This document shows positions 1 to 52,227 of a DNA stretch of 52,227 bases, in pieces. The DNA lies in contig CAXMUI010000035.1 in assembly GCA_964196475.1 (NCBI GenBank), positions 1-52,227 of the forward strand, read 5' to 3'. Below the pieces are notes generated by a model. That model ran no database searches. It worked only from the letters and a program-made list of their open reading frames with translations, and was not told where the DNA came from. The DNA comes from an uncultured Acidimicrobiia bacterium (GTDB taxonomy: Bacteria; Actinomycetota; Acidimicrobiia; Acidimicrobiales; JAHEJN01). Every line of letters starts with the position of its first letter. Within the stretch, counting starts at the first letter, position 1. Position numbers and translations under genes: made by a program.

Positions 1-1012
1 CAGTGCCGAGAATTTCGAATGCTGCGAGGGCTCCCGAGTCGGTGGAACCGTCGTCGGCGAACGCCAGACCGAGTTCTTTCAACAGCAATTCGGCCGTGGT
101 GTTGTCGCTGAAGGTCAACATCTCGTCAACGATTTCAATCAACGGGAGGGATTCGATGGTGGCAATTTCAACCAACCCTTCCGGTAGTTCCACAACATTT
201 CGACTACCGCCCAGGATCGTGACCTCACGAACTTCCAGGAGGTCATCGAAGGCCTGTGCCGTATGCAATGCCGGGTCGCCAGCCGGTGTGGAGAAGACGC
301 CTGGTTCACGCACTTCGGGAAAGGCCACAAATCCATCGTCAAGCATCATGGCGCCCAATGGTCCGGTATTTCCATCGCGGGCCAAGTTCGTGCCGTCCCA
401 AGCTGTGGGCTGACGGAGATTGTCATAGCGGCTTTCGTTAGCCACAACGCCGCCCGTAATGGACGTGATGCCTAGCCCAATTACCGTGTCAGCGAGCGCA
501 TCGGCGCTGGTGTACGGAAAGGCACGGGGATACGAAGCGACATAGGCATCGGTATGAAACAGCGGGTCGCCTCCACCAATCAAGAACAAATCCCCTTCAA
601 GGACACCGTCGACTGGTGCACCGGCGGCCATAACCGCTGTACGGAAAGTAAAATCCGGACCAAGATGTTGCAACACCGCATGCGCGGTGACAAGTTTCTG
701 CAACGAGGCTGGCGCCAGGCCGACTTGACCCTTAGCACTAAACAGATCTTGGCCATCTGCATCGTGAGCCACTAGGCAGCTCAACGAGGGCATTTGCGAC
801 GCAACGAGCTGGAGATCCAGCCTGACCAGCTCAAAGGCGCGCGGTTCGGCCAATACATCCGGAATGCGCCGGGCCGACAGCATCGGCGTAGCGGGAGAAA
901 CTATGTCGGCCCTTGCCTCGGCGGTAGGGGTTTGCTCACCGCGGTCGTCGCTAATGCGAAATGCCAAGAATGCTGCGGCAATGAGGATGACAGGAAGGAG
1001 GAGACGACGCAT
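1..1012 (-). CDS. dacB: D-alanyl-D-alanine carboxypeptidase/endopeptidase, PBP4 / peptidase S13 family (C-terminal part lies beyond window start)
   Basis: Hand translation of the minus strand from ATG at 1012..1010 stays open to position 1. It gives MRRLLLPVILIAAAFLAF (signal-like), PASLQKLVTA (SxxK), GDLFLIGGGDP and TFSDNTTAELLLKELG (SxN). It is absent from the ORF track because it has no in-window stop. Confidence 0.8.
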   Translation of the reverse strand, partial: MRRLLLPVILIAAAFLAFRISDDRGEQTPTAEARADIVSPATPMLSARRIPDVLAEPRAFELVRLDLQLVASQMPSLSCLVAHDADGQDLFSAKGQVGLAPASLQKLVTAHAVLQHLGPDFTFRTAVMAAGAPVDGVLEGDLFLIGGGDPLFHTDAYVASYPRAFPYTSADALADTVIGLGITSITGGVVANESRYDNLRQPTAWDGTNLARDGNTGPLGAMMLDDGFVAFPEVREPGVFSTPAGDPALHTAQAFDDLLEVREVTILGGSRNVVELPEGLVEIATIESLPLIEIVDEMLTFSDNTTAELLLKELGLAFADDGSTDSGALAAFEILGT

Positions 1013-1155
1013 GAAATTCAAATCTTAGGCCGTACACCCGACATGTACCTCTCACGCCGCAAGTTCGTCCTAAATTCAGGACGCCGAGGCGCCGTTAACA
1101 GGGCTAGGGTCAAACGCATCGCACGCCAAATTGGCCTTCAACCCCTTGGAGAACC

Positions 1156-1587
1156 GTGGAAATTGTTGCCGCTTTGTTCATTGAGAACATCGACATGCGC
1201 CAAGCCGCCGGACCATCGACCCGCATCGACCTCACTGGCATCCATTTTTCACTGGCCGCGCCCAGCGAGTTTCCCGTGACATTGACGCCTCACCTCGTTG
1301 TCCTCGCGCATTGCGCAGAAAATAGCGATGGCTTTGGCGCCTTGGAAGTCGTATTCGAACGCCAGGTCGACGGCGAGACTGTTGAGGTTGCTAAGAGCAC
1401 CCAACCGGTTCAGATCGAACCAGGTAAGTTCACTCGACAACTTGTTCAGGCGCAGCTTCCCTTCGACGAGCCCGGCACGGTTGTTGCTCACTGCCGCCTC
1501 GCGGGCGGACCGATCACCACAGTTCCATACAGCGTCTTGCCTTATGTGCCGGGTGCTGCCGTTGCCCAAGACAACATCACCTCGTAA
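1156..1587 (+). CDS. hypothetical protein (143 aa)
   Basis: GTG-initiated track ORF with a GGAGA Shine-Dalgarno-like motif just upstream. It fills the gap between the PBP4-like gene and tkt. No motif recognised. Confidence 0.45.
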   Translation: MEIVAALFIENIDMRQAAGPSTRIDLTGIHFSLAAPSEFPVTLTPHLVVLAHCAENSDGFGALEVVFERQVDGETVEVAKSTQPVQIEPGKFTRQLVQAQLPFDEPGTVVAHCRLAGGPITTVPYSVLPYVPGAAVAQDNITS

Positions 1588-1661
1588 CCACTTTCACCCA
1601 TGCACATCAGCCAGCTAAAGCACAGCACTCAGTCAATGCACAGCAGAAAGCCACTTCAGCA

Positions 1662-3632
1662 ATGAGCACCGAAATCGAAAGCCGAGCGATAAACGTCATC
1701 CGTGGTTTGGCTATGGATGCACCTCATAAAGCATCGTCAGGCCACCAAGGAACAGCCATGGCGCTCGCTCCGTTGGCCCATGTGCTGTATACGCGCATCA
1801 TGAACTACGACGCGTCAACTCCCGGCTGGGCCGATCGCGACCGTTTCGTTCTTAGCCCTGGTCACGCGTCGATTCTTCAGTACGCGATTTTGCACTTGAC
1901 TGGCTTCGGACTTTCCCTCGACGACCTCAAGGAATTTCGTCAGTGGGACAGTGCTACACCCGGTCATCCAGAGGCGGGCCACACCGCAGGAGTTGAGACA
2001 ACAACAGGCCCCCTGGGTCAGGGCATCGCTAGTGCTGTCGGCATGGCACTGTCGGAACGGTGGCTCCGTGCCCGTTTTGGTGAGGACATCACTAGTCACT
2101 ACACCTACGCCATTTGTGGCGATGGCGACCTTTCTGAGGGATTAAGTCACGAAGCCGCTTCGTTTGCCGGAATTCAGGGTCTAGGCCGTCTCATTTGCCT
2201 TTATGACGACAACCACATCTCGATCGATGGACCAACCGAGATTGCCCTCAACGACGACGCTGCCAAGCGCTTCGAGGCCTATGGCTGGCATGTCGAAGAT
2301 CTCGGCGAGTTATCCGAGGACCTCGATGCATTGGAGGCCGCCATCAATCGGGCCAAAGATGTCACCGAACAACCAACCCTGCTCATTGTTCGCTCCCACA
2401 TTGGCTACCCGTCGCCGTCTCATACCGACGATCCTCATGCTCATGGTTACGTCTTCAAGGATGATCAAATAGCTGAGGCCAAGGCGGCCATGGGCATGCC
2501 AAACGCGCCCTTCTATGTCCCTGACGATGTACTCGCCTTCTACCGCACCGCGGGCGAGCGCGGAGCCGAGGCCAAGTCTGCTTGGGCTAGCCGTCTTGCC
2601 GAGTCGTCGATCGACCGGGCGAATTACGAGGCATGTGTAACGGGCGCCGCCTCCGAGGATTGGGTCAACGCGCTACCGATTTATGATGCGGGCGCCACAA
2701 TCGCCACGCGTAACGCCTCCAAAGGTGCCCTGCAAGCCCTCGCCACTGGCCTTCCTGGTCTCATTGCTGGCGCCGCCGATCTCACCGGCAACACCGGTGT
2801 CGCCTTGTCGAGTGACGAATTCCCGCTGAGCATCGAGAACCCCGACGGCCGTCAGTTGTACTACGGCATCCGTGAACACGCCATGGGGGCCGTCATGAAC
2901 GGTATTGCCCAACACGGTGGTCTTCTTCCGGTTGGTGGAACGTTCCTGGTATTTAGCGACTACATGCGACCCGCAGTGCGGATGGCAGCATTAATGGGGT
3001 CAAAGGTTGTCTACTCGTGGACCCACGACAGTGTCGGTGTCGGCGAGGACGGGCCCACCCACCAACCCATCGAACATGTAGTCGCTTTGCGATCGATTCC
3101 TGGGCTTCAGGTCATTCGCCCCGCCGATGGCAATGAGACCAACGCAGCATGGCGTATGGCAATGGACACGGCTGGGCCTACCGCCCTGATCCTCACGCGC
3201 CAGAACGTACCCACATTAGATGGATCCGAAGTCTATGAAGATGTCGCCAAGGGCGGTTATGTCTTGGTGAGCGCCGACAACCCCGATGTTGTACTTATCG
3301 GCACTGGTTCTGAGGTTCAGCATTGTGTTGCGGCTGCGCAAACTCTCACGTCCGAGGGTCTGTCGGTTCAGGTGGTCAGCTTGCCGTGTTGGTCACGTTT
3401 CGATGGTCAGGACAAGGCCTACCGTGACTACGTATTGCCCACCGGAGTTCCTACCGTCTCTATCGAAGCCGGGGTCACGTTGGGCTGGCGCGCTTACGCC
3501 GATGTCGCCATTGGTATCGATCACTTCGGAGCCTCCGCCCCAGCTGAGACTGTGATGACTAAGTTCGGTATTACCTCCGACAACATGGCCCAAACCGCAC
3601 GTAATCTTCTGGCTAACCGAAAGACGCTCTAA
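1662..3632 (+). CDS. tkt: transketolase
   Basis: 656 aa ORF with transketolase signatures HQGTAMALAP, GDGDLSEG and EDGPTHQPIEH. Confidence 0.97.
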   Translation: MSTEIESRAINVIRGLAMDAPHKASSGHQGTAMALAPLAHVLYTRIMNYDASTPGWADRDRFVLSPGHASILQYAILHLTGFGLSLDDLKEFRQWDSATPGHPEAGHTAGVETTTGPLGQGIASAVGMALSERWLRARFGEDITSHYTYAICGDGDLSEGLSHEAASFAGIQGLGRLICLYDDNHISIDGPTEIALNDDAAKRFEAYGWHVEDLGELSEDLDALEAAINRAKDVTEQPTLLIVRSHIGYPSPSHTDDPHAHGYVFKDDQIAEAKAAMGMPNAPFYVPDDVLAFYRTAGERGAEAKSAWASRLAESSIDRANYEACVTGAASEDWVNALPIYDAGATIATRNASKGALQALATGLPGLIAGAADLTGNTGVALSSDEFPLSIENPDGRQLYYGIREHAMGAVMNGIAQHGGLLPVGGTFLVFSDYMRPAVRMAALMGSKVVYSWTHDSVGVGEDGPTHQPIEHVVALRSIPGLQVIRPADGNETNAAWRMAMDTAGPTALILTRQNVPTLDGSEVYEDVAKGGYVLVSADNPDVVLIGTGSEVQHCVAAAQTLTSEGLSVQVVSLPCWSRFDGQDKAYRDYVLPTGVPTVSIEAGVTLGWRAYADVAIGIDHFGASAPAETVMTKFGITSDNMAQTARNLLANRKTL

Positions 3633-4720
3633 TGACGCTTCTGCACGATCTCTACAACCACAACCGCCAAAGTCCGTGGCTCGACAACTTGCGTCGTAGC
3701 TGGGTCAGCGGTGGCGAACTTCAGCAGTGGGTCGATGATGGTGTACGAGGCATCACCTCAAACCCTTCGATCTTCCAGAAGGCGATTGAAGGAGCGGCCG
3801 ATTACGACGAACAATTCCGGGCCTCCATCGCGGCCGGCAAGACCATCGAGGAGTCCTATTGGGACCTTGTGGTCACCGACATCGAGTCTGCCCTGGCATT
3901 ACTACGCCCCGTTTACGACGAGTCCCAATACCTCGACGGCTATGTGTCGGTCGAGGTGGCCCCCAGCCTGGCCCGGCAGACGGACGGCACCATGACCGCA
4001 GCCCGCGAGCTTTGGGACCGGATCAACAAGCCCAATCTTTATGTCAAGATTCCTGGCACCGTCGAAGGATTACCGGCGATAAAGCAGATGCTGGCCGAGA
4101 AGCGCAGCATTAACGTCACTCTTTTGTTTTCGCTGTCTCGCTACCGCGAAGTCATGGAGGCTTACCTCAGCGGGCTAGAGCATGCCGACGGTGATCTGTC
4201 GCAGGTTTCCAGCGTTGCGTCGTTCTTTATCTCGCGCGTTGATGTAGCTGTCGACGCGGAGCTCGACGCCATTGGGACGCCCGAGGCGATGGCATTACGC
4301 GGCAAGGTAGCCGTGGCGAACGGCATCCTGGCATACGAAGCCTTCCGTGAAACCTTCAAGGGCCCGCGATGGGACGCACTTGTGGCCCGAGGAGCCAAGT
4401 ACCAACGTCCGCTGTGGGCCTCCACGTCCACCAAGGACCCCTCGTTCCCCGACACGCTGTATGTCGATGCGCTTATTGGTCCTCACACCGTGAACACGAT
4501 TCCCGATTCCACGCTTGAGGCCTTTGTCGATCATGGAACCGTGAGTCGCACTATCGATGATGATGTCGCTGGTGCCCACGCAATAGTCGACGGTCTGGCC
4601 GCGTTGGGAATTGATCTCGAAACCATCACCGACGAACTCGAAGCCGTTGGCGTCGCATCGTTCGAAAGCAGCTTCGACACCTTGTTGGATTCCTTAACCG
4701 CCAAGGCCGCCAGCTTCTAG
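3632..4720 (+). CDS. tal: transaldolase (long actinobacterial type)
   Basis: 362 aa ORF. Its start overlaps the tkt stop (TAATG at 3630..3634). Motifs SPWLDNL, GITSNPSIF and NLYVKIPGT (Schiff-base Lys region). Confidence 0.95.
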   Translation: MTLLHDLYNHNRQSPWLDNLRRSWVSGGELQQWVDDGVRGITSNPSIFQKAIEGAADYDEQFRASIAAGKTIEESYWDLVVTDIESALALLRPVYDESQYLDGYVSVEVAPSLARQTDGTMTAARELWDRINKPNLYVKIPGTVEGLPAIKQMLAEKRSINVTLLFSLSRYREVMEAYLSGLEHADGDLSQVSSVASFFISRVDVAVDAELDAIGTPEAMALRGKVAVANGILAYEAFRETFKGPRWDALVARGAKYQRPLWASTSTKDPSFPDTLYVDALIGPHTVNTIPDSTLEAFVDHGTVSRTIDDDVAGAHAIVDGLAALGIDLETITDELEAVGVASFESSFDTLLDSLTAKAASF

Positions 4721-4819
4721 TACCGCAGACTGCCCTTCGTTCTCATGTCCAAACCGAACCTTATGCCAACACGACCGGTGCGGTGCCTATTGAACATCAC
4801 CGCAGGCTAGACACTACCC

Positions 4820-5863
4820 ATGCCCCTCCCCGAGTTTCGCAAAAGCCATGTCGGTAACCCAGACCTGTATGAGCCCATGACTCAGTTGGTCGAAACCATC
4901 GCGGCTACCACCGACTCTGCTGACAACGCCGACGTCTTCTATGAACTCTTGGCCACTGTGGCAAGGCTGGCCGATGGCGCAGCAGATCGCAGCGACTTAG
5001 AGCGCCTGAGCGACATGCTCAAGGAACTGCGGACCGCCATCGACATCTTTGCCAAACACGCCGACAAACGGAAGGTGTCGATCTTTGGGTCGGCTCGTAC
5101 CAAACCGGATGAGCCGCATTACCAACTGGCCTACAACGTGGCGGCAGCCATGGTCGAACATGATTGGATGATCATGACGGGCGGCGGCCCCGGAATAATG
5201 ACCGCAGGTATGGAGGGCGGCGGTCGCGCAAACTCCTTTGGTCTCAGTATTGTTTTACCGTTCGAAACTGAGCCACCTGAGATACTTGCGCGCGATCCCA
5301 AACTCATTGACTTCAAGTACTTTTTCACGCGCAAATTGCATCTCGTTAAGGAATCCGATGGCTTTGCTATGTTCCCAGGCGGGTTCGGGACCATGGACGA
5401 AACGTTCGAATTGTTAACGCTGATGCAAACCGGACAGACTCCCCTTGCTCCGGTCGTGCTTATGGACGGCGGCATGTCTTACTGGGAACGATGGGTTGAC
5501 TTTGTCAAGACCGACCTGAGCGACAATGGACTAATTGCTGAAGACGACCTCGCCATGTTTCTGCTTACCAACGATGTCCGGGAAGCCACAGACGAGATAT
5601 GTGGCTTCTACAGCACCTTTCACTCACAGGAACAAACGTCGGACCAGTTGGTTCTTCGGCTTGAACGCGAACTTGAGTCGGACGAGTTGACCTCGCTAAA
5701 CCGACGGTTCTCTGGTTTATTGGTGAGTGGCTCAATCGATCATGTCGACCCGCACCGCGAGGAAATTGACAATCTTGAGCGACCGCGCATTGGTTTCCAC
5801 TACAACCAGCGGTCGGCCGGACAACTGCGGCTACTTATCAATCAAATCAACCAACGAGACTAG
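4820..5863 (+). CDS. LOG / TIGR00730-family Rossmann protein with N- and C-terminal extensions (PpnN-like nucleotide 5'-monophosphate nucleosidase candidate)
   Basis: Motifs VSIFGSART and PGGFGTMDETFE (PGGxGTxxE LOG signature). The 347 aa length includes extra terminal domains, as in PpnN/YgdH-type proteins. Confidence 0.85.
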   Translation: MPLPEFRKSHVGNPDLYEPMTQLVETIAATTDSADNADVFYELLATVARLADGAADRSDLERLSDMLKELRTAIDIFAKHADKRKVSIFGSARTKPDEPHYQLAYNVAAAMVEHDWMIMTGGGPGIMTAGMEGGGRANSFGLSIVLPFETEPPEILARDPKLIDFKYFFTRKLHLVKESDGFAMFPGGFGTMDETFELLTLMQTGQTPLAPVVLMDGGMSYWERWVDFVKTDLSDNGLIAEDDLAMFLLTNDVREATDEICGFYSTFHSQEQTSDQLVLRLERELESDELTSLNRRFSGLLVSGSIDHVDPHREEIDNLERPRIGFHYNQRSAGQLRLLINQINQRD

Positions 5864-5867
5864 GTAA

Positions 5868-6074
5868 CTACCATTGCTCGTCGCGGTTGGGCTCTTGCAA
5901 TAAGAAGGCTGCCTTATCTACGGCCCGACGAGCCTTCGTGAGTCGTCGTTCGTCAACCGGAAGCTCGTTTCCACCGGCGTCTATGGACTCTTGCAGGCGC
6001 GAGATTGTGAGATCGGTTAGCTCCTCGGATATGCCGAGAAGTCGGGTCCGGATATCGTCAAACTCTCCTGCCAT
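5868..6074 (-). CDS. small hypothetical protein (68 aa from internal ATG; track ORF extends to 6173)
   Basis: Helical-looking MAGEFDDIRTRLLGISEELTDLTISRLQESID. It is convergent with the LOG gene and divergent from the M20 peptidase gene. No clear RBS; the start is uncertain. Confidence 0.35.
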   Translation of the reverse strand: MAGEFDDIRTRLLGISEELTDLTISRLQESIDAGGNELPVDERRLTKARRAVDKAAFLLQEPNRDEQW

Positions 6075-6094
6075 GTTCACATTGTGCACCCTGG

Positions 6095-7579
6095 GTGAGA
6101 CAATGTGCGGAACTGTCGCAATTAGTGCGCCCGATGAGCCACTATTCCCGTCCCCGGCATGCGGCGGGCCCATCTCATGCGTACCATGTTGTAGTGCCGG
6201 GATCCCCCCAACTTACGCAGTGGTATGACGCCAACGTCGACGAGATTACCGCGGGCCTGAGTAGGTGGATTGATATTCCCTCTGTCGCAGCTATTGACGG
6301 GTCGCAGGCTCACGTCGAACAAGCCGCTGCGTACGCGTCACGGTGGATGAACGCGGCCGGTTTCCGTCGCGCCACCATCCTTGACGGCGTATGTGCTCCA
6401 GCGGCATACGCAGAGTGGATGGGTGGCGGCGAAAGTGCCCCCACAGTTTTGGTCGTTGGCCACGCCGATGTTCAGCCGGCCGCACCATTTGACGAATGGT
6501 CTAGCCCGCCATTTGAGTCTGCAACGGTGAACGGCCGCATTGCTGGCCGAGGCAGTGCAGACGGTAAAGGCCCCATATTCGCGGCTATAGAGGCTGCTCG
6601 GGGTCTCATGGCTAGCAACCAAGCGCCCGCCCTCAACCTAAAGTTCCTCATTCAGGGCGAGGCCACCATCGGCAGTCCGAATCTCGACGCTCTGCTGGCC
6701 GCCGAATCAAACCGGTTAGCCGCCGACATCATTGTTGTGCCTGTAGCTGGTGCCAACATAGGCTCGGGGCCAGTAGTCGTGGCAGGCACTCGAGGGCTCC
6801 TCATAGTTACGGTGTCGATCCGTACCTCAACCCACGATTTGTACACGGGCAGCTATTCCGGTGCGGTGGTCAACCCGGTCGACGTTATGGCACAGATCAC
6901 GACCGACCTTCGTGGCCCGGACGGCAAGGTCCGCATACCGGGCTTTTACCACCGAGTTCGCACCCTCACGGCGCGTGGGCGAACCGTCCTCGACAGTCTC
7001 GGATTTGATGAACGAGCATGGCGTGAAGCGGGCGGCGTTCAAGCGGTGACAGGGGAAACCGGCTACACGATTTTAGAACGCCTCGTTGCCCGTCCGAGCG
7101 CCGATGTCATCTCGATCACGAGCGGCGATCGGTCCGATTCAATGAAGGCCGTCATACCTGGTGAGGCTACCGTCCGCCTTGCTTTCGGGTTAGTTCCGGA
7201 TCAGCAACCCCTGGAGGTTCTGGCCGCTTTTCGGTCTTGGCTGGAAGCCCGCATTCCCGACGGAGTCATTGCCAACGTCGATGTTCACGATGCAACGGCA
7301 CCTATGATTTCTGCCATTGACCGCCCGGCATTTAAGGCATTGGTCCGGGCAACGCGTACCGTCTGGGACTCCCCACCTGTCCTCTCCCGACACGGCGGCA
7401 CCGGGGCCCCATCCGCTCTACTAGAACATTTCCCTGACCACCCAATCCTTATGGTTCCGGTCGGCGACGCGAGCACGGGGGTCCACGCCCCCAACGAACA
7501 TCTCGACCACGCACAATTGCGTACTGCCACCGTCCTGTTTGGCGAACTTTGGCACGAACTCGCCAGGCTCCGACGATGA
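6095..7579 (+). CDS. M20 family metallopeptidase / dipeptidase
   Basis: Motifs GHADVQPAAPFDEWSSPPFE, GRGSADGKGP and PVGDASTGVHAPNEH. The true start is probably downstream (ATG 6134 or GTG 6194), which would give about 460 aa. Confidence 0.85.
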   Translation: MRQCAELSQLVRPMSHYSRPRHAAGPSHAYHVVVPGSPQLTQWYDANVDEITAGLSRWIDIPSVAAIDGSQAHVEQAAAYASRWMNAAGFRRATILDGVCAPAAYAEWMGGGESAPTVLVVGHADVQPAAPFDEWSSPPFESATVNGRIAGRGSADGKGPIFAAIEAARGLMASNQAPALNLKFLIQGEATIGSPNLDALLAAESNRLAADIIVVPVAGANIGSGPVVVAGTRGLLIVTVSIRTSTHDLYTGSYSGAVVNPVDVMAQITTDLRGPDGKVRIPGFYHRVRTLTARGRTVLDSLGFDERAWREAGGVQAVTGETGYTILERLVARPSADVISITSGDRSDSMKAVIPGEATVRLAFGLVPDQQPLEVLAAFRSWLEARIPDGVIANVDVHDATAPMISAIDRPAFKALVRATRTVWDSPPVLSRHGGTGAPSALLEHFPDHPILMVPVGDASTGVHAPNEHLDHAQLRTATVLFGELWHELARLRR

Positions 7580-8352
7580 CCACGCTCAAGCATCAGGCCG
7601 AGACGATCACCGAGATCGTTGCGGACGCTCGGGAATGGGTGGCCTTCACCGACGGCGAAGGCGACACCTGGCAATTCGACCTCAGCTTCATGCTAAGTAA
7701 CTACGAGTGCATATACGGAAACGGATGTTTGGGCATCGATTCCGAACCTGCCCCCGAGATGGCCGTAGGGTGTTGCATGCATGGTGCTCACTTCGGCGAC
7801 GTCAACGATGAAGCCGACGTCGTCCAGAACGCCCGTCGCCTTACATCAGCGCAGTGGCAACACCACACTTCCGACGAAACCCAATGGTTCGTCGATATCG
7901 AACCTGGGGTGCGTGCCACCGCCACGGTTGACGGTGCCTGCGTTTTCCTTAACCGACCGGACTTCAAAGGAGGATCAGGGTGTGCTCTGCATATTGGTGC
8001 GGAGGAGGCATCCGAACGCCCGCTCGACTGGAAGCCCGATGTGTGTTGGCAAGTTCCCCTCCGTCTCGACGAGCACATTGACGACAACGGACATCACACT
8101 TGGTGGCTTCGCAGTTGGGAGCGTCGAGACTGGGGCGAAGGCGGAGTGGAGATGCACTGGTGGTGCACCGAGGACGACCGGGCCTTTGTCGGCAACGTTG
8201 CCACCTACCTAACTATGCGAGACGAGATCGTCGAAATGGTCGGTGAAGACGCCTACATGATGTTGGTGCAACATATTGATCGTGTTGGTGCCGCCCGATT
8301 TGCACGCCATCCTGCAAGCGTGCCTGTCGAACTTAAAGACACCAGTCGCTAA
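7576..8352 (+). CDS. conserved Cys-rich hypothetical protein (258 aa)
   Basis: ATGA start/stop overlap with the M20 gene at 7576..7579. Eight Cys occur in motifs ECIYGNGCLGI, GCCMHGAHF, GACVFLN, GCALH, DVCWQVPL and WWCTE. Good coding look. Confidence 0.7.
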   Translation: MTTLKHQAETITEIVADAREWVAFTDGEGDTWQFDLSFMLSNYECIYGNGCLGIDSEPAPEMAVGCCMHGAHFGDVNDEADVVQNARRLTSAQWQHHTSDETQWFVDIEPGVRATATVDGACVFLNRPDFKGGSGCALHIGAEEASERPLDWKPDVCWQVPLRLDEHIDDNGHHTWWLRSWERRDWGEGGVEMHWWCTEDDRAFVGNVATYLTMRDEIVEMVGEDAYMMLVQHIDRVGAARFARHPASVPVELKDTSR

Positions 8353-10013
8353 TGCGCTTTGGCATCCCACCCCAGGTTCGAATGCCTCGCATGGTGCTCG
8401 CCTCCGTCGCGGTCGGGGTAATGGTGGGCGCAACCGTGGCTGCCTTCGAATGGATCACCGTCAAGGTCATGCTCGACCATTTGCTCGAAAGGCCACTGTG
8501 GCAACAGGCCATCGCTCCCGGAGTTGGCCTGGCGTTGGCGGCCGGTTTTCTCCGCCTTGGCGGCAAAGATCTCAATTCGTCCACGTCGGACGAATACATT
8601 CGAGTCTTCCACGATCGCAACCCACGGTTACCCAAACGACACCTGGCCCCGAAGCTTCTGGCCGGTGTAGCCACCATCGGGTCGGGTGGGGCGCTAGGCC
8701 TTGAGGGCCCGTCGATTTTCGCCGGGTCGACCATCGGACTCGCCATGCAGGAGCGTTTCGGCAAACATTTTCGCCGGGATGAAACCAAGATGTTGCTTAC
8801 CGCGGGAGCCGCAGCAGGTGTAGGGGCAATTTTCCAGGCCCCGGCTACGGGTGTCATTTTTGCACTCGAATCGCCTTACCGAGACGACTTCACCCAGCGA
8901 GCCTTGCTGCCCTCGCTTTTTGCCTCCGCTTCGGCATGGGTCACCTTTGCGCTCATCGTGGGCACAGATTCGGTCCTGCCGTTCCTCGGGTCCGAGCAAC
9001 GAGAGTTGCACATTAGCGACATCGCAGGCGGAGCGTTGGTTGGGCTGTTGGCCGGATTCGGTGGCCGCACGGTCGCCTGGCTCATACGCAGGGCCAAAGA
9101 GATTGCGACCCGTTTTGCCCTCCTTCCCCGTCTTGTCGCCGGGTCGCTGCTCATGGCTGCGTTGGTCGTCGCCTCCGATGCTGCGTTTGGCGAGCCTCTG
9201 ACACTTGGCCCTGGTGTCGGTGCATTGGCATGGTTAATCAATGGCGATCACAGTCTTGCCCTCATTGCCGCTCTCTTCGGCTTTCGGCTAGCGGCAACAC
9301 TCACGTCTCTGGGCGCAGGAGGCACTGGCGGGTTATTTATTCCATTGGTAGTCCAGGGTGTCATCTTGGGGCGCATTGTGGGCGAGATCGCCGGAGGCAG
9401 TTCCTCAAGCCTCTACCCCACGCTCGGTCTGGCTGCATTTCTTGCGGCCGGGTATCGCGTGCCCATTGCCGCGGTAATGTTTGTGGCTGAATCCACAGGA
9501 GCCGGGGCCGCATATGTTGTTCCCGCTCTCGTTGCCGCCGCGGCGTCGCAGCTTTCGGCCGGATCTTCGTCCGTAGCTGCGTACCAACGTTCAGTCCGGC
9601 TAGGTCATGTCGAACACCGCCTCACATTGCCAATTACCGCGGCCCTTGACACGGATGTTCTCACAACACCTCCTGATGCCACCGCGTCAGAATTTGTCTT
9701 CGTCCATGTACTCGGACGACGGGTGACCGAAGTTCCCGTTGTCGACGGCGGGAAATATCTGGGCATGTGTTCGCTTACGCAACTCAACGATATTGACCGC
9801 GACAGCTGGGACGACACGCTCGTTGAACAACTGATGGACACCGACGCGCCTAGCGCTCAACCGTCGTGGACTCTACGCGACGCGGTGCAGGCGATGGAGA
9901 ACGCTCATGTGGACCAGATTGTTGTTGTAGATGCCAACGACAACTTCGTTGGTCTGGTTCAGGCAGAGCAAATCGTCAAACTAGATGAAATTCTGGACGC
10001 GACAGAGTCGTAG
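8352..10013 (+). CDS. ClC-family voltage-gated chloride channel with C-terminal CBS pair
   Basis: TAATG overlap with the upstream gene. Multi-pass membrane protein with GSGGALGLEGPS, GVIFALE and GGLFIPLV ClC motifs, and a soluble CBS-like tail (EVPVVDGGKYLGM, QIVVVDANDNFVGLV). Confidence 0.9.
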   Translation: MRFGIPPQVRMPRMVLASVAVGVMVGATVAAFEWITVKVMLDHLLERPLWQQAIAPGVGLALAAGFLRLGGKDLNSSTSDEYIRVFHDRNPRLPKRHLAPKLLAGVATIGSGGALGLEGPSIFAGSTIGLAMQERFGKHFRRDETKMLLTAGAAAGVGAIFQAPATGVIFALESPYRDDFTQRALLPSLFASASAWVTFALIVGTDSVLPFLGSEQRELHISDIAGGALVGLLAGFGGRTVAWLIRRAKEIATRFALLPRLVAGSLLMAALVVASDAAFGEPLTLGPGVGALAWLINGDHSLALIAALFGFRLAATLTSLGAGGTGGLFIPLVVQGVILGRIVGEIAGGSSSSLYPTLGLAAFLAAGYRVPIAAVMFVAESTGAGAAYVVPALVAAAASQLSAGSSSVAAYQRSVRLGHVEHRLTLPITAALDTDVLTTPPDATASEFVFVHVLGRRVTEVPVVDGGKYLGMCSLTQLNDIDRDSWDDTLVEQLMDTDAPSAQPSWTLRDAVQAMENAHVDQIVVVDANDNFVGLVQAEQIVKLDEILDATES

Positions 10014-10082
10014 CCAGCACTGCTACTTTCGTACCGGCATCGCACGTGAATCTGTGGCACACGGAATTTCTGAACGTGTCAG

Positions 10083-10295
10083 TTAAGCCGGAAAAAGGTC
10101 ATCGTCGCCGTCGGAAGAAGAAACCACCGCACGCTTGGCTGATGCATTGAGGCACCAGGCCTTGTGATCCTGACCAGGAAGCGCGTCGCACTCAATGCAC
10201 GGATCTTCATTTTCTGAGAAGAAACTATCAAAGCCGTCGTTCATGTGTTTGAGCGAGCGGGCTTCTTCGTAACGCCGATGGCGACCTTTTTTCAC
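10083..10295 (-). CDS. small hypothetical protein (70 aa)
   Basis: GTG start preceded by a strong GGAGG Shine-Dalgarno with 5-6 nt spacing (GGAGGAAAACA GTG). Basic N-terminus, CIEC...HKAWC motif, acidic tail. Confidence 0.5.
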   Translation of the reverse strand: MKKGRHRRYEEARSLKHMNDGFDSFFSENEDPCIECDALPGQDHKAWCLNASAKRAVVSSSDGDDDLFPA

Positions 10296-10326
10296 TGTTT
10301 TCCTCCAGTGGAGAGGTTTGAAGGCA

Positions 10327-11580
10327 TCAGTCTAGCCCAGACTCCCCGGGAAGATTCACCACAAACGGAACCCGTGATCGCTGTTCTAACGTAAGACCGC
10401 CACCGCGCTCGAATGCCAACGCTGCATCGCCTGCAATAAGTTGTTTGATGGGATCGCCAGCCATCGCTGCACGCCAGCCGGTGGAAAGCCGGCACGGCTC
10501 ATCACGCAACACACATTCGATGTCATTACGAGTACCCAGCAGCGCTGGATCGATATCAAGATCGGTCGCGTGTTGCGACAGCCATGCCGCTAACAACGAC
10601 GCGGCCGGGCGTAAAGCTGCCTGATCGCGGTTGTTGCGCGGCTTCTCGCGAGTCGGTGGATCGTTGTCGCGACCTGCGGCCACAGCCTCCAGCAACGAAT
10701 CGCCCACGGATCCTCGAAGCTGGCGTTCATCAAGGCCGCGCAATCCCTTCAAATCAGAGGCCGATCGCGGTGCTTTTTGAGAAACACTTACAACCGCCAT
10801 GTCAGACAACACGAACCTCGCTGGCAGATCGCGTTCCCGCGCCCGAAGCTCGCGCCATGCGGCGACTGCCTGAACAACCGCTAACGGCTGCGCTTTCAAA
10901 TGCCGTGCCTCTTTGATTCGGCGCCAACATTCCAAGGGGTCACGCACTGTTGAGGCCTTGCGTACCAATTCGTCGTATTCAGCTTCGACCCACTCTTGGC
11001 GGCCCCGAGCAACAAGTTGCTCTCCGATGAGATCATGAATTTCAAGCAACCTCGCCACGTCCGATGCTGCATAGTTGAGCTGGTTGTCGTTTAGTGGCCG
11101 CTTGAGCCAGTCAGTGAGTCGGTCACCCTTGGCCAATGAGACCTGCAAAAAGTGCTCATGTAAACCAGCCAGCGACGGCGTGCGAAGACCAATAAACCCC
11201 GCGGCAATTTGGGTGTCAGCTAGGCGTGAGGGAACAATTCCACAGGCTCGGTCAAAGACCTCGAGATCCTGGCTAGCAGCGTGCATCACGACGAGACCCT
11301 CGCCCTCAAACACCGGCGCTAATGCTTGCAGATCGACACCCAGAGGATCAATCAACACCAACCGGTCGTCCCATTGGATTTGCACGAGTGCAACTTTGGG
11401 ATAGTACGTTCGTTCGCGATGGAATTCGGTGTCGATCGCCATACGGCTGGTATCGAGCAACGACGAAACAACCTCTGCCAAGCCGGATTTTGTATCGATG
11501 TATTGGAACTCTTCTTTGTTCGCCACGTGGTCTAGTTGGCGTTCGCGCCGGCGACGACGGCTCGGCCAAGTTCGGTCCAA
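10327..11580 (-). CDS. rnd: ribonuclease D (DEDD 3'-5' exonuclease plus HRDC)
   Basis: Motifs AIDTEFHRERTYYPKVALVQI, HAASQDLEVF and YAASDVARLLEI. An alternative GTG start at 11526 would remove the 49 nt overlap with the upstream rhodanese gene. Confidence 0.9.
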   Translation of the reverse strand: MDRTWPSRRRRRERQLDHVANKEEFQYIDTKSGLAEVVSSLLDTSRMAIDTEFHRERTYYPKVALVQIQWDDRLVLIDPLGVDLQALAPVFEGEGLVVMHAASQDLEVFDRACGIVPSRLADTQIAAGFIGLRTPSLAGLHEHFLQVSLAKGDRLTDWLKRPLNDNQLNYAASDVARLLEIHDLIGEQLVARGRQEWVEAEYDELVRKASTVRDPLECWRRIKEARHLKAQPLAVVQAVAAWRELRARERDLPARFVLSDMAVVSVSQKAPRSASDLKGLRGLDERQLRGSVGDSLLEAVAAGRDNDPPTREKPRNNRDQAALRPAASLLAAWLSQHATDLDIDPALLGTRNDIECVLRDEPCRLSTGWRAAMAGDPIKQLIAGDAALAFERGGGLTLEQRSRVPFVVNLPGESGLD

Positions 11581-11867
11581 CCCACGGTGCCCCCGCTCAC
11601 GTTAGTAACAGCGAGGCCTTTGCTAGATAGGTATTGTGCAGCCTTCATTGAGCGACTGCCATGAGCACAAATGAGGTGCAACGCCCGATCGGTTGGCACC
11701 TCGTCGATCCGCTCCATGAAATCGCTCAGGGGTATCGAGACGGCTCCGGCGAGGTGGCCATCGGTGTACTCGTCGGGTTCGCGCACATCGATGAGGTACA
11801 TTCCTGCTACAGCAGGGTCGAACATATTAATGGTAATTTCTGGAATTGCATCAGAACCGTTGGTCAC
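11532..11867 (-). CDS. rhodanese-like sulfurtransferase domain protein
   Basis: 111 aa with active-site loop ICAHGSRS (CxxGxRS). Typical single rhodanese domain size. Confidence 0.85.
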   Translation of the reverse strand: MTNGSDAIPEITINMFDPAVAGMYLIDVREPDEYTDGHLAGAVSIPLSDFMERIDEVPTDRALHLICAHGSRSMKAAQYLSSKGLAVTNVSGGTVGWTELGRAVVAGANAN

Positions 11868-11915
11868 GGAGGGCCTTTCTGGGTAGACCGTCGATACTGG
11901 TACGGCTACCGCCGA

Positions 11916-12554
11916 TCACTGTATCTCCCCATCTACCAGGCCATGAAGTTCTTCGGGGGTATCTGCGTCGAGGAATAGTCTGGGCGCCGCCGGCTCGAAA
12001 TACTGAACGGTGAGACCCGAAAGCGCGCCGCGTATCGATCGACCGCCACCATCGAACGATCGCTGTAACGAGGCAAGGCAGTCTCGGGTCCATACCGAGG
12101 TCACAAATGCTCGGTGTCCATCAATCTTGGGTATTGCGCATTGTTGCGCGGCATTACCGCCATCAAGATGCTGCAACAACTGATCGACAACCGATGCGTC
12201 CGCCAAGGGTAGGTCGCACGGCAGCAGCACCGTGATCGCAGGGTGCGAGGCTGTCAGAGCTGTCACCAGCGCCCCGAGTGGCCCTTGCCCGGGCCATTTG
12301 TCGGGTACATGTTCTATGCCAAGCTGGGAAGACAATTCTGGTGTTCCACCAATACCGATGATGCGGGAACATCCGGCTTTGTCCAACGCCGCAACCGACT
12401 GGGCGCCAAGCATCTCGCCGTTGGCCATCACGAGGCTTGCCTTGTCTTCGCCCATCCGACGACTTCCGCCGCCCAGCAAAACCGCGCCGACGAATAGCGT
12501 CGGGTCTATGCGGGTGGCCACGCGGGGTCCAGTTGACGGAGAAAGATGGCACAT
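11916..12554 (-). CDS. mobA: molybdenum cofactor guanylyltransferase (MobA-like NTP transferase)
   Basis: GAVLLGGGSRRMGEDKA N-terminal nucleotide-binding motif and LPCDLP motif. Start uncertain (GTG at 12521 is possible). Confidence 0.8.
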   Translation of the reverse strand: MCHLSPSTGPRVATRIDPTLFVGAVLLGGGSRRMGEDKASLVMANGEMLGAQSVAALDKAGCSRIIGIGGTPELSSQLGIEHVPDKWPGQGPLGALVTALTASHPAITVLLPCDLPLADASVVDQLLQHLDGGNAAQQCAIPKIDGHRAFVTSVWTRDCLASLQRSFDGGGRSIRGALSGLTVQYFEPAAPRLFLDADTPEELHGLVDGEIQ

Positions 12555-12940
12555 CGCTCCGCTTCATGGACTTCGTCGATTGCTGACGCGCATCGTCGGA
12601 GCCCATCCAGGGCTGACAAGAAGCCTTTGTTGCTCTCGTGTTCCCAGCGTACGAAACCCGACCCTCGCCAGCCGTTTTGCCGCAAAGCGTCAAGTCCCCG
12701 ATGGTAACCAACCCGGAAATATGCATACGCCTCGACGATCTGGCCGGTTTGTTCAGCCTGTTCACCGAGCGCAGCCCAAACAGATGGAACCTCAGGGGCG
12801 AGGCCAGCGAGGTTCGCGAGCGCTGGTGTACCTCCGGCAGCAACGGCATCTTGCAGAGCCTTCAAATACTCGCTAGTAAGCGAAGGCAGGATGGTTTCCG
12901 GTGGGCCGGAACGATGGAGTGAGACGGGACTGTCGGTCAT
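12506..12940 (-). CDS. conserved actinobacterial protein, DUF3151-like
   Basis: YFRVGYHRGLDALRQNGWRGSGFVRW and NKGFLSAL resemble my memory of the DUF3151 family. The family name is not verified by search. Confidence 0.65.
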   Translation of the reverse strand: MTDSPVSLHRSGPPETILPSLTSEYLKALQDAVAAGGTPALANLAGLAPEVPSVWAALGEQAEQTGQIVEAYAYFRVGYHRGLDALRQNGWRGSGFVRWEHESNKGFLSALDGLRRCASAIDEVHEAERCAIFLRQLDPAWPPA

Positions 12941-12995
12941 AGGCCAAATGTACTGTCCTACAGCCGCGATGGTATGGCCTGACTATAGTGCTTTT

Positions 12996-13277
12996 ATGTT
13001 GCCTGAATGGCTGGATCTTGAAACGCTGCGCTTCCTTGCGCTTCTGGTGATCTTCGCGCTCGGCTTGTTGGCGTTGAAGGTGCTGCGGATGATTCGCCAG
13101 CCTTCGCTGCAGATCGTTGCAACCGTGCTCATCTTTGCGTTGGGGTTAGCGGTATGGACCTTTCGGGACAACCTTCAGGATTGCTCCATCACTTGCGACT
13201 GCAGTGCTGGTGGCTACGACGTGCAATTTGATGCTGGTCAACTCGACCGGTGCGCGCACATCGCCCGGAACCAATGA
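12996..13277 (+). CDS. small membrane protein (93 aa from internal ATG of track ORF 12891..13277)
   Basis: Two hydrophobic helices (LRFLALLVIFALGLLALKVL, IVATVLIFALGLAVW) followed by a Cys-containing tail. Start chosen to avoid overlap with the divergent DUF3151-like gene. Confidence 0.4.
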   Translation: MLPEWLDLETLRFLALLVIFALGLLALKVLRMIRQPSLQIVATVLIFALGLAVWTFRDNLQDCSITCDCSAGGYDVQFDAGQLDRCAHIARNQ

Positions 13278-13308
13278 CCTCACCCGGGGTGCATACAAAA
13301 CTGCCCCG

Positions 13309-14052
13309 CTACAACGAACTACGAATGAGTGTGGCAAAGGCATCAGGGTGACTTAGGTGGGCCCCATGCCCTGCCCCTGCCACCACCGTAGGATGCTCGT
13401 GACCAAACAACCATGCGTGCTCCTGTGCGCCCCGAAAATGTTTGGCATTGGCCTGTTCACCAACCCCTACGAGCACAGGTGCAGTCATAACCTCTGGGTC
13501 AAATGGCCGAGTATCGCCCACCATGGTCAGATCCCCCACCAGTGCGGGGCCATCGTCGATACGCATTTGTTGACCTGCTGACCCAAGGCGTTCCCAGGAG
13601 TGCTCCCCCATCAAGCGAACAAAGAAGTTCTTCGCGACTTCTCCCGGGTTAGCGAGCATTCGGTTCCGGTTGTCCCCTGCGAAGGTTTGCCACCAGGGTT
13701 GCCACGCCATCGGCGTTTCGTAAATGACAACTGATGTAACTTTGTCGGGATATTTCGTAGCTGTAGCCATAGCCACTACACCGCCGATTGAATGTCCAAC
13801 CACAACGGAGGGTTCGTCCCCAATTACTGCTGCCAGATCGGCTGCATGATCAGCTAGATCCAGAGTGGATCCGACTCCGCGATTGGAGCGATAGCCGCGC
13901 CGGTCATAGGCAACCGTGCGGTAATCCTCCATTCGTCGGCGGACTCGCTGAAAACTACGGCCTGCGTCAAGTGCCCCGTGCACAAACACTATGGGCGCCT
14001 TGTCCGTGCGTCCGGCTGAGCGATCAACGCTCAGCGTTTCCCTCAAATCCAT
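13309..14052 (-). CDS. alpha/beta hydrolase
   Basis: Motifs IVFVHGALDAG, nucleophile elbow VVGHSIGG (GxSxG) and C-terminal GAGHGAHLSHP. Confidence 0.85.
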   Translation of the reverse strand: MDLRETLSVDRSAGRTDKAPIVFVHGALDAGRSFQRVRRRMEDYRTVAYDRRGYRSNRGVGSTLDLADHAADLAAVIGDEPSVVVGHSIGGVVAMATATKYPDKVTSVVIYETPMAWQPWWQTFAGDNRNRMLANPGEVAKNFFVRLMGEHSWERLGSAGQQMRIDDGPALVGDLTMVGDTRPFDPEVMTAPVLVGVGEQANAKHFRGAQEHAWLFGHEHPTVVAGAGHGAHLSHPDAFATLIRSSL

Positions 14053-14055
14053 CGA

Positions 14056-15483
14056 CTAGGGCACCTGGACAATCCGTAGTACGTCGGTAGTACGCAAGCG
14101 TGTGTCGATACCGGCCAGGACGCCCACGAAGTCCCCGCTCACGACGGACTTAGTCGAGACGGCCTGAGCAACGGCAGCGTTCACGCGTTGCTCGTAGTCG
14201 CCGCTCTCGGTAAGGAGCATCGGTGTGACCCCCCAACTGAGGGTTAGTTGCGAGACCGTACGTGCATCAGAACTGAATCCCAAGATGGCGGAACTCGGGC
14301 GGAAGCGAGCCATTGATCGAACCGTAAACCCGCTACCAGAAATACAGATCAGCGCAGCTAGCCCGAGTTGTTCGCTGACGTGCAGTGCGGCGCTGGTCAT
14401 GGCATCGGTAACGCGGGCAATTTCTCCGGTCGGTTCCGCTGCGCGCCGGGCGGTGATCCCTCGAACCCATTTTGCGTGATCGAAAGCATCGTCGGCCTTT
14501 TCGGCGAGTTCAGACATCACCGAAACCACTTGTGTGGGGTCAATGCCAATAGCTGTTTCCGCCGACAGCATCACCGCACTGGAACCGTCGAACACCGCGT
14601 TAGCAACGTCCGATGCCTCGGCCCGTGTGGGCATTGGTGACGTCACCATGGATTCGAGCATTTGCGTAGCGGTCATCACCGGCAGGCCGGCGGCGATGCA
14701 TTTTTCGATAACTTGCTTTTGGAGGATGGGTAGTTCCTCCACTGGGAACTCACTCCCTAGGTCGCCACGCGCAACCATCACCGCCGCGGACGCACCGATG
14801 ATGCTGTCGAGATTCTCGATGGCTTTTCGGGTCTCAATCTTGGTGACGATTAATGGACCACGCGGGTGCGGTTCGGTTCCTACACGCGCAAGCTCATGGG
14901 CCGATCGGACGAAGGAGATGGCGACCATGTCCACTTCTTCCTCGACGAACGCATCAAGAAGTCGAAGGTCAGCGTTGGTTGGTGACAGTGCACTGAGGCG
15001 GTTCGACGGAATGTGCATCCCGGGGCTACCGATTAGTTCGCCTCCGTGCAGAACCGTGGCTCGAACAGAATCTTGGTCTACCGACTCCACGACAATGCGA
15101 ACAATGCCACTGCCGAAGCCGAGCTCGTCGCCGGGTCGCAGATCGTCTAATAGCTGGTTATAACGAATGTTGATTGTGTCAGGCGTGCTTGCCCCCTGGC
15201 CAACTACTAGGCGAGTAGCTGACCCCGCGTCGAGGCGCAGGACATCGGTTATCCCGGCGACTCGAGGTTTTGGTCCTGGCAGATCAGCCAACACACCCAC
15301 GGTACGCCCCATGTCCTTGGCGATAGAACGCACCAACCTGAGTCGGGCGATGCCTTCTTCGAGTGTCCCGTGGGCCATTCCAAGTCGAGCAACGTCCATG
15401 CCTGCTTCGATCATCGCTCGAATCACAGCGGGGCTTTGGGACGTTGGGCCGATGGTGGCAACAATTTTCGTACGTCTAGTCAC
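14056..15483 (-). CDS. pyk: pyruvate kinase
   Basis: GTG start. Motifs RRTKIVATIGP, MVARGDLG and MLSAETA. 475 aa. Confidence 0.95.
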   Translation of the reverse strand: MTRRTKIVATIGPTSQSPAVIRAMIEAGMDVARLGMAHGTLEEGIARLRLVRSIAKDMGRTVGVLADLPGPKPRVAGITDVLRLDAGSATRLVVGQGASTPDTINIRYNQLLDDLRPGDELGFGSGIVRIVVESVDQDSVRATVLHGGELIGSPGMHIPSNRLSALSPTNADLRLLDAFVEEEVDMVAISFVRSAHELARVGTEPHPRGPLIVTKIETRKAIENLDSIIGASAAVMVARGDLGSEFPVEELPILQKQVIEKCIAAGLPVMTATQMLESMVTSPMPTRAEASDVANAVFDGSSAVMLSAETAIGIDPTQVVSVMSELAEKADDAFDHAKWVRGITARRAAEPTGEIARVTDAMTSAALHVSEQLGLAALICISGSGFTVRSMARFRPSSAILGFSSDARTVSQLTLSWGVTPMLLTESGDYEQRVNAAVAQAVSTKSVVSGDFVGVLAGIDTRLRTTDVLRIVQVP

Positions 15484-15527
15484 ACGGTTACCGTACTGTG
15501 ACGCCCTATGGTGTCGCCGTGTCTGGT

Positions 15528-16283
15528 ATGAAGTTTCTTGCTAATAATCGCCCTTTGGCGTTTGCTCACCGCGGTGGGGCAGGTGATTGGCCCGAGAATT
15601 CTATGCCTGCTTTCGATGCAGCCGTAGCTATGGGCTTCACTCACCTTGAAACCGATGTTCATGCCACTAGTGATGGGGTGTTAGTGGCATTCCACGACGA
15701 CAAGCTCGATCGCGTCACCGATATGACGGGAAACATCGTGGAGTTGCCGTGGAGTGAGGTAGCCAAGGCTCGTATCGATGGCAAGGAACCAATCCCTCGC
15801 TTTGATGAATTACTCGAATGCTTTCCCAATGCATTTATTAATGTGGACGCCAAAGCCGACCCGTCGGTTGGCCCGCTCATCGACTTGATTGCTCGCACGG
15901 GGAGTGTCGATCGGCTGTGTGTTGGGTCGTTTTCTGATCGACGTTTGGCCCGCATTCGCAAAGCAATCGGTCCTCGACTGTGCACCAGTATGGGCCCGGC
16001 CGGAATAGCCCGACTCAGAGCAGCCAGCTTCGGTGTGCCGGTGGGGCGCTTTAGCGCCGCATGCGCCCAGGTACCACCATCCGCCGGGGGCAAGACTCTT
16101 GTAGATGAACGTTTTGTCACCACAGCCCACGCGCACCGCATCGACGTGCATATTTGGACGATTGATGAACCCGAAGAGATGCATCGGCTGTTTGATCTTG
16201 GGGTCGACGGGATCATGACCGATCGACCAGCAATTCTCAAAGAGGTAATGATCGACCGCAACATCTGGTCCAACCAGCGATGA
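15528..16283 (+). CDS. glycerophosphodiester phosphodiesterase family protein
   Basis: Motifs AHRGGAGDWPENSMPAF, ETDVHATSDGVLVAFHDD and IWTIDE. Start taken at the internal ATG 15528 of track ORF 15498..16283. Confidence 0.88.
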   Translation: MKFLANNRPLAFAHRGGAGDWPENSMPAFDAAVAMGFTHLETDVHATSDGVLVAFHDDKLDRVTDMTGNIVELPWSEVAKARIDGKEPIPRFDELLECFPNAFINVDAKADPSVGPLIDLIARTGSVDRLCVGSFSDRRLARIRKAIGPRLCTSMGPAGIARLRAASFGVPVGRFSAACAQVPPSAGGKTLVDERFVTTAHAHRIDVHIWTIDEPEEMHRLFDLGVDGIMTDRPAILKEVMIDRNIWSNQR

Positions 16284-16312
16284 GCGCCTAGGCAGCGAAG
16301 AGAAGACGAAAT

Positions 16313-16398
16313 TGGGGATTACTCTGTGGATTAAGGTGGGAGAACTTGGTCCACATTGTGGATCAGTATTGTTTGGCGGGGATAAGTATGGGGATTAC
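16313..16398. promoter_or_regulatory. array of six DnaA-box-like 9-mers (TGKGGATWA / TGGTCCACA) with roughly helical phasing
   Basis: TGGGGATTA 16313, TGTGGATTA 16325, TGGTCCACA 16347 (inverted), TGTGGATCA 16357, CGGGGATAA 16377, TGGGGATTA 16389. Start-to-start spacings are 12, 22, 10, 20 and 12 bp. TGGGGATTAC is a perfect 10 nt direct repeat. Confidence 0.45.
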
Positions 16399-16763
16399 CG
16401 GTGAACGCTTGACCGGCCTACGTTTGTCGGGCAGAGTACATACATCAAGCAGTAACGAAGTGGGCTTCTCGCCCGCCGAGGGCAGCGGAGGCAACTCCAA
16501 AACCCTCACGTGAGGGCCGAAGGGGCAACCCGGAAACCCTCGACACACCCAGACGGAAGATCTTCGGATCAACCCGACGGGGCCGAGAAATGAATTCGCA
16601 AGATGAAATTTCGAAGCAGGAGTGTTTGGGCGTCCACCAAGATGCTGCTTGGAGAACCGGATCTGGTTACGACAACCGCAAGGAAGTCGGGACCGAGTGA
16701 AACGTTCGACCAGCAGCCCTGGAACAATGACTTCGGTCAAGGTTCCAGGGCCGCTCTCGTTTT
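16398..16763 (+). ncRNA. candidate large structured ncRNA, class unassigned
   Basis: The gap has no convincing ORF. Plus-strand hairpins carry stable tetraloops: GGAG-GCAA-CUCC 16487..16498, CCCUC-ACGU-GAGGG 16503..16516, GGG-GCAA-CCC 16522..16531, GAUC-UUCG-GAUC 16559..16570, GGUU-ACGAC-AACC 16665..16677, and a 13 bp stem with an inner UGAC-UUCG-GUCA at 16713..16754. The boundaries are guesses. Confidence 0.4.
16713..16763 (+). terminator. terminator-like hairpin closing the candidate RNA
   Basis: GCAGCCCUGGAAC pairs with GUUCCAGGGCCGC (13 bp, one mismatch). An internal UGAC-UUCG-GUCA sits inside it, and the U-rich UCUCGUUUU follows at 16755..16763. Confidence 0.4.
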
Positions 16764-16790
16764 GGGGCAATGATCCTCAACGGTGAGCGA

Positions 16791-17411
16791 TCACCTTGGC
16801 AAGCCGTCATGGGCACGCCAGCAGTACCACGCCGCGATACTGCGATATGGCTTCCAGTGATCTCCCAAGCTGCGTAGCTCCTTTGCCGTTGGTGCTGCGG
16901 GAGCCAGTCCTAGCAGTGCGTAGCCCTGCCGCACTCCGAGATCACCTACAGGCCAGACGTCGAGTCGTCGCAGCGCAGTCATCAGGAACATTTGCGCCGT
17001 CCACTCTCCTATGCCACGCACTTTTACAAGGGCATCAATGACCTGCTCATCGTTTAGGTAACCGAGTCGAGCCAATTCGATTTCCCCGGTAACCGATCGC
17101 TTCGAAAGGTCAAGCAACGACGCCATCTTGTTGCGGGACAGTCCTGCTTCCCTGAGGTCGTCGGGTGTTGCTCCGAGAAATCGTTCCGGGCTCACCTCAC
17201 CCAGAACAGATTGCACGCGTCGCCAGATGGTGCCGGCTGCGGCGCCCGCTAGTTGTTGGTAGACGATCGCTCGGGCCAACGTTGCGAAACGCTCATCAGC
17301 CTTAGGTGGAGTCGAGTACTTGACGGGTCCATGCAACTCGACCATGTGACCGATGAGGGGATCTTGCTCCCCAAGTGCGTAGCTGGCAGCAGCGAAGGAA
17401 AGCGGTGGCAT
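16791..17411 (-). CDS. DNA-3-methyladenine glycosylase II family protein (HhH-GPD, AlkA-like)
   Basis: 206 aa with HhH-GPD hallmarks LVKVRGIGEWTAQMFLM and VWPVGDLGVRQGY. Confidence 0.85.
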   Translation of the reverse strand: MPPLSFAAASYALGEQDPLIGHMVELHGPVKYSTPPKADERFATLARAIVYQQLAGAAAGTIWRRVQSVLGEVSPERFLGATPDDLREAGLSRNKMASLLDLSKRSVTGEIELARLGYLNDEQVIDALVKVRGIGEWTAQMFLMTALRRLDVWPVGDLGVRQGYALLGLAPAAPTAKELRSLGDHWKPYRSIAAWYCWRAHDGLPR

Positions 17412-17431
17412 GTCCTGACACTATGCAAGAA

Positions 17432-17471
17432 ATCCCCACAAGATCCACTGGCTATCCACTGGTACCCCACA
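17432..17471. promoter_or_regulatory. array of four ATCC(A/C)C-core 9-mers in the divergent promoter region
   Basis: ATCCCCACA 17432, ATCCACTGG 17443, ATCCACTGG 17454, TACCCCACA 17463, with starts spaced 11, 11 and 9 bp. The array lies between the AlkA-like start (17411, minus) and the small ORF start (17522, plus). Confidence 0.4.
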
Positions 17472-17521
17472 GGGCTCGCGTCGTACAATGACTTCACCAA
17501 GTTCCCCGAGTGGAGGTGTCC

Positions 17522-17746
17522 ATGTCCGTATTCGAAATCACCTTGCATGACCGTGTCGAGACAGTTGAAGCCGCCGACGGCTATCAGCTTGAAGGGCCGT
17601 TGACCACATTCTTCCGCTCCGACCATGGTCGCGGAACATTGGACTCGTGGAGCACCCGTATCGCTAGTTATCGCTCCGCTGATGTCGTGATGGTTCGTCG
17701 CATGGAAGAGTGCCAAATGCGGGAGCGCTTTCTTACGGCGCTATAG
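17522..17746 (+). CDS. small hypothetical protein (74 aa)
   Basis: ATG at 17522 is preceded by GGAGG (17512..17516) with 5 nt spacing. Its stop overlaps the stop of the convergent GT2 gene (CTATAG at 17741..17746). Confidence 0.5.
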   Translation: MSVFEITLHDRVETVEAADGYQLEGPLTTFFRSDHGRGTLDSWSTRIASYRSADVVMVRRMEECQMRERFLTAL

Positions 17747-18604
17747 GTTCGGGGGTGGCGGACCCAAACGGCCGGCAGCGGCGTCCCGTAGCCCCCGAAT
17801 CCGAGCCCTAGCATCAAACCAAGGCGACCGACGCGACGGAAACGCCTCCCCGATGCCGGTAACCACAACCAGGAGACCAGACCGCACAACAGCGGGCCAC
17901 CTGCCAAAACGTTGCCGTGTCATGTACAGCGTGTTGCGCTGCTTGAGGTAGTCGACAATGGCACCACTTCCTGAGGTCCCAGGGTTGTCCACATCAACAC
18001 CGCGGGCCAGGCCTACCTGCCAACCGTGGGCGCGTGCCCGCCATCCCAAATCTGCTTCCTCGCAGTAGGCAAAGAACTCAGGAGAAAATAGGCCAACATC
18101 GTTGGCGCACTGTCGATTGATCATGAGCAGTGTTCCGTGCGGATAGTCCGCGGGTTCGAATCCGCCATAGGACAATGCTGCCCCTGGCAACGCACCCATG
18201 AAGCGGTCCCATGTCGGGCGAGCTTGGTCACCGACATCGGCACACAGTAGGCCTACCCGCCCTTCCCCATCAGCAGACCTCACCAGATCATCCAGAACCG
18301 TCGGACCCAGTCGGGCATCGTGCGGCATGACGACAGCCCAGGGAGTTGTGTGTTCATTAAGCCATCGCTGCAACCCTACGTTCGCCCCCGGTCCAAATCC
18401 CAGGTTGGCGCCTGAATCAATCCACTCGACGTCGTCCAGGTAGCGCACTTGGTCTCGGTGCGGTTCGGTTGAGTCGTTGTCGACCACGATGATATGTGAT
18501 GCCGCTGTTTGGGCGCGGAGATCGGCAACTGTTCGGCGGCACGCGGTTCCTTGATTCCGGTGAACCACCACAACCGATAGGTCGGTAATTATGGCCATCG
18601 TCAA
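17741..18604 (-). CDS. glycosyltransferase family 2 protein
   Basis: LSVVVVHRNQG and IIVVDNDSTE (GT-A DxD region). 287 aa. It starts 4 nt after the gltD stop. Confidence 0.85.
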   Translation of the reverse strand: MTMAIITDLSVVVVHRNQGTACRRTVADLRAQTAASHIIVVDNDSTEPHRDQVRYLDDVEWIDSGANLGFGPGANVGLQRWLNEHTTPWAVVMPHDARLGPTVLDDLVRSADGEGRVGLLCADVGDQARPTWDRFMGALPGAALSYGGFEPADYPHGTLLMINRQCANDVGLFSPEFFAYCEEADLGWRARAHGWQVGLARGVDVDNPGTSGSGAIVDYLKQRNTLYMTRQRFGRWPAVVRSGLLVVVTGIGEAFPSRRSPWFDARARIRGLRDAAAGRLGPPPPNL

Positions 18605-18608
18605 AATG

Positions 18609-20072
18609 TTAGCTAAGCGGCGCGGCGGTTGGCGCGATTGACGTGGGAAGAAGGGTCGAGCCCATCAAGGAACGGTCAACCGATGCGGCGCAGGAACGCC
18701 CCTCGGCGATTGCCCAGACAATGAGACTTTGCCCCCGCCCCATGTCTCCACACACCCATACGTCGTCCACATTCGTTGCCCAATCGTTGGCCCGTGCGAC
18801 ATTGCCACGATCGGTGAGATCCACGCCGAGATCGGCGAGAAGGCCATCTTGTTGGGGACCAGTGAAACCCATCGCCAGCAAAACCAGCTGCGCAGGAAAG
18901 TCTCGCTCGGTGCCTGCCACTGGATCGAAGCTCATGCGGCCGTCGGTGAACATTTGTTGTACCTGCACCGTCCGTAATGACCGCACGTTGCCGGCATCGT
19001 CTTTGAGAAATTCGATTGTGTTCACCGCAAATACCCGTTCGCCGCCTTCCTCGTGAGCCGAGGTGACCTTGTGAGTAAAGGGCCAGGTTGGCCACGGGTG
19101 TGCTTCAGCGCGCTGATCCGGCGGCTGGGGCATGATTTCAAACTGATGTACTGAACGGGCGCCTTGGCGGTGGCTCGTACCAAGGCAATCAGCACCGGTA
19201 TCGCCGCCACCGATGATGACTACATCGAGGCCCGCAGCGGAAATACTGGACTCGACGAGATCACCCGACTGTACGCGGTTAGCCAAGGGCAAGAAATCCA
19301 TGGCCTGAACAATGCCGCCGGCGTCGTGACCCTCGATAGGAAGTCCCCGACGAACGGTTGCCCCGCCCGCCAAGACGACTGCATCAAAGTCTGCCCGAAG
19401 TTGTTCGGCGGAAATGTCAACACCCACATTCACGCTGCAGCGAAAGTTTGTGCCTTCGGCTTCCATTTGCGCGATTCGACGATCGAGGTGATGCTTCTCC
19501 ATCTTGAACTCAGGGATACCGAAACGCAGCAGTCCACCAGGTCGTTCATCGCGTTCAAAGACGGTAACGCTGTGCCCAACACGGGTTAGTTGTTGTGCCG
19601 CTGCCAGGCCAGCCGGACCCGACCCAACTATTGCCACGGTCTTGCCAGTAAGTGAGGTGGGAAGGATCGGCTCGATCCACCCTTCTTGCCAAGCGCGGTC
19701 CACTATCTCGACCTCGACCCGTTTGATCGCTACGGGGTCTTCGTTAATGCCGAGTACGCAGGCCGATTCACATGGGGCGGGACATAGCCGTCCGGTGAAT
19801 TCGGGGAAGTTGTTGGTGGCGTGAAGCCGGTTAATGGCTTCGTTCCAATGGCCTCGATAGACGAGATCATTCCACGACGGGATGAGGTTCCCCAATGGGC
19901 ATCCGTTGTTACAAAACGGGATACCACAATCCATGCACCGGCTGGCCTGGACCTTCAGGGACGCCTCAGGAAAGGGTTCATAAACCTCTTTCCAGTCGCG
20001 GAGGCGAACCGGAACAGGTCGATGGGACGGCGTTTCGCGGTCGTGGTTGATAAATCCTCTTGGGTCACCCAT
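18609..20072 (-). CDS. gltD: glutamate synthase (NADPH) small subunit
   Basis: N-terminal Cys cluster CMDCGIPFCNNGCPLGN, FAD/NAD fold VAIVGSGPAGLAAA, 487 aa, directly downstream of gltB. Confidence 0.95.
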   Translation of the reverse strand: MGDPRGFINHDRETPSHRPVPVRLRDWKEVYEPFPEASLKVQASRCMDCGIPFCNNGCPLGNLIPSWNDLVYRGHWNEAINRLHATNNFPEFTGRLCPAPCESACVLGINEDPVAIKRVEVEIVDRAWQEGWIEPILPTSLTGKTVAIVGSGPAGLAAAQQLTRVGHSVTVFERDERPGGLLRFGIPEFKMEKHHLDRRIAQMEAEGTNFRCSVNVGVDISAEQLRADFDAVVLAGGATVRRGLPIEGHDAGGIVQAMDFLPLANRVQSGDLVESSISAAGLDVVIIGGGDTGADCLGTSHRQGARSVHQFEIMPQPPDQRAEAHPWPTWPFTHKVTSAHEEGGERVFAVNTIEFLKDDAGNVRSLRTVQVQQMFTDGRMSFDPVAGTERDFPAQLVLLAMGFTGPQQDGLLADLGVDLTDRGNVARANDWATNVDDVWVCGDMGRGQSLIVWAIAEGRSCAASVDRSLMGSTLLPTSIAPTAAPLS

Positions 20073-20074
20073 GA

Positions 20075-23000
20075 TTAGCCCCTAACTCCAGCCATGACGG
20101 CTTCATCGGGATCGCGCCCTTCGTCCAACGCCAATGCCTGAGCCGCTAGGACCCGCTTGTAGTCACGTGGCATTACCTTGACGAATTTGTTGTGTGCTGC
20201 GTCCCAGTCATTGAGAATTCGGTCGGCCACTGATGAGTCGGTGATGGTGCGGTGCTCCTCGACAATGCTTTTCAGCCAGCGAAGGTCGTCGGGTTCCGGA
20301 GTTTCGAGGTCAACCATTTCGCCGTTGACACGTCCGGCGAAAGTGCCGTCTATGTCGTAGACGTAGGCGATACCCCCGGACATGCCAGCTCCAAAATTAC
20401 GGCCAGTCTCACCCAAAATGACGGCGCGGCCGCCGGTCATGTACTCGCAGCCATGGTCACCAATACCTTCGACGACTGCCGTAGCTCCCGAGTTACGAAC
20501 GCAGAACCGTTCGCCGACAAGCCCACGAAAGAACGCAGCTCCGTCGGTTGCGCCGTACAGCAGTACGTTGCCAGCGATCACGCTTTGTTCGGCCACGAAA
20601 CCCACATTGTCGGCGGGTCGAACGCTCACGCGTCCTCCCGAGAGCCCTTTGCCGACGTAATCATTGGCGTCCCCAACAAGTTCGAGGGTGATACCCCGGG
20701 GCAGGAAGGCTCCCAGGCTATTGCCCGCTGCACCTTCTAGGCGGACATGGATCGTGTCGTCGGGAAGACCCTCGGCGCCATAGGCCACGGTGACCCTATT
20801 GCCCAGCATGGTGCCTACGGTGCGATTCACATTGCGGATTGGCAGATCGATCACAACCTTTTCGCCTCGCTCTAGCGCAGGGGCAGACAAGGCAATTAGT
20901 TGATTGTCCATCGCTTCGGCCAATCCGTGGTCTTGCTCGCCTGTGCAATAGAGGGCGGATCCGTCGGGCACGTCGGGCTTGTGGAGGATGGGGCTGAGGT
21001 CGAGACCCGCTGCCTTCCAATGATCTATGGCATCAGACACATCAAGAGCATCGACCCGACCAATCGCTTCTTCGATGCTGCGAAATCCGAGTTTGGCCAA
21101 CAATTCGCGAACTTCCTCGGCGATGTATTCCATGAACGTCACGACGAACTCGGGCTTGCCAGAGAAGTTCTTGCGGAGCTCGGGATCCTGCGTTGCTACA
21201 CCAACGGGGCAGGTATCGAGATGGCATGCACGCATCATCACGCAACCTTGCACTACTAAGGGTGCCGTGGCGAAGCCAAACTCTTCGCCCCCTAGCAGTG
21301 TGGCGATCATGACGTCACGCCCGGTTTTAAGCTGTCCGTCGGTTTGCACCACAATGCGATCGCGCAGGCCGTTAAGCAGAAGCGTCTGCTGGGTTTCGGC
21401 CAGGCCAAGTTCCCACGGCGTACCGGCGTGCTTGACCGACGTAAGCGGAGAGGCGCCGGTGCCACCGTCGTTGCCAGATATGAGGACTACATCGGCGTGC
21501 GCTTTGGCAACGCCGGTCGCAACGGTACCGACCCCGAGTTCAGCCACGAGTTTCACGTGGATGCGCGCCAGCGGATTGGCGTTTTTGAGGTCGTGGATCA
21601 GTTGGGCTAGATCCTCGATGGAGTAGATGTCGTGGTGCGGCGGTGGCGAAATGAGGCCCACGCCGACAGTCGAGTGGCGAACCTCAGCAATCCATGGCCA
21701 AACCTTGTGACCAGGAAGTTGGCCGCCCTCCCCTGGCTTGGCGCCCTGCGCCATCTTGATCTGGATGTCGTCAGCATTTACGAGATAGTCGCTGGTGACA
21801 CCGAATCGGCCCGAAGCGGCCTGTTTGATGGCCGATCGCCGCGAATCACCGTTGGCATCGGGTGTGAAGCGTTCGGGGTTTTCACCACCTTCGCCCGTAT
21901 TGGATTTGGCCCCGATGCGGTTCATGGCGATAGCCAAGGACTCGTGCGCCTCAGCCGAGATTGAGCCATAGGACATGGCACCAGTGGAGAAACGCTTAAC
22001 AATCTCACTTACGGGTTCGACGTCGTCAATTGGTATGGCCCGACGATCGCCATCACGAAACCGGAAAAGCCCACGAAGCGTGGCCAGTTGGGTGGACTGA
22101 TCGTCAATAAGGCTGGTGTATTCCTTAAAGATGTCATAGCGCTTGGAACGGGTGCCATGTTGCAACTTGAATACGGTCTCGGGGTTGAACAGGTGGTACT
22201 CGCCTTCGCGGCGCCACTTGTACTCGCCGCCACCCTCGAGTTCGCGGTGGGCGCGTCCTTCCGGTGTCTTTGGATAAGCCAAGGCATGTCGGGCGGAAAT
22301 TCCCATCGCAATCTGCGCGTAGCCAATACCACCCAATCGCGAGACGGTACCCGTGAAGCAATCCATGACCAGCGGTGTTCCAAGGCCTATGGCCTCAAAG
22401 ATCTGGGACCCTGTGTAACTGCGGACTGTAGAGATGCCCATCTTGGACATGATCTTGAGGGCACCGAGATCGCACGCTTTGATGTAGTTGCTGTGTGCCT
22501 CGGCTTTCGTCACGTCCGCAAAGCCATACAGACCACGATCGACAAGGTCGTCGATAGTGTCGAAGGCGAGATACGGGTTGACGGCCGTTGCGCCGTAGCC
22601 CAACAGCATGCAGATGTGGTGCACCTCGCGGGCCTCGCCTGTTTCCACAACAATGCCGACTTTGCTGCGAGTCTTCTCGCGTACGAGATGGTGGTGGACC
22701 GCCCCTACAGCGAGTACCGAAGGAATCGGCGCCAAGTCTGCGTTCGTCTCACGGTCACTCAAAATGATGATGTTCTTGCCCGCGGCAATTGCGGCATCGA
22801 CGTGACTTCGCACGTTTTGAATAGCCACGCGCAGACCGGCGCCGCCGGCTTCGATTTCGTACACACACGGCACAATTTCAGCACTAAAGCCGGAAAGGTC
22901 GCCTGTGCCGTTGAGGGCGGCGATGTTTCCCAGTTCAGCGGTCGTGATGACCGGGTGGGGGACAAAGATCTGCTCGCATGACTGCGGCGAGGCATCCAAC

Positions 23001-24727
23001 AAGTTGCTTTCTGGACCCAGCCAATTGCACACAGCAGTAACTAGCTCTTCGCGCATGGCGTCGAGCGGCGGGTTCGTGACTTGCGCAAAAAGTTGTTTGA
23101 AGTAGTCAAAGAGCAGACGCGGTCGGTTCGACAACACGGCAAGTGGCGTATCGGTTCCCATGGAGCCAATAGCCTCTTTGCCGCCGATAGCCATTGGCGC
23201 CAGAAGCAATTTGAGTTCTTCGTGCGTGTAGCCGAACAACAACTGTCGGCTAGTGAGCGACTCTTCTTCAACTGCTTCCTGCCGAGGGGCCGGCGGCAGT
23301 TCACCCAACTCGACCTGGTACTCATCAAGCCATGCTTGGGAGTCGCGGCTATTTTGGAAGCGTTGTTTGATTTCATGGTCGCGAACAATCCGACCCTCTT
23401 CGAAATCGATCAAAAACATACGCCCGGGACGAAGACGACCCTTTTCGACGATGTTGGCGGGGTCGACGTCAACGACGCCGACCTCAGACGCCATGATGAC
23501 CATGTCCTCGTCGGTGACCCAATACCGGGATGGGCGTAGGCCGTTGCGATCAAGAATTGCACCGATTTGGTTGCCGTCGGAGAAGACGATGGAGGCTGGG
23601 CCGTCCCACGGTTCCATCATGGACGCATTGACTCGGTAATAGGCCCTAAGTGCTGGGTCCATTGACTCGTGACGTTCCCATGGCTCGGGGATCATCATCA
23701 TGATGGCCTCGGGTAAGGAGTAACCGCCCATATGCAGCAATTCGAGTACTTCGTCAAAGGCCGCTGTATCGGAAGCTCCCGGGTTACAAATCGGGAAGAT
23801 TCGCTCAAGCTCACCCGGCAGTTTGGCGGATGCTAAAAGGTCTTCGCGAGCACGCATCCAGTTGCGGTTGCCCTGCACGGTGTTGATTTCACCGTTATGA
23901 GCAACATAGCGATATGGGTGGGCCAGAGGCCAGGAAGGAAAGGTGTTCGTTGAGAATCGTGAATGCACGATTGCCAATGCGCTTTCCACTCGTTCATCCA
24001 TGAGTTCGGGATAGAAATCGGCCAGCTGCGGTGTGGTGAGCATGCCCTTGTACACAAAGGTGCGACAAGAAAAGCTCGGAAAATACACGCGCCGCATGGT
24101 GTTCGTAGATCCACCCATGCCTCCGGCTTGGGCGGCGTCCATTTCAACTTCTACTTCGTGCTCAATTCGCTTGCGGAGCATGTAGGCCCGTCGCTCGAGC
24201 TCGATGCCGCTGAATTCGCCATTGGTCAGAAAGGGTTGCCAAAACGACGGCATCGCCGAGCGTGCCCCGCTGCCGAGGGTGGTTGGATCGGTGGGAACTT
24301 CGCGCCAACCCAAAACGGTGAAGTTCTCATCCGCGGCGAGGGTTTCAATTTGGGTGCGTGCCCGGGTTGAAGCATCAGCGTCTGCTGGCAAGAAGCCAAT
24401 CCCGGTTACGTAACTACCTGAGGCGGGAAGTTCGAAATCGACGATGGCTCGAAGAAACTTGTCGGGAACCTGCAACAACATGCCAGCTCCGTCGCCGGTG
24501 TTTTCTTCGGCGCCTACCGCTCCTCGGTGTTGAAGATTACATAGCGCCGCAAATCCGGTCGCCACGATCTTGTGACTCTTGCGGCCTTGCAGGTCAGCAA
24601 CGAAGTTGACACCACAGGAGTCGTGTTCGTTCGCCGGATCGTAGAGTCCCTGTGCAGGTGGCAGATCAGGATTGCTCGGGAACGCCTGGCTGGGTTGGCG
24701 TTCGGTGGACAGCGCAGCAGAACGCAT
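20075..24727 (-). CDS. gltB: glutamate synthase large subunit
   Basis: 1550 aa. Ntn amidotransferase start [14 protein letters not shown]/Fe-S domain motifs, C-terminal GXGXG beta-helix repeats. AAGAAGG RBS upstream. Confidence 0.97.
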
Positions 24728-24799
24728 TGGCCTTCTTTCAGGTACTTACGGAAGCTTTAGGAATTAGTTGGGGGGATTTCGCGCTATTGGGCCATAGTT

Positions 24800-26116
24800 G
24801 TGGCCATGGACTCGACACCCAATGACCGCAACGGCCCTCCAGCAGCAGACGCCTACCTTAGCTCGCTTATCGCGTTTCTAGATAGATCTTCCTCTCCCTA
24901 TCACGGAATACGATATTCGATTGAGCTGCTGCAGGCAGTCGGTTTTGTCGAAAGGTCTGAAAAATCGCTCTGGGACGGGGCTGCCGGCCGGTGGTATGTT
25001 CAGCGCTCCGGTTCGCTGATTGCCTGGGTTCATGCTGGCCAGTCCGCCGATACCGGGTTTCGGTTAGTTGGGGCCCATACCGACAGCCCGAACCTTCGGC
25101 TCAAGCCCCAACAGGGTCGTACCTCTGGCCAGCATGCCCAGGTTGCCATCGAGGTGTACGGCGGGATTCTGGCCAACACGTGGCTAGATCGCGACCTGGG
25201 AATTTCGGGTCGTTTGGTTTTGCGAGATGGGTCAAACCCTCTGGTTCGCATTAACAAGCCGTTATGTCGTATCTCACAATTGGCGATTCACCTCGACCCT
25301 GAACTGCGTGCCACGGGCCTGCAACTTAATTCTCAGCAGCACCTCACGCCATCTTGGGCACTTGGAGAGTCTGCATCGCTAATCGATCTCATCGCCGAGT
25401 CGGTTGGTGTCACTGCACCCGACATTTTGGCTCACGATTTGATGCTGCACGATGTCGTAGGCGCAACAGTAGGTGGAGCAAACGGCGAATTCCTTAACTC
25501 GTCACGCATCGACAACCTTGTCTCGTGCCATGCCGGAATTAGTGCGCTTATTACTACCGCTCCAGAGGCCGCAGACCACATTCCGATTTTGGCCATGTTC
25601 GACCATGAAGAAGTCGGTAGCGTTTCGGCTGTTGGCGCCGCATCAAACTTCTTGCCGTCGGCCCTTGGTCGCATCATTGCATCCGCGGGCGGACCGGACT
25701 CCGGGCTAAGCAGCCAAACCGCAGGAATCGCCCTCGCCAAATCGGCATGCATTTCGGCCGATGGTGCCCATGCTACTCATCCCAACTACGCCGATCGCCA
25801 CGACCCCCATCACCTCATTGACTTGAATGGAGGTCCTGTCCTCAAACATAACGCCAATGAGCGTTACGCAACCGATGCTGCATCCGCGGCGCTCTTCCGC
25901 ATGGCTTGCGATGACGCGGGCGTTCCGATGCAAGAGTTTGTCAGTCGTAACGACTCCCCTTGCGGTTCGACAATTGGACCAACCACGGCGGCCAAACTCG
26001 GGATTTCTACTGTCGATGCAGGCGTAGCCCAGTTGAGCATGCATTCCATCCGGGAAATGTGTGGAACCCAGGACCCCTATGCGTTCGCTCAAGCGTTGAC
26101 GAAATTTTACTGCTAA
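24800..26116 (+). CDS. M18 family aminopeptidase (aspartyl aminopeptidase-like)
   Basis: GAHTDSPNLRLKP, FDHEEVGS and SADGAHATHPNY motifs. 438 aa. An ATG at 24806 is an alternative start. Confidence 0.9.
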   Translation: MAMDSTPNDRNGPPAADAYLSSLIAFLDRSSSPYHGIRYSIELLQAVGFVERSEKSLWDGAAGRWYVQRSGSLIAWVHAGQSADTGFRLVGAHTDSPNLRLKPQQGRTSGQHAQVAIEVYGGILANTWLDRDLGISGRLVLRDGSNPLVRINKPLCRISQLAIHLDPELRATGLQLNSQQHLTPSWALGESASLIDLIAESVGVTAPDILAHDLMLHDVVGATVGGANGEFLNSSRIDNLVSCHAGISALITTAPEAADHIPILAMFDHEEVGSVSAVGAASNFLPSALGRIIASAGGPDSGLSSQTAGIALAKSACISADGAHATHPNYADRHDPHHLIDLNGGPVLKHNANERYATDAASAALFRMACDDAGVPMQEFVSRNDSPCGSTIGPTTAAKLGISTVDAGVAQLSMHSIREMCGTQDPYAFAQALTKFYC

Positions 26117-26172
26117 GTCATACATCGTTCTTTGCTCGACGCACCCGCCACACCTCTGTTCGACACCATCGC

Positions 26173-26763
26173 TTACGAGGACCGCTCGCCGTAATAGGTG
26201 CGCTCCTCGGTGATGATCTGGTCCAACTGGATATCGGCGGCACGCGTGGGTACAACATCCACTTTCTGGCCCTCGTAAGCAATCCCGATCAGGACCGTTG
26301 AATCGGATCGTTGGGCCAACGTCTTGTCGTACCACCCACCACCGCGACCCGCACGGTTGCATTGGGCATCGAACAATACAAGCGGCACAAAGATGACGTC
26401 AATCTGGTCAATTGGTACCCATATAGGGTCCGCTGGTTCCAGCATCCCGTACCTGTTGAGCACGGTTGCAGCCAAGTCGTCATGGACCGCGAATCGCAAC
26501 CCATGTGTGTCCAACGTCGGTTCGACGACAACCACATCGACGCTATTGGCCCATTCGTGTACCAAATCCATTGAAGGCTCGCCATCATCAGCCAAATAGG
26601 AGGCCACGATTCTGGCCTGGCTCTTTTCGGCCATTTTGATAGCTTGACCTGCAATTTTGCGGTCTGCAGCGCTGCGATCATTGGCATTTTTTGCCTGTCG
26701 ATGCGTGCGCGCCACTTTGCGCATTTCAGACAACCCAATTCTCATGTTGTCCCCAGTACTCAT
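26173..26763 (-). CDS. 5-formyltetrahydrofolate cyclo-ligase
   Basis: DVIFVPLVLFDAQCNRAGRGGGWYDK matches the MTHFS GxGGGxYD signature. 196 aa. Confidence 0.85.
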   Translation of the reverse strand: MSTGDNMRIGLSEMRKVARTHRQAKNANDRSAADRKIAGQAIKMAEKSQARIVASYLADDGEPSMDLVHEWANSVDVVVVEPTLDTHGLRFAVHDDLAATVLNRYGMLEPADPIWVPIDQIDVIFVPLVLFDAQCNRAGRGGGWYDKTLAQRSDSTVLIGIAYEGQKVDVVPTRAADIQLDQIITEERTYYGERSS

Positions 26764-26819
26764 CGCGCGTTACCTTTTAGCGGTTACTTATTAACTCTTG
26801 AAGGAGATGACGACTCCAC

Positions 26820-28913
26820 ATGGACATCGTCCCATATCTAGCTGCACTAAGCGCGCTCGGCGCTCTTGGCCTTGCGGCCTACTTTTTTACTCTAGTAAAA
26901 GCCGCCGACCCCGGCGACGAACGCATGGTCTTTATCATGACCGAAATCCAGAAGGGTGCAAAAGCCTTTCTCAAGGCGGAGTACACCTGGGTATCTGGTT
27001 TCGTCGTCATCATGATGATTCTCCTCGGCGTTGTGGTCGATCCACTGGCGCCTATTACCTACTTCCTCGGCGCGGTACTTTCCGGTGGCGCGGGGTATGT
27101 CGGCATGACCGTGGCCACCATGGCCAACGCTCGTACCACCCAAGCAGCCAAGGACGGACCCGGTGCAGCACTTGCCGTAGCATTCCGTGGCGGCGCGGTC
27201 ATGGGCTTCACTGTGGCCGGTCTAGCTCTGCTCGGACTCATGAGCGTTTACCTCGTGTTCGTCGAATGGCTTGCCGTTGACAACGCCTTCGAGGTAGTTA
27301 CTGCCTTTGGTCTGGGTGCATCCTCTATCGCACTCTTCTCTCGCGTAGGCGGCGGTATCTTTACCAAAGCTGCCGACGTCGGCGCTGACCTCGTCGGCAA
27401 AGTCGAAGCTGGCATCCCCGAAGATGACCCGCGCAACCCTGCGACCATCGCCGATAATGTCGGAGACAACGTAGGCGACGTTGCTGGCATGGGCGCCGAC
27501 TTGTTCGAGTCCTACGCCGGCTCGATTATCGCGCCAATCTCGCTTATTGCTTTCGCAAGCGGGCTTGTCGCTGAGGACGCCGGAAACGAGAACGTCTTAC
27601 CTTTCCTTGTCTTCCCGATGTTCGTTGCCTTCGTTGGCATGATCGGTTCAATCATTGGCTCGTTCACCGTAAAAGGTGGCACCTCCACTGATTCCAAGGC
27701 GCTGGCCAAGGCTCTACACATGGGTACTAACGTGGCCATGGCCGTCACCGTCGTCGGCGTCATTGGTGGCGCTTACTGGATGTTCGGTGACGACGCGCTC
27801 TTCGCCGAGGGTAAGCCTTGGGGTATAGCCCTTTCCGTTATTGGCGGCCTCGTTGTGGGTTGGGCGCTTGGCAAGACTGCCGAGTACTACACGTCTGACC
27901 ACTTCAAGCCGGTAAAGGACATTGCTCACCAGACCGAAACCGGTCCGGCTACCACCATCTTAAAAGGCATCAGCGTCGGCATGGTGTCCGTCGCGGCATC
28001 CGTTGCGCTGATCCTTATCGGTATCTTGATCGCCTACTGGGGCGGCGAGCAGACCTTCGGCGAAGGCGGCATCGGCGGCCTCTACGGCATTGCTGTAGCC
28101 GCCATCGGCATGTTGGCAACCACTGGTGTGGTTGTCTCGGTTGACGCTTACGGCCCAATCGCAGACAACGCCGGAGGTATTGCCGAAATGGCCGACCTCG
28201 ATCCTTCGGTGCGCGAAGTAACCGATGCGCTCGACTCGTTGGGGAACACCACCGCTGCTATGGCCAAGGGCTTCGCGGTTGGCTCAGCCGCACTCACCGC
28301 TCTTGCCCTGTTCAAGAGCTTCGAGTTTGCTGTAGCGCAAGCGGGAACTGATCTCAACCTCAACATTGGCGAAGTCGATGTATTTGTTGGCCTGTTCATT
28401 GGCGCTGGTCTTCCGTTCTTGTTTGCTGCGCTCACCATCGATGCTGTTGGTCGTGCTGCTTTCAAGATGATCGAAGAAGTCCGCCGTCAGTTCCGGGAGA
28501 TCCCCGGGCTTCGCGAAGGCAAGCCGGGCGTCATTCCTGACTCAGCTCGCTGTGTGGCGATCTCCACCGACGCCTCTCTCAAAGAGATGATCGTCCCCGG
28601 TTCGCTCGCCATCGTGGTGCCTCTCGCTGTCGGTTTCATCAGCGTGGATGCCCTTGGCGGCTTACTTGCGGGGGCCTTGGTAACCGGTTTCGCCCTGGCC
28701 ATCTTCATGTCCAACTCGGGTGGCGCTTGGGATAATGCCAAGAAGTACATCGAAGCAGGCGCTCATGGCGGCAAGGGTTCCGACGCTCACAAGGCTGCTG
28801 TAGTGGGTGACACCGTTGGTGACCCGTTCAAGGACACCTCAGGCCCAGCCATGAACATCTTGTTGAAAGTCATGACGATCGTCTCGCTCGTCTTCGCTAG
28901 CTCTTTCGTATAA
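26820..28913 (+). CDS. hppA: membrane-bound proton/sodium-translocating pyrophosphatase
   Basis: 697 aa polytopic protein with GGGIFTKAADVGADLVGKVE, DNVGDNVGD and VGDTVGDPFKDTSGP motifs. Confidence 0.95.
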   Translation: MDIVPYLAALSALGALGLAAYFFTLVKAADPGDERMVFIMTEIQKGAKAFLKAEYTWVSGFVVIMMILLGVVVDPLAPITYFLGAVLSGGAGYVGMTVATMANARTTQAAKDGPGAALAVAFRGGAVMGFTVAGLALLGLMSVYLVFVEWLAVDNAFEVVTAFGLGASSIALFSRVGGGIFTKAADVGADLVGKVEAGIPEDDPRNPATIADNVGDNVGDVAGMGADLFESYAGSIIAPISLIAFASGLVAEDAGNENVLPFLVFPMFVAFVGMIGSIIGSFTVKGGTSTDSKALAKALHMGTNVAMAVTVVGVIGGAYWMFGDDALFAEGKPWGIALSVIGGLVVGWALGKTAEYYTSDHFKPVKDIAHQTETGPATTILKGISVGMVSVAASVALILIGILIAYWGGEQTFGEGGIGGLYGIAVAAIGMLATTGVVVSVDAYGPIADNAGGIAEMADLDPSVREVTDALDSLGNTTAAMAKGFAVGSAALTALALFKSFEFAVAQAGTDLNLNIGEVDVFVGLFIGAGLPFLFAALTIDAVGRAAFKMIEEVRRQFREIPGLREGKPGVIPDSARCVAISTDASLKEMIVPGSLAIVVPLAVGFISVDALGGLLAGALVTGFALAIFMSNSGGAWDNAKKYIEAGAHGGKGSDAHKAAVVGDTVGDPFKDTSGPAMNILLKVMTIVSLVFASSFV

Positions 28914-28935
28914 GCACCAGCAACAATTCAAATTG

Positions 28936-28976
28936 CAAGGCGGCCCCGGATAAATTCCGGGGCCGCCTTCGTTTTC
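28936..28976. terminator. bidirectional rho-independent terminator between convergent hppA and the pentapeptide gene
   Basis: 13 bp perfect GC-rich stem AAGGCGGCCCCGG / CCGGGGCCGCCTT with a 7 nt loop ATAAATT, followed by CGTTTTCG. Confidence 0.75.
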
Positions 28977-28979
28977 GAA

Positions 28980-30080
28980 CTAGAAGTCAAGGTGACGGAG
29001 ACAGCTATCGGTCCCGTCGTCGCCGGCCACGTACCCATCAGGGCAAATGGTGCTGCGCCACGATGCATCGGCGAGGTCAGCCCCGAAGAACAACGCACCG
29101 GTAAGGTCGGCGCCATCAAAGGTTGAGCCTCTGAGGTTCGAGCCCGAAAAGTCACCAAAAGTGGCGACCACGTTGGTGAAGTTGGTGTTCGCCATATCGG
29201 CCTCCCACATCCCAATCCCATCCATGGCGGCACCCGTGAAGTCGGGCCCCTCAAATATGGCCCACACGCCGGGCAAGAAGGCTTCGGTTAGATCGGCACC
29301 GCGAAAGTCGGCGAATGACAGTTGCGAACCCGACATATAGGCATCTTGCAACGAGGCTTCCGAGAAACGGGCGCCGTTAAAGTCGCCTCGGATAAGGTCT
29401 TGAGAGTCCAGGTTTTCCGCCGCAAAGTCAAGACCGGCCACAACAACAGGATCGTCGGGCAACGTAAGTTGAGCGAGCAAGCTACTTTCCGCATCGGGGC
29501 ATAGTCCCGACTTCCACCCGTCCTCGTAAACGAATGGAACCGGAAAGCTAGACCCTTCTAACCCGAGGGCACGGACAACAGCCAGGTTGTCGCTAATGAT
29601 CACTGGATCATCCCAACCTCGGTTCGTGAAGTCAATGGGTTCGACTAACTCGTCGACGGAAAACTGGTCAAGTTGGGCTTCGCACCCACTCCATGTAGCA
29701 CCCATGACGTCGGCCATTTGGCTACGCCGAACCGCCCCGAAATATTCTTCAACGGCAACCGCAAAGGCGAAGAATCGCGACGAAGGCCCATCCGATCCAA
29801 AAACCGATGGCGGCACCGCGACCGGTGTCGGTAGCACCGGGACCGGGGCGATCGGCGGCAAGGTGATGCTGGAGTCGTCGCGCAACTCTTCGATTGTTCG
29901 CGACGAACTGGCCTGGACGAGCACTGTGGTGAGCAGACCTAACCCAACCATTGCCAGAACAATGATGCCCGCGGGGTGTTGCCACCAATGCGGATGATCA
30001 GTCGAGTCCGGCTCAGTCGGGGTCATGGGTTCGCAGGTTACAACGCCTTCGAACCGCAGTTGTTGCACCGCCTCGCTCAA
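28980..30080 (-). CDS. membrane-anchored pentapeptide repeat protein
   Basis: One TM helix (GIIVLAMVGLGLLTTVLV). The C-terminal half is made of A(D/N)LxX-type pentapeptide repeats (FRGADLTEAFL, GSNLRGSTFDGADLTGALFFGADLADASW). An alternative start is ATG 30026. Confidence 0.8.
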   Translation of the reverse strand: MSEAVQQLRFEGVVTCEPMTPTEPDSTDHPHWWQHPAGIIVLAMVGLGLLTTVLVQASSSRTIEELRDDSSITLPPIAPVPVLPTPVAVPPSVFGSDGPSSRFFAFAVAVEEYFGAVRRSQMADVMGATWSGCEAQLDQFSVDELVEPIDFTNRGWDDPVIISDNLAVVRALGLEGSSFPVPFVYEDGWKSGLCPDAESSLLAQLTLPDDPVVVAGLDFAAENLDSQDLIRGDFNGARFSEASLQDAYMSGSQLSFADFRGADLTEAFLPGVWAIFEGPDFTGAAMDGIGMWEADMANTNFTNVVATFGDFSGSNLRGSTFDGADLTGALFFGADLADASWRSTICPDGYVAGDDGTDSCLRHLDF

Positions 30081-30099
30081 AGTTGCCTACAGTCTGGCT

Positions 30100-30396
30100 A
30101 TGACCGACAACCCTCCACCGGAAGGCTGGTACCCCGACCCCTTCGGACGATACCGTAAACGGTTCTGGGACGGTGCCCGCTGGACCTCACGGGTGACAAA
30201 TGGAACCTCCGTCGGTATCGATCAACCTGGCCTCGAGACTGTTCCGGCCGGCGACGTCATGTTTGAAAGGGCCATACCAATTCAGGACGTAACCCAGCCC
30301 CTGGCAGCCCGAAATGTCGGCTTGCAGATTGCATTAACTTTGAGTGCAGTTCTATTCGTCGGACTCGCTGTTTTGGCGGTCATGTCCGTTCTTTAG
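30100..30396 (+). CDS. DUF2510-like membrane protein
   Basis: N-terminal GWYPDPFGRYRKRFWDGARWT motif and a C-terminal TM helix. Start taken at the internal ATG 30100 of track ORF 30025..30396. Confidence 0.7.
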   Translation: MTDNPPPEGWYPDPFGRYRKRFWDGARWTSRVTNGTSVGIDQPGLETVPAGDVMFERAIPIQDVTQPLAARNVGLQIALTLSAVLFVGLAVLAVMSVL

Positions 30397-30420
30397 CAAT
30401 GAGCATGGCACCATAGGTTC

Positions 30421-30762
30421 ATGAGCGAACGCAACGTCCCTTTCGGCCTGCTCAAGTGGATCGCCGATAGCGCAGCGGACTTCGAGCCTCCGGTCGCCAA
30501 CAAGGTCATTTGGAAAGACAGCCATTTTATCTTCATGGTCGTGAGCGGCCCTAATGCTCGCTCCGATGTTCATATTGACCCTCGCGATGAGATCTTTTAT
30601 CAACTGAAGGGCGATGTCCGGGTCGACAACATCGAAACCGAACTCAAGGACGCCATCAACACGTTCAACAGCGACGACTCACTCCGCACTTGCAATCGAT
30701 TCGGTCATCAGAATGTCGTTCCTGGCCCGTTTCAATTCGAAAACCCTAACGGTGCGGAATAA
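30421..30762 (+). CDS. 3-hydroxyanthranilate 3,4-dioxygenase-like protein with in-frame internal deletion (probable relic)
   Basis: The N-terminal 65 aa (PFGLLKWI...PPVANKVIWKDSHFIFMVVSGPNARSDVHIDPRDEIFYQLKGD) match the HAAO cupin start. The tail (ELKD...FNSDDSLRTCNRFG) resembles the HAAO C-terminus. The central region with the HSPQR metal-ligand His is absent. Confidence 0.6.
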   Translation: MSERNVPFGLLKWIADSAADFEPPVANKVIWKDSHFIFMVVSGPNARSDVHIDPRDEIFYQLKGDVRVDNIETELKDAINTFNSDDSLRTCNRFGHQNVVPGPFQFENPNGAE

Positions 30763-30789
30763 TGGGCCCCCTTAGGGCGAAGAGCAGCG

Positions 30790-31956
30790 TTAGGACAAGA
30801 ACGGGCGTGGGTCAGTCAGGTTGCCGTTGACGCGTACTTCGAAGTGGAGGTGAGGTCCTGTTGATAGTCCCGTGCTGCCGACAAGTCCAATGAGTTCGCC
30901 GGTCTCGACCTTCTCGCCGACACGGACGTCGATCTGTGACATGTGGGCATAGAGGCTAGTAATCCCCCCTGCGTGCATCACGATGACAGCGTTGCCGTAG
31001 CCACCGTTCCAACCGGCCAGAATTACTTCGCCTTCCTTTGAAGACCAGATACCTTGACCTTGCGCACCCCCGATATCAAGTCCGTTGTGGTTACGGACGT
31101 ACCCAAGAATGGGATGCAGGCGCGGCCCAAATCCACTGCCGAGTGATCCCGCAGTAGGCCAGACCCACCCTTGTGCGGACTCAACACCAGGTTGAGCGTT
31201 GCCGCCGATTCCGGCCAGTTCGAGTTGGCGACGTCGAATAAACTCGCTCAAGTCACGCTCATCTTGTTCGAAGCCATCCAACTGATTTTCCCAATTGGCA
31301 ATACGAGTTTCCATCGCTGACGAGAGTTCGTCTTGTCGCTGTACGGCGACATCAAGGTAGGCCAGTTCTTCCTCGAGTTCGATTTCGAATCCTTGGGCTG
31401 CGGCGACGGCGGCTTCTGACTGAGCAACCAATGCCTCTAGGTCTTCTTGCGCACCGCGCAGTATGTCCATCGTGTCGCCTGCGCTTCGGCCCAATGAGGC
31501 CAAAATCGCATTTCGCCGGGCGGTCTCGTTTAGGTCCGACGAGGAGATCCATGACTCGTCGTCATCAGAGGGAATGCTCACATAGGTTTCGATTGCGAAG
31601 GCTTGCACGGCACCTTGCAAGTCGGTGATGTCTTGACTGGCCCATTCCAGTGCAACTCCGGTTCGGTAGGCCTCTGATTCGGCCAGCGACAGCTCGAATG
31701 CTGCGGTCTCTACCCGGGCCTGTTGGGCGGCCACTAACTCGTTTGCCGCCGCAAGAGCCAACTTGATATCTTCATCAGCAGCCTCCAGAACGTCGAGGTT
31801 CGACTGCACATCGAGTTGCGCTCGCCGGGCCGATTCCCGGTCATCTTTGGCATCGGAAATACTCTCCTGGGCAAGCGCTGGCGCGGTCAAAGACGCAACA
31901 ACGATCACTAAGAGGACGGCGCCTAAATGCTGAAGTCGATACTGGGTTTTTGTCAT
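30790..31956 (-). CDS. M23 family metallopeptidase with N-terminal coiled coil (murein endopeptidase-like)
   Basis: Signal/TM N-terminus, a long Ala/Glu/Leu-rich coiled coil, and a C-terminal HNGLDIG...YAHMS...GSTGLSTGPHLHFEV LytM-type domain. Confidence 0.9.
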   Translation of the reverse strand: MTKTQYRLQHLGAVLLVIVVASLTAPALAQESISDAKDDRESARRAQLDVQSNLDVLEAADEDIKLALAAANELVAAQQARVETAAFELSLAESEAYRTGVALEWASQDITDLQGAVQAFAIETYVSIPSDDDESWISSSDLNETARRNAILASLGRSAGDTMDILRGAQEDLEALVAQSEAAVAAAQGFEIELEEELAYLDVAVQRQDELSSAMETRIANWENQLDGFEQDERDLSEFIRRRQLELAGIGGNAQPGVESAQGWVWPTAGSLGSGFGPRLHPILGYVRNHNGLDIGGAQGQGIWSSKEGEVILAGWNGGYGNAVIVMHAGGITSLYAHMSQIDVRVGEKVETGELIGLVGSTGLSTGPHLHFEVRVNGNLTDPRPFLS

Positions 31957-32119
31957 GGGTACGCGTTAAGCAGGTTCGGCCCGCTTTTTGCCCCAGTGAC
32001 CAGAAAGAATAGTAGCTCCCCTAGGTCCGAAATGGAAGGGGCAACACGAAAGTCCGCGTGGTGCGCCCAAGAATTGTTGGCGGCATGATGAATGGGAATT
32101 TCCGGTGGAGGTCGGAGCT

Positions 32120-33286
32120 ATGGCTGACAAACCAAAAAAGCAATATCACGTGCCCGCTCCGGGTTCCGAGCCGGCGCCTTCTCTGCCAGCTGCATCCGAT
32201 GACCCTGCCGCGTCGGTATTCAACGTGCCGACCCATGATGCCGTACCTTCATCCACCCCAGGTCCTGAGCCATTCGCTCCGCCCACCGTCGAAGCCCCCG
32301 CTCCACCGCCGCCGGACGCACCAAATGGACGAAGGCCAAGACGTCCTCACCGCTGGCGTCGGAGGATAGGAGTCCTATTAGCACTCATCATTGTTCTCAG
32401 CGTCGGTGGGGGCCTGATCGCGGCCAACGTATTGTGGGGGCGTGTGGAGCACGTTGCCGTCACCAATTTGAGTACGGACACTGCAGCGGGTACGAACTAT
32501 CTCATTGTCGGCACCGATTCCCGTGCCGGCGTCGATCCAAACGTCGAGACCGCGGGCGGTATCTTCGGCAGCGATCCTGGTTCCTTCGCTGGTGAAAGAA
32601 CCGACACGATCCTCATCATGCGGGTCACCCCGTCAGGAACCAAGTTCTTGTCACTGAATCGCGATCTTTGGCTACCGATTGTTGGTGGCGGTGAGCAGCG
32701 CATTAATACCGCTTTCTCCGGTGGACCCCAACGGCTTGTTGACACCATTCAGCAAAGCCTCGGCGTACCCCTTCACCACTACATGGAAGTAGACTTTGCC
32801 GGGTTCCTGGGCATGGTCGAAGCATTGGGCGGCATAGATATCACCGTCGAAAATCCCGCTTTTGACCGCAAGACCGGCCTCGACATACCAACCGCGGGTC
32901 TAGTCCACCTTGACGCAACGCAAGCTCTGGCCTACGTGCGAACGCGTACCTATACCGAGATCATCAACGGTCAAGAGGTACGAGACCCATCGTCTGACTT
33001 CGGTCGCGTGCTCCGACAACAAGCGTTTTTGCGGGCCACCTTCGCCGAGGTTGGTAGCACGCGTAATCCTGTCACGTTGCTCAAAGCTGCCAATGCCTTA
33101 GCGGGCAACGTTCGGATTGATGATTCAATGAGCATGTGGGAGGCGGCGCAGTTTGGTCGGAGCCTCCGGGGCCTCAATCCGGAAACAGTAGAGTTGCCGG
33201 TGTTTGATTTCACCGGACCCAATGGCGAAGCCGTGCTCGGGCTAGCCGACGCCGCCGACGCAGTCTTGGAACAATTTCGGTCATAA
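32120..33286 (+). CDS. LytR-CpsA-Psr (LCP) family protein
   Basis: Pro-rich cytoplasmic N-terminus, a TM helix, then LIVGTDSR, RTDTILIMRV, LSLNRDLW and INTAF LCP motifs. ATG 32120 is preferred over the track GTG 32105. Confidence 0.9.
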   Translation: MADKPKKQYHVPAPGSEPAPSLPAASDDPAASVFNVPTHDAVPSSTPGPEPFAPPTVEAPAPPPPDAPNGRRPRRPHRWRRRIGVLLALIIVLSVGGGLIAANVLWGRVEHVAVTNLSTDTAAGTNYLIVGTDSRAGVDPNVETAGGIFGSDPGSFAGERTDTILIMRVTPSGTKFLSLNRDLWLPIVGGGEQRINTAFSGGPQRLVDTIQQSLGVPLHHYMEVDFAGFLGMVEALGGIDITVENPAFDRKTGLDIPTAGLVHLDATQALAYVRTRTYTEIINGQEVRDPSSDFGRVLRQQAFLRATFAEVGSTRNPVTLLKAANALAGNVRIDDSMSMWEAAQFGRSLRGLNPETVELPVFDFTGPNGEAVLGLADAADAVLEQFRS

Positions 33287-33297
33287 CGAGGAACTCG

Positions 33298-33690
33298 ATG
33301 AATAACAATCGCCCCATCAATCCCCAATCCATCGGGGCACCAGCAGCCCGGTACCACCATGCCGTTCTCACCCAAGCTGGTTCCCGGATGCTTCACACCT
33401 CCGGCGTCGTTCCTGTATCGGTCGACGGCTCGGTTCCGAACGAACTTGCCGTTCAAGCGGAACTAGTTTGGAGCAATATCGGCGCCATGTTGGTGCACGC
33501 AGAAATGTCATTTTCCGACATCGTCTCGGTCACGACTTACGTGGTCGTTGGCGAACCGCTCGGGCCAGTCATGGCGGCACGTGACAAAGCCCTAGCCGAC
33601 CATATAGCTGCATCGACGCTGGTCACGGTACCTGCTTTGGCTCAGCCTGCCTGGCGGATGGAAGTTGCCGTCATCGCCGCGTCAATCTAA
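33298..33690 (+). CDS. RidA/YjgF family protein
   Basis: 130 aa with the typical YjgF/RidA fold length and pattern (HTSGVVP, VTTYV, RMEVAVIA). Confidence 0.8.
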   Translation: MNNNRPINPQSIGAPAARYHHAVLTQAGSRMLHTSGVVPVSVDGSVPNELAVQAELVWSNIGAMLVHAEMSFSDIVSVTTYVVVGEPLGPVMAARDKALADHIAASTLVTVPALAQPAWRMEVAVIAASI

Positions 33691-33760
33691 CCGGAGCGGG
33701 CCGCACCGAAGCCCGGCCCCATGCCGCACGCCACACCTATCCATCGGCAATACTTACACC

Positions 33761-34093
33761 GTGATAGCCCAAGACGAATCAGAACTAATCGATCAGTTAC
33801 CCGACGCGGTTGTCGACGGCCTACCCGCCGACATCGTGGATGGTCTCCAAGATGGCACACTCGACAAGATTCCCGAGGATGTCTTCGATGCCCTCCCCGC
33901 CAATCTTCAAGATCGCACCCCAGAGGGCCTAATCGACTTCGCTTCCACCAACCCTAAGTTCACTGCCATCTTGATCGTGGTCGGCGTGCTATCCGTAATT
34001 GGTTTTGGCTACGGAGTATCGAAGGCCGCCATGAAGGCCTCGATGTTCTTCGCCATAGTGGGGGCCGTCGCCTGGTTCTGGCTACTGAAATAG
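33761..34093 (+). CDS. small membrane-anchored protein with acidic LPxDxVDGL-like repeats
   Basis: GTG 33761 is in frame with track ORF 33665..34093. Repeats are LPDAVVDGL, PADIVDGL, IPEDVFDAL and PANLQD. There are two C-terminal TM helices. Confidence 0.45.
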   Translation: MIAQDESELIDQLPDAVVDGLPADIVDGLQDGTLDKIPEDVFDALPANLQDRTPEGLIDFASTNPKFTAILIVVGVLSVIGFGYGVSKAAMKASMFFAIVGAVAWFWLLK

Positions 34094-34232
34094 TGACCTG
34101 TTCTGCGGGCGAATTGCAGTCCGGGGCACGTACTGGACCTTTGCAAATCAATACTTGCAGTGGTCAATAGCTGATAGCACCTTCAGCACCGCTGTGCTCT
34201 AGAGTTGTCCACTGGCCAACGAGGAGATCACT

Positions 34233-35087
34233 ATGAAAATTGGCGTCTACATCTTTCCGACTGATGAGAGCATTCAGCCGATCGAATTAGCCAAGGCCGT
34301 GGAGGAGCGCGGCCTTGAGTCGCTGTTCTTTCCTGAGCACAGCCATATCCCAACCTCTCGGGCTACACCTTGGGGTGGCCGAAAGGGCGCTCCCGATCTT
34401 CCTCCGGAGTACTGGCGTAGCCACGATCAGTTTGTTGCCCTTGGCGCCGCGGCCGCCGTCACAAGCACCATAAAATTGGGCACCGGCATCTGTCTGGTAG
34501 CCCAGAGAGATCCGATCTATACGGCGAAGGCGGTTGCTTCCCTTGATGTGATCAGCGAAGGCCGGGCTGTGTTTGGTATTGGCTACGGCTGGAACAAAGA
34601 AGAAATGGGCGACCACGGAACCCCCTACCTTGAGCGACGGGCCCGGCTGCGTGAATGCATCTTGTCCATGAAAGAACTCTGGACCAAAGACGAAGCCGAA
34701 TTTCATGGCGAGCACGTCAACTTCGACAAATCTTGGCAGTGGCCCAAGCCAACGCAGTCACCCCATCCGCCGATCATCATGGGGGGCAGCGCCGGTCCCA
34801 AGACCATCGCCGATATTGTCGAGTTCTGTGACGGGTGGATGCCCATTGCACTGGGTCGTCCGGTTGACCAAATGTTTGAACAAGTACGCGAGGCCGCGGA
34901 AGCAGAAGGGCGCTCACGCGACACGTTGCAGTTTGGTGCTTTCGGTGGTGCTGGCGACCCCGAGGTGCTCAGCGAACTGGTCGAAGCCGGAGCGAATCGT
35001 GTTGTGCTGACCCTCCCCCAGGCCGGAGCGGACGACGTCTTGCCAGTCTTGGACAAGTACGCAGCCTTGATTGATACGTACGCCTAG
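34233..35087 (+). CDS. LLM-class (luciferase-like) F420-dependent oxidoreductase
   Basis: 284 aa. GAGGAG RBS upstream. Motifs FFPEHSHIP and GIGYGWNKEEM are typical of the actinobacterial LLM family. Confidence 0.85.
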   Translation: MKIGVYIFPTDESIQPIELAKAVEERGLESLFFPEHSHIPTSRATPWGGRKGAPDLPPEYWRSHDQFVALGAAAAVTSTIKLGTGICLVAQRDPIYTAKAVASLDVISEGRAVFGIGYGWNKEEMGDHGTPYLERRARLRECILSMKELWTKDEAEFHGEHVNFDKSWQWPKPTQSPHPPIIMGGSAGPKTIADIVEFCDGWMPIALGRPVDQMFEQVREAAEAEGRSRDTLQFGAFGGAGDPEVLSELVEAGANRVVLTLPQAGADDVLPVLDKYAALIDTYA

Positions 35088-35143
35088 TTTGGCCTCGACC
35101 GCCGCCGATCACCTTTCGGTGAAGGGTGTGCCAACGGTATGAG

Positions 35144-36760
35144 CTAGTCAACATCGTTCACAAAAACCAACACATCGCGATCCAACTCTGGCCTCGGCTC
35201 TTCTCGATAGCCGGCTTGTTCCAGTCGGTCGCGAAAGGCGTCACGGTAGTCAGTTCCCGGAAAGTAGTCTCCGGCGATCAAGATCACCTTGTCGTATCCA
35301 ACGATTCGGGCACCGACAAGCGATTCGAGGTAGTCGACGCCCCAAGAATCAGACGCCCATGGCAGTCCGTAAACAGCCGCATTAATAGGATGAGCCGACT
35401 CAATGGGGTTCACCCAGGTCAATGACTCAGCGTCCTCAAAGATCCATTCGCCGTCGATATCGCTAAAGAAATCACGGTTTCGGCCCATCATGTGGTACGG
35501 CTCAACGAGAACCACGATGTCAGAATCTGTTGCTTGTTCGTTCACCCATGCAGTCGCACTCTGCCAGTTGTCTGTGGATCCTGCGGATACTGCAAATACT
35601 AGTAACCCAAAGGCAGCCGCTCCCGCTGTTGCAGCCAACCGAATACGTGCTACTGAAATGCTGCCGAGCACCAACGCGAGAACGATGGATGCTGGAGCGA
35701 GAGCAGTCGAAACATAACGAGGGGTAAACACGCCGAGGCCGGTGGATCTTGCTACCGAAAAACTCAACAGCACCGGTAGTACCGCCGCTATCACGATGTA
35801 CACCGCTTCATCACCGAAGGCTCCCAAGGACTTCGCCGATGACCCCGGCTCTGGCTTAGCGACAAATCGGGTCCACGCAAGCGCCAAGAACACAATAAGC
35901 AAAACGGGGATAGACACCAAACGCTCCAAGGCCGACCCAAATGTAGGAGTCGAGAGCGGTGTAAAATTACTGGTATCGCCCACTAGGAAAACCAACGACC
36001 GGACCAGTGGCGCCAATACGACTACCGCCATAGTTATTGGCGCCACCCACTCGGACTTCAGACTTCCCCCGCGGCGGAGACGAAGAACTATTGCGAACCC
36101 CACGGCGATTACCGCGAAACCTGCCAGAACATGCAAATTCACCGCAACGCCACACCAAAAAACAGCTAACACCGAGTGGCGATTGCGGCCATCGCGGATC
36201 CACCGAATGGCATACAGATGTGCCAACATGATGCACATAATCAATAGCCCATAGGAACGAGCATTGCTCGCGGTCGCTATCACGGTGGAAGTCGTGCAGA
36301 AGATCGTCACGCTAATCCATCCGACCGTACGGCCAGCGATTTGCTCCGCAACGCGAAACATAACGACTCCGGTAATCACCACACCGATCACGCTCGGCAT
36401 TCGCAACGCCCACGGCGCCGTACCTGCGACCTGTGTCCACAGCCACATAATCGTCGCGAATAATGGAAGCCTGCTACCGAAGGTGCTTACACGTGACCAG
36501 TATTGGTTCCAATCGCCTTCGACATACCAAAGTGTGGTCATTTCATCGCCCCAAAGCGGACGGGTCAAATGGATGTAGAGCCATGGCACCATGGCAACCA
36601 AGACGACCATTACGAGAATCCGGTGCCACACAGCAGCACGACTCAAGTCCCGTCCACCAAAAGAGTCAACCTCGGTCGCGATCGGGTCCGTGAATTCCAT
36701 AGCCTTCCTATCGGCCAAATGACCGCCAATGTAAGGCGCCGTACAACAACAAGAAACCAA
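35144..36760 (-). CDS. polytopic membrane protein, GT-C / glycosyltransferase family 39-like
   Basis: About 11 TM helices with the early loop motif PLWGDEMTTLWYV, followed by a roughly 130 aa extracytoplasmic C-terminal domain. The family call is from architecture only. Confidence 0.6.
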   Translation of the reverse strand: MVSCCCTAPYIGGHLADRKAMEFTDPIATEVDSFGGRDLSRAAVWHRILVMVVLVAMVPWLYIHLTRPLWGDEMTTLWYVEGDWNQYWSRVSTFGSRLPLFATIMWLWTQVAGTAPWALRMPSVIGVVITGVVMFRVAEQIAGRTVGWISVTIFCTTSTVIATASNARSYGLLIMCIMLAHLYAIRWIRDGRNRHSVLAVFWCGVAVNLHVLAGFAVIAVGFAIVLRLRRGGSLKSEWVAPITMAVVVLAPLVRSLVFLVGDTSNFTPLSTPTFGSALERLVSIPVLLIVFLALAWTRFVAKPEPGSSAKSLGAFGDEAVYIVIAAVLPVLLSFSVARSTGLGVFTPRYVSTALAPASIVLALVLGSISVARIRLAATAGAAAFGLLVFAVSAGSTDNWQSATAWVNEQATDSDIVVLVEPYHMMGRNRDFFSDIDGEWIFEDAESLTWVNPIESAHPINAAVYGLPWASDSWGVDYLESLVGARIVGYDKVILIAGDYFPGTDYRDAFRDRLEQAGYREEPRPELDRDVLVFVNDVD

Positions 36761-36787
36761 GCCTCGCCGAAGTCAGTGGCATCCCGG

Positions 36788-37513
36788 TCAGCCCATTTTC
36801 CAGCCGCCATCCACGATGAGGGTATGGCCAGTTATGAAGCGTGCGTCTTCGCCGCAAAGGAATGACAGTGCACCCGCTACGTCATCGGTGTGACCTCGGA
36901 AAGGTAGTGCCTGACCAGCAAAAATCGCCGCCTCGTAGCCGTCGGGTTGCATGTCTTCTGCAGGAGTAGGAAATGCACCCGGTGCGATGCAATTGACCCG
37001 AACGTTGTGCGGACCAAGATCGGTTGCGAGGGCACGGGTTAATGCGCCGGCCGCCCCCTTAGAGGTTGCGTAGGCGGCAATCTCTGCCCATGAACCATGC
37101 TCAGTAATTGAACCCAGGTTGACAATGACCCCTGACCGTTGCCTGATCATGTGACGAGCCGCTGCTTGAGCACAGAAGAAATAGGCCCGTTGATTGATCT
37201 GGTGCGCTGCGTCGTATTCTTCGACGGTTACATCCACAAAGGGGCCATGCGGGAAGACGGCGGCGTTGTTTACCAGCACCGCTAACTCGCGCCCCTCAGC
37301 GGCTCTATCAATAGCCGCACGGCAGGCATGAACATCGCGGACATCAAGCACGATGCCGCGGGCACCATCGACCTCTTCAACCATCTGACCCAACGAATCA
37401 GCGTCTATATCGGCCGCCACAACCTCAAACCCATCGGCCGCCAATCGGCGGACCATCGACGCTCCTAATCCTCCTGCCGCACCGGTAATGAAAGCCACGC
37501 CGCGGGCATCCAC
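36788..37513 (-). CDS. SDR family oxidoreductase
   Basis: GTG start at 37513 overlaps the upstream SDR stop (TAGTG). Motifs FITGAAGGLG, NNAA and YATSKGA. The track ORF extension to 37942 is a frame-shadow. Confidence 0.9.
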   Translation of the reverse strand: MDARGVAFITGAAGGLGASMVRRLAADGFEVVAADIDADSLGQMVEEVDGARGIVLDVRDVHACRAAIDRAAEGRELAVLVNNAAVFPHGPFVDVTVEEYDAAHQINQRAYFFCAQAAARHMIRQRSGVIVNLGSITEHGSWAEIAAYATSKGAAGALTRALATDLGPHNVRVNCIAPGAFPTPAEDMQPDGYEAAIFAGQALPFRGHTDDVAGALSFLCGEDARFITGHTLIVDGGWKMG

Positions 37514-38310
37514 TAAAAACGACCGCCATCCACGATGAACTGTTGGGCTGTACATGCGGCCCCATCGTCGGCTGCGAGAAACAGCACCATTTGCACAAAC
37601 TCGTCGGCGTATATTCGACGCTTTAACTGCTGATCCGCGAGCGTGCCCGCCTCGCCCTCGGGCGACCACCATTTGCCAATCTGGCGCTCGGTTGCGACCC
37701 ATCCCGGCGCGACCGTGTTTACCCGTACTCCGTGGGGGCCAAAGGTACGAGCCATGGTGCGGGTGAGCCCTTCTACAGCCGATTTCGCCACCGCATAACC
37801 CGGGAAGACATCTTCCTTCATCAGGTAACTGGTTGACCCAATGTTGATGATGGACCCGTGCTCGGCATCGATCATGTTGGGTCCAACCGCCTGGATGGTA
37901 AAGAAGTAATGCCGCAGATTGGTGTTCATGCGATCGTCCCAATAATCTGCGTCGATTTCGCGCCAGTCGTGGCGATCGTCATTGGCGGCATTGTTGACCA
38001 AAACGGTGATTCCGCCCAGGTCAACGAGGGCTTGTGCCATTCCCACCTGCAGTGCGTCGATGTCGACAAGATCGATCGCATAAAACCGCGGCGTGTGAGC
38101 GACACCATCCGCCTCTAACTCCGCCACCAAGCTACGTGCCTTGTCAGCGTTGATATCGGCGAATCCGACCTTGCTGCCTTGCCGGGCAAAGTTCTCGACC
38201 ATGGCGCGGCCGATACCGTCGGCTCCGCCTGTTACGAACACGGTACGGTCAACGAGCGACGGATAATTGGCGTATTCTGCTTCGGGAGCGGCTGTTGGGT
38301 CGATGGTCAT
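37513..38310 (-). CDS. SDR family oxidoreductase
   Basis: Motifs VTGGADGIGRA, NNAAND and YAVAKSAVEGLTR. 265 aa. Confidence 0.9.
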   Translation of the reverse strand: MTIDPTAAPEAEYANYPSLVDRTVFVTGGADGIGRAMVENFARQGSKVGFADINADKARSLVAELEADGVAHTPRFYAIDLVDIDALQVGMAQALVDLGGITVLVNNAANDDRHDWREIDADYWDDRMNTNLRHYFFTIQAVGPNMIDAEHGSIINIGSTSYLMKEDVFPGYAVAKSAVEGLTRTMARTFGPHGVRVNTVAPGWVATERQIGKWWSPEGEAGTLADQQLKRRIYADEFVQMVLFLAADDGAACTAQQFIVDGGRF

Positions 38311-38343
38311 TTGTACCTTTGGCGGACGTTGAGAATATTTTGA

Positions 38344-39183
38344 TTAGCGAGTAGTCGGATCGAAACCGTAAACAGCTTCGGGATTCTGCACAAGAATTTG
38401 TTGCTGGGTGCGTTGGTCCGGAATCCAATTCATGATTAACCGTTCCAGATTATCGACTGTTGGCGGCTGTATTTGACCCGGATGAGGCCAATTGGTGGCC
38501 CATAGGCAGCGTTGCGGCCACAGGCGGACTAATTCATGCACAAGCGCTGTCACATCATCGTAAGACGGTGGCCCGTCGCCTTTTGATTCATATGGGGCGG
38601 AGAGCTTTACCCACGTATCACCGGCATCCAGCAACGTCGCCAAAGCAAGGAAACTTGGATGATTCTTACCGACCGGTGGTGTGAATCGGCCGACATGGTC
38701 AATCACAAGTTGGCCGGGCAAGGAACTCAATTTTTTCGCCCGTTCAGAAAGCTCGCGACCATTCACCTGGAGTTGAACATGCCAACCAAAGTCCGCAACC
38801 TTCGCAGCAATGGTGGACATCTGGCTCCACGGCAGCACACCGCCGGGCATCATGTGAAACCGCACGCCACACACACCGACATCAGTGAGTTCGGACAACA
38901 TTGACCGAGTAGCGGATTGGTCCACCACCATGACTCCTCTGGCCCGATCGCCGAGCATTCCCATACCCGCCAACTGGCAGCGGTTGTCGAGTCCATACGT
39001 TGTGGGCTGTATGACCACCGCTCGGTCGAGTCCGAGCCGAGCCTGGATCGTCGCATACTGATCTGGTGTGGCATCGGGTGGCCGGATGGACGCTACGGGC
39101 GAGGCAGGGTAACTGGCGTCGTAGAAATGCATGTGCGTGTCACACGTACCACGAGGAAGGGCCACGTCTACTTTCCGGCCCAA
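38344..39183 (-). CDS. amidohydrolase-2 family protein (COG3618-type lactonase-like)
   Basis: CDTHMHFYD metal-binding start, later VIDHVG and WATNWPHP motifs. 279 aa. Confidence 0.85.
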   Translation of the reverse strand: MGRKVDVALPRGTCDTHMHFYDASYPASPVASIRPPDATPDQYATIQARLGLDRAVVIQPTTYGLDNRCQLAGMGMLGDRARGVMVVDQSATRSMLSELTDVGVCGVRFHMMPGGVLPWSQMSTIAAKVADFGWHVQLQVNGRELSERAKKLSSLPGQLVIDHVGRFTPPVGKNHPSFLALATLLDAGDTWVKLSAPYESKGDGPPSYDDVTALVHELVRLWPQRCLWATNWPHPGQIQPPTVDNLERLIMNWIPDQRTQQQILVQNPEAVYGFDPTTR

Positions 39184-40205
39184 AATCTTCGCAATCGGCC
39201 AGCGCCGTCAGGGTTAACGGCGCGGGGCGGCATCTCGCCGTTGAGCACAGCCGTGATTTGCTCCACGGAGCTAAGAGCTTGGGCATCTGCGTTTTGTGGT
39301 GTGAGCCCTCCGAGGTGCGGCGTCGCGACAACTCCGCGTCTTCCGGCAAGCGTCATGGAGGGACGTTGGTCGGCTGCCCAGCCCACATCCATGGCCAGTC
39401 CCCCCAGGGTTCCGTCATCCAGGGCCGCGGCTACCGCTTCTTCATCGATCAGTTCACCTCGGGACACATTGACCAGCGTCGCGGTGTGCTTCATTTGCGT
39501 TAGCTCTGGCCGTCCAATGAGGTTGACCGTTGCGTCTTCAGCCTGCGCAAGAGGGAGCACGTAGTCAGACTGGGCCAGCAAGGTACCGAGATCAACTTGC
39601 CTTCCCCGGTCCGGAGGCACGGTAACAAAGGGATCGACAATGAGTACCTGCATCCCAACCCCTTGCAATAGGTCGGCAAGATAGGACCCAATCGACCCGT
39701 AACCGATGATGCCTACGGTGGCCCCACGTAGTTGCTGACCTGGGCGTTGAGACGGTTCCAAACCATTTTGGTAGTCGGTGGTTGATTGACCGATGCTTCG
39801 CGCTGAGCTCAGCATAAGCCCGAGGGCGATTTCGGCAGTCGAGGCAATGAAGCTCTTGTCGGCATTGGCAATCAGCACCCCTGCTTCGGATGCGCTAGCT
39901 ACGTCGATGTTGCTGATGTCGATTGCACAACGGAATACGCCCAGCAGTTGCGGCAGCGCGCCAAACACCAACGCATCTGCGCCGGTAGCGCGATGGGCCA
40001 CAATGAATTCGCATCCGGTTGCAGCTTCGACGAGTTCTGGGGCGGTCAAATCACGACCCAAGGGATTGAATACAGGCTCCACAAGCTTGACCAACTCGGG
40101 TAGAGCCCGTCCGTAGTAAGCCTCGAGGTCTTCGGGGTTGTGAGTAAGAAAAGCCCGCATGAGAGCGACCATAGACGTCCAGAAGTCCGAACCGTGATTT
40201 CTCAC
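39168..40205 (-). CDS. D-isomer-specific 2-hydroxyacid dehydrogenase, NAD-binding
   Basis: Motifs GIIGYGSIGSYLADLL, NVSRGELIDE and TPHLGG. Confidence 0.9.
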   Translation of the reverse strand: MRNHGSDFWTSMVALMRAFLTHNPEDLEAYYGRALPELVKLVEPVFNPLGRDLTAPELVEAATGCEFIVAHRATGADALVFGALPQLLGVFRCAIDISNIDVASASEAGVLIANADKSFIASTAEIALGLMLSSARSIGQSTTDYQNGLEPSQRPGQQLRGATVGIIGYGSIGSYLADLLQGVGMQVLIVDPFVTVPPDRGRQVDLGTLLAQSDYVLPLAQAEDATVNLIGRPELTQMKHTATLVNVSRGELIDEEAVAAALDDGTLGGLAMDVGWAADQRPSMTLAGRRGVVATPHLGGLTPQNADAQALSSVEQITAVLNGEMPPRAVNPDGAGRLRRFWAGK

Positions 40206-40504
40206 TAACTCTTCGGGTCACGACCTCGTTGCAGCATGGCCAATCGCGCCTGAGCATTGGCATTAAGTCCTCGAACTGCCACCACTTTGGATCGGTTGTG
40301 CAGTCCGCCGATGATGGCGATATCCGCCTTGCGCACATCGAGTGCCTCGGCAAGCACTTTGATGACGGACGCGTTCGCTTTGCCATCGACGGCCGGGCTT
40401 TGGACCGACACCACTAGATCGTCGTCGACACCCCAGAGTCCGCCTACGTGGTTCTGGCGGGCGCGTGGCTTCACCCGAATAGGGAATCGAAAAGCATCAG
40501 CCAT
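40205..40504 (-). CDS. DUF167 (YggU-like) family protein
   Basis: 99 aa. The GKANASVIKVLAEALDVRKADIAIIGGLHNRSKVV pattern is typical of UPF0235/DUF167. Confidence 0.75.
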   Translation of the reverse strand: MADAFRFPIRVKPRARQNHVGGLWGVDDDLVVSVQSPAVDGKANASVIKVLAEALDVRKADIAIIGGLHNRSKVVAVRGLNANAQARLAMLQRGRDPKS

Positions 40505-41462
40505 CGTAAAGCCTGGCGTGCAGTGCTTGTACCGCCTCGGACGGGCGCATGGAACCGTTCGCTACCTGGTCGATGTGTGCTGCTCCAACGGTCCCCTCGA
40601 TCAGCATGTCAACTGTTTGTTCAAGCTGTTGTTGCAGGTGGCTGCGAATCTCGAGTCCAATTCGACGCCTTCGCCGGTCTGCAAGTTTTCCATTGGTTGC
40701 GAGTTGCTCCAAGTGCGTGGCCGCCTCAGCCAGAACTTCATCAATGCCGTCACCGGAGATACCGTCGGTATTGACAATGTTGGGACGCGAGCCGCGGCGG
40801 GCTTCATGGCCAGATACGTGGCCAAGGTCCAACATAAACTCGAGATCTCGGCGAACATCTTTAGCGCCAGGTGTGTCGCTCTTGTTCACCACGAATACAT
40901 CAGCCACTTCGAGTAACCCAGCTTTGTTGGCCTGCACGGCGTCTCCCCAGCCGGGAGCGACCACCACTAAACAGGTGTCGGCTGCGCCGGTAATATCGAC
41001 CTCGACCTGGCCGACACCCACGGTCTCGATGATGATCGGGTTGTACCCGCACGCGTCGAAGAGACGTACTGCCGCAGGGACAGCGACAGCAAGCCCGCCG
41101 GATTGACCGCGTGTCGCCATCGACCTAATGAATGAATCAGGACCATCGTCCATGCGAAGTCGATCACCGAGAATTGCGCCACCAGTCAAGGGCGAAGATG
41201 GGTCAACAGCCAAGACTGCTGGCTTCGCACCGGCTGCCACAAGCAACCTGAGCATCTGGCCAGTGACCGTCGACTTACCGGAACCGGGGGCGCCAGTGAT
41301 GCCGATGACGTGGCCGTTTCCACCAGCGGCGTGGGCCAGATCATTTACTGCTGCAGCCGCCTGGCCGCCGCGTTCGATAACGGTCAGCAACCGGCCCAGA
41401 GCGCGGCGGTTTCCCGCGATTGCTTCGTCAAAGAGAGGTTGAAGTTCGGCCACGGACCTCAT
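40497..41462 (-). CDS. meaB: B12-mutase-associated G-protein chaperone (MeaB/ArgK)
   Basis: P-loop GITGAPGSGKST, ETVGVGQ and NKSD motifs. It overlaps both neighbours (operonic). Confidence 0.9.
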   Translation of the reverse strand: MRSVAELQPLFDEAIAGNRRALGRLLTVIERGGQAAAAVNDLAHAAGGNGHVIGITGAPGSGKSTVTGQMLRLLVAAGAKPAVLAVDPSSPLTGGAILGDRLRMDDGPDSFIRSMATRGQSGGLAVAVPAAVRLFDACGYNPIIIETVGVGQVEVDITGAADTCLVVVAPGWGDAVQANKAGLLEVADVFVVNKSDTPGAKDVRRDLEFMLDLGHVSGHEARRGSRPNIVNTDGISGDGIDEVLAEAATHLEQLATNGKLADRRRRRIGLEIRSHLQQQLEQTVDMLIEGTVGAAHIDQVANGSMRPSEAVQALHARLYDG

Positions 41463-41866
41463 GCCCGATTGGCCAAGACCGCCTCGCGTACCGAGGCGAC
41501 GACCTCGTCGGCGGAGGCTCCAGGGCCCAACACAACGGCGACACCGTTGTCGTGCAGAGGTTGGACATCGTCGTCGGGAATGATCCCACCGACGACAACA
41601 GGGGTTTCCATTCCTGCATCTCGTAAAGCTTGCACCAATCGTGGGGCCAAAGTCAGGTGGCCACCATTATGCATGGACACACCAACAGCATCAGCATCTT
41701 CTTGTTCAACGGCAGCGACGATCATGGCAGCCGTTTGACGTAGCCCCAAGTAGATGACCTCCATTCCCCCGTCGCGCAAGATGCGGGCCACGACCTTAAT
41801 CCCGCGATCATGGCCATCCAGCCCGATCTTGGCAAGAACTACCCGGATTGGTTCTTCATTGCCCAT
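41459..41866 (-). CDS. acyl-CoA mutase small subunit (cobalamin-binding domain)
   Basis: 135 aa with the LDGHDRGIKVVA (DxHxxG B12-binding) motif. Confidence 0.9.
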   Translation of the reverse strand: MGNEEPIRVVLAKIGLDGHDRGIKVVARILRDGGMEVIYLGLRQTAAMIVAAVEQEDADAVGVSMHNGGHLTLAPRLVQALRDAGMETPVVVGGIIPDDDVQPLHDNGVAVVLGPGASADEVVASVREAVLANRA

Positions 41867-43506
41867 TAGACGACGGCCCGTTCCACGTAAGTTCCGAACA
41901 CACTTTCGAGTGCCATAGCAATTTCTTCCTCGGTGCAGTCTGTGCGTACGGCGTCAATCAAGGACGGCATCAAGTTGACATTTGAATCTTGGGCATCAGC
42001 GGTCAACTGGGCCAAACCGCTAGCCACGAGGTCGCTGTCGCGGGCCTGTTTAACCTGGGCCAGCCGTTCGAGTTGTTCCTTCTCGACGGCAGGATCAACC
42101 TTCAACAGTTCGGCTTGCCCCTCATCGTTTCCCTCGGTGAACGCATTGACTCCAACGATGATGCGTTGGTTGGCGTTGACCTCACGTTCGTAGCGATAGG
42201 CAGCATCGGCAATCTCGCCGACAAAATACCCATTGTCAATGCCGGTATAGACCCCCTCAAGTATTGAGCCGTTGCCAATCTCATCGAGGTGGGCGAACAC
42301 TGCCTCGGCCTGACGTTCCATTTCGTCAGTCATCCATTCGACGTAGGGTGCACCTCCAAGTGGGTCCGCCACGTTGGCAATACCAGTTTCATGAGCGACG
42401 ATTTGTTGGGTTCGCAACGCAATACGGGCGGCCTTCTCAGTGGGTAGCGCCAAGGCCTCGTCATAGGCATCAGTGTGAAGACTTTGCGTCCCGCCCATTA
42501 CCGCAGCCATCGCTTGGATGGCCACACGAGCGACGTTGATCTCGGGCTGCTGTGCGGTGAGAGAAACTCCGGCAGTCTGGGTATGAAAGCGGCAGAGCAT
42601 CGCCCGCTCAGCGGTGACGCCGTAGCGTTCTTTCATCCAGCGGGCCCAGATTCGGCGAGCGGCGCGGAGCTTGCCGATCTCTTCGAAGAAATCGTTGTGG
42701 GCGTTGAAGAAGAAGCTCAATCGCTTCCCGAAGTCGTTGACATCTAGACCCTGGGCTATGGCCGCCTCAACGTAGGCAAAGCCGTTGGCCAAGGTGAAGG
42801 CCAATTCCTGTGCCGCGGTGGAACCGGCTTCGCGGATGTGGTAGCCAGAGATGGATACTGGATGCCATCGTGGCATCTCCGCGGTGGTGAATTTAACCAT
42901 GTCGGTGACGATTCGCATCGATGGTCGTGGCGGGTAGATGTACTCCTTCTGCGCCTGGTATTCCTTGAGGATGTCATTTTGGATGGTGCCCGCAAGATCC
43001 TTGCGGGCAACTCCCCCATCCTCGGCAACGGCGACGTACATGGCCAGGATTGTTGCGGCTGGACCATTGATGGTCATTGACGTCGACACCTTCGACAGAT
43101 CAATGTCTGCGAAAAGATCGGCCATGTCCCCCACTGTGTCGATAGCTACGCCGGCGCGGCCCACTTCGCCAATGGCCCATTCACTATCAGAGTCCCGCCC
43201 CATAAGCGTGGGCATGTCGAAAGCGGTGGAAAGTCCAGTACCTCCGTGTCGCAACAGTTTCTTGAATCGCGCGTTGGTATCTTTCGCTGTACCAAATCCC
43301 GCAAACATGCGCATCGTCCAAAGCCGCGACCGATACATCGTCGGGTACACACCCCGGGTGTAGGGGTACTCTCCCGGATACGGGCCCTCGCCGTAGATCG
43401 GTTCGACCGGGATACCCGACATCGTTTCGAATGGTACGTCGCGCACGACTGCCTTGGCCAGGTCGGCATCGTCGGTCGAACGGCCAGATGATGAGGAAGC
43501 ATCCAT
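41866..43506 (-). CDS. B12-dependent acyl-CoA mutase large (substrate-binding) subunit, isobutyryl-CoA mutase-like signature
   Basis: 546 aa. Motifs RMFAGFGTAKDTNARFK, GLSTAFDMPT and TIQNDILKEYQAQKEYIYPP. Phe68 and Gln186 sit where methylmalonyl-CoA mutase has Tyr89 and Arg207. Confidence 0.9.
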   Translation of the reverse strand: MDASSSSGRSTDDADLAKAVVRDVPFETMSGIPVEPIYGEGPYPGEYPYTRGVYPTMYRSRLWTMRMFAGFGTAKDTNARFKKLLRHGGTGLSTAFDMPTLMGRDSDSEWAIGEVGRAGVAIDTVGDMADLFADIDLSKVSTSMTINGPAATILAMYVAVAEDGGVARKDLAGTIQNDILKEYQAQKEYIYPPRPSMRIVTDMVKFTTAEMPRWHPVSISGYHIREAGSTAAQELAFTLANGFAYVEAAIAQGLDVNDFGKRLSFFFNAHNDFFEEIGKLRAARRIWARWMKERYGVTAERAMLCRFHTQTAGVSLTAQQPEINVARVAIQAMAAVMGGTQSLHTDAYDEALALPTEKAARIALRTQQIVAHETGIANVADPLGGAPYVEWMTDEMERQAEAVFAHLDEIGNGSILEGVYTGIDNGYFVGEIADAAYRYEREVNANQRIIVGVNAFTEGNDEGQAELLKVDPAVEKEQLERLAQVKQARDSDLVASGLAQLTADAQDSNVNLMPSLIDAVRTDCTEEEIAMALESVFGTYVERAVV

Positions 43507-43585
43507 TGCCTAAGTGTCGCACAGAGCACCGGTGGGTCGCTACACATGTTGGACATGAGGCGTTGCGGGAAGCGGGGAGCTACGT

Positions 43586-44644
43586 CTACGCGTCGTAGTC
43601 CACGTTGACCAACGCAGTTATTGGCACGGACTGACACGTAAGCACATACCCCTGGGCAAGCTCTTCGTCGCTTAGACCGTGACTTACGGCCATCGTGACC
43701 TCACCATCGGTAATCTCGGCTCGACATGTGGCACATATTCCTCGCCGACATGACCATGGAACTTCTGGTCGGTCCCGTTCCATGGCATCGAGAATTGTGT
43801 CGTTGGCGGCCAGTTCGACGGAGGTGGTGCGTCCGTTGAGCAAAATGGCAGCGGTGGCCACAACCCCTGTTGGGCCCGTATCGACCGAAAAATCGCGAGC
43901 GGGCGTCGCGGCGTTGAATAGTTCGGTGTGAATGGCGTCGCCGTTCAAGCCACAGTGGTCAAGATGTTCGACTACAACGGCGACGAGGCCCTCAGGCCCA
44001 CAAACAAAACCATGGTCCGGGTTAACCGGCAACATTCCCGCGGCAACCAACTGCGACAGTCGGTCGGCATCCGGGCGCCCGTTCAGTAATTCAATATCGG
44101 ATGTCTCGCCGGTAAACGTGTACCAAATTCGAAAGCGACCAAGAAACAGGTTGCGAAGTGCCTCGACCTCGTCGAGCAGCATGGTGTTCGATGAAGTTCG
44201 GTTGACATACAACAAGGTGACTGCGGATTCAGGTTCGTGGTGCAAGATCGTGCTAGCAATCGCAACTATCGGCGTAATTCCACTACCGCCGGCCACCAAA
44301 AGGTACTCGCGGCTCTGCTCTGGTTCGAGCCGATGGGTAAAATCCCCCGAGGGTGGTAGCGCCTCCACGACATCACCGGGCGCCAGCACGTGGTTCGCCC
44401 AGGTAGAGAACAGCCCGGACGGGATTTCGCGGATGCCGACCGAAAGCGGGCCGTTTGGGGCCGTCGTGCAAAGCGAATAACAGCGCCTTACTGCCTGACC
44501 ACCAATTGTCGCTTGCACCGTAAGGAATTGGCCGTGGGTGAACGTCCAACCCCCTGCTTCAGGCTGCGCAAAGGTGACCACGACTGAGGTCGTGGTGTCG
44601 TGGCGGACCTCGGTCACCACCAACGGATGTAACGCGGTACTCAT
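43586..44644 (-). CDS. paaE: 1,2-phenylacetyl-CoA epoxidase reductase subunit (FNR-like plus 2Fe-2S)
   Basis: RCYSL FAD motif, GGSGITP, C-terminal CRRGICATC plant-type ferredoxin cluster. ATGA overlap with paaD. Confidence 0.88.
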   Translation of the reverse strand: MSTALHPLVVTEVRHDTTTSVVVTFAQPEAGGWTFTHGQFLTVQATIGGQAVRRCYSLCTTAPNGPLSVGIREIPSGLFSTWANHVLAPGDVVEALPPSGDFTHRLEPEQSREYLLVAGGSGITPIVAIASTILHHEPESAVTLLYVNRTSSNTMLLDEVEALRNLFLGRFRIWYTFTGETSDIELLNGRPDADRLSQLVAAGMLPVNPDHGFVCGPEGLVAVVVEHLDHCGLNGDAIHTELFNAATPARDFSVDTGPTGVVATAAILLNGRTTSVELAANDTILDAMERDRPEVPWSCRRGICATCRAEITDGEVTMAVSHGLSDEELAQGYVLTCQSVPITALVNVDYDA

Positions 44645-45138
44645 AGTGGCTTGAATCCTTCGAACGGTTCTTTACACGCGTCACAAACATGGGGGGCCTT
44701 ACACGCGGTAGCTCCGAACTCCGAGAGTCGCCGGGTCCGGATTGACCCGCACCGCGGGCATGGCGAAGGCAACGACAGCAGGGTCTCAAGGTCCTCGCCT
44801 CCCGAACCGACTGGTGGAGCGATGCCGGCTTCGAGCAGTTTCTGGCGTCCACTGGCCGTAATCCACTCCGGGCTCCATGCTGGGGCCAGGACCGTTTCGA
44901 TCGCCGGGCGAAGTCCTAACCCTTCGATTGCTGTACCAACATCTTCGATGATTACCCCCATAGCCGGACAGCCCGTAAATGTTGGTGTTAGCGCCACACG
45001 AGCGACGCCACCCTCCACTGCCACGGAACGAACAATACCGAGGTCGCCAATGGTGACCTGCGGCAACTCGGGGTCTTCGACGGCCTCGATAGCGCGCCGC
45101 ACGCGAGCCAACGACATTCCGGTCATTGCCGTTACCAC
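44641..45138 (-). CDS. paaD: 1,2-phenylacetyl-CoA epoxidase subunit PaaD
   Basis: DPELPQVTIGDLGIV (DUF59-type) and the C-terminal CPRCGS...FGATACKA...CDACKEPF motif. Confidence 0.85.
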   Translation of the reverse strand: MVTAMTGMSLARVRRAIEAVEDPELPQVTIGDLGIVRSVAVEGGVARVALTPTFTGCPAMGVIIEDVGTAIEGLGLRPAIETVLAPAWSPEWITASGRQKLLEAGIAPPVGSGGEDLETLLSLPSPCPRCGSIRTRRLSEFGATACKAPHVCDACKEPFEGFKPL

Positions 45139-45881
45139 TGTGCCCCCGGGTGGGCACGCGCCACACTTTGCATCTCTTCGATTAGTTGCTCGAAACCAGA
45201 TTGGTGCAGTCCGTCACGTCCGCCGCGCCGTTGCGCCCCGACTGGCTGCTGCAGTGTGGCCTCGGTAAAGACAGACCCGACCCCGGTGAGCCACGCTTGC
45301 TTAAAGTTCGTTGGATCGGCCCCAATGTTCTTGGCCACAACAGCGACCTCGGCATCGTCGCTGTCGAACATTGCATCGGTATACCCCCAAAGGTGATCCA
45401 GCGCAGCCTGGGCCCGTTGGTGACTTTCTTCCGTGCCATCGCCGAGGCGAATCACCCAAGACTTTGCATGCCGGAGGTGGTACGCCGTTTCCTTTGCCGC
45501 TTTACCAGCGAGTGCCGCCAGCGTGTCGTCGACGCTTTCTGTCATGGCCTGCCAGTACAAAGCGGCCCACGAGTCGTGGAGAAATTGCCGCACCATTGTC
45601 ATGGCAAAATCGCCATTCGGCTGTTCGACGAGTAGCGGATTCTGAAAATCTTCCGCCGGGCGCCAGTACGCCATATCGTCCTCGGTGCGTCCGCTGCCCT
45701 CGATCTCGCCCGCGTAGGCATAGAGCGCTCGTGCCTGTCCAATGAGGTCGAGCGAGATGTTGGCGACTGCCATTTCTTCCTCGAGCTCATGGACATGGGT
45801 TACCCATTCCGAGAGTTGTTGCGACAGCACCAGGGCACGGTCACCCTGGCGCAATAGGTAGCGGACAAAGAGGTCACTCAT
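45132..45881 (-). CDS. paaC: 1,2-phenylacetyl-CoA epoxidase subunit PaaC
   Basis: 249 aa ferritin-like protein in the canonical position between paaB and paaD (LGDRALVLSQQLSEW, ISLDLIGQAR). Confidence 0.85.
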   Translation of the reverse strand: MSDLFVRYLLRQGDRALVLSQQLSEWVTHVHELEEEMAVANISLDLIGQARALYAYAGEIEGSGRTEDDMAYWRPAEDFQNPLLVEQPNGDFAMTMVRQFLHDSWAALYWQAMTESVDDTLAALAGKAAKETAYHLRHAKSWVIRLGDGTEESHQRAQAALDHLWGYTDAMFDSDDAEVAVVAKNIGADPTNFKQAWLTGVGSVFTEATLQQPVGAQRRGGRDGLHQSGFEQLIEEMQSVARAHPGAQW

Positions 45882-46162
45882 TACATGTAATCGACTTCGT
45901 CGGGCAGCACATGAGCGGGAGGAAACCGGTAGTCCTTGTCTGCGGCGGGATCGAAGAGTTGGCCCGCGTCGGCCGGATTAGATGCCACGATGTCAGCCGC
46001 AGGTACGACCCACAGACTTACCCCCTCTGACCGGCGGGTGAACAGGTCCCGGGCCGCTTGCAGTGCCTGTTCGCCGTCGTGCGCATGCACGCTGCCTACA
46101 TGTCCGTGGCTTACCCCTCGGCGCGGACGGACAAATACTTCCCAGAGTGGACCATCCGTCAT
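45881..46162 (-). CDS. paaB: 1,2-phenylacetyl-CoA epoxidase subunit PaaB
   Basis: 93 aa with [21 protein letters not shown] and ARDLFTRR motifs. Confidence 0.9.
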
Positions 46163-47157
46163 GCCGTGGCCTTCAAAACCCGTTGCTTCTCGGCGTATGC
46201 GCTGGCAGCCTCGCGCACCCAGGTGCCGTCACGATGGGCATCGACTCGACAGGCTAGACGTTCCTTGCTCATTGGACCATCGCCTTTGACCGTTTTCCAG
46301 AACTCGTCCCACGGTGGTTCACCGAAGTCGTAGCTTTGCTGTTCTTCGTTCCAGAGAAGGTCGTCGTCGGGAATCGTGATGCCAAGCACTTCGGCCTGAG
46401 AAACCGTCTGATCAATGAAGCGTTGCCGAAGCGTGTCGTTTGAGAACCGCTTAATTTTCCATTGGGTCGATTGATCGGAGTGCGCCGATGCGTCGTCAGG
46501 TGGACCAAACATCATGATCGACGGCCACCACCAGCGGTTGAGGGCGTCTTGGGCCATTTGCTTCTGTTTGGCTGTGCCTTTACACAGTGCCAACATGATC
46601 GAGTAACCCTGACGTTGGTGAAAGCTTTCCTCTTTGCATATTCGGACCATGGCTCGCGCGTATGGTCCGTATGAGCAGCGGCAAAGTGGAATCTGGTTTG
46701 TGATTGCCGCGCCGTCAACCAGCCAACCAATTGCTCCGACGTCAGCCCACGTTGGGGTCGGGTAGGTAAAGATACTGGAGTACTTCTGGCGACCTTCATG
46801 CAGCGCGTCCATTAAATCTTCGCGTGGTGTGCCCAACGTCTCGGCTGCGCCGTACAGGTACAGGCCATGACCTGCCTCGTCTTGCACCTTGGCCAGCAGA
46901 ATGGCTTTGCGCTGGAGTGAAGGAGCGCTGGCTATCCACTTACCTTCGGGCTGCATGCCGATTATTTCGCTGTGCCCGTGTTGAGCAATTTGCCGGACCA
47001 GTGTTTTGCGATACGGGTCAGGCATCCAATCGCGCGGTTCAATCGACTGGTCGCTATCGATCAGTTCGTCGAAGCGCCCCTGTCGGGCGGCTTCAGCGTC
47101 TGTGGGTTGTGTTTCAGCATGGCTCATTGGTGAGACCCCCACTTGCCATCTTGCCAT
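46159..47157 (-). CDS. paaA: 1,2-phenylacetyl-CoA epoxidase catalytic subunit PaaA
   Basis: Di-iron motifs [11 protein letters not shown] and [10 protein letters not shown]. The real start may be ATG 47127 (MSHAETQ). Confidence 0.92.
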
Positions 47158-47257
47158 GCAAGTGCAGTCCTAGGCGCGGTCCCGGCACTCAATCGCAAAC
47201 TTTCTGTGTCCCCGCACCGATGTCGCTGTATTTCCGGCGGAAACTTTTGATGGATCG

Positions 47258-48268
47258 CTACTCGTCAAGATCTGCATAAAACCGCTCAGCAACATCAGGA
47301 TGAGAACGAAGTCTGGTCTTAAGGTTGTTGACACCAAAGGTCGCGTGCAGGTCATCACCATTTGTGTCTTTGCCTGCTCCCCCTGGCGCCATCGCAGCCA
47401 CATCAGCGGGCAGCTCAAACGCAGTGAACACGGACTCGTACCTCGGGTTGAAGAAATAGGCAATCGAGATCCGGTCTGGGCCCTGAGGAGGGCTGCTTAC
47501 GCGGTGCTTGGTGGCTTGAAAGTAGCCATCGGATGCCGTTTGCATCATCTCGCCCAGATTCATGACAAAGGCATCTTGACGCGATTCGATGTGGACGATT
47601 TGACCATCAATTTGGACCTCAAGTCCCGGGACATCGTTAGCCAGGATGAACGTGAGCAGCCCCGAGTCGTGGTGCAGACCCACGCCTTGATCCGAAGATC
47701 CCGACGCCACCGCCGGGTAGCGGACGAGTTTCACGTACGGGTCAGGACGCGGCGTAAACACGTGATCGAGAGCCGAAGGTTGTTGTCCTAGTGACACCGC
47801 AAGAGCCCGACACACCGCTGCACCCAGATTGCCCATTGCATCGAGCCATTCCTGGGCAACAGTCTGTAACTCAGGCAGGTCCGCTGGCCACTGGTTTGCC
47901 CCCCGCAGTCGCTGCCACGGGGGATCATCTAGGTTTGGATTGACGGGGTCGTCGTACCCGAACGCAATTTGTTCTCGAACATCGGAAACTCCTTGCGTGA
48001 GTTCGTTGCCAAGCTGCGTATATCCCCGAAACGCTGGGGATTGCCCGATCGACAGGGCCTGTTTGCTTGGGTTCGGCAGGGCAAAGAAACGGGTGCTTAG
48101 CGCGAGAAGGCGTTTGTTGAGGGCGGGGTCAACGCCATGACCAACGACCTGGCAGAATCCAGGCTCATGACTGGCGTCGCGCAACAGCCTTGCGGTTGCT
48201 TGTTGCTGCGAGGATGACGCTCCTGATCCGGTCCACGAGCTGATATCAACGACGGGTATGGACGACAT
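47258..48268 (-). CDS. 2-oxoglutarate/Fe(II)-dependent oxygenase (isopenicillin N synthase family)
   Basis: GLHHDSGLLTFIL (HxD), ATKHRV (distal His) and RISIAYF (2OG Arg/Ser) motifs. Confidence 0.85.
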   Translation of the reverse strand: MSSIPVVDISSWTGSGASSSQQQATARLLRDASHEPGFCQVVGHGVDPALNKRLLALSTRFFALPNPSKQALSIGQSPAFRGYTQLGNELTQGVSDVREQIAFGYDDPVNPNLDDPPWQRLRGANQWPADLPELQTVAQEWLDAMGNLGAAVCRALAVSLGQQPSALDHVFTPRPDPYVKLVRYPAVASGSSDQGVGLHHDSGLLTFILANDVPGLEVQIDGQIVHIESRQDAFVMNLGEMMQTASDGYFQATKHRVSSPPQGPDRISIAYFFNPRYESVFTAFELPADVAAMAPGGAGKDTNGDDLHATFGVNNLKTRLRSHPDVAERFYADLDE

Positions 48269-48277
48269 GTGCGGATC

Positions 48278-49201
48278 CTACGACGCGATGAAGGCGTTCA
48301 AGATGTCGGACATTTCTGGTCCGGCATCTTCTTGCAGGAAGTGCCCTGCGCCCCGAATGATGGTGTGGGGCTGCCCGGCGCAACCAGGCACACGTTCCAG
48401 GAACGCCTTTTCTCCCCCGTTGGTGATGGGGTCCCTGTCACTGAACATCATCAACACTGGCTTCGTGAACTGTCCGAGTACGTCCCATGCCGCTATGTTG
48501 GCGGCGCTTTCGGGGTCGTCCAGCGAGGTGGGCACCAACGACGGAAGAACACGGGCACCAGAGGTGTACGAATCGTCGGGAAATGGCGCCTCATAAGCGG
48601 CTTCAACCTCAGGACCTGGCTTACTCGTGGCCATTCCTGTCACAATCTTTCCAATCGGAAACGACGGCGAATTTTTGGCGAATTCTTGCCAATCGGTAAA
48701 TGCTTTAGGAGGTGTTCCGTGCCCAGTCGGTAGACCAGTGTTGCCGACCGCCACCCGGGCGTACCGGTCCGGATCGGCTGCCACTAAACGCAAACCAATT
48801 AGCCCTCCCCAGTCCTGACCAAAGAACGTTATGTCGTGAAGATCAAGTTCGTCAAAGATCGCGCCGGACATCCATTGAACTAGGCGGGCAAAGGTGTAAT
48901 CCGTTTTAAGCGCGGGCTTGTCACTGCGGCCAAAGCCGGGCAGATCCGGAACGATGACCCGATGCCCCGCAGCGACGAGTCCCGGAATCATAAACCGATA
49001 GAGGTAACCCCATGACGGCTCACCGTGCATAAGGAGCACCGGCGACGCGTCAGATGGACCCTCATCCAAATAGTGCACCCGCAATTCTCCGTCGTCACCA
49101 TCCGGAATGGTCAAATAATTGGGTTCAAACGCGAAATCAGGCAGATCAGTAAAGCGGTCGTCGGGCGTACGAAGGGATTCCATGTGGTGATTGTTCCACA
49201 T
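48278..49201 (-). CDS. haloalkane dehalogenase (HLD-I, DhlA-like alpha/beta hydrolase)
   Basis: HGEPSWGYLYRFMIP, PDLPGFGRSDKP, nucleophile/halide-Trp motif GQDWGG, and C-terminal GAGHFLQED. This closely follows the DhlA pattern as I recall it. Confidence 0.85.
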   Translation of the reverse strand: MWNNHHMESLRTPDDRFTDLPDFAFEPNYLTIPDGDDGELRVHYLDEGPSDASPVLLMHGEPSWGYLYRFMIPGLVAAGHRVIVPDLPGFGRSDKPALKTDYTFARLVQWMSGAIFDELDLHDITFFGQDWGGLIGLRLVAADPDRYARVAVGNTGLPTGHGTPPKAFTDWQEFAKNSPSFPIGKIVTGMATSKPGPEVEAAYEAPFPDDSYTSGARVLPSLVPTSLDDPESAANIAAWDVLGQFTKPVLMMFSDRDPITNGGEKAFLERVPGCAGQPHTIIRGAGHFLQEDAGPEMSDILNAFIAS

Positions 49202-49218
49202 GACAGGCGAAACCGTTC

Positions 49219-49253
49219 ACCGCAGTCGCTGTTCCTTTCGGCGACACTGCGGT
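49219..49253 (-). terminator. possible hairpin terminator after the CitE-like gene
   Basis: ACCGCAGT-CGC pairs with GCG-(AC)-ACTGCGGT (8+3 bp with a 2 nt bulge) and an 11 nt loop. There is no clear U-tract. Confidence 0.3.
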
Positions 49254-49272
49254 TGGTCCCGTGACGGAGGTC

Positions 49273-50199
49273 CTAGTCGACGTTTAGCCCACACATGCGC
49301 GCTCGGTCGAGCGTTACTTGAAATGCTCGCGCTGAGGCAGCGTCGATCATAATCCCATTGTGGTTAACGGCGCCCTTGCCGTCGGCTACTGCCTGATCCA
49401 TTGCCGCTACCACAGCCGCAGCTTCGGCTATAGCCGCTTCGCTGGGAGCGTACGCTTCGTTAGCAAGCGCCACCTGACTGGGGTGGATACACCATTTGCC
49501 TACCCCACCGAGGGTGGCAAACTGCGCGGCGGCTTGGCGGAATCCGTCTGGATTTCGAAAATCGGAATACACGCCATCGATAGCATCGATACCTGCCACA
49601 CGTGCGGCAATGATCATTTGGCTACGCGCGTAATACCAGACGTCGTTGGCTCCACCATCGGTTACGCCTATGTGCCCGAGTTGCATACCCTGGCTGCCTG
49701 CCAGATCGCCCATTCCCAAAATCATGGCTTCCAGCCGAGGGCTCGACTTGGCAATTTCGTTGACCGATGCCAAGGCCTCAACCTCCTCGATCAGCACTTC
49801 AAGTCCGATGCGACCGACTTCGAGACCGAGTTTGTGTTCCAACTGAGTAAGCAAGTCATCGACAAACCACACCTCGCGAGCTGTGCGAATCTTTGGCACG
49901 ATCACAATGTCGACGTTGGCCCCGGCCCCGGTGACGACATCGATCAGATCGTCATGACACCACGGAGTTTCGACCGCGTTGATTCGGTACCCGCGTGTCG
50001 TGCGTCCCCAATCATGCGTATTGAGGCCGGCAATGACATTTTGACGGGCCTGCACCTTCTGATCGGGCGCAACGGCATCTTCAAGATCGAGAAAGGCGAA
50101 ATCTGCTTCACTAGCCGCCGCCTGGCCGATCATTTTCGGACTCGATGCCGGCGTCGATAGTTCAGAACGGCGAATGCGATTGCGTTGCATGACTTCCAC
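49273..50199 (-). CDS. HpcH/HpaI aldolase / citrate lyase beta (CitE, malyl-CoA lyase-like) family protein
   Basis: Motifs AFLDLEDAV, RINA, IVVPKI, IEEVEAL, GDLAGS and CIHPSQV. Confidence 0.85.
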   Translation of the reverse strand: MEVMQRNRIRRSELSTPASSPKMIGQAAASEADFAFLDLEDAVAPDQKVQARQNVIAGLNTHDWGRTTRGYRINAVETPWCHDDLIDVVTGAGANVDIVIVPKIRTAREVWFVDDLLTQLEHKLGLEVGRIGLEVLIEEVEALASVNEIAKSSPRLEAMILGMGDLAGSQGMQLGHIGVTDGGANDVWYYARSQMIIAARVAGIDAIDGVYSDFRNPDGFRQAAAQFATLGGVGKWCIHPSQVALANEAYAPSEAAIAEAAAVVAAMDQAVADGKGAVNHNGIMIDAASARAFQVTLDRARMCGLNVD

Positions 50200-50277
50200 T
50201 GTAGGTCAGCCACGACCATCAAGTTGGGCGACGGATTTTAGCCGTTTAGTTCCACACTCCCAGCTACGCTCAGGCCA

Positions 50278-51009
50278 ATGGTCTCCCCCATCTCGATTCT
50301 CAAACACGTCGATCGTCAGGCCATCCGAGATTGCATGACCCTGTTCATTCCCGCAATTCCTTTTGGTTTCGTGCTGGGCCTGGCAATTACCGAAGGCGAC
50401 CTACCCACTGCTGTTGGTTGGTCGACCTCCCCGCTGATATTTGCCGGCGCAGCTCAGCTCACCATTATCACCCTGGCTGGAACTGCGTCACTTTGGGCCG
50501 TCATTGTTGCTGGCTTTGTCGTCAATACTCGTCATGTCATGTACAGCGCGGCTTTGTCACCCACTTTTCGCAAGCAACCTCGTTGGATGCGGTGGTTCGG
50601 CCCGTTTCTCCTACTGGACCAGACCTTTGCTCTTGTCTCGTTGAAGACCGACATGGAGCCAGCCGCATTTCGGAGGTACTACCTGACGGTGGGCGGTTTC
50701 TTCTACGTCACCTGGCAAATCATTACGCTGCTTGGCATAGCCATCGGCCCCGTGATCCCTGATGAGTGGCGTCTCGACTTTGCCGTTCCGATTATGTTCA
50801 TGGGCCTAGTACTGTTCGGCATCAATCGCATGCCCGCAGGCGTAGCCGCCATTGTTGGTGGCCTCGTCGGACTCGCTGCGGTTGGGTTGCAAGACCGTCT
50901 TGGCATTCTTGTCGGTGCACTTGCTGGTGTGCTCGCTGGATCAATCGCCGATTCTTTCGAAAACCGTCGCTCTGGAGCGGCCGACTCGATAGCGAACCCC
51001 GCGCCGTGA
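50278..51009 (+). CDS. azlC: AzlC family branched-chain amino acid exporter component
   Basis: 243 aa polytopic protein with LIFAGAAQL and NTRHVMYSAAL motifs, followed by a coupled azlD. Confidence 0.85.
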   Translation: MVSPISILKHVDRQAIRDCMTLFIPAIPFGFVLGLAITEGDLPTAVGWSTSPLIFAGAAQLTIITLAGTASLWAVIVAGFVVNTRHVMYSAALSPTFRKQPRWMRWFGPFLLLDQTFALVSLKTDMEPAAFRRYYLTVGGFFYVTWQIITLLGIAIGPVIPDEWRLDFAVPIMFMGLVLFGINRMPAGVAAIVGGLVGLAAVGLQDRLGILVGALAGVLAGSIADSFENRRSGAADSIANPAP

Positions 51010-51332
51010 ATGCGCTTCCTGCCTTCGCCATCGTTCTTAGTGTCGCTGTCGCCACATACGTCATGCGAGCAAGCCTCATTTTGTTGCTTGCCGAACGCAC
51101 CTTGCCACCGGTGGTCGAACGGTCGTTACGCTACGTCGGCCCTGCCGTACTTGCTGCGCTAACCGTGAGCTTCGCCGCCGGTTCCTCCGATGGAGGCCCA
51201 CCCAGCATTGCCTTTCCTGAGGCGGCCGCTCTTGTGATTGCGGGCGGTGTCGCATGGCGCTCCAAGAATCTCATCCTCACGCTACTCGTGGGCATGGTGA
51301 CCTTGTGGGTACTGACGTGGATGGGCCGCTAG
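51006..51332 (+). CDS. azlD: AzlD family small membrane protein
   Basis: GTG 51006 overlaps the azlC stop (GTGA). 108 aa, hydrophobic, with ATYVMRASLILL. It lies inside the longer shadow ORF 50766..51332. Confidence 0.75.
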   Translation: MNALPAFAIVLSVAVATYVMRASLILLLAERTLPPVVERSLRYVGPAVLAALTVSFAAGSSDGGPPSIAFPEAAALVIAGGVAWRSKNLILTLLVGMVTLWVLTWMGR

Positions 51333-51899
51333 CTAACCCGTAGCTGGTGCGCCGCCGTCGTGTGCTTCGGCGAGCACCTCACGCAACAAGCCGTTAGTGA
51401 CGTCGTACACAAAGCCTCGAATGTTCGCTTTGTGCTCAACGAACGGCGTCGCAGCCAGACGGACCATTGATTGACGGACATCGGCATAGGGATCGGTAAA
51501 CGACTCCAGAGACCACCAGGGTTTCATGCCAATTTCTGCTTCCAGGTCGGCTTTGAATTCGTCCTCAGAAAGATTGTGCAGACCACAATCTGTGTGATGC
51601 ATCAAAATGATCTCGCGGGTGCCCAAAAACCGTTGCGACAAACAGAGGGACCGGATCACGTCGTCGGTAATAACGCCCCCTGCATTGCGAATGATATGAG
51701 CCTCGCCCTTTTCCAGACCGAGGACCTGGAAGGTGTCAACACGGGAGTCCATGCACTCGACAATGGCCAGTTGCCGCGTCGGTGCGACCTGGAGGTCGGC
51801 ATCCTGGAAATGTGACGAATACGCGGCGTTGTTCGCCACGAGTTCGTCGGCGTTCGCAACAAAGGTGGACTGGTTTGATGTCTCGTCAGCGGGTCCCAT
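51333..51899 (-). CDS. beta-class carbonic anhydrase
   Basis: Zinc ligand motifs VECMDSRVD and HHTDCG. 188 aa. Confidence 0.9.
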   Translation of the reverse strand: MGPADETSNQSTFVANADELVANNAAYSSHFQDADLQVAPTRQLAIVECMDSRVDTFQVLGLEKGEAHIIRNAGGVITDDVIRSLCLSQRFLGTREIILMHHTDCGLHNLSEDEFKADLEAEIGMKPWWSLESFTDPYADVRQSMVRLAATPFVEHKANIRGFVYDVTNGLLREVLAEAHDGGAPATG

Positions 51900-51936
51900 A
51901 AACCCCTAATCTAGACGCCCAAACCCCATCACCACT

Positions 51937-51987
51937 CGTTCTCGGAGTGCTGGCGGTGCATACTGCACCGCCAGCACTCCGAGAACG
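51937..51987 (-). terminator. 24 bp perfect hairpin immediately after the ABC ATPase stop codon
   Basis: CGTTCTCGGAGTGCTGGCGGTGCA - TAC - TGCACCGCCAGCACTCCGAGAACG. The right arm abuts the TAA stop (51988..51990 on minus). There is no U-tract. Confidence 0.55.
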
Positions 51988-52227
51988 TTAAGAACGGGTG
52001 AGAATTTCGAGCTTTGGGAAATCTAATAGTGAGAAATTACTGTGCGACGCAATGCTCAGTGCTTCGTCTCGATCTAGTGATTCGGCCACCATGCCATCGC
52101 GGTCAAAGAGGATGAAACGATCGAATATGGCGGCGAACTCCCGATCGTGAGAAATGCACACGAGGGTCGCTTCCAGATCACTCAGAGCGACCTCGATAGA
52201 AAGGATCGATTCGAGGTCGAGGTTGTC
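51988..52227 (-). CDS. ABC transporter ATP-binding protein, C-terminal fragment (ABC-F-like; N-terminus beyond window end)
   Basis: Hand translation of the minus strand gives DNLDLESILSIEVALSDLEATLVCISHDREFAAIFDRFILFDRDG...TRS-stop, which is the D-loop/H-loop region (LDLES, SHDR). It is not in the ORF track because it is edge-truncated. Confidence 0.75.
   Translation of the reverse strand, partial: DNLDLESILSIEVALSDLEATLVCISHDREFAAIFDRFILFDRDGMVAESLDRDEALSIASHSNFSLLDFPKLEILTRS

Follow-up and report, generated by a model that had tools for sequence, protein, structure and literature searches.

An intergenic gap in the genome of an uncultured Acidimicrobiia bacterium probably holds a stand-alone plus-strand gene (16409..16763, promoter and terminator included) for a stable, highly structured non-coding RNA that would act by binding protein, not by base pairing or in cis. 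The gene was delimited by sequence signals, RNA contigs and comparison with relatives. The 52,227-nt stretch of DNA that was analysed is referred to as the window, and a covariance model of the RNA finds one copy of the gene in it. In some marine Acidimicrobiia few transcripts are as abundant as the gap RNA, which matches no described family and is absent from Rfam. Its transcription would start at about 16445 from a sigma-70-type promoter, upstream of which lie activator-like sites in helical phase, and would end at an intrinsic terminator, whose hairpin is probably removed by 3' processing as in other stable RNAs.

The gap lies outside coding sequence and known RNA families

The gap is bordered upstream by a GDPD ORF (PF03009) with its stop at 16283, and downstream by a convergent HhH-GPD (AlkA-like) ORF on the minus strand that ends at 16791. 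The first-pass annotation had placed the borders at these same positions, and both are correct by the ORF list and the domain search. It had also judged a 135-aa minus-strand ORF within the gap to be unlike a protein, which holds, as a homologue search among 5.8 billion proteins and a Pfam domain search both came back empty for this ORF. Neither it nor a 56-aa plus-strand ORF of the gap is preserved in the relatives L023 and L029.

The RNA class had been left unassigned, in agreement with Rfam 15 (4227 models), which gave no match at gathering score anywhere in the window. Four matches appeared at E<10 in 16200-16900, all far below threshold; they comprise two miRNA models (on the terminator hairpin, wrong strand), MH_s10 and DUF805b, and were rejected as junk. 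The 6S model RF00013 gave no match, even at E<10 in the same interval. ARAGORN detected no tRNA or tmRNA in the window. A tmRNA identity was rejected, since tRNA-like ends and a tag reading frame were found by neither ARAGORN nor Rfam.

The gap RNA accumulates to extreme levels between silent genes

RNA contigs from 12 metatranscriptomes of independent studies are restricted to 16453/16456 → 16718/16725, and on this basis the accumulating plus-strand RNA is listed as 16445..16725, about 270-280 nt. The 31-mers of the gap RNA are present in 20 RNA runs from 12 studies. Peak RNA contig depth is 23,600 in X4, 8,355 in X30 and 76 in X2 and X25, the value above 20,000 coming from an rRNA-depleted marine metatranscriptome. 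The gap RNA also occurs in sediment communities.

The GDPD and AlkA flanks show an RNA depth of 0-2 where the gap RNA reaches thousands. Because the transcript is confined to the gap and its flanks are silent, a 3' UTR of the GDPD gene is ruled out; of the two readings offered earlier, the stand-alone RNA is thus borne out and the long structured 3' UTR contradicted. A cis-acting riboswitch had been considered unlikely, and we agree, because the downstream AlkA-like gene is convergent and no plus-strand gene follows the RNA; in addition, the terminator closes the RNA and Rfam gave no cis-regulatory match. At the 3' side, RNA depth falls from ~770 to 2 at 16718-25, before the end of the terminator, while DNA contigs continue across. 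The terminator hairpin is apparently missing from the accumulated RNA. Since contigs of DNA runs span both RNA ends, the limits of the RNA contigs are not assembly artefacts.

Promoter, upstream box array and terminator

A putative plus-strand promoter (16409..16437) was recognized from the sequence. It consists of the -35 element TTGACC (16409-14), a 17-nt spacer and the -10 element CAGAGT (16432-37), which sits 8 nt 5' of the first helix, and we infer a transcription start at about 16444-16446. A simple promoter scan missed the site because only 8/12 bases match the consensus. A CA-A-T hexamer lies at the same 8-nt distance in the relatives, namely CAGAGT in L023, CAAGGT in L029, CAAACT in L020, CAAGAT in L021 and CACAGT in L015.

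Upstream of the promoter, a motif scan found six DnaA-box-like 9-mers in the same orientation on the plus strand (16313..16397): TGGGGATTA at 16313, TGTGGATTA at 16325, GGTGGGAGA at 16335, TGTGGATCA at 16357, CGGGGATAA at 16377 and again TGGGGATTA at 16389. Their offsets are 0, 12, 22, 44, 64 and 76 nt, a spacing in whole multiples of about 10.9 nt, and their positions relative to the -10 hexamer are kept in L023, L029, L020, L021 and L015. The 52-kb window has eight plus-strand matches to TG[GT]GGA[TA], of which four fall in the array (P about 1e-9 for such clustering in a given 90-nt stretch). The motif resembles the DnaA box (cf. TGTGGATAA). Specifically, TGTGGATTA and TGTGGATCA match the DnaA consensus TTATCCACA / TTGTCCACA at 8/9 bases, the TGGGGAT-type boxes match it at 7/9, and a perfect TTGTCCACA adjoins a 78-aa gene in L023 and L029. 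We rejected the box cluster as a replication origin because a GC-skew switch, sought in the window, was not found there.

The plus-strand intrinsic terminator (16717..16763) reads CCCUGGAAC-AA-UGAC-UUCG-GUCA-AG-GUUCCAGGG, then CCGCUCUCGUUUU. Its hairpin (16717-16750) has 9+4 pairs and a UUCG loop ahead of the U tract CCGCUCUCGUUUU, as expected of an intrinsic terminator, and it was not listed by a simple terminator scan because the U run is interrupted. A comparable hairpin with a U tract closes the gap RNA in L023, L029, L015, L020 and L021, so that the hairpin enclosing UGAC-UUCG-GUCA, drawn earlier as one element of the chain, is recognized as a conserved terminator.

A predicted four-way junction with GNRA-capped hairpins

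In the proposed fold, the 5' end would pair with 16643..16652 and close a four-way junction carrying the near-duplicate GNRA hairpins P2 and P3 and a three-way junction P4-P6. The latter would hold the invariant strands GACACACC and GAAGCAGGAGUGU, and a GNRA-capped hairpin would follow at the 3' side. The 5' strands of the closing stack (16445..16475, plus strand), derived from RNAalifold and the relatives, are P1 UCAAGCAGUA (16445-54), P1b GUGGGC (16460-65) and P1c GCCCG (16471-75), with the partners UGGGC, GUCCAC and UGCUGCUUGG in 16627..16652. L023 and L029 share this collinear stack, in which P1b and P1c have undergone compensatory change, and the MFE fold of L029, done independently, recovers it. 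This pairing is better supported than the 9-bp helix 16611..16653 of the first-pass annotation, which contains a G-G mismatch.

Covariation and folds delineate P2 on the plus strand (16478..16507) as GAGGG-CAGC-GGAG-GCAA-CUCC-AAAA-CCCUC, a hairpin that has a GNRA cap and a symmetric internal loop, and P3 (16512..16541) as GAGGG-CCGAA-GGG-GCAA-CCC-GGAAA-CCCUC, a second module of like design. Both are recovered by separate folds of each lineage. The previously drawn GGAG-GCAA-CUCC (16487..16498) forms the tip of P2 and becomes GGUG-GCAA-CACC in L023 and L029. GGG-GCAA-CCC (16522..16531) caps P3; 16526 C>A turns its GCAA loop into GAAA in L001, L014 and the majority of RNA contigs, and compensatory changes in L023 and L029 include GUG-GAAA-CAC as the hairpin of L023. 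By contrast, the 14-nt palindrome proposed at 16503..16516 is not supported, its halves being split between P2 and P3. The P2 pair G16480-C16505 becomes A-U in L001 and DNA run X13, so that C16505>U within the palindrome is compensated in L001 by G16480>A outside it.

According to the covariance model, the three-way junction (16542..16626, plus strand) is built from P4 (GACAC/GUGUU), the UUCG-capped P5 (16548-81) and the GCAA-capped P6 (16582-16617). Its joining strand AGGA falls within the invariant block GAAGCAGGAGUGU, and GACACACC is likewise invariant. GAUC-UUCG-GAUC (16559..16570) is retained from the earlier drawing; its stem varies in L023 and L029 and the UUCG loop stays. The P6 pair U16591-A16608 is replaced by C-G in L001 and in RNA contigs.

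The 3' domain (16654..16707, plus strand) is predicted by MFE folds to be a long irregular hairpin with the cap CC-GCAA-GG. A long 3' hairpin with a GNRA cap (GCAA/GGAA) appears whenever the window, L001, L014, L023 and L029 are each MFE-folded on their own, and an RNA variant in X9 combines U16667>C with A16692>G, the haplotype being deduced from equal contig depth. A covariance model of this hairpin alone gave no match to L023, L029, L015, L020 or L021. For 16665..16677, comparison prefers GAC-AA-CC-GCAA-GG-AA-GUC within the long hairpin over the proposed GGUU-ACGAC-AACC. Two further proposals are likewise unsupported: of the competing GUCGGG pairings, the copy at 16426 lies 5' of the RNA start and that at 16686 is not conserved, and GGUGA-GCGA-UCACC (16782..16795) lies beyond the RNA and shows no conservation in L001 or L014.

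Conservation and covariation in relatives

Acidimicrobiia whose GDPD is 66-70% identical carry the same RNA 3' of the GDPD gene. Their core blocks do not vary, covariation is seen in the helices and the periphery has large insertions; the RNA measures about 280-320 nt in the window and reaches about 570 nt among the relatives (L023). Trained on the window clade alone, a covariance model detects L023 (E 2.6e-5) and L029 (E 5e-4). In the L023/L029 alignment, which was fitted to the covariance model and draws on the three deep lineages that can be aligned, 91.6% of cells pair, as against 30-46% in slid controls, and 10/24 pairs are changed on both sides, as against 0-4; none of 500 shuffles reached the observed values of pairing and covariation. 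In another count with L023 and L029, compensatory change occurs in 21/91 pairs, and independent folds of each lineage give the same architecture. The RNA had been made to stand or fall with its conservation in relatives, and sequence, structure and covariation are all kept in L023 and L029. In these two lineages AlkA is not adjacent to the RNA, and a 78-aa ORF is found there.

More distant syntenic loci (L015, L020 and L021) also contain long structured gap RNAs, in which an improved core covariance model found no match. At the syntenic position there is no gap in L022, L026-L028 and L037, and a tmRNA occupies it, beside the AlkA homologue, in L016-L018 (ARAGORN, Rfam). A 20-mer pattern run over genome contigs found one close relative, L001, and an 18-mer pattern run over metagenome contigs found the L001-like L005, the 11 other loci being chance matches. 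L003 and L011 were rejected as sharers of the motif, being low-GC and eukaryote-like with no Rfam match. Two scans of viral contigs for the core motifs returned nothing, or chance matches in AT-rich or coding DNA. We take the gap RNA as the probable founder of a family in marine Acidimicrobiia, one that keeps its core and varies in its periphery.

Resemblance to RNAs that bind RNA polymerase

As the leading candidate among protein-binding roles, the gap RNA may possibly be the Acidimicrobiia counterpart of Ms1, CoRP or 6S, which are plentiful in slow-growing cells and tie up RNA polymerase there; we put this forward tentatively, the remainder falling to some other ribonucleoprotein role. 6S RNA accumulates in slow growth, binds the sigma-70 holoenzyme and templates pRNA. 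Like the gap RNA, it is abundant and stable; its mature form is made by processing, as is probable for the gap RNA. Unlike it, 6S RNA is a rod of about 180-200 nt whose large central bubble mimics an open promoter, whereas the gap RNA is predicted to form a four-way junction plus a 3' hairpin within 280-320 nt. Actinobacteria, which lack canonical 6S, have abundant RNAs of 300-520 nt that are lineage-specific and attach to the polymerase core, namely Ms1 (PMC9130861) and CoRP (PMC11077062).

Ms1 (MTS2823 / scr3559) of Actinomycetes resembles the gap RNA in being abundant, stable, structured and about 300 nt long, in the same phylum without canonical 6S, and in having a promoter of its own within a long intergenic region (PMC9130861). 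The flanks differ, as Ms1 has a HAD-IB hydrolase and an oxidoreductase (PMC9130861) and the gap RNA has GDPD with AlkA or the 78-aa gene. So does the fold, Ms1 being, by its description, a rod with a central bubble and two short hairpins as opposed to a four-way junction. The sequence of Ms1 diverges fast and its homologues are traced by synteny, not by sequence (PMC9130861); Rfam includes Ms1 and gave no match here, its reach being limited to Ms1 candidates from close relatives of mycobacteria (PMC9130861). CoRP of Corynebacterium glutamicum is likewise lineage-specific, very abundant, long (516 nt), structured and not 6S-like (PMC11077062), but, again compared by description, it is flanked by tRNA genes. 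It binds the RNA polymerase core and is processed into stable fragments (PMC11077062), and its existence implies that Actinobacteria evolved such RNAs more than once. The size and abundance of the gap RNA, which resemble those of Ms1 and CoRP, and its presence in sediment communities favour polymerase binding; its multi-branched junction in place of the 6S rod, and flanks that are not those of Ms1, speak against it.

With the large structured RNAs IMES-1 to -4, GOLLD, ROOL, raiA and OLE, which came out of metagenomes and metatranscriptomes, the gap RNA shares high expression, a structured fold, an intergenic site, hosts among uncultivated marine bacteria, a conserved core and GNRA loops. It differs from them in host clade and genomic context, and none of their Rfam models matches it.

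Alternative explanations

Support for the plus-strand reading comes from the promoter and terminator together with the conserved GNRA/UUCG loops. The tetraloops had been the original argument for this strand, and they are kept as GNRA or UUCG across lineages, the change from GCAA to GAAA included. Both the U tract and the promoter were found on the plus strand only, and substitutions at 16560 and 16688 give G.U pairs on it. Thermodynamics does not decide the strand, because on both strands the region folds better than shuffles to a like degree (z -3.1 plus, -3.4 minus). That the abundant RNA is instead a minus-strand transcript is very improbable. The assembled contigs are directionless, that strand folds equally well with like consensus (alifold) energies, and the sharp right contig ends at 16718-25 could mark a 5' end; but the conserved loops would then become UUGC, UUUC and CGAA, there is no promoter-like site right of 16725 and no terminator left of 16453, and it is the plus strand that carries the promoter and terminator kept in five lineages. 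It is scarcely conceivable that the region is a cis part of a neighbouring mRNA (a GDPD 3' UTR or a shared AlkA terminator) or encodes protein through the 135-aa minus-strand or 56-aa plus-strand ORF. Such a role could be read into a position between two convergent genes and the presence of mechanical ORFs, yet the flanks are at zero RNA depth against thousands for the RNA, the region carries its own promoter, AlkA is not beside the RNA in L023 and L029, and the ORFs are neither kept there nor endowed with homologues or a domain.

A large structured RNA may also serve in another role, as the scaffold of an RNP not known so far (possibly with the 78-aa beta-barrel protein) or as a ribozyme, and would then not sequester polymerase, which we regard as rather doubtful. 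Four GNRA loops and A-rich symmetric internal loops, set in a conserved junction core that has invariant single strands and is surrounded by a variable periphery, make up a design typical of RNAs with a defined tertiary fold, but neither tertiary contacts nor catalytic motifs were recognized. In L023 and L029 the 78-aa gene follows the RNA immediately on its 3' side and bears the same boxes in inverse orientation, and its product is predicted to be a small beta-barrel (pLDDT 83.6). However, Foldseek found no significant match for this model (best E 0.5, with weak Sm- and Sso7d-like matches), and the gene is absent from the locus in L015, L020 and L021. Quite unlikely is a base-pairing regulator, or a sponge for RNA or an RNA-binding protein, acting through the single-stranded GAAGCAGGAG and repeated RAACC. 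The purine-rich GAAGCAGGA is invariant and unpaired in the model, both copies of AAGCAG are conserved, and AACC-type motifs are frequent here and in the gap RNAs of L020 and L021; on the other side, the size, heavy structure and extreme abundance are atypical of seed-type sRNAs, and by our own count the AACC enrichment is modest, with 6 observed against about 2 expected. Finally, the stand-alone RNA might form the core of an undescribed Acidimicrobiia RNP, with the 78-aa beta-barrel as candidate partner, or be an independently evolved polymerase-sequestering RNA, both of which we would call unlikely as a joint proposal. If the RNP reading were true, with the conserved four-way junction as its fold and the phased DnaA-box-like array above its gene, the very high expression would be linked to replication or to growth status, with no kinship to 6S, Ms1 or CoRP.

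Significance

Acidimicrobiia, of which hardly any are in culture, are abundant both in sediments and in the ocean. A depth above 20,000 next to undetectable neighbours places the gap RNA among the most highly expressed genes of these organisms, yet it has had neither name nor family. Metatranscriptome studies that drop reads without a protein or rRNA assignment lose it. Its conserved core and variable periphery recommend it for structural study and for entry as an Rfam family. In each actinobacterial lineage studied so far, a different abundant RNA binds RNA polymerase, and the gap RNA offers a concrete, directly testable candidate for such a polymerase-binding RNA in Acidimicrobiia.

A discrete RNA from the gap between two convergent genes

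The plus-strand gene for the glycerophosphodiester phosphodiesterase (GDPD; 15498..16283; PF03009, E 9e-43) and the convergent minus-strand gene for an HhH-GPD (AlkA-like) glycosylase (16791..17411) enclose a gap at 16284..16790, as the first-pass annotation had described. The sole long ORF across it (16363..16770, minus strand, 135 aa) carries no Pfam domain, and a search of 5.8 billion clustered proteins gave no homologue. The annotation had left the class of its candidate RNA unassigned, and no Rfam family matches: the Rfam 15 search of the whole window gave zero matches at gathering score, the permissive search of the gap returned at best miRNA models on the terminator hairpin (E 0.26), and ARAGORN found neither a tRNA nor a tmRNA.

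By means of a 31-mer index, the gap sequence was found in 20 RNA runs, drawn from 12 studies. The runs are environmental metatranscriptomes, marine sediment and seawater among the sources, and some amount to only 18-30 million letters. Assembled contigs from 12 of the 20, which carry no strand information, were placed on the window. These contigs are confined to about 16453/16456 to 16718/16725, with depths of up to 23,600 (run X4) and 8,355 (X30) in rRNA-depleted marine libraries, and of about 76 in X2 and X25. RNA depth is zero over the GDPD and AlkA-like genes on both sides, and a single contig of depth 2 runs on into the AlkA 3' end. The contigs of DNA runs continue unbroken over both limits (X1, 16444-16844; X5, 16430-16857; X13, 16422-16763), so the limits are a property of the RNA or its cDNA rather than of the assembler. 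These data show that the gap yields a separate RNA, about 270-280 nt long and very abundant. Since this RNA is limited to the gap and the flanking genes are at zero, a GDPD 3' UTR is excluded and the proposal of a stand-alone RNA holds.

As a separate observation, 33 nt over the GDPD stop codon (16270..16302) reach a contig depth 5-20 times that of the flanks in four DNA metagenome runs. The same stretch is also met in other contexts, each time after ...GTGTCCTCGG, and one DNA contig runs from 16302 through 24 nt to 16270 again. The depth excess and the back-junction suggest that a tandem unit about 57 nt long, with a hairpin GTTGGCCG...CGGCCAAC, exists elsewhere in those communities.

Related loci and synteny

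Exact-pattern scans reach close relatives only, namely the loci L001 (an Acidimicrobiia MAG), L005 and L014, with about 93% identity across the gap. Deeper relatives were obtained by synteny through GDPD proteins that are 70% (L023-L025) and 66% (L029-L034) identical. At these loci the AlkA gene is missing, and the order on one strand is GDPD, a gap of 885-941 nt, a 77/78-aa ORF and a glycosyltransferase. BLAST found no similarity between the L023/L029-type gaps and the window gap. Alignment with the L023 and L029 gaps reveals a conserved series of invariant blocks, with CAAGCA at the 5' end and then GGWGGCAACWCC, GACACACC, GAAGCAGGAGUGU, UGCUUGG, ACCG, CUGGU and CCGSAAGG, together with insertions of about 85 nt after the closing stack and about 200 nt before the terminator, which would make these RNAs about 570 nt long. 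A covariance model built from the three close sequences (16540..16656) detects L023 (E 2.6e-5) and L029 (E 5e-4); no other notable match came up in 123 kb. The 20-mer CCGGAAACCCTCGACACACC of the RNA core, with a nearby CAACTCC, also occurs in L003 (1431..1450) and L011 (4556..4575); these are two related low-GC, eukaryote-like metagenome contigs with no further similarity and no Rfam match, and we judged the occurrence to be chance.

Three more distant loci, reached via AlkA homologues of 54-59% identity, keep the PK-GDPD-gap-AlkA order of the window. Their gaps (L015 3622..4444, 823 nt; L020 3062..3732, 671 nt; L021 3119..3757, 639 nt; RNA on the locus minus strand) hold structured sequence, rich in purines and in GNRA, on the same strand, and share the terminator, the -10 type and GGGGAT boxes at -76 and -55 from the hexamer. 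Identity between the L020 and L021 gaps is 73%, five pairs show compensatory change, and GGAACCG-type motifs are repeated in both. The core model did not detect the three gap RNAs, and these cannot be aligned with that of the window; they are probably orthologues that have diverged beyond alignment.

In L016-L018 the AlkA neighbour is a tmRNA beside smpB. This tmRNA (tag DTDRVALAA; L016 3785..4172, L018 2639..3026, minus strand), from another Acidimicrobiia lineage, is convergent with the AlkA-like gene, so that abundant stable RNAs stand at the same position relative to AlkA there and in the window. The shared position is probably coincidence, as AlkA is missing beside the RNA in L023 and L029; AlkA is thus mobile as a neighbour, and it is the GDPD gene that is truly linked to the RNA.

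Putative promoter, terminator and upstream boxes

A putative plus-strand promoter consists of a -35 element TTGACC (16409-14), a 17-nt spacer and a -10 element CAGAGT (16432-37), with the first helix beginning eight bases after the -10. The layout is repeated in every related locus, with the -10 hexamers CAGAGT (L023), CAAGGT (L029), CAAACT (L020), CAAGAT (L021) and CACAGT (L015). We infer from it a transcription start at about 16444-46. The RNA contigs start 8-12 nt inside this position, and contig starts slightly inside the true 5' end are usual in random-primed libraries. At the other end, 16717..16750 on the plus strand forms an intrinsic terminator, whose hairpin of 9+4 bp is capped by UUCG and runs into CCGCUCUCGUUUU; the gap RNAs of all relatives likewise close with a similar hairpin and U tract. 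Where the 5' side of the window hairpin begins, RNA depth falls about 300-fold; the hairpin is either cut from the mature RNA or missed by random priming. We favour processing; the precursors of RNase P RNA, 6S and tmRNA lose a 3' hairpin in this way.

Upstream of the promoter, six 9-mers of the type TG(G/T)GGAT(T/C)A stand in one orientation at 16313-16397, at offsets of 0, 12, 22, 44, 64 and 76 nt. The offsets are near whole multiples of 10.9 nt, placing the boxes on one helix face. Four strict matches in 90 nt have P ~1e-9, the whole window holds eight plus-strand matches, and the box-to-(-10) distances are preserved in all lineages. Phased arrays of upstream activator sites are a feature of strong stable-RNA promoters, as with Fis at rrn P1. 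The motif is DnaA-box-like, TGTGGATAA being the complement of TTATCCACA; a replication origin was ruled out, since the window has no GC-skew switch. Between the array and the -35 element, GGTGAAC (16400..16406) is complementary to GTTCACC, the PHO-box core of actinobacteria, and it recurs upstream in L023 (GGTGAAC) and L015 (GTGAAC); the adjacent GDPD gene is of a class that is often phosphate-controlled.

Conserved fold and strand

RNAalifold on the close set and on a five-sequence alignment, and independent single-sequence folds, all agree on one structure. The closing stack is comprised of P1 (16445-54 with 16643-52), P1b (16460-65 with 16632-37) and P1c (16471-75 with 16627-31). P2 (16478-16507) and P3 (16512-16541) stand on a four-way junction and are near-duplicates, both reading GAGGG, loop, short stem, GNRA, stem, A-rich loop and CCCUC. 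P4 (GACAC/GUGUU) branches into P5 with a UUCG cap and P6 with a GCAA cap, and a long GNRA-capped 3' hairpin (16654-16707) follows.

In the alignment fitted to the covariance model of the core, P4-P6 has standard pairs in 91.6% of cells, versus 30-46% with partners slid by 1-3 columns, and both sides are changed in 10 of the 24 pairs, versus 0-4 in the slid controls; none of 500 shuffles reached the observed values. This covariation rests on three deep lineages. The plain MAFFT alignment contains compensatory change in 21 of 91 predicted pairs, and pairing in P1b and P1c survives G-C>A-U, U-A>C-G, C-G>U-A and G.U>C-G. Within the close clade and environmental variants, among them an X9 haplotype inferred from equal contig depths, G16480-C16505 becomes A-U, U16591-A16608 and U16667-A16692 become C-G, and the loop at 16526 changes from GCAA to GAAA.

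Several elements drawn in the first-pass annotation recur here, namely the capped hairpins at 16487-98, 16522-31 and 16559-70 and the terminator hairpin. A compensatory change in L001 shows that the proposed palindrome at 16503-16516 is split between two helices, P2 (its 3' strand) and P3 (its 5' strand), and the GGUU/AACC hairpin gains no support from comparison with relatives. One copy in the GUCGGG/CCCGAC alternatives lies within the promoter and the other is unconserved, and the hairpin at 16782-95 is unconserved and outside the RNA. The duplicated AAGCAG of the annotation is real: the copies at 16447 and 16614, each complementary to CUGCUU at 16645, both persist in L023 and L029. Judged by the relatives, the 5' copy is the likelier partner (P1), and a conformational switch is possible.

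The sequence comparison indicates that the RNA almost certainly lies on the plus strand, as originally proposed. Promoter and terminator positions are conserved on this strand alone, and the caps stay GNRA or UUCG in all lineages (GCAA, GAAA, GGAA; UUCG in P5 and the terminators), reading UUGC, UUUC and CGAA on the minus strand. Additionally, 16560 A>G and 16688 C>U preserve pairing only as plus-strand G.U. The consensus folds of the two strands are too close in energy to tell them apart. Set against dinucleotide shuffles, the gap is the more stable on both strands (z -3.1 on plus, -3.4 on minus), so folding energy alone cannot pick one.

Possible function

The RNA is extremely abundant, has a stable and probably processed form, and combines a variable periphery with a conserved junction core whose single strands are invariant. 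Together these properties argue for an RNA that binds protein or adopts a defined tertiary fold, and not for a seed-pairing sRNA or cis element. Canonical 6S is missing within Actinobacteria. Two abundant RNAs there, Ms1 (about 300 nt) and CoRP (516 nt, processed), bind the polymerase core; they are lineage-specific and neither can be traced by sequence across orders (PMC9130861, PMC11077062). On this precedent our leading, though tentative, guess is that the gap RNA may be their Acidimicrobiia analogue; however, its fold is not the rod with a bubble of 6S-type RNAs, and its synteny differs from that of Ms1, both of which count against this guess.

A ribonucleoprotein of unknown kind, perhaps involving a neighbouring small β-barrel protein, is an alternative rated slightly less likely. 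The 78-aa ORF concerned (17510..17746, plus strand) adjoins the RNA gene on its downstream side in L023 and L029, and is preceded by the array motif in inverse orientation (17428-17472); the boxes beside it in L023 and L029 are perfect TTGTCCACA or TTTTCCACA. The protein is real and conserved (217 representative clusters at E<=1e-3; motif Y..EGP.TTFF...D.WS.R.AS.R), with no sequence match in Pfam, NCBIfam or PDB. AlphaFold, run on a 30-sequence alignment, predicts a six-stranded small β-barrel (pLDDT 83.6), for which Foldseek returned nothing significant (best E 0.5), the weak top matches being Sm/LSm/Hfq and Sac7d/Sso7d folds.

Our literature search found no description of such an RNA. With strong evidence for its expression and structure, the gap RNA represents a new family; its general kind, the abundant stable structured bacterial RNA, is a familiar one.
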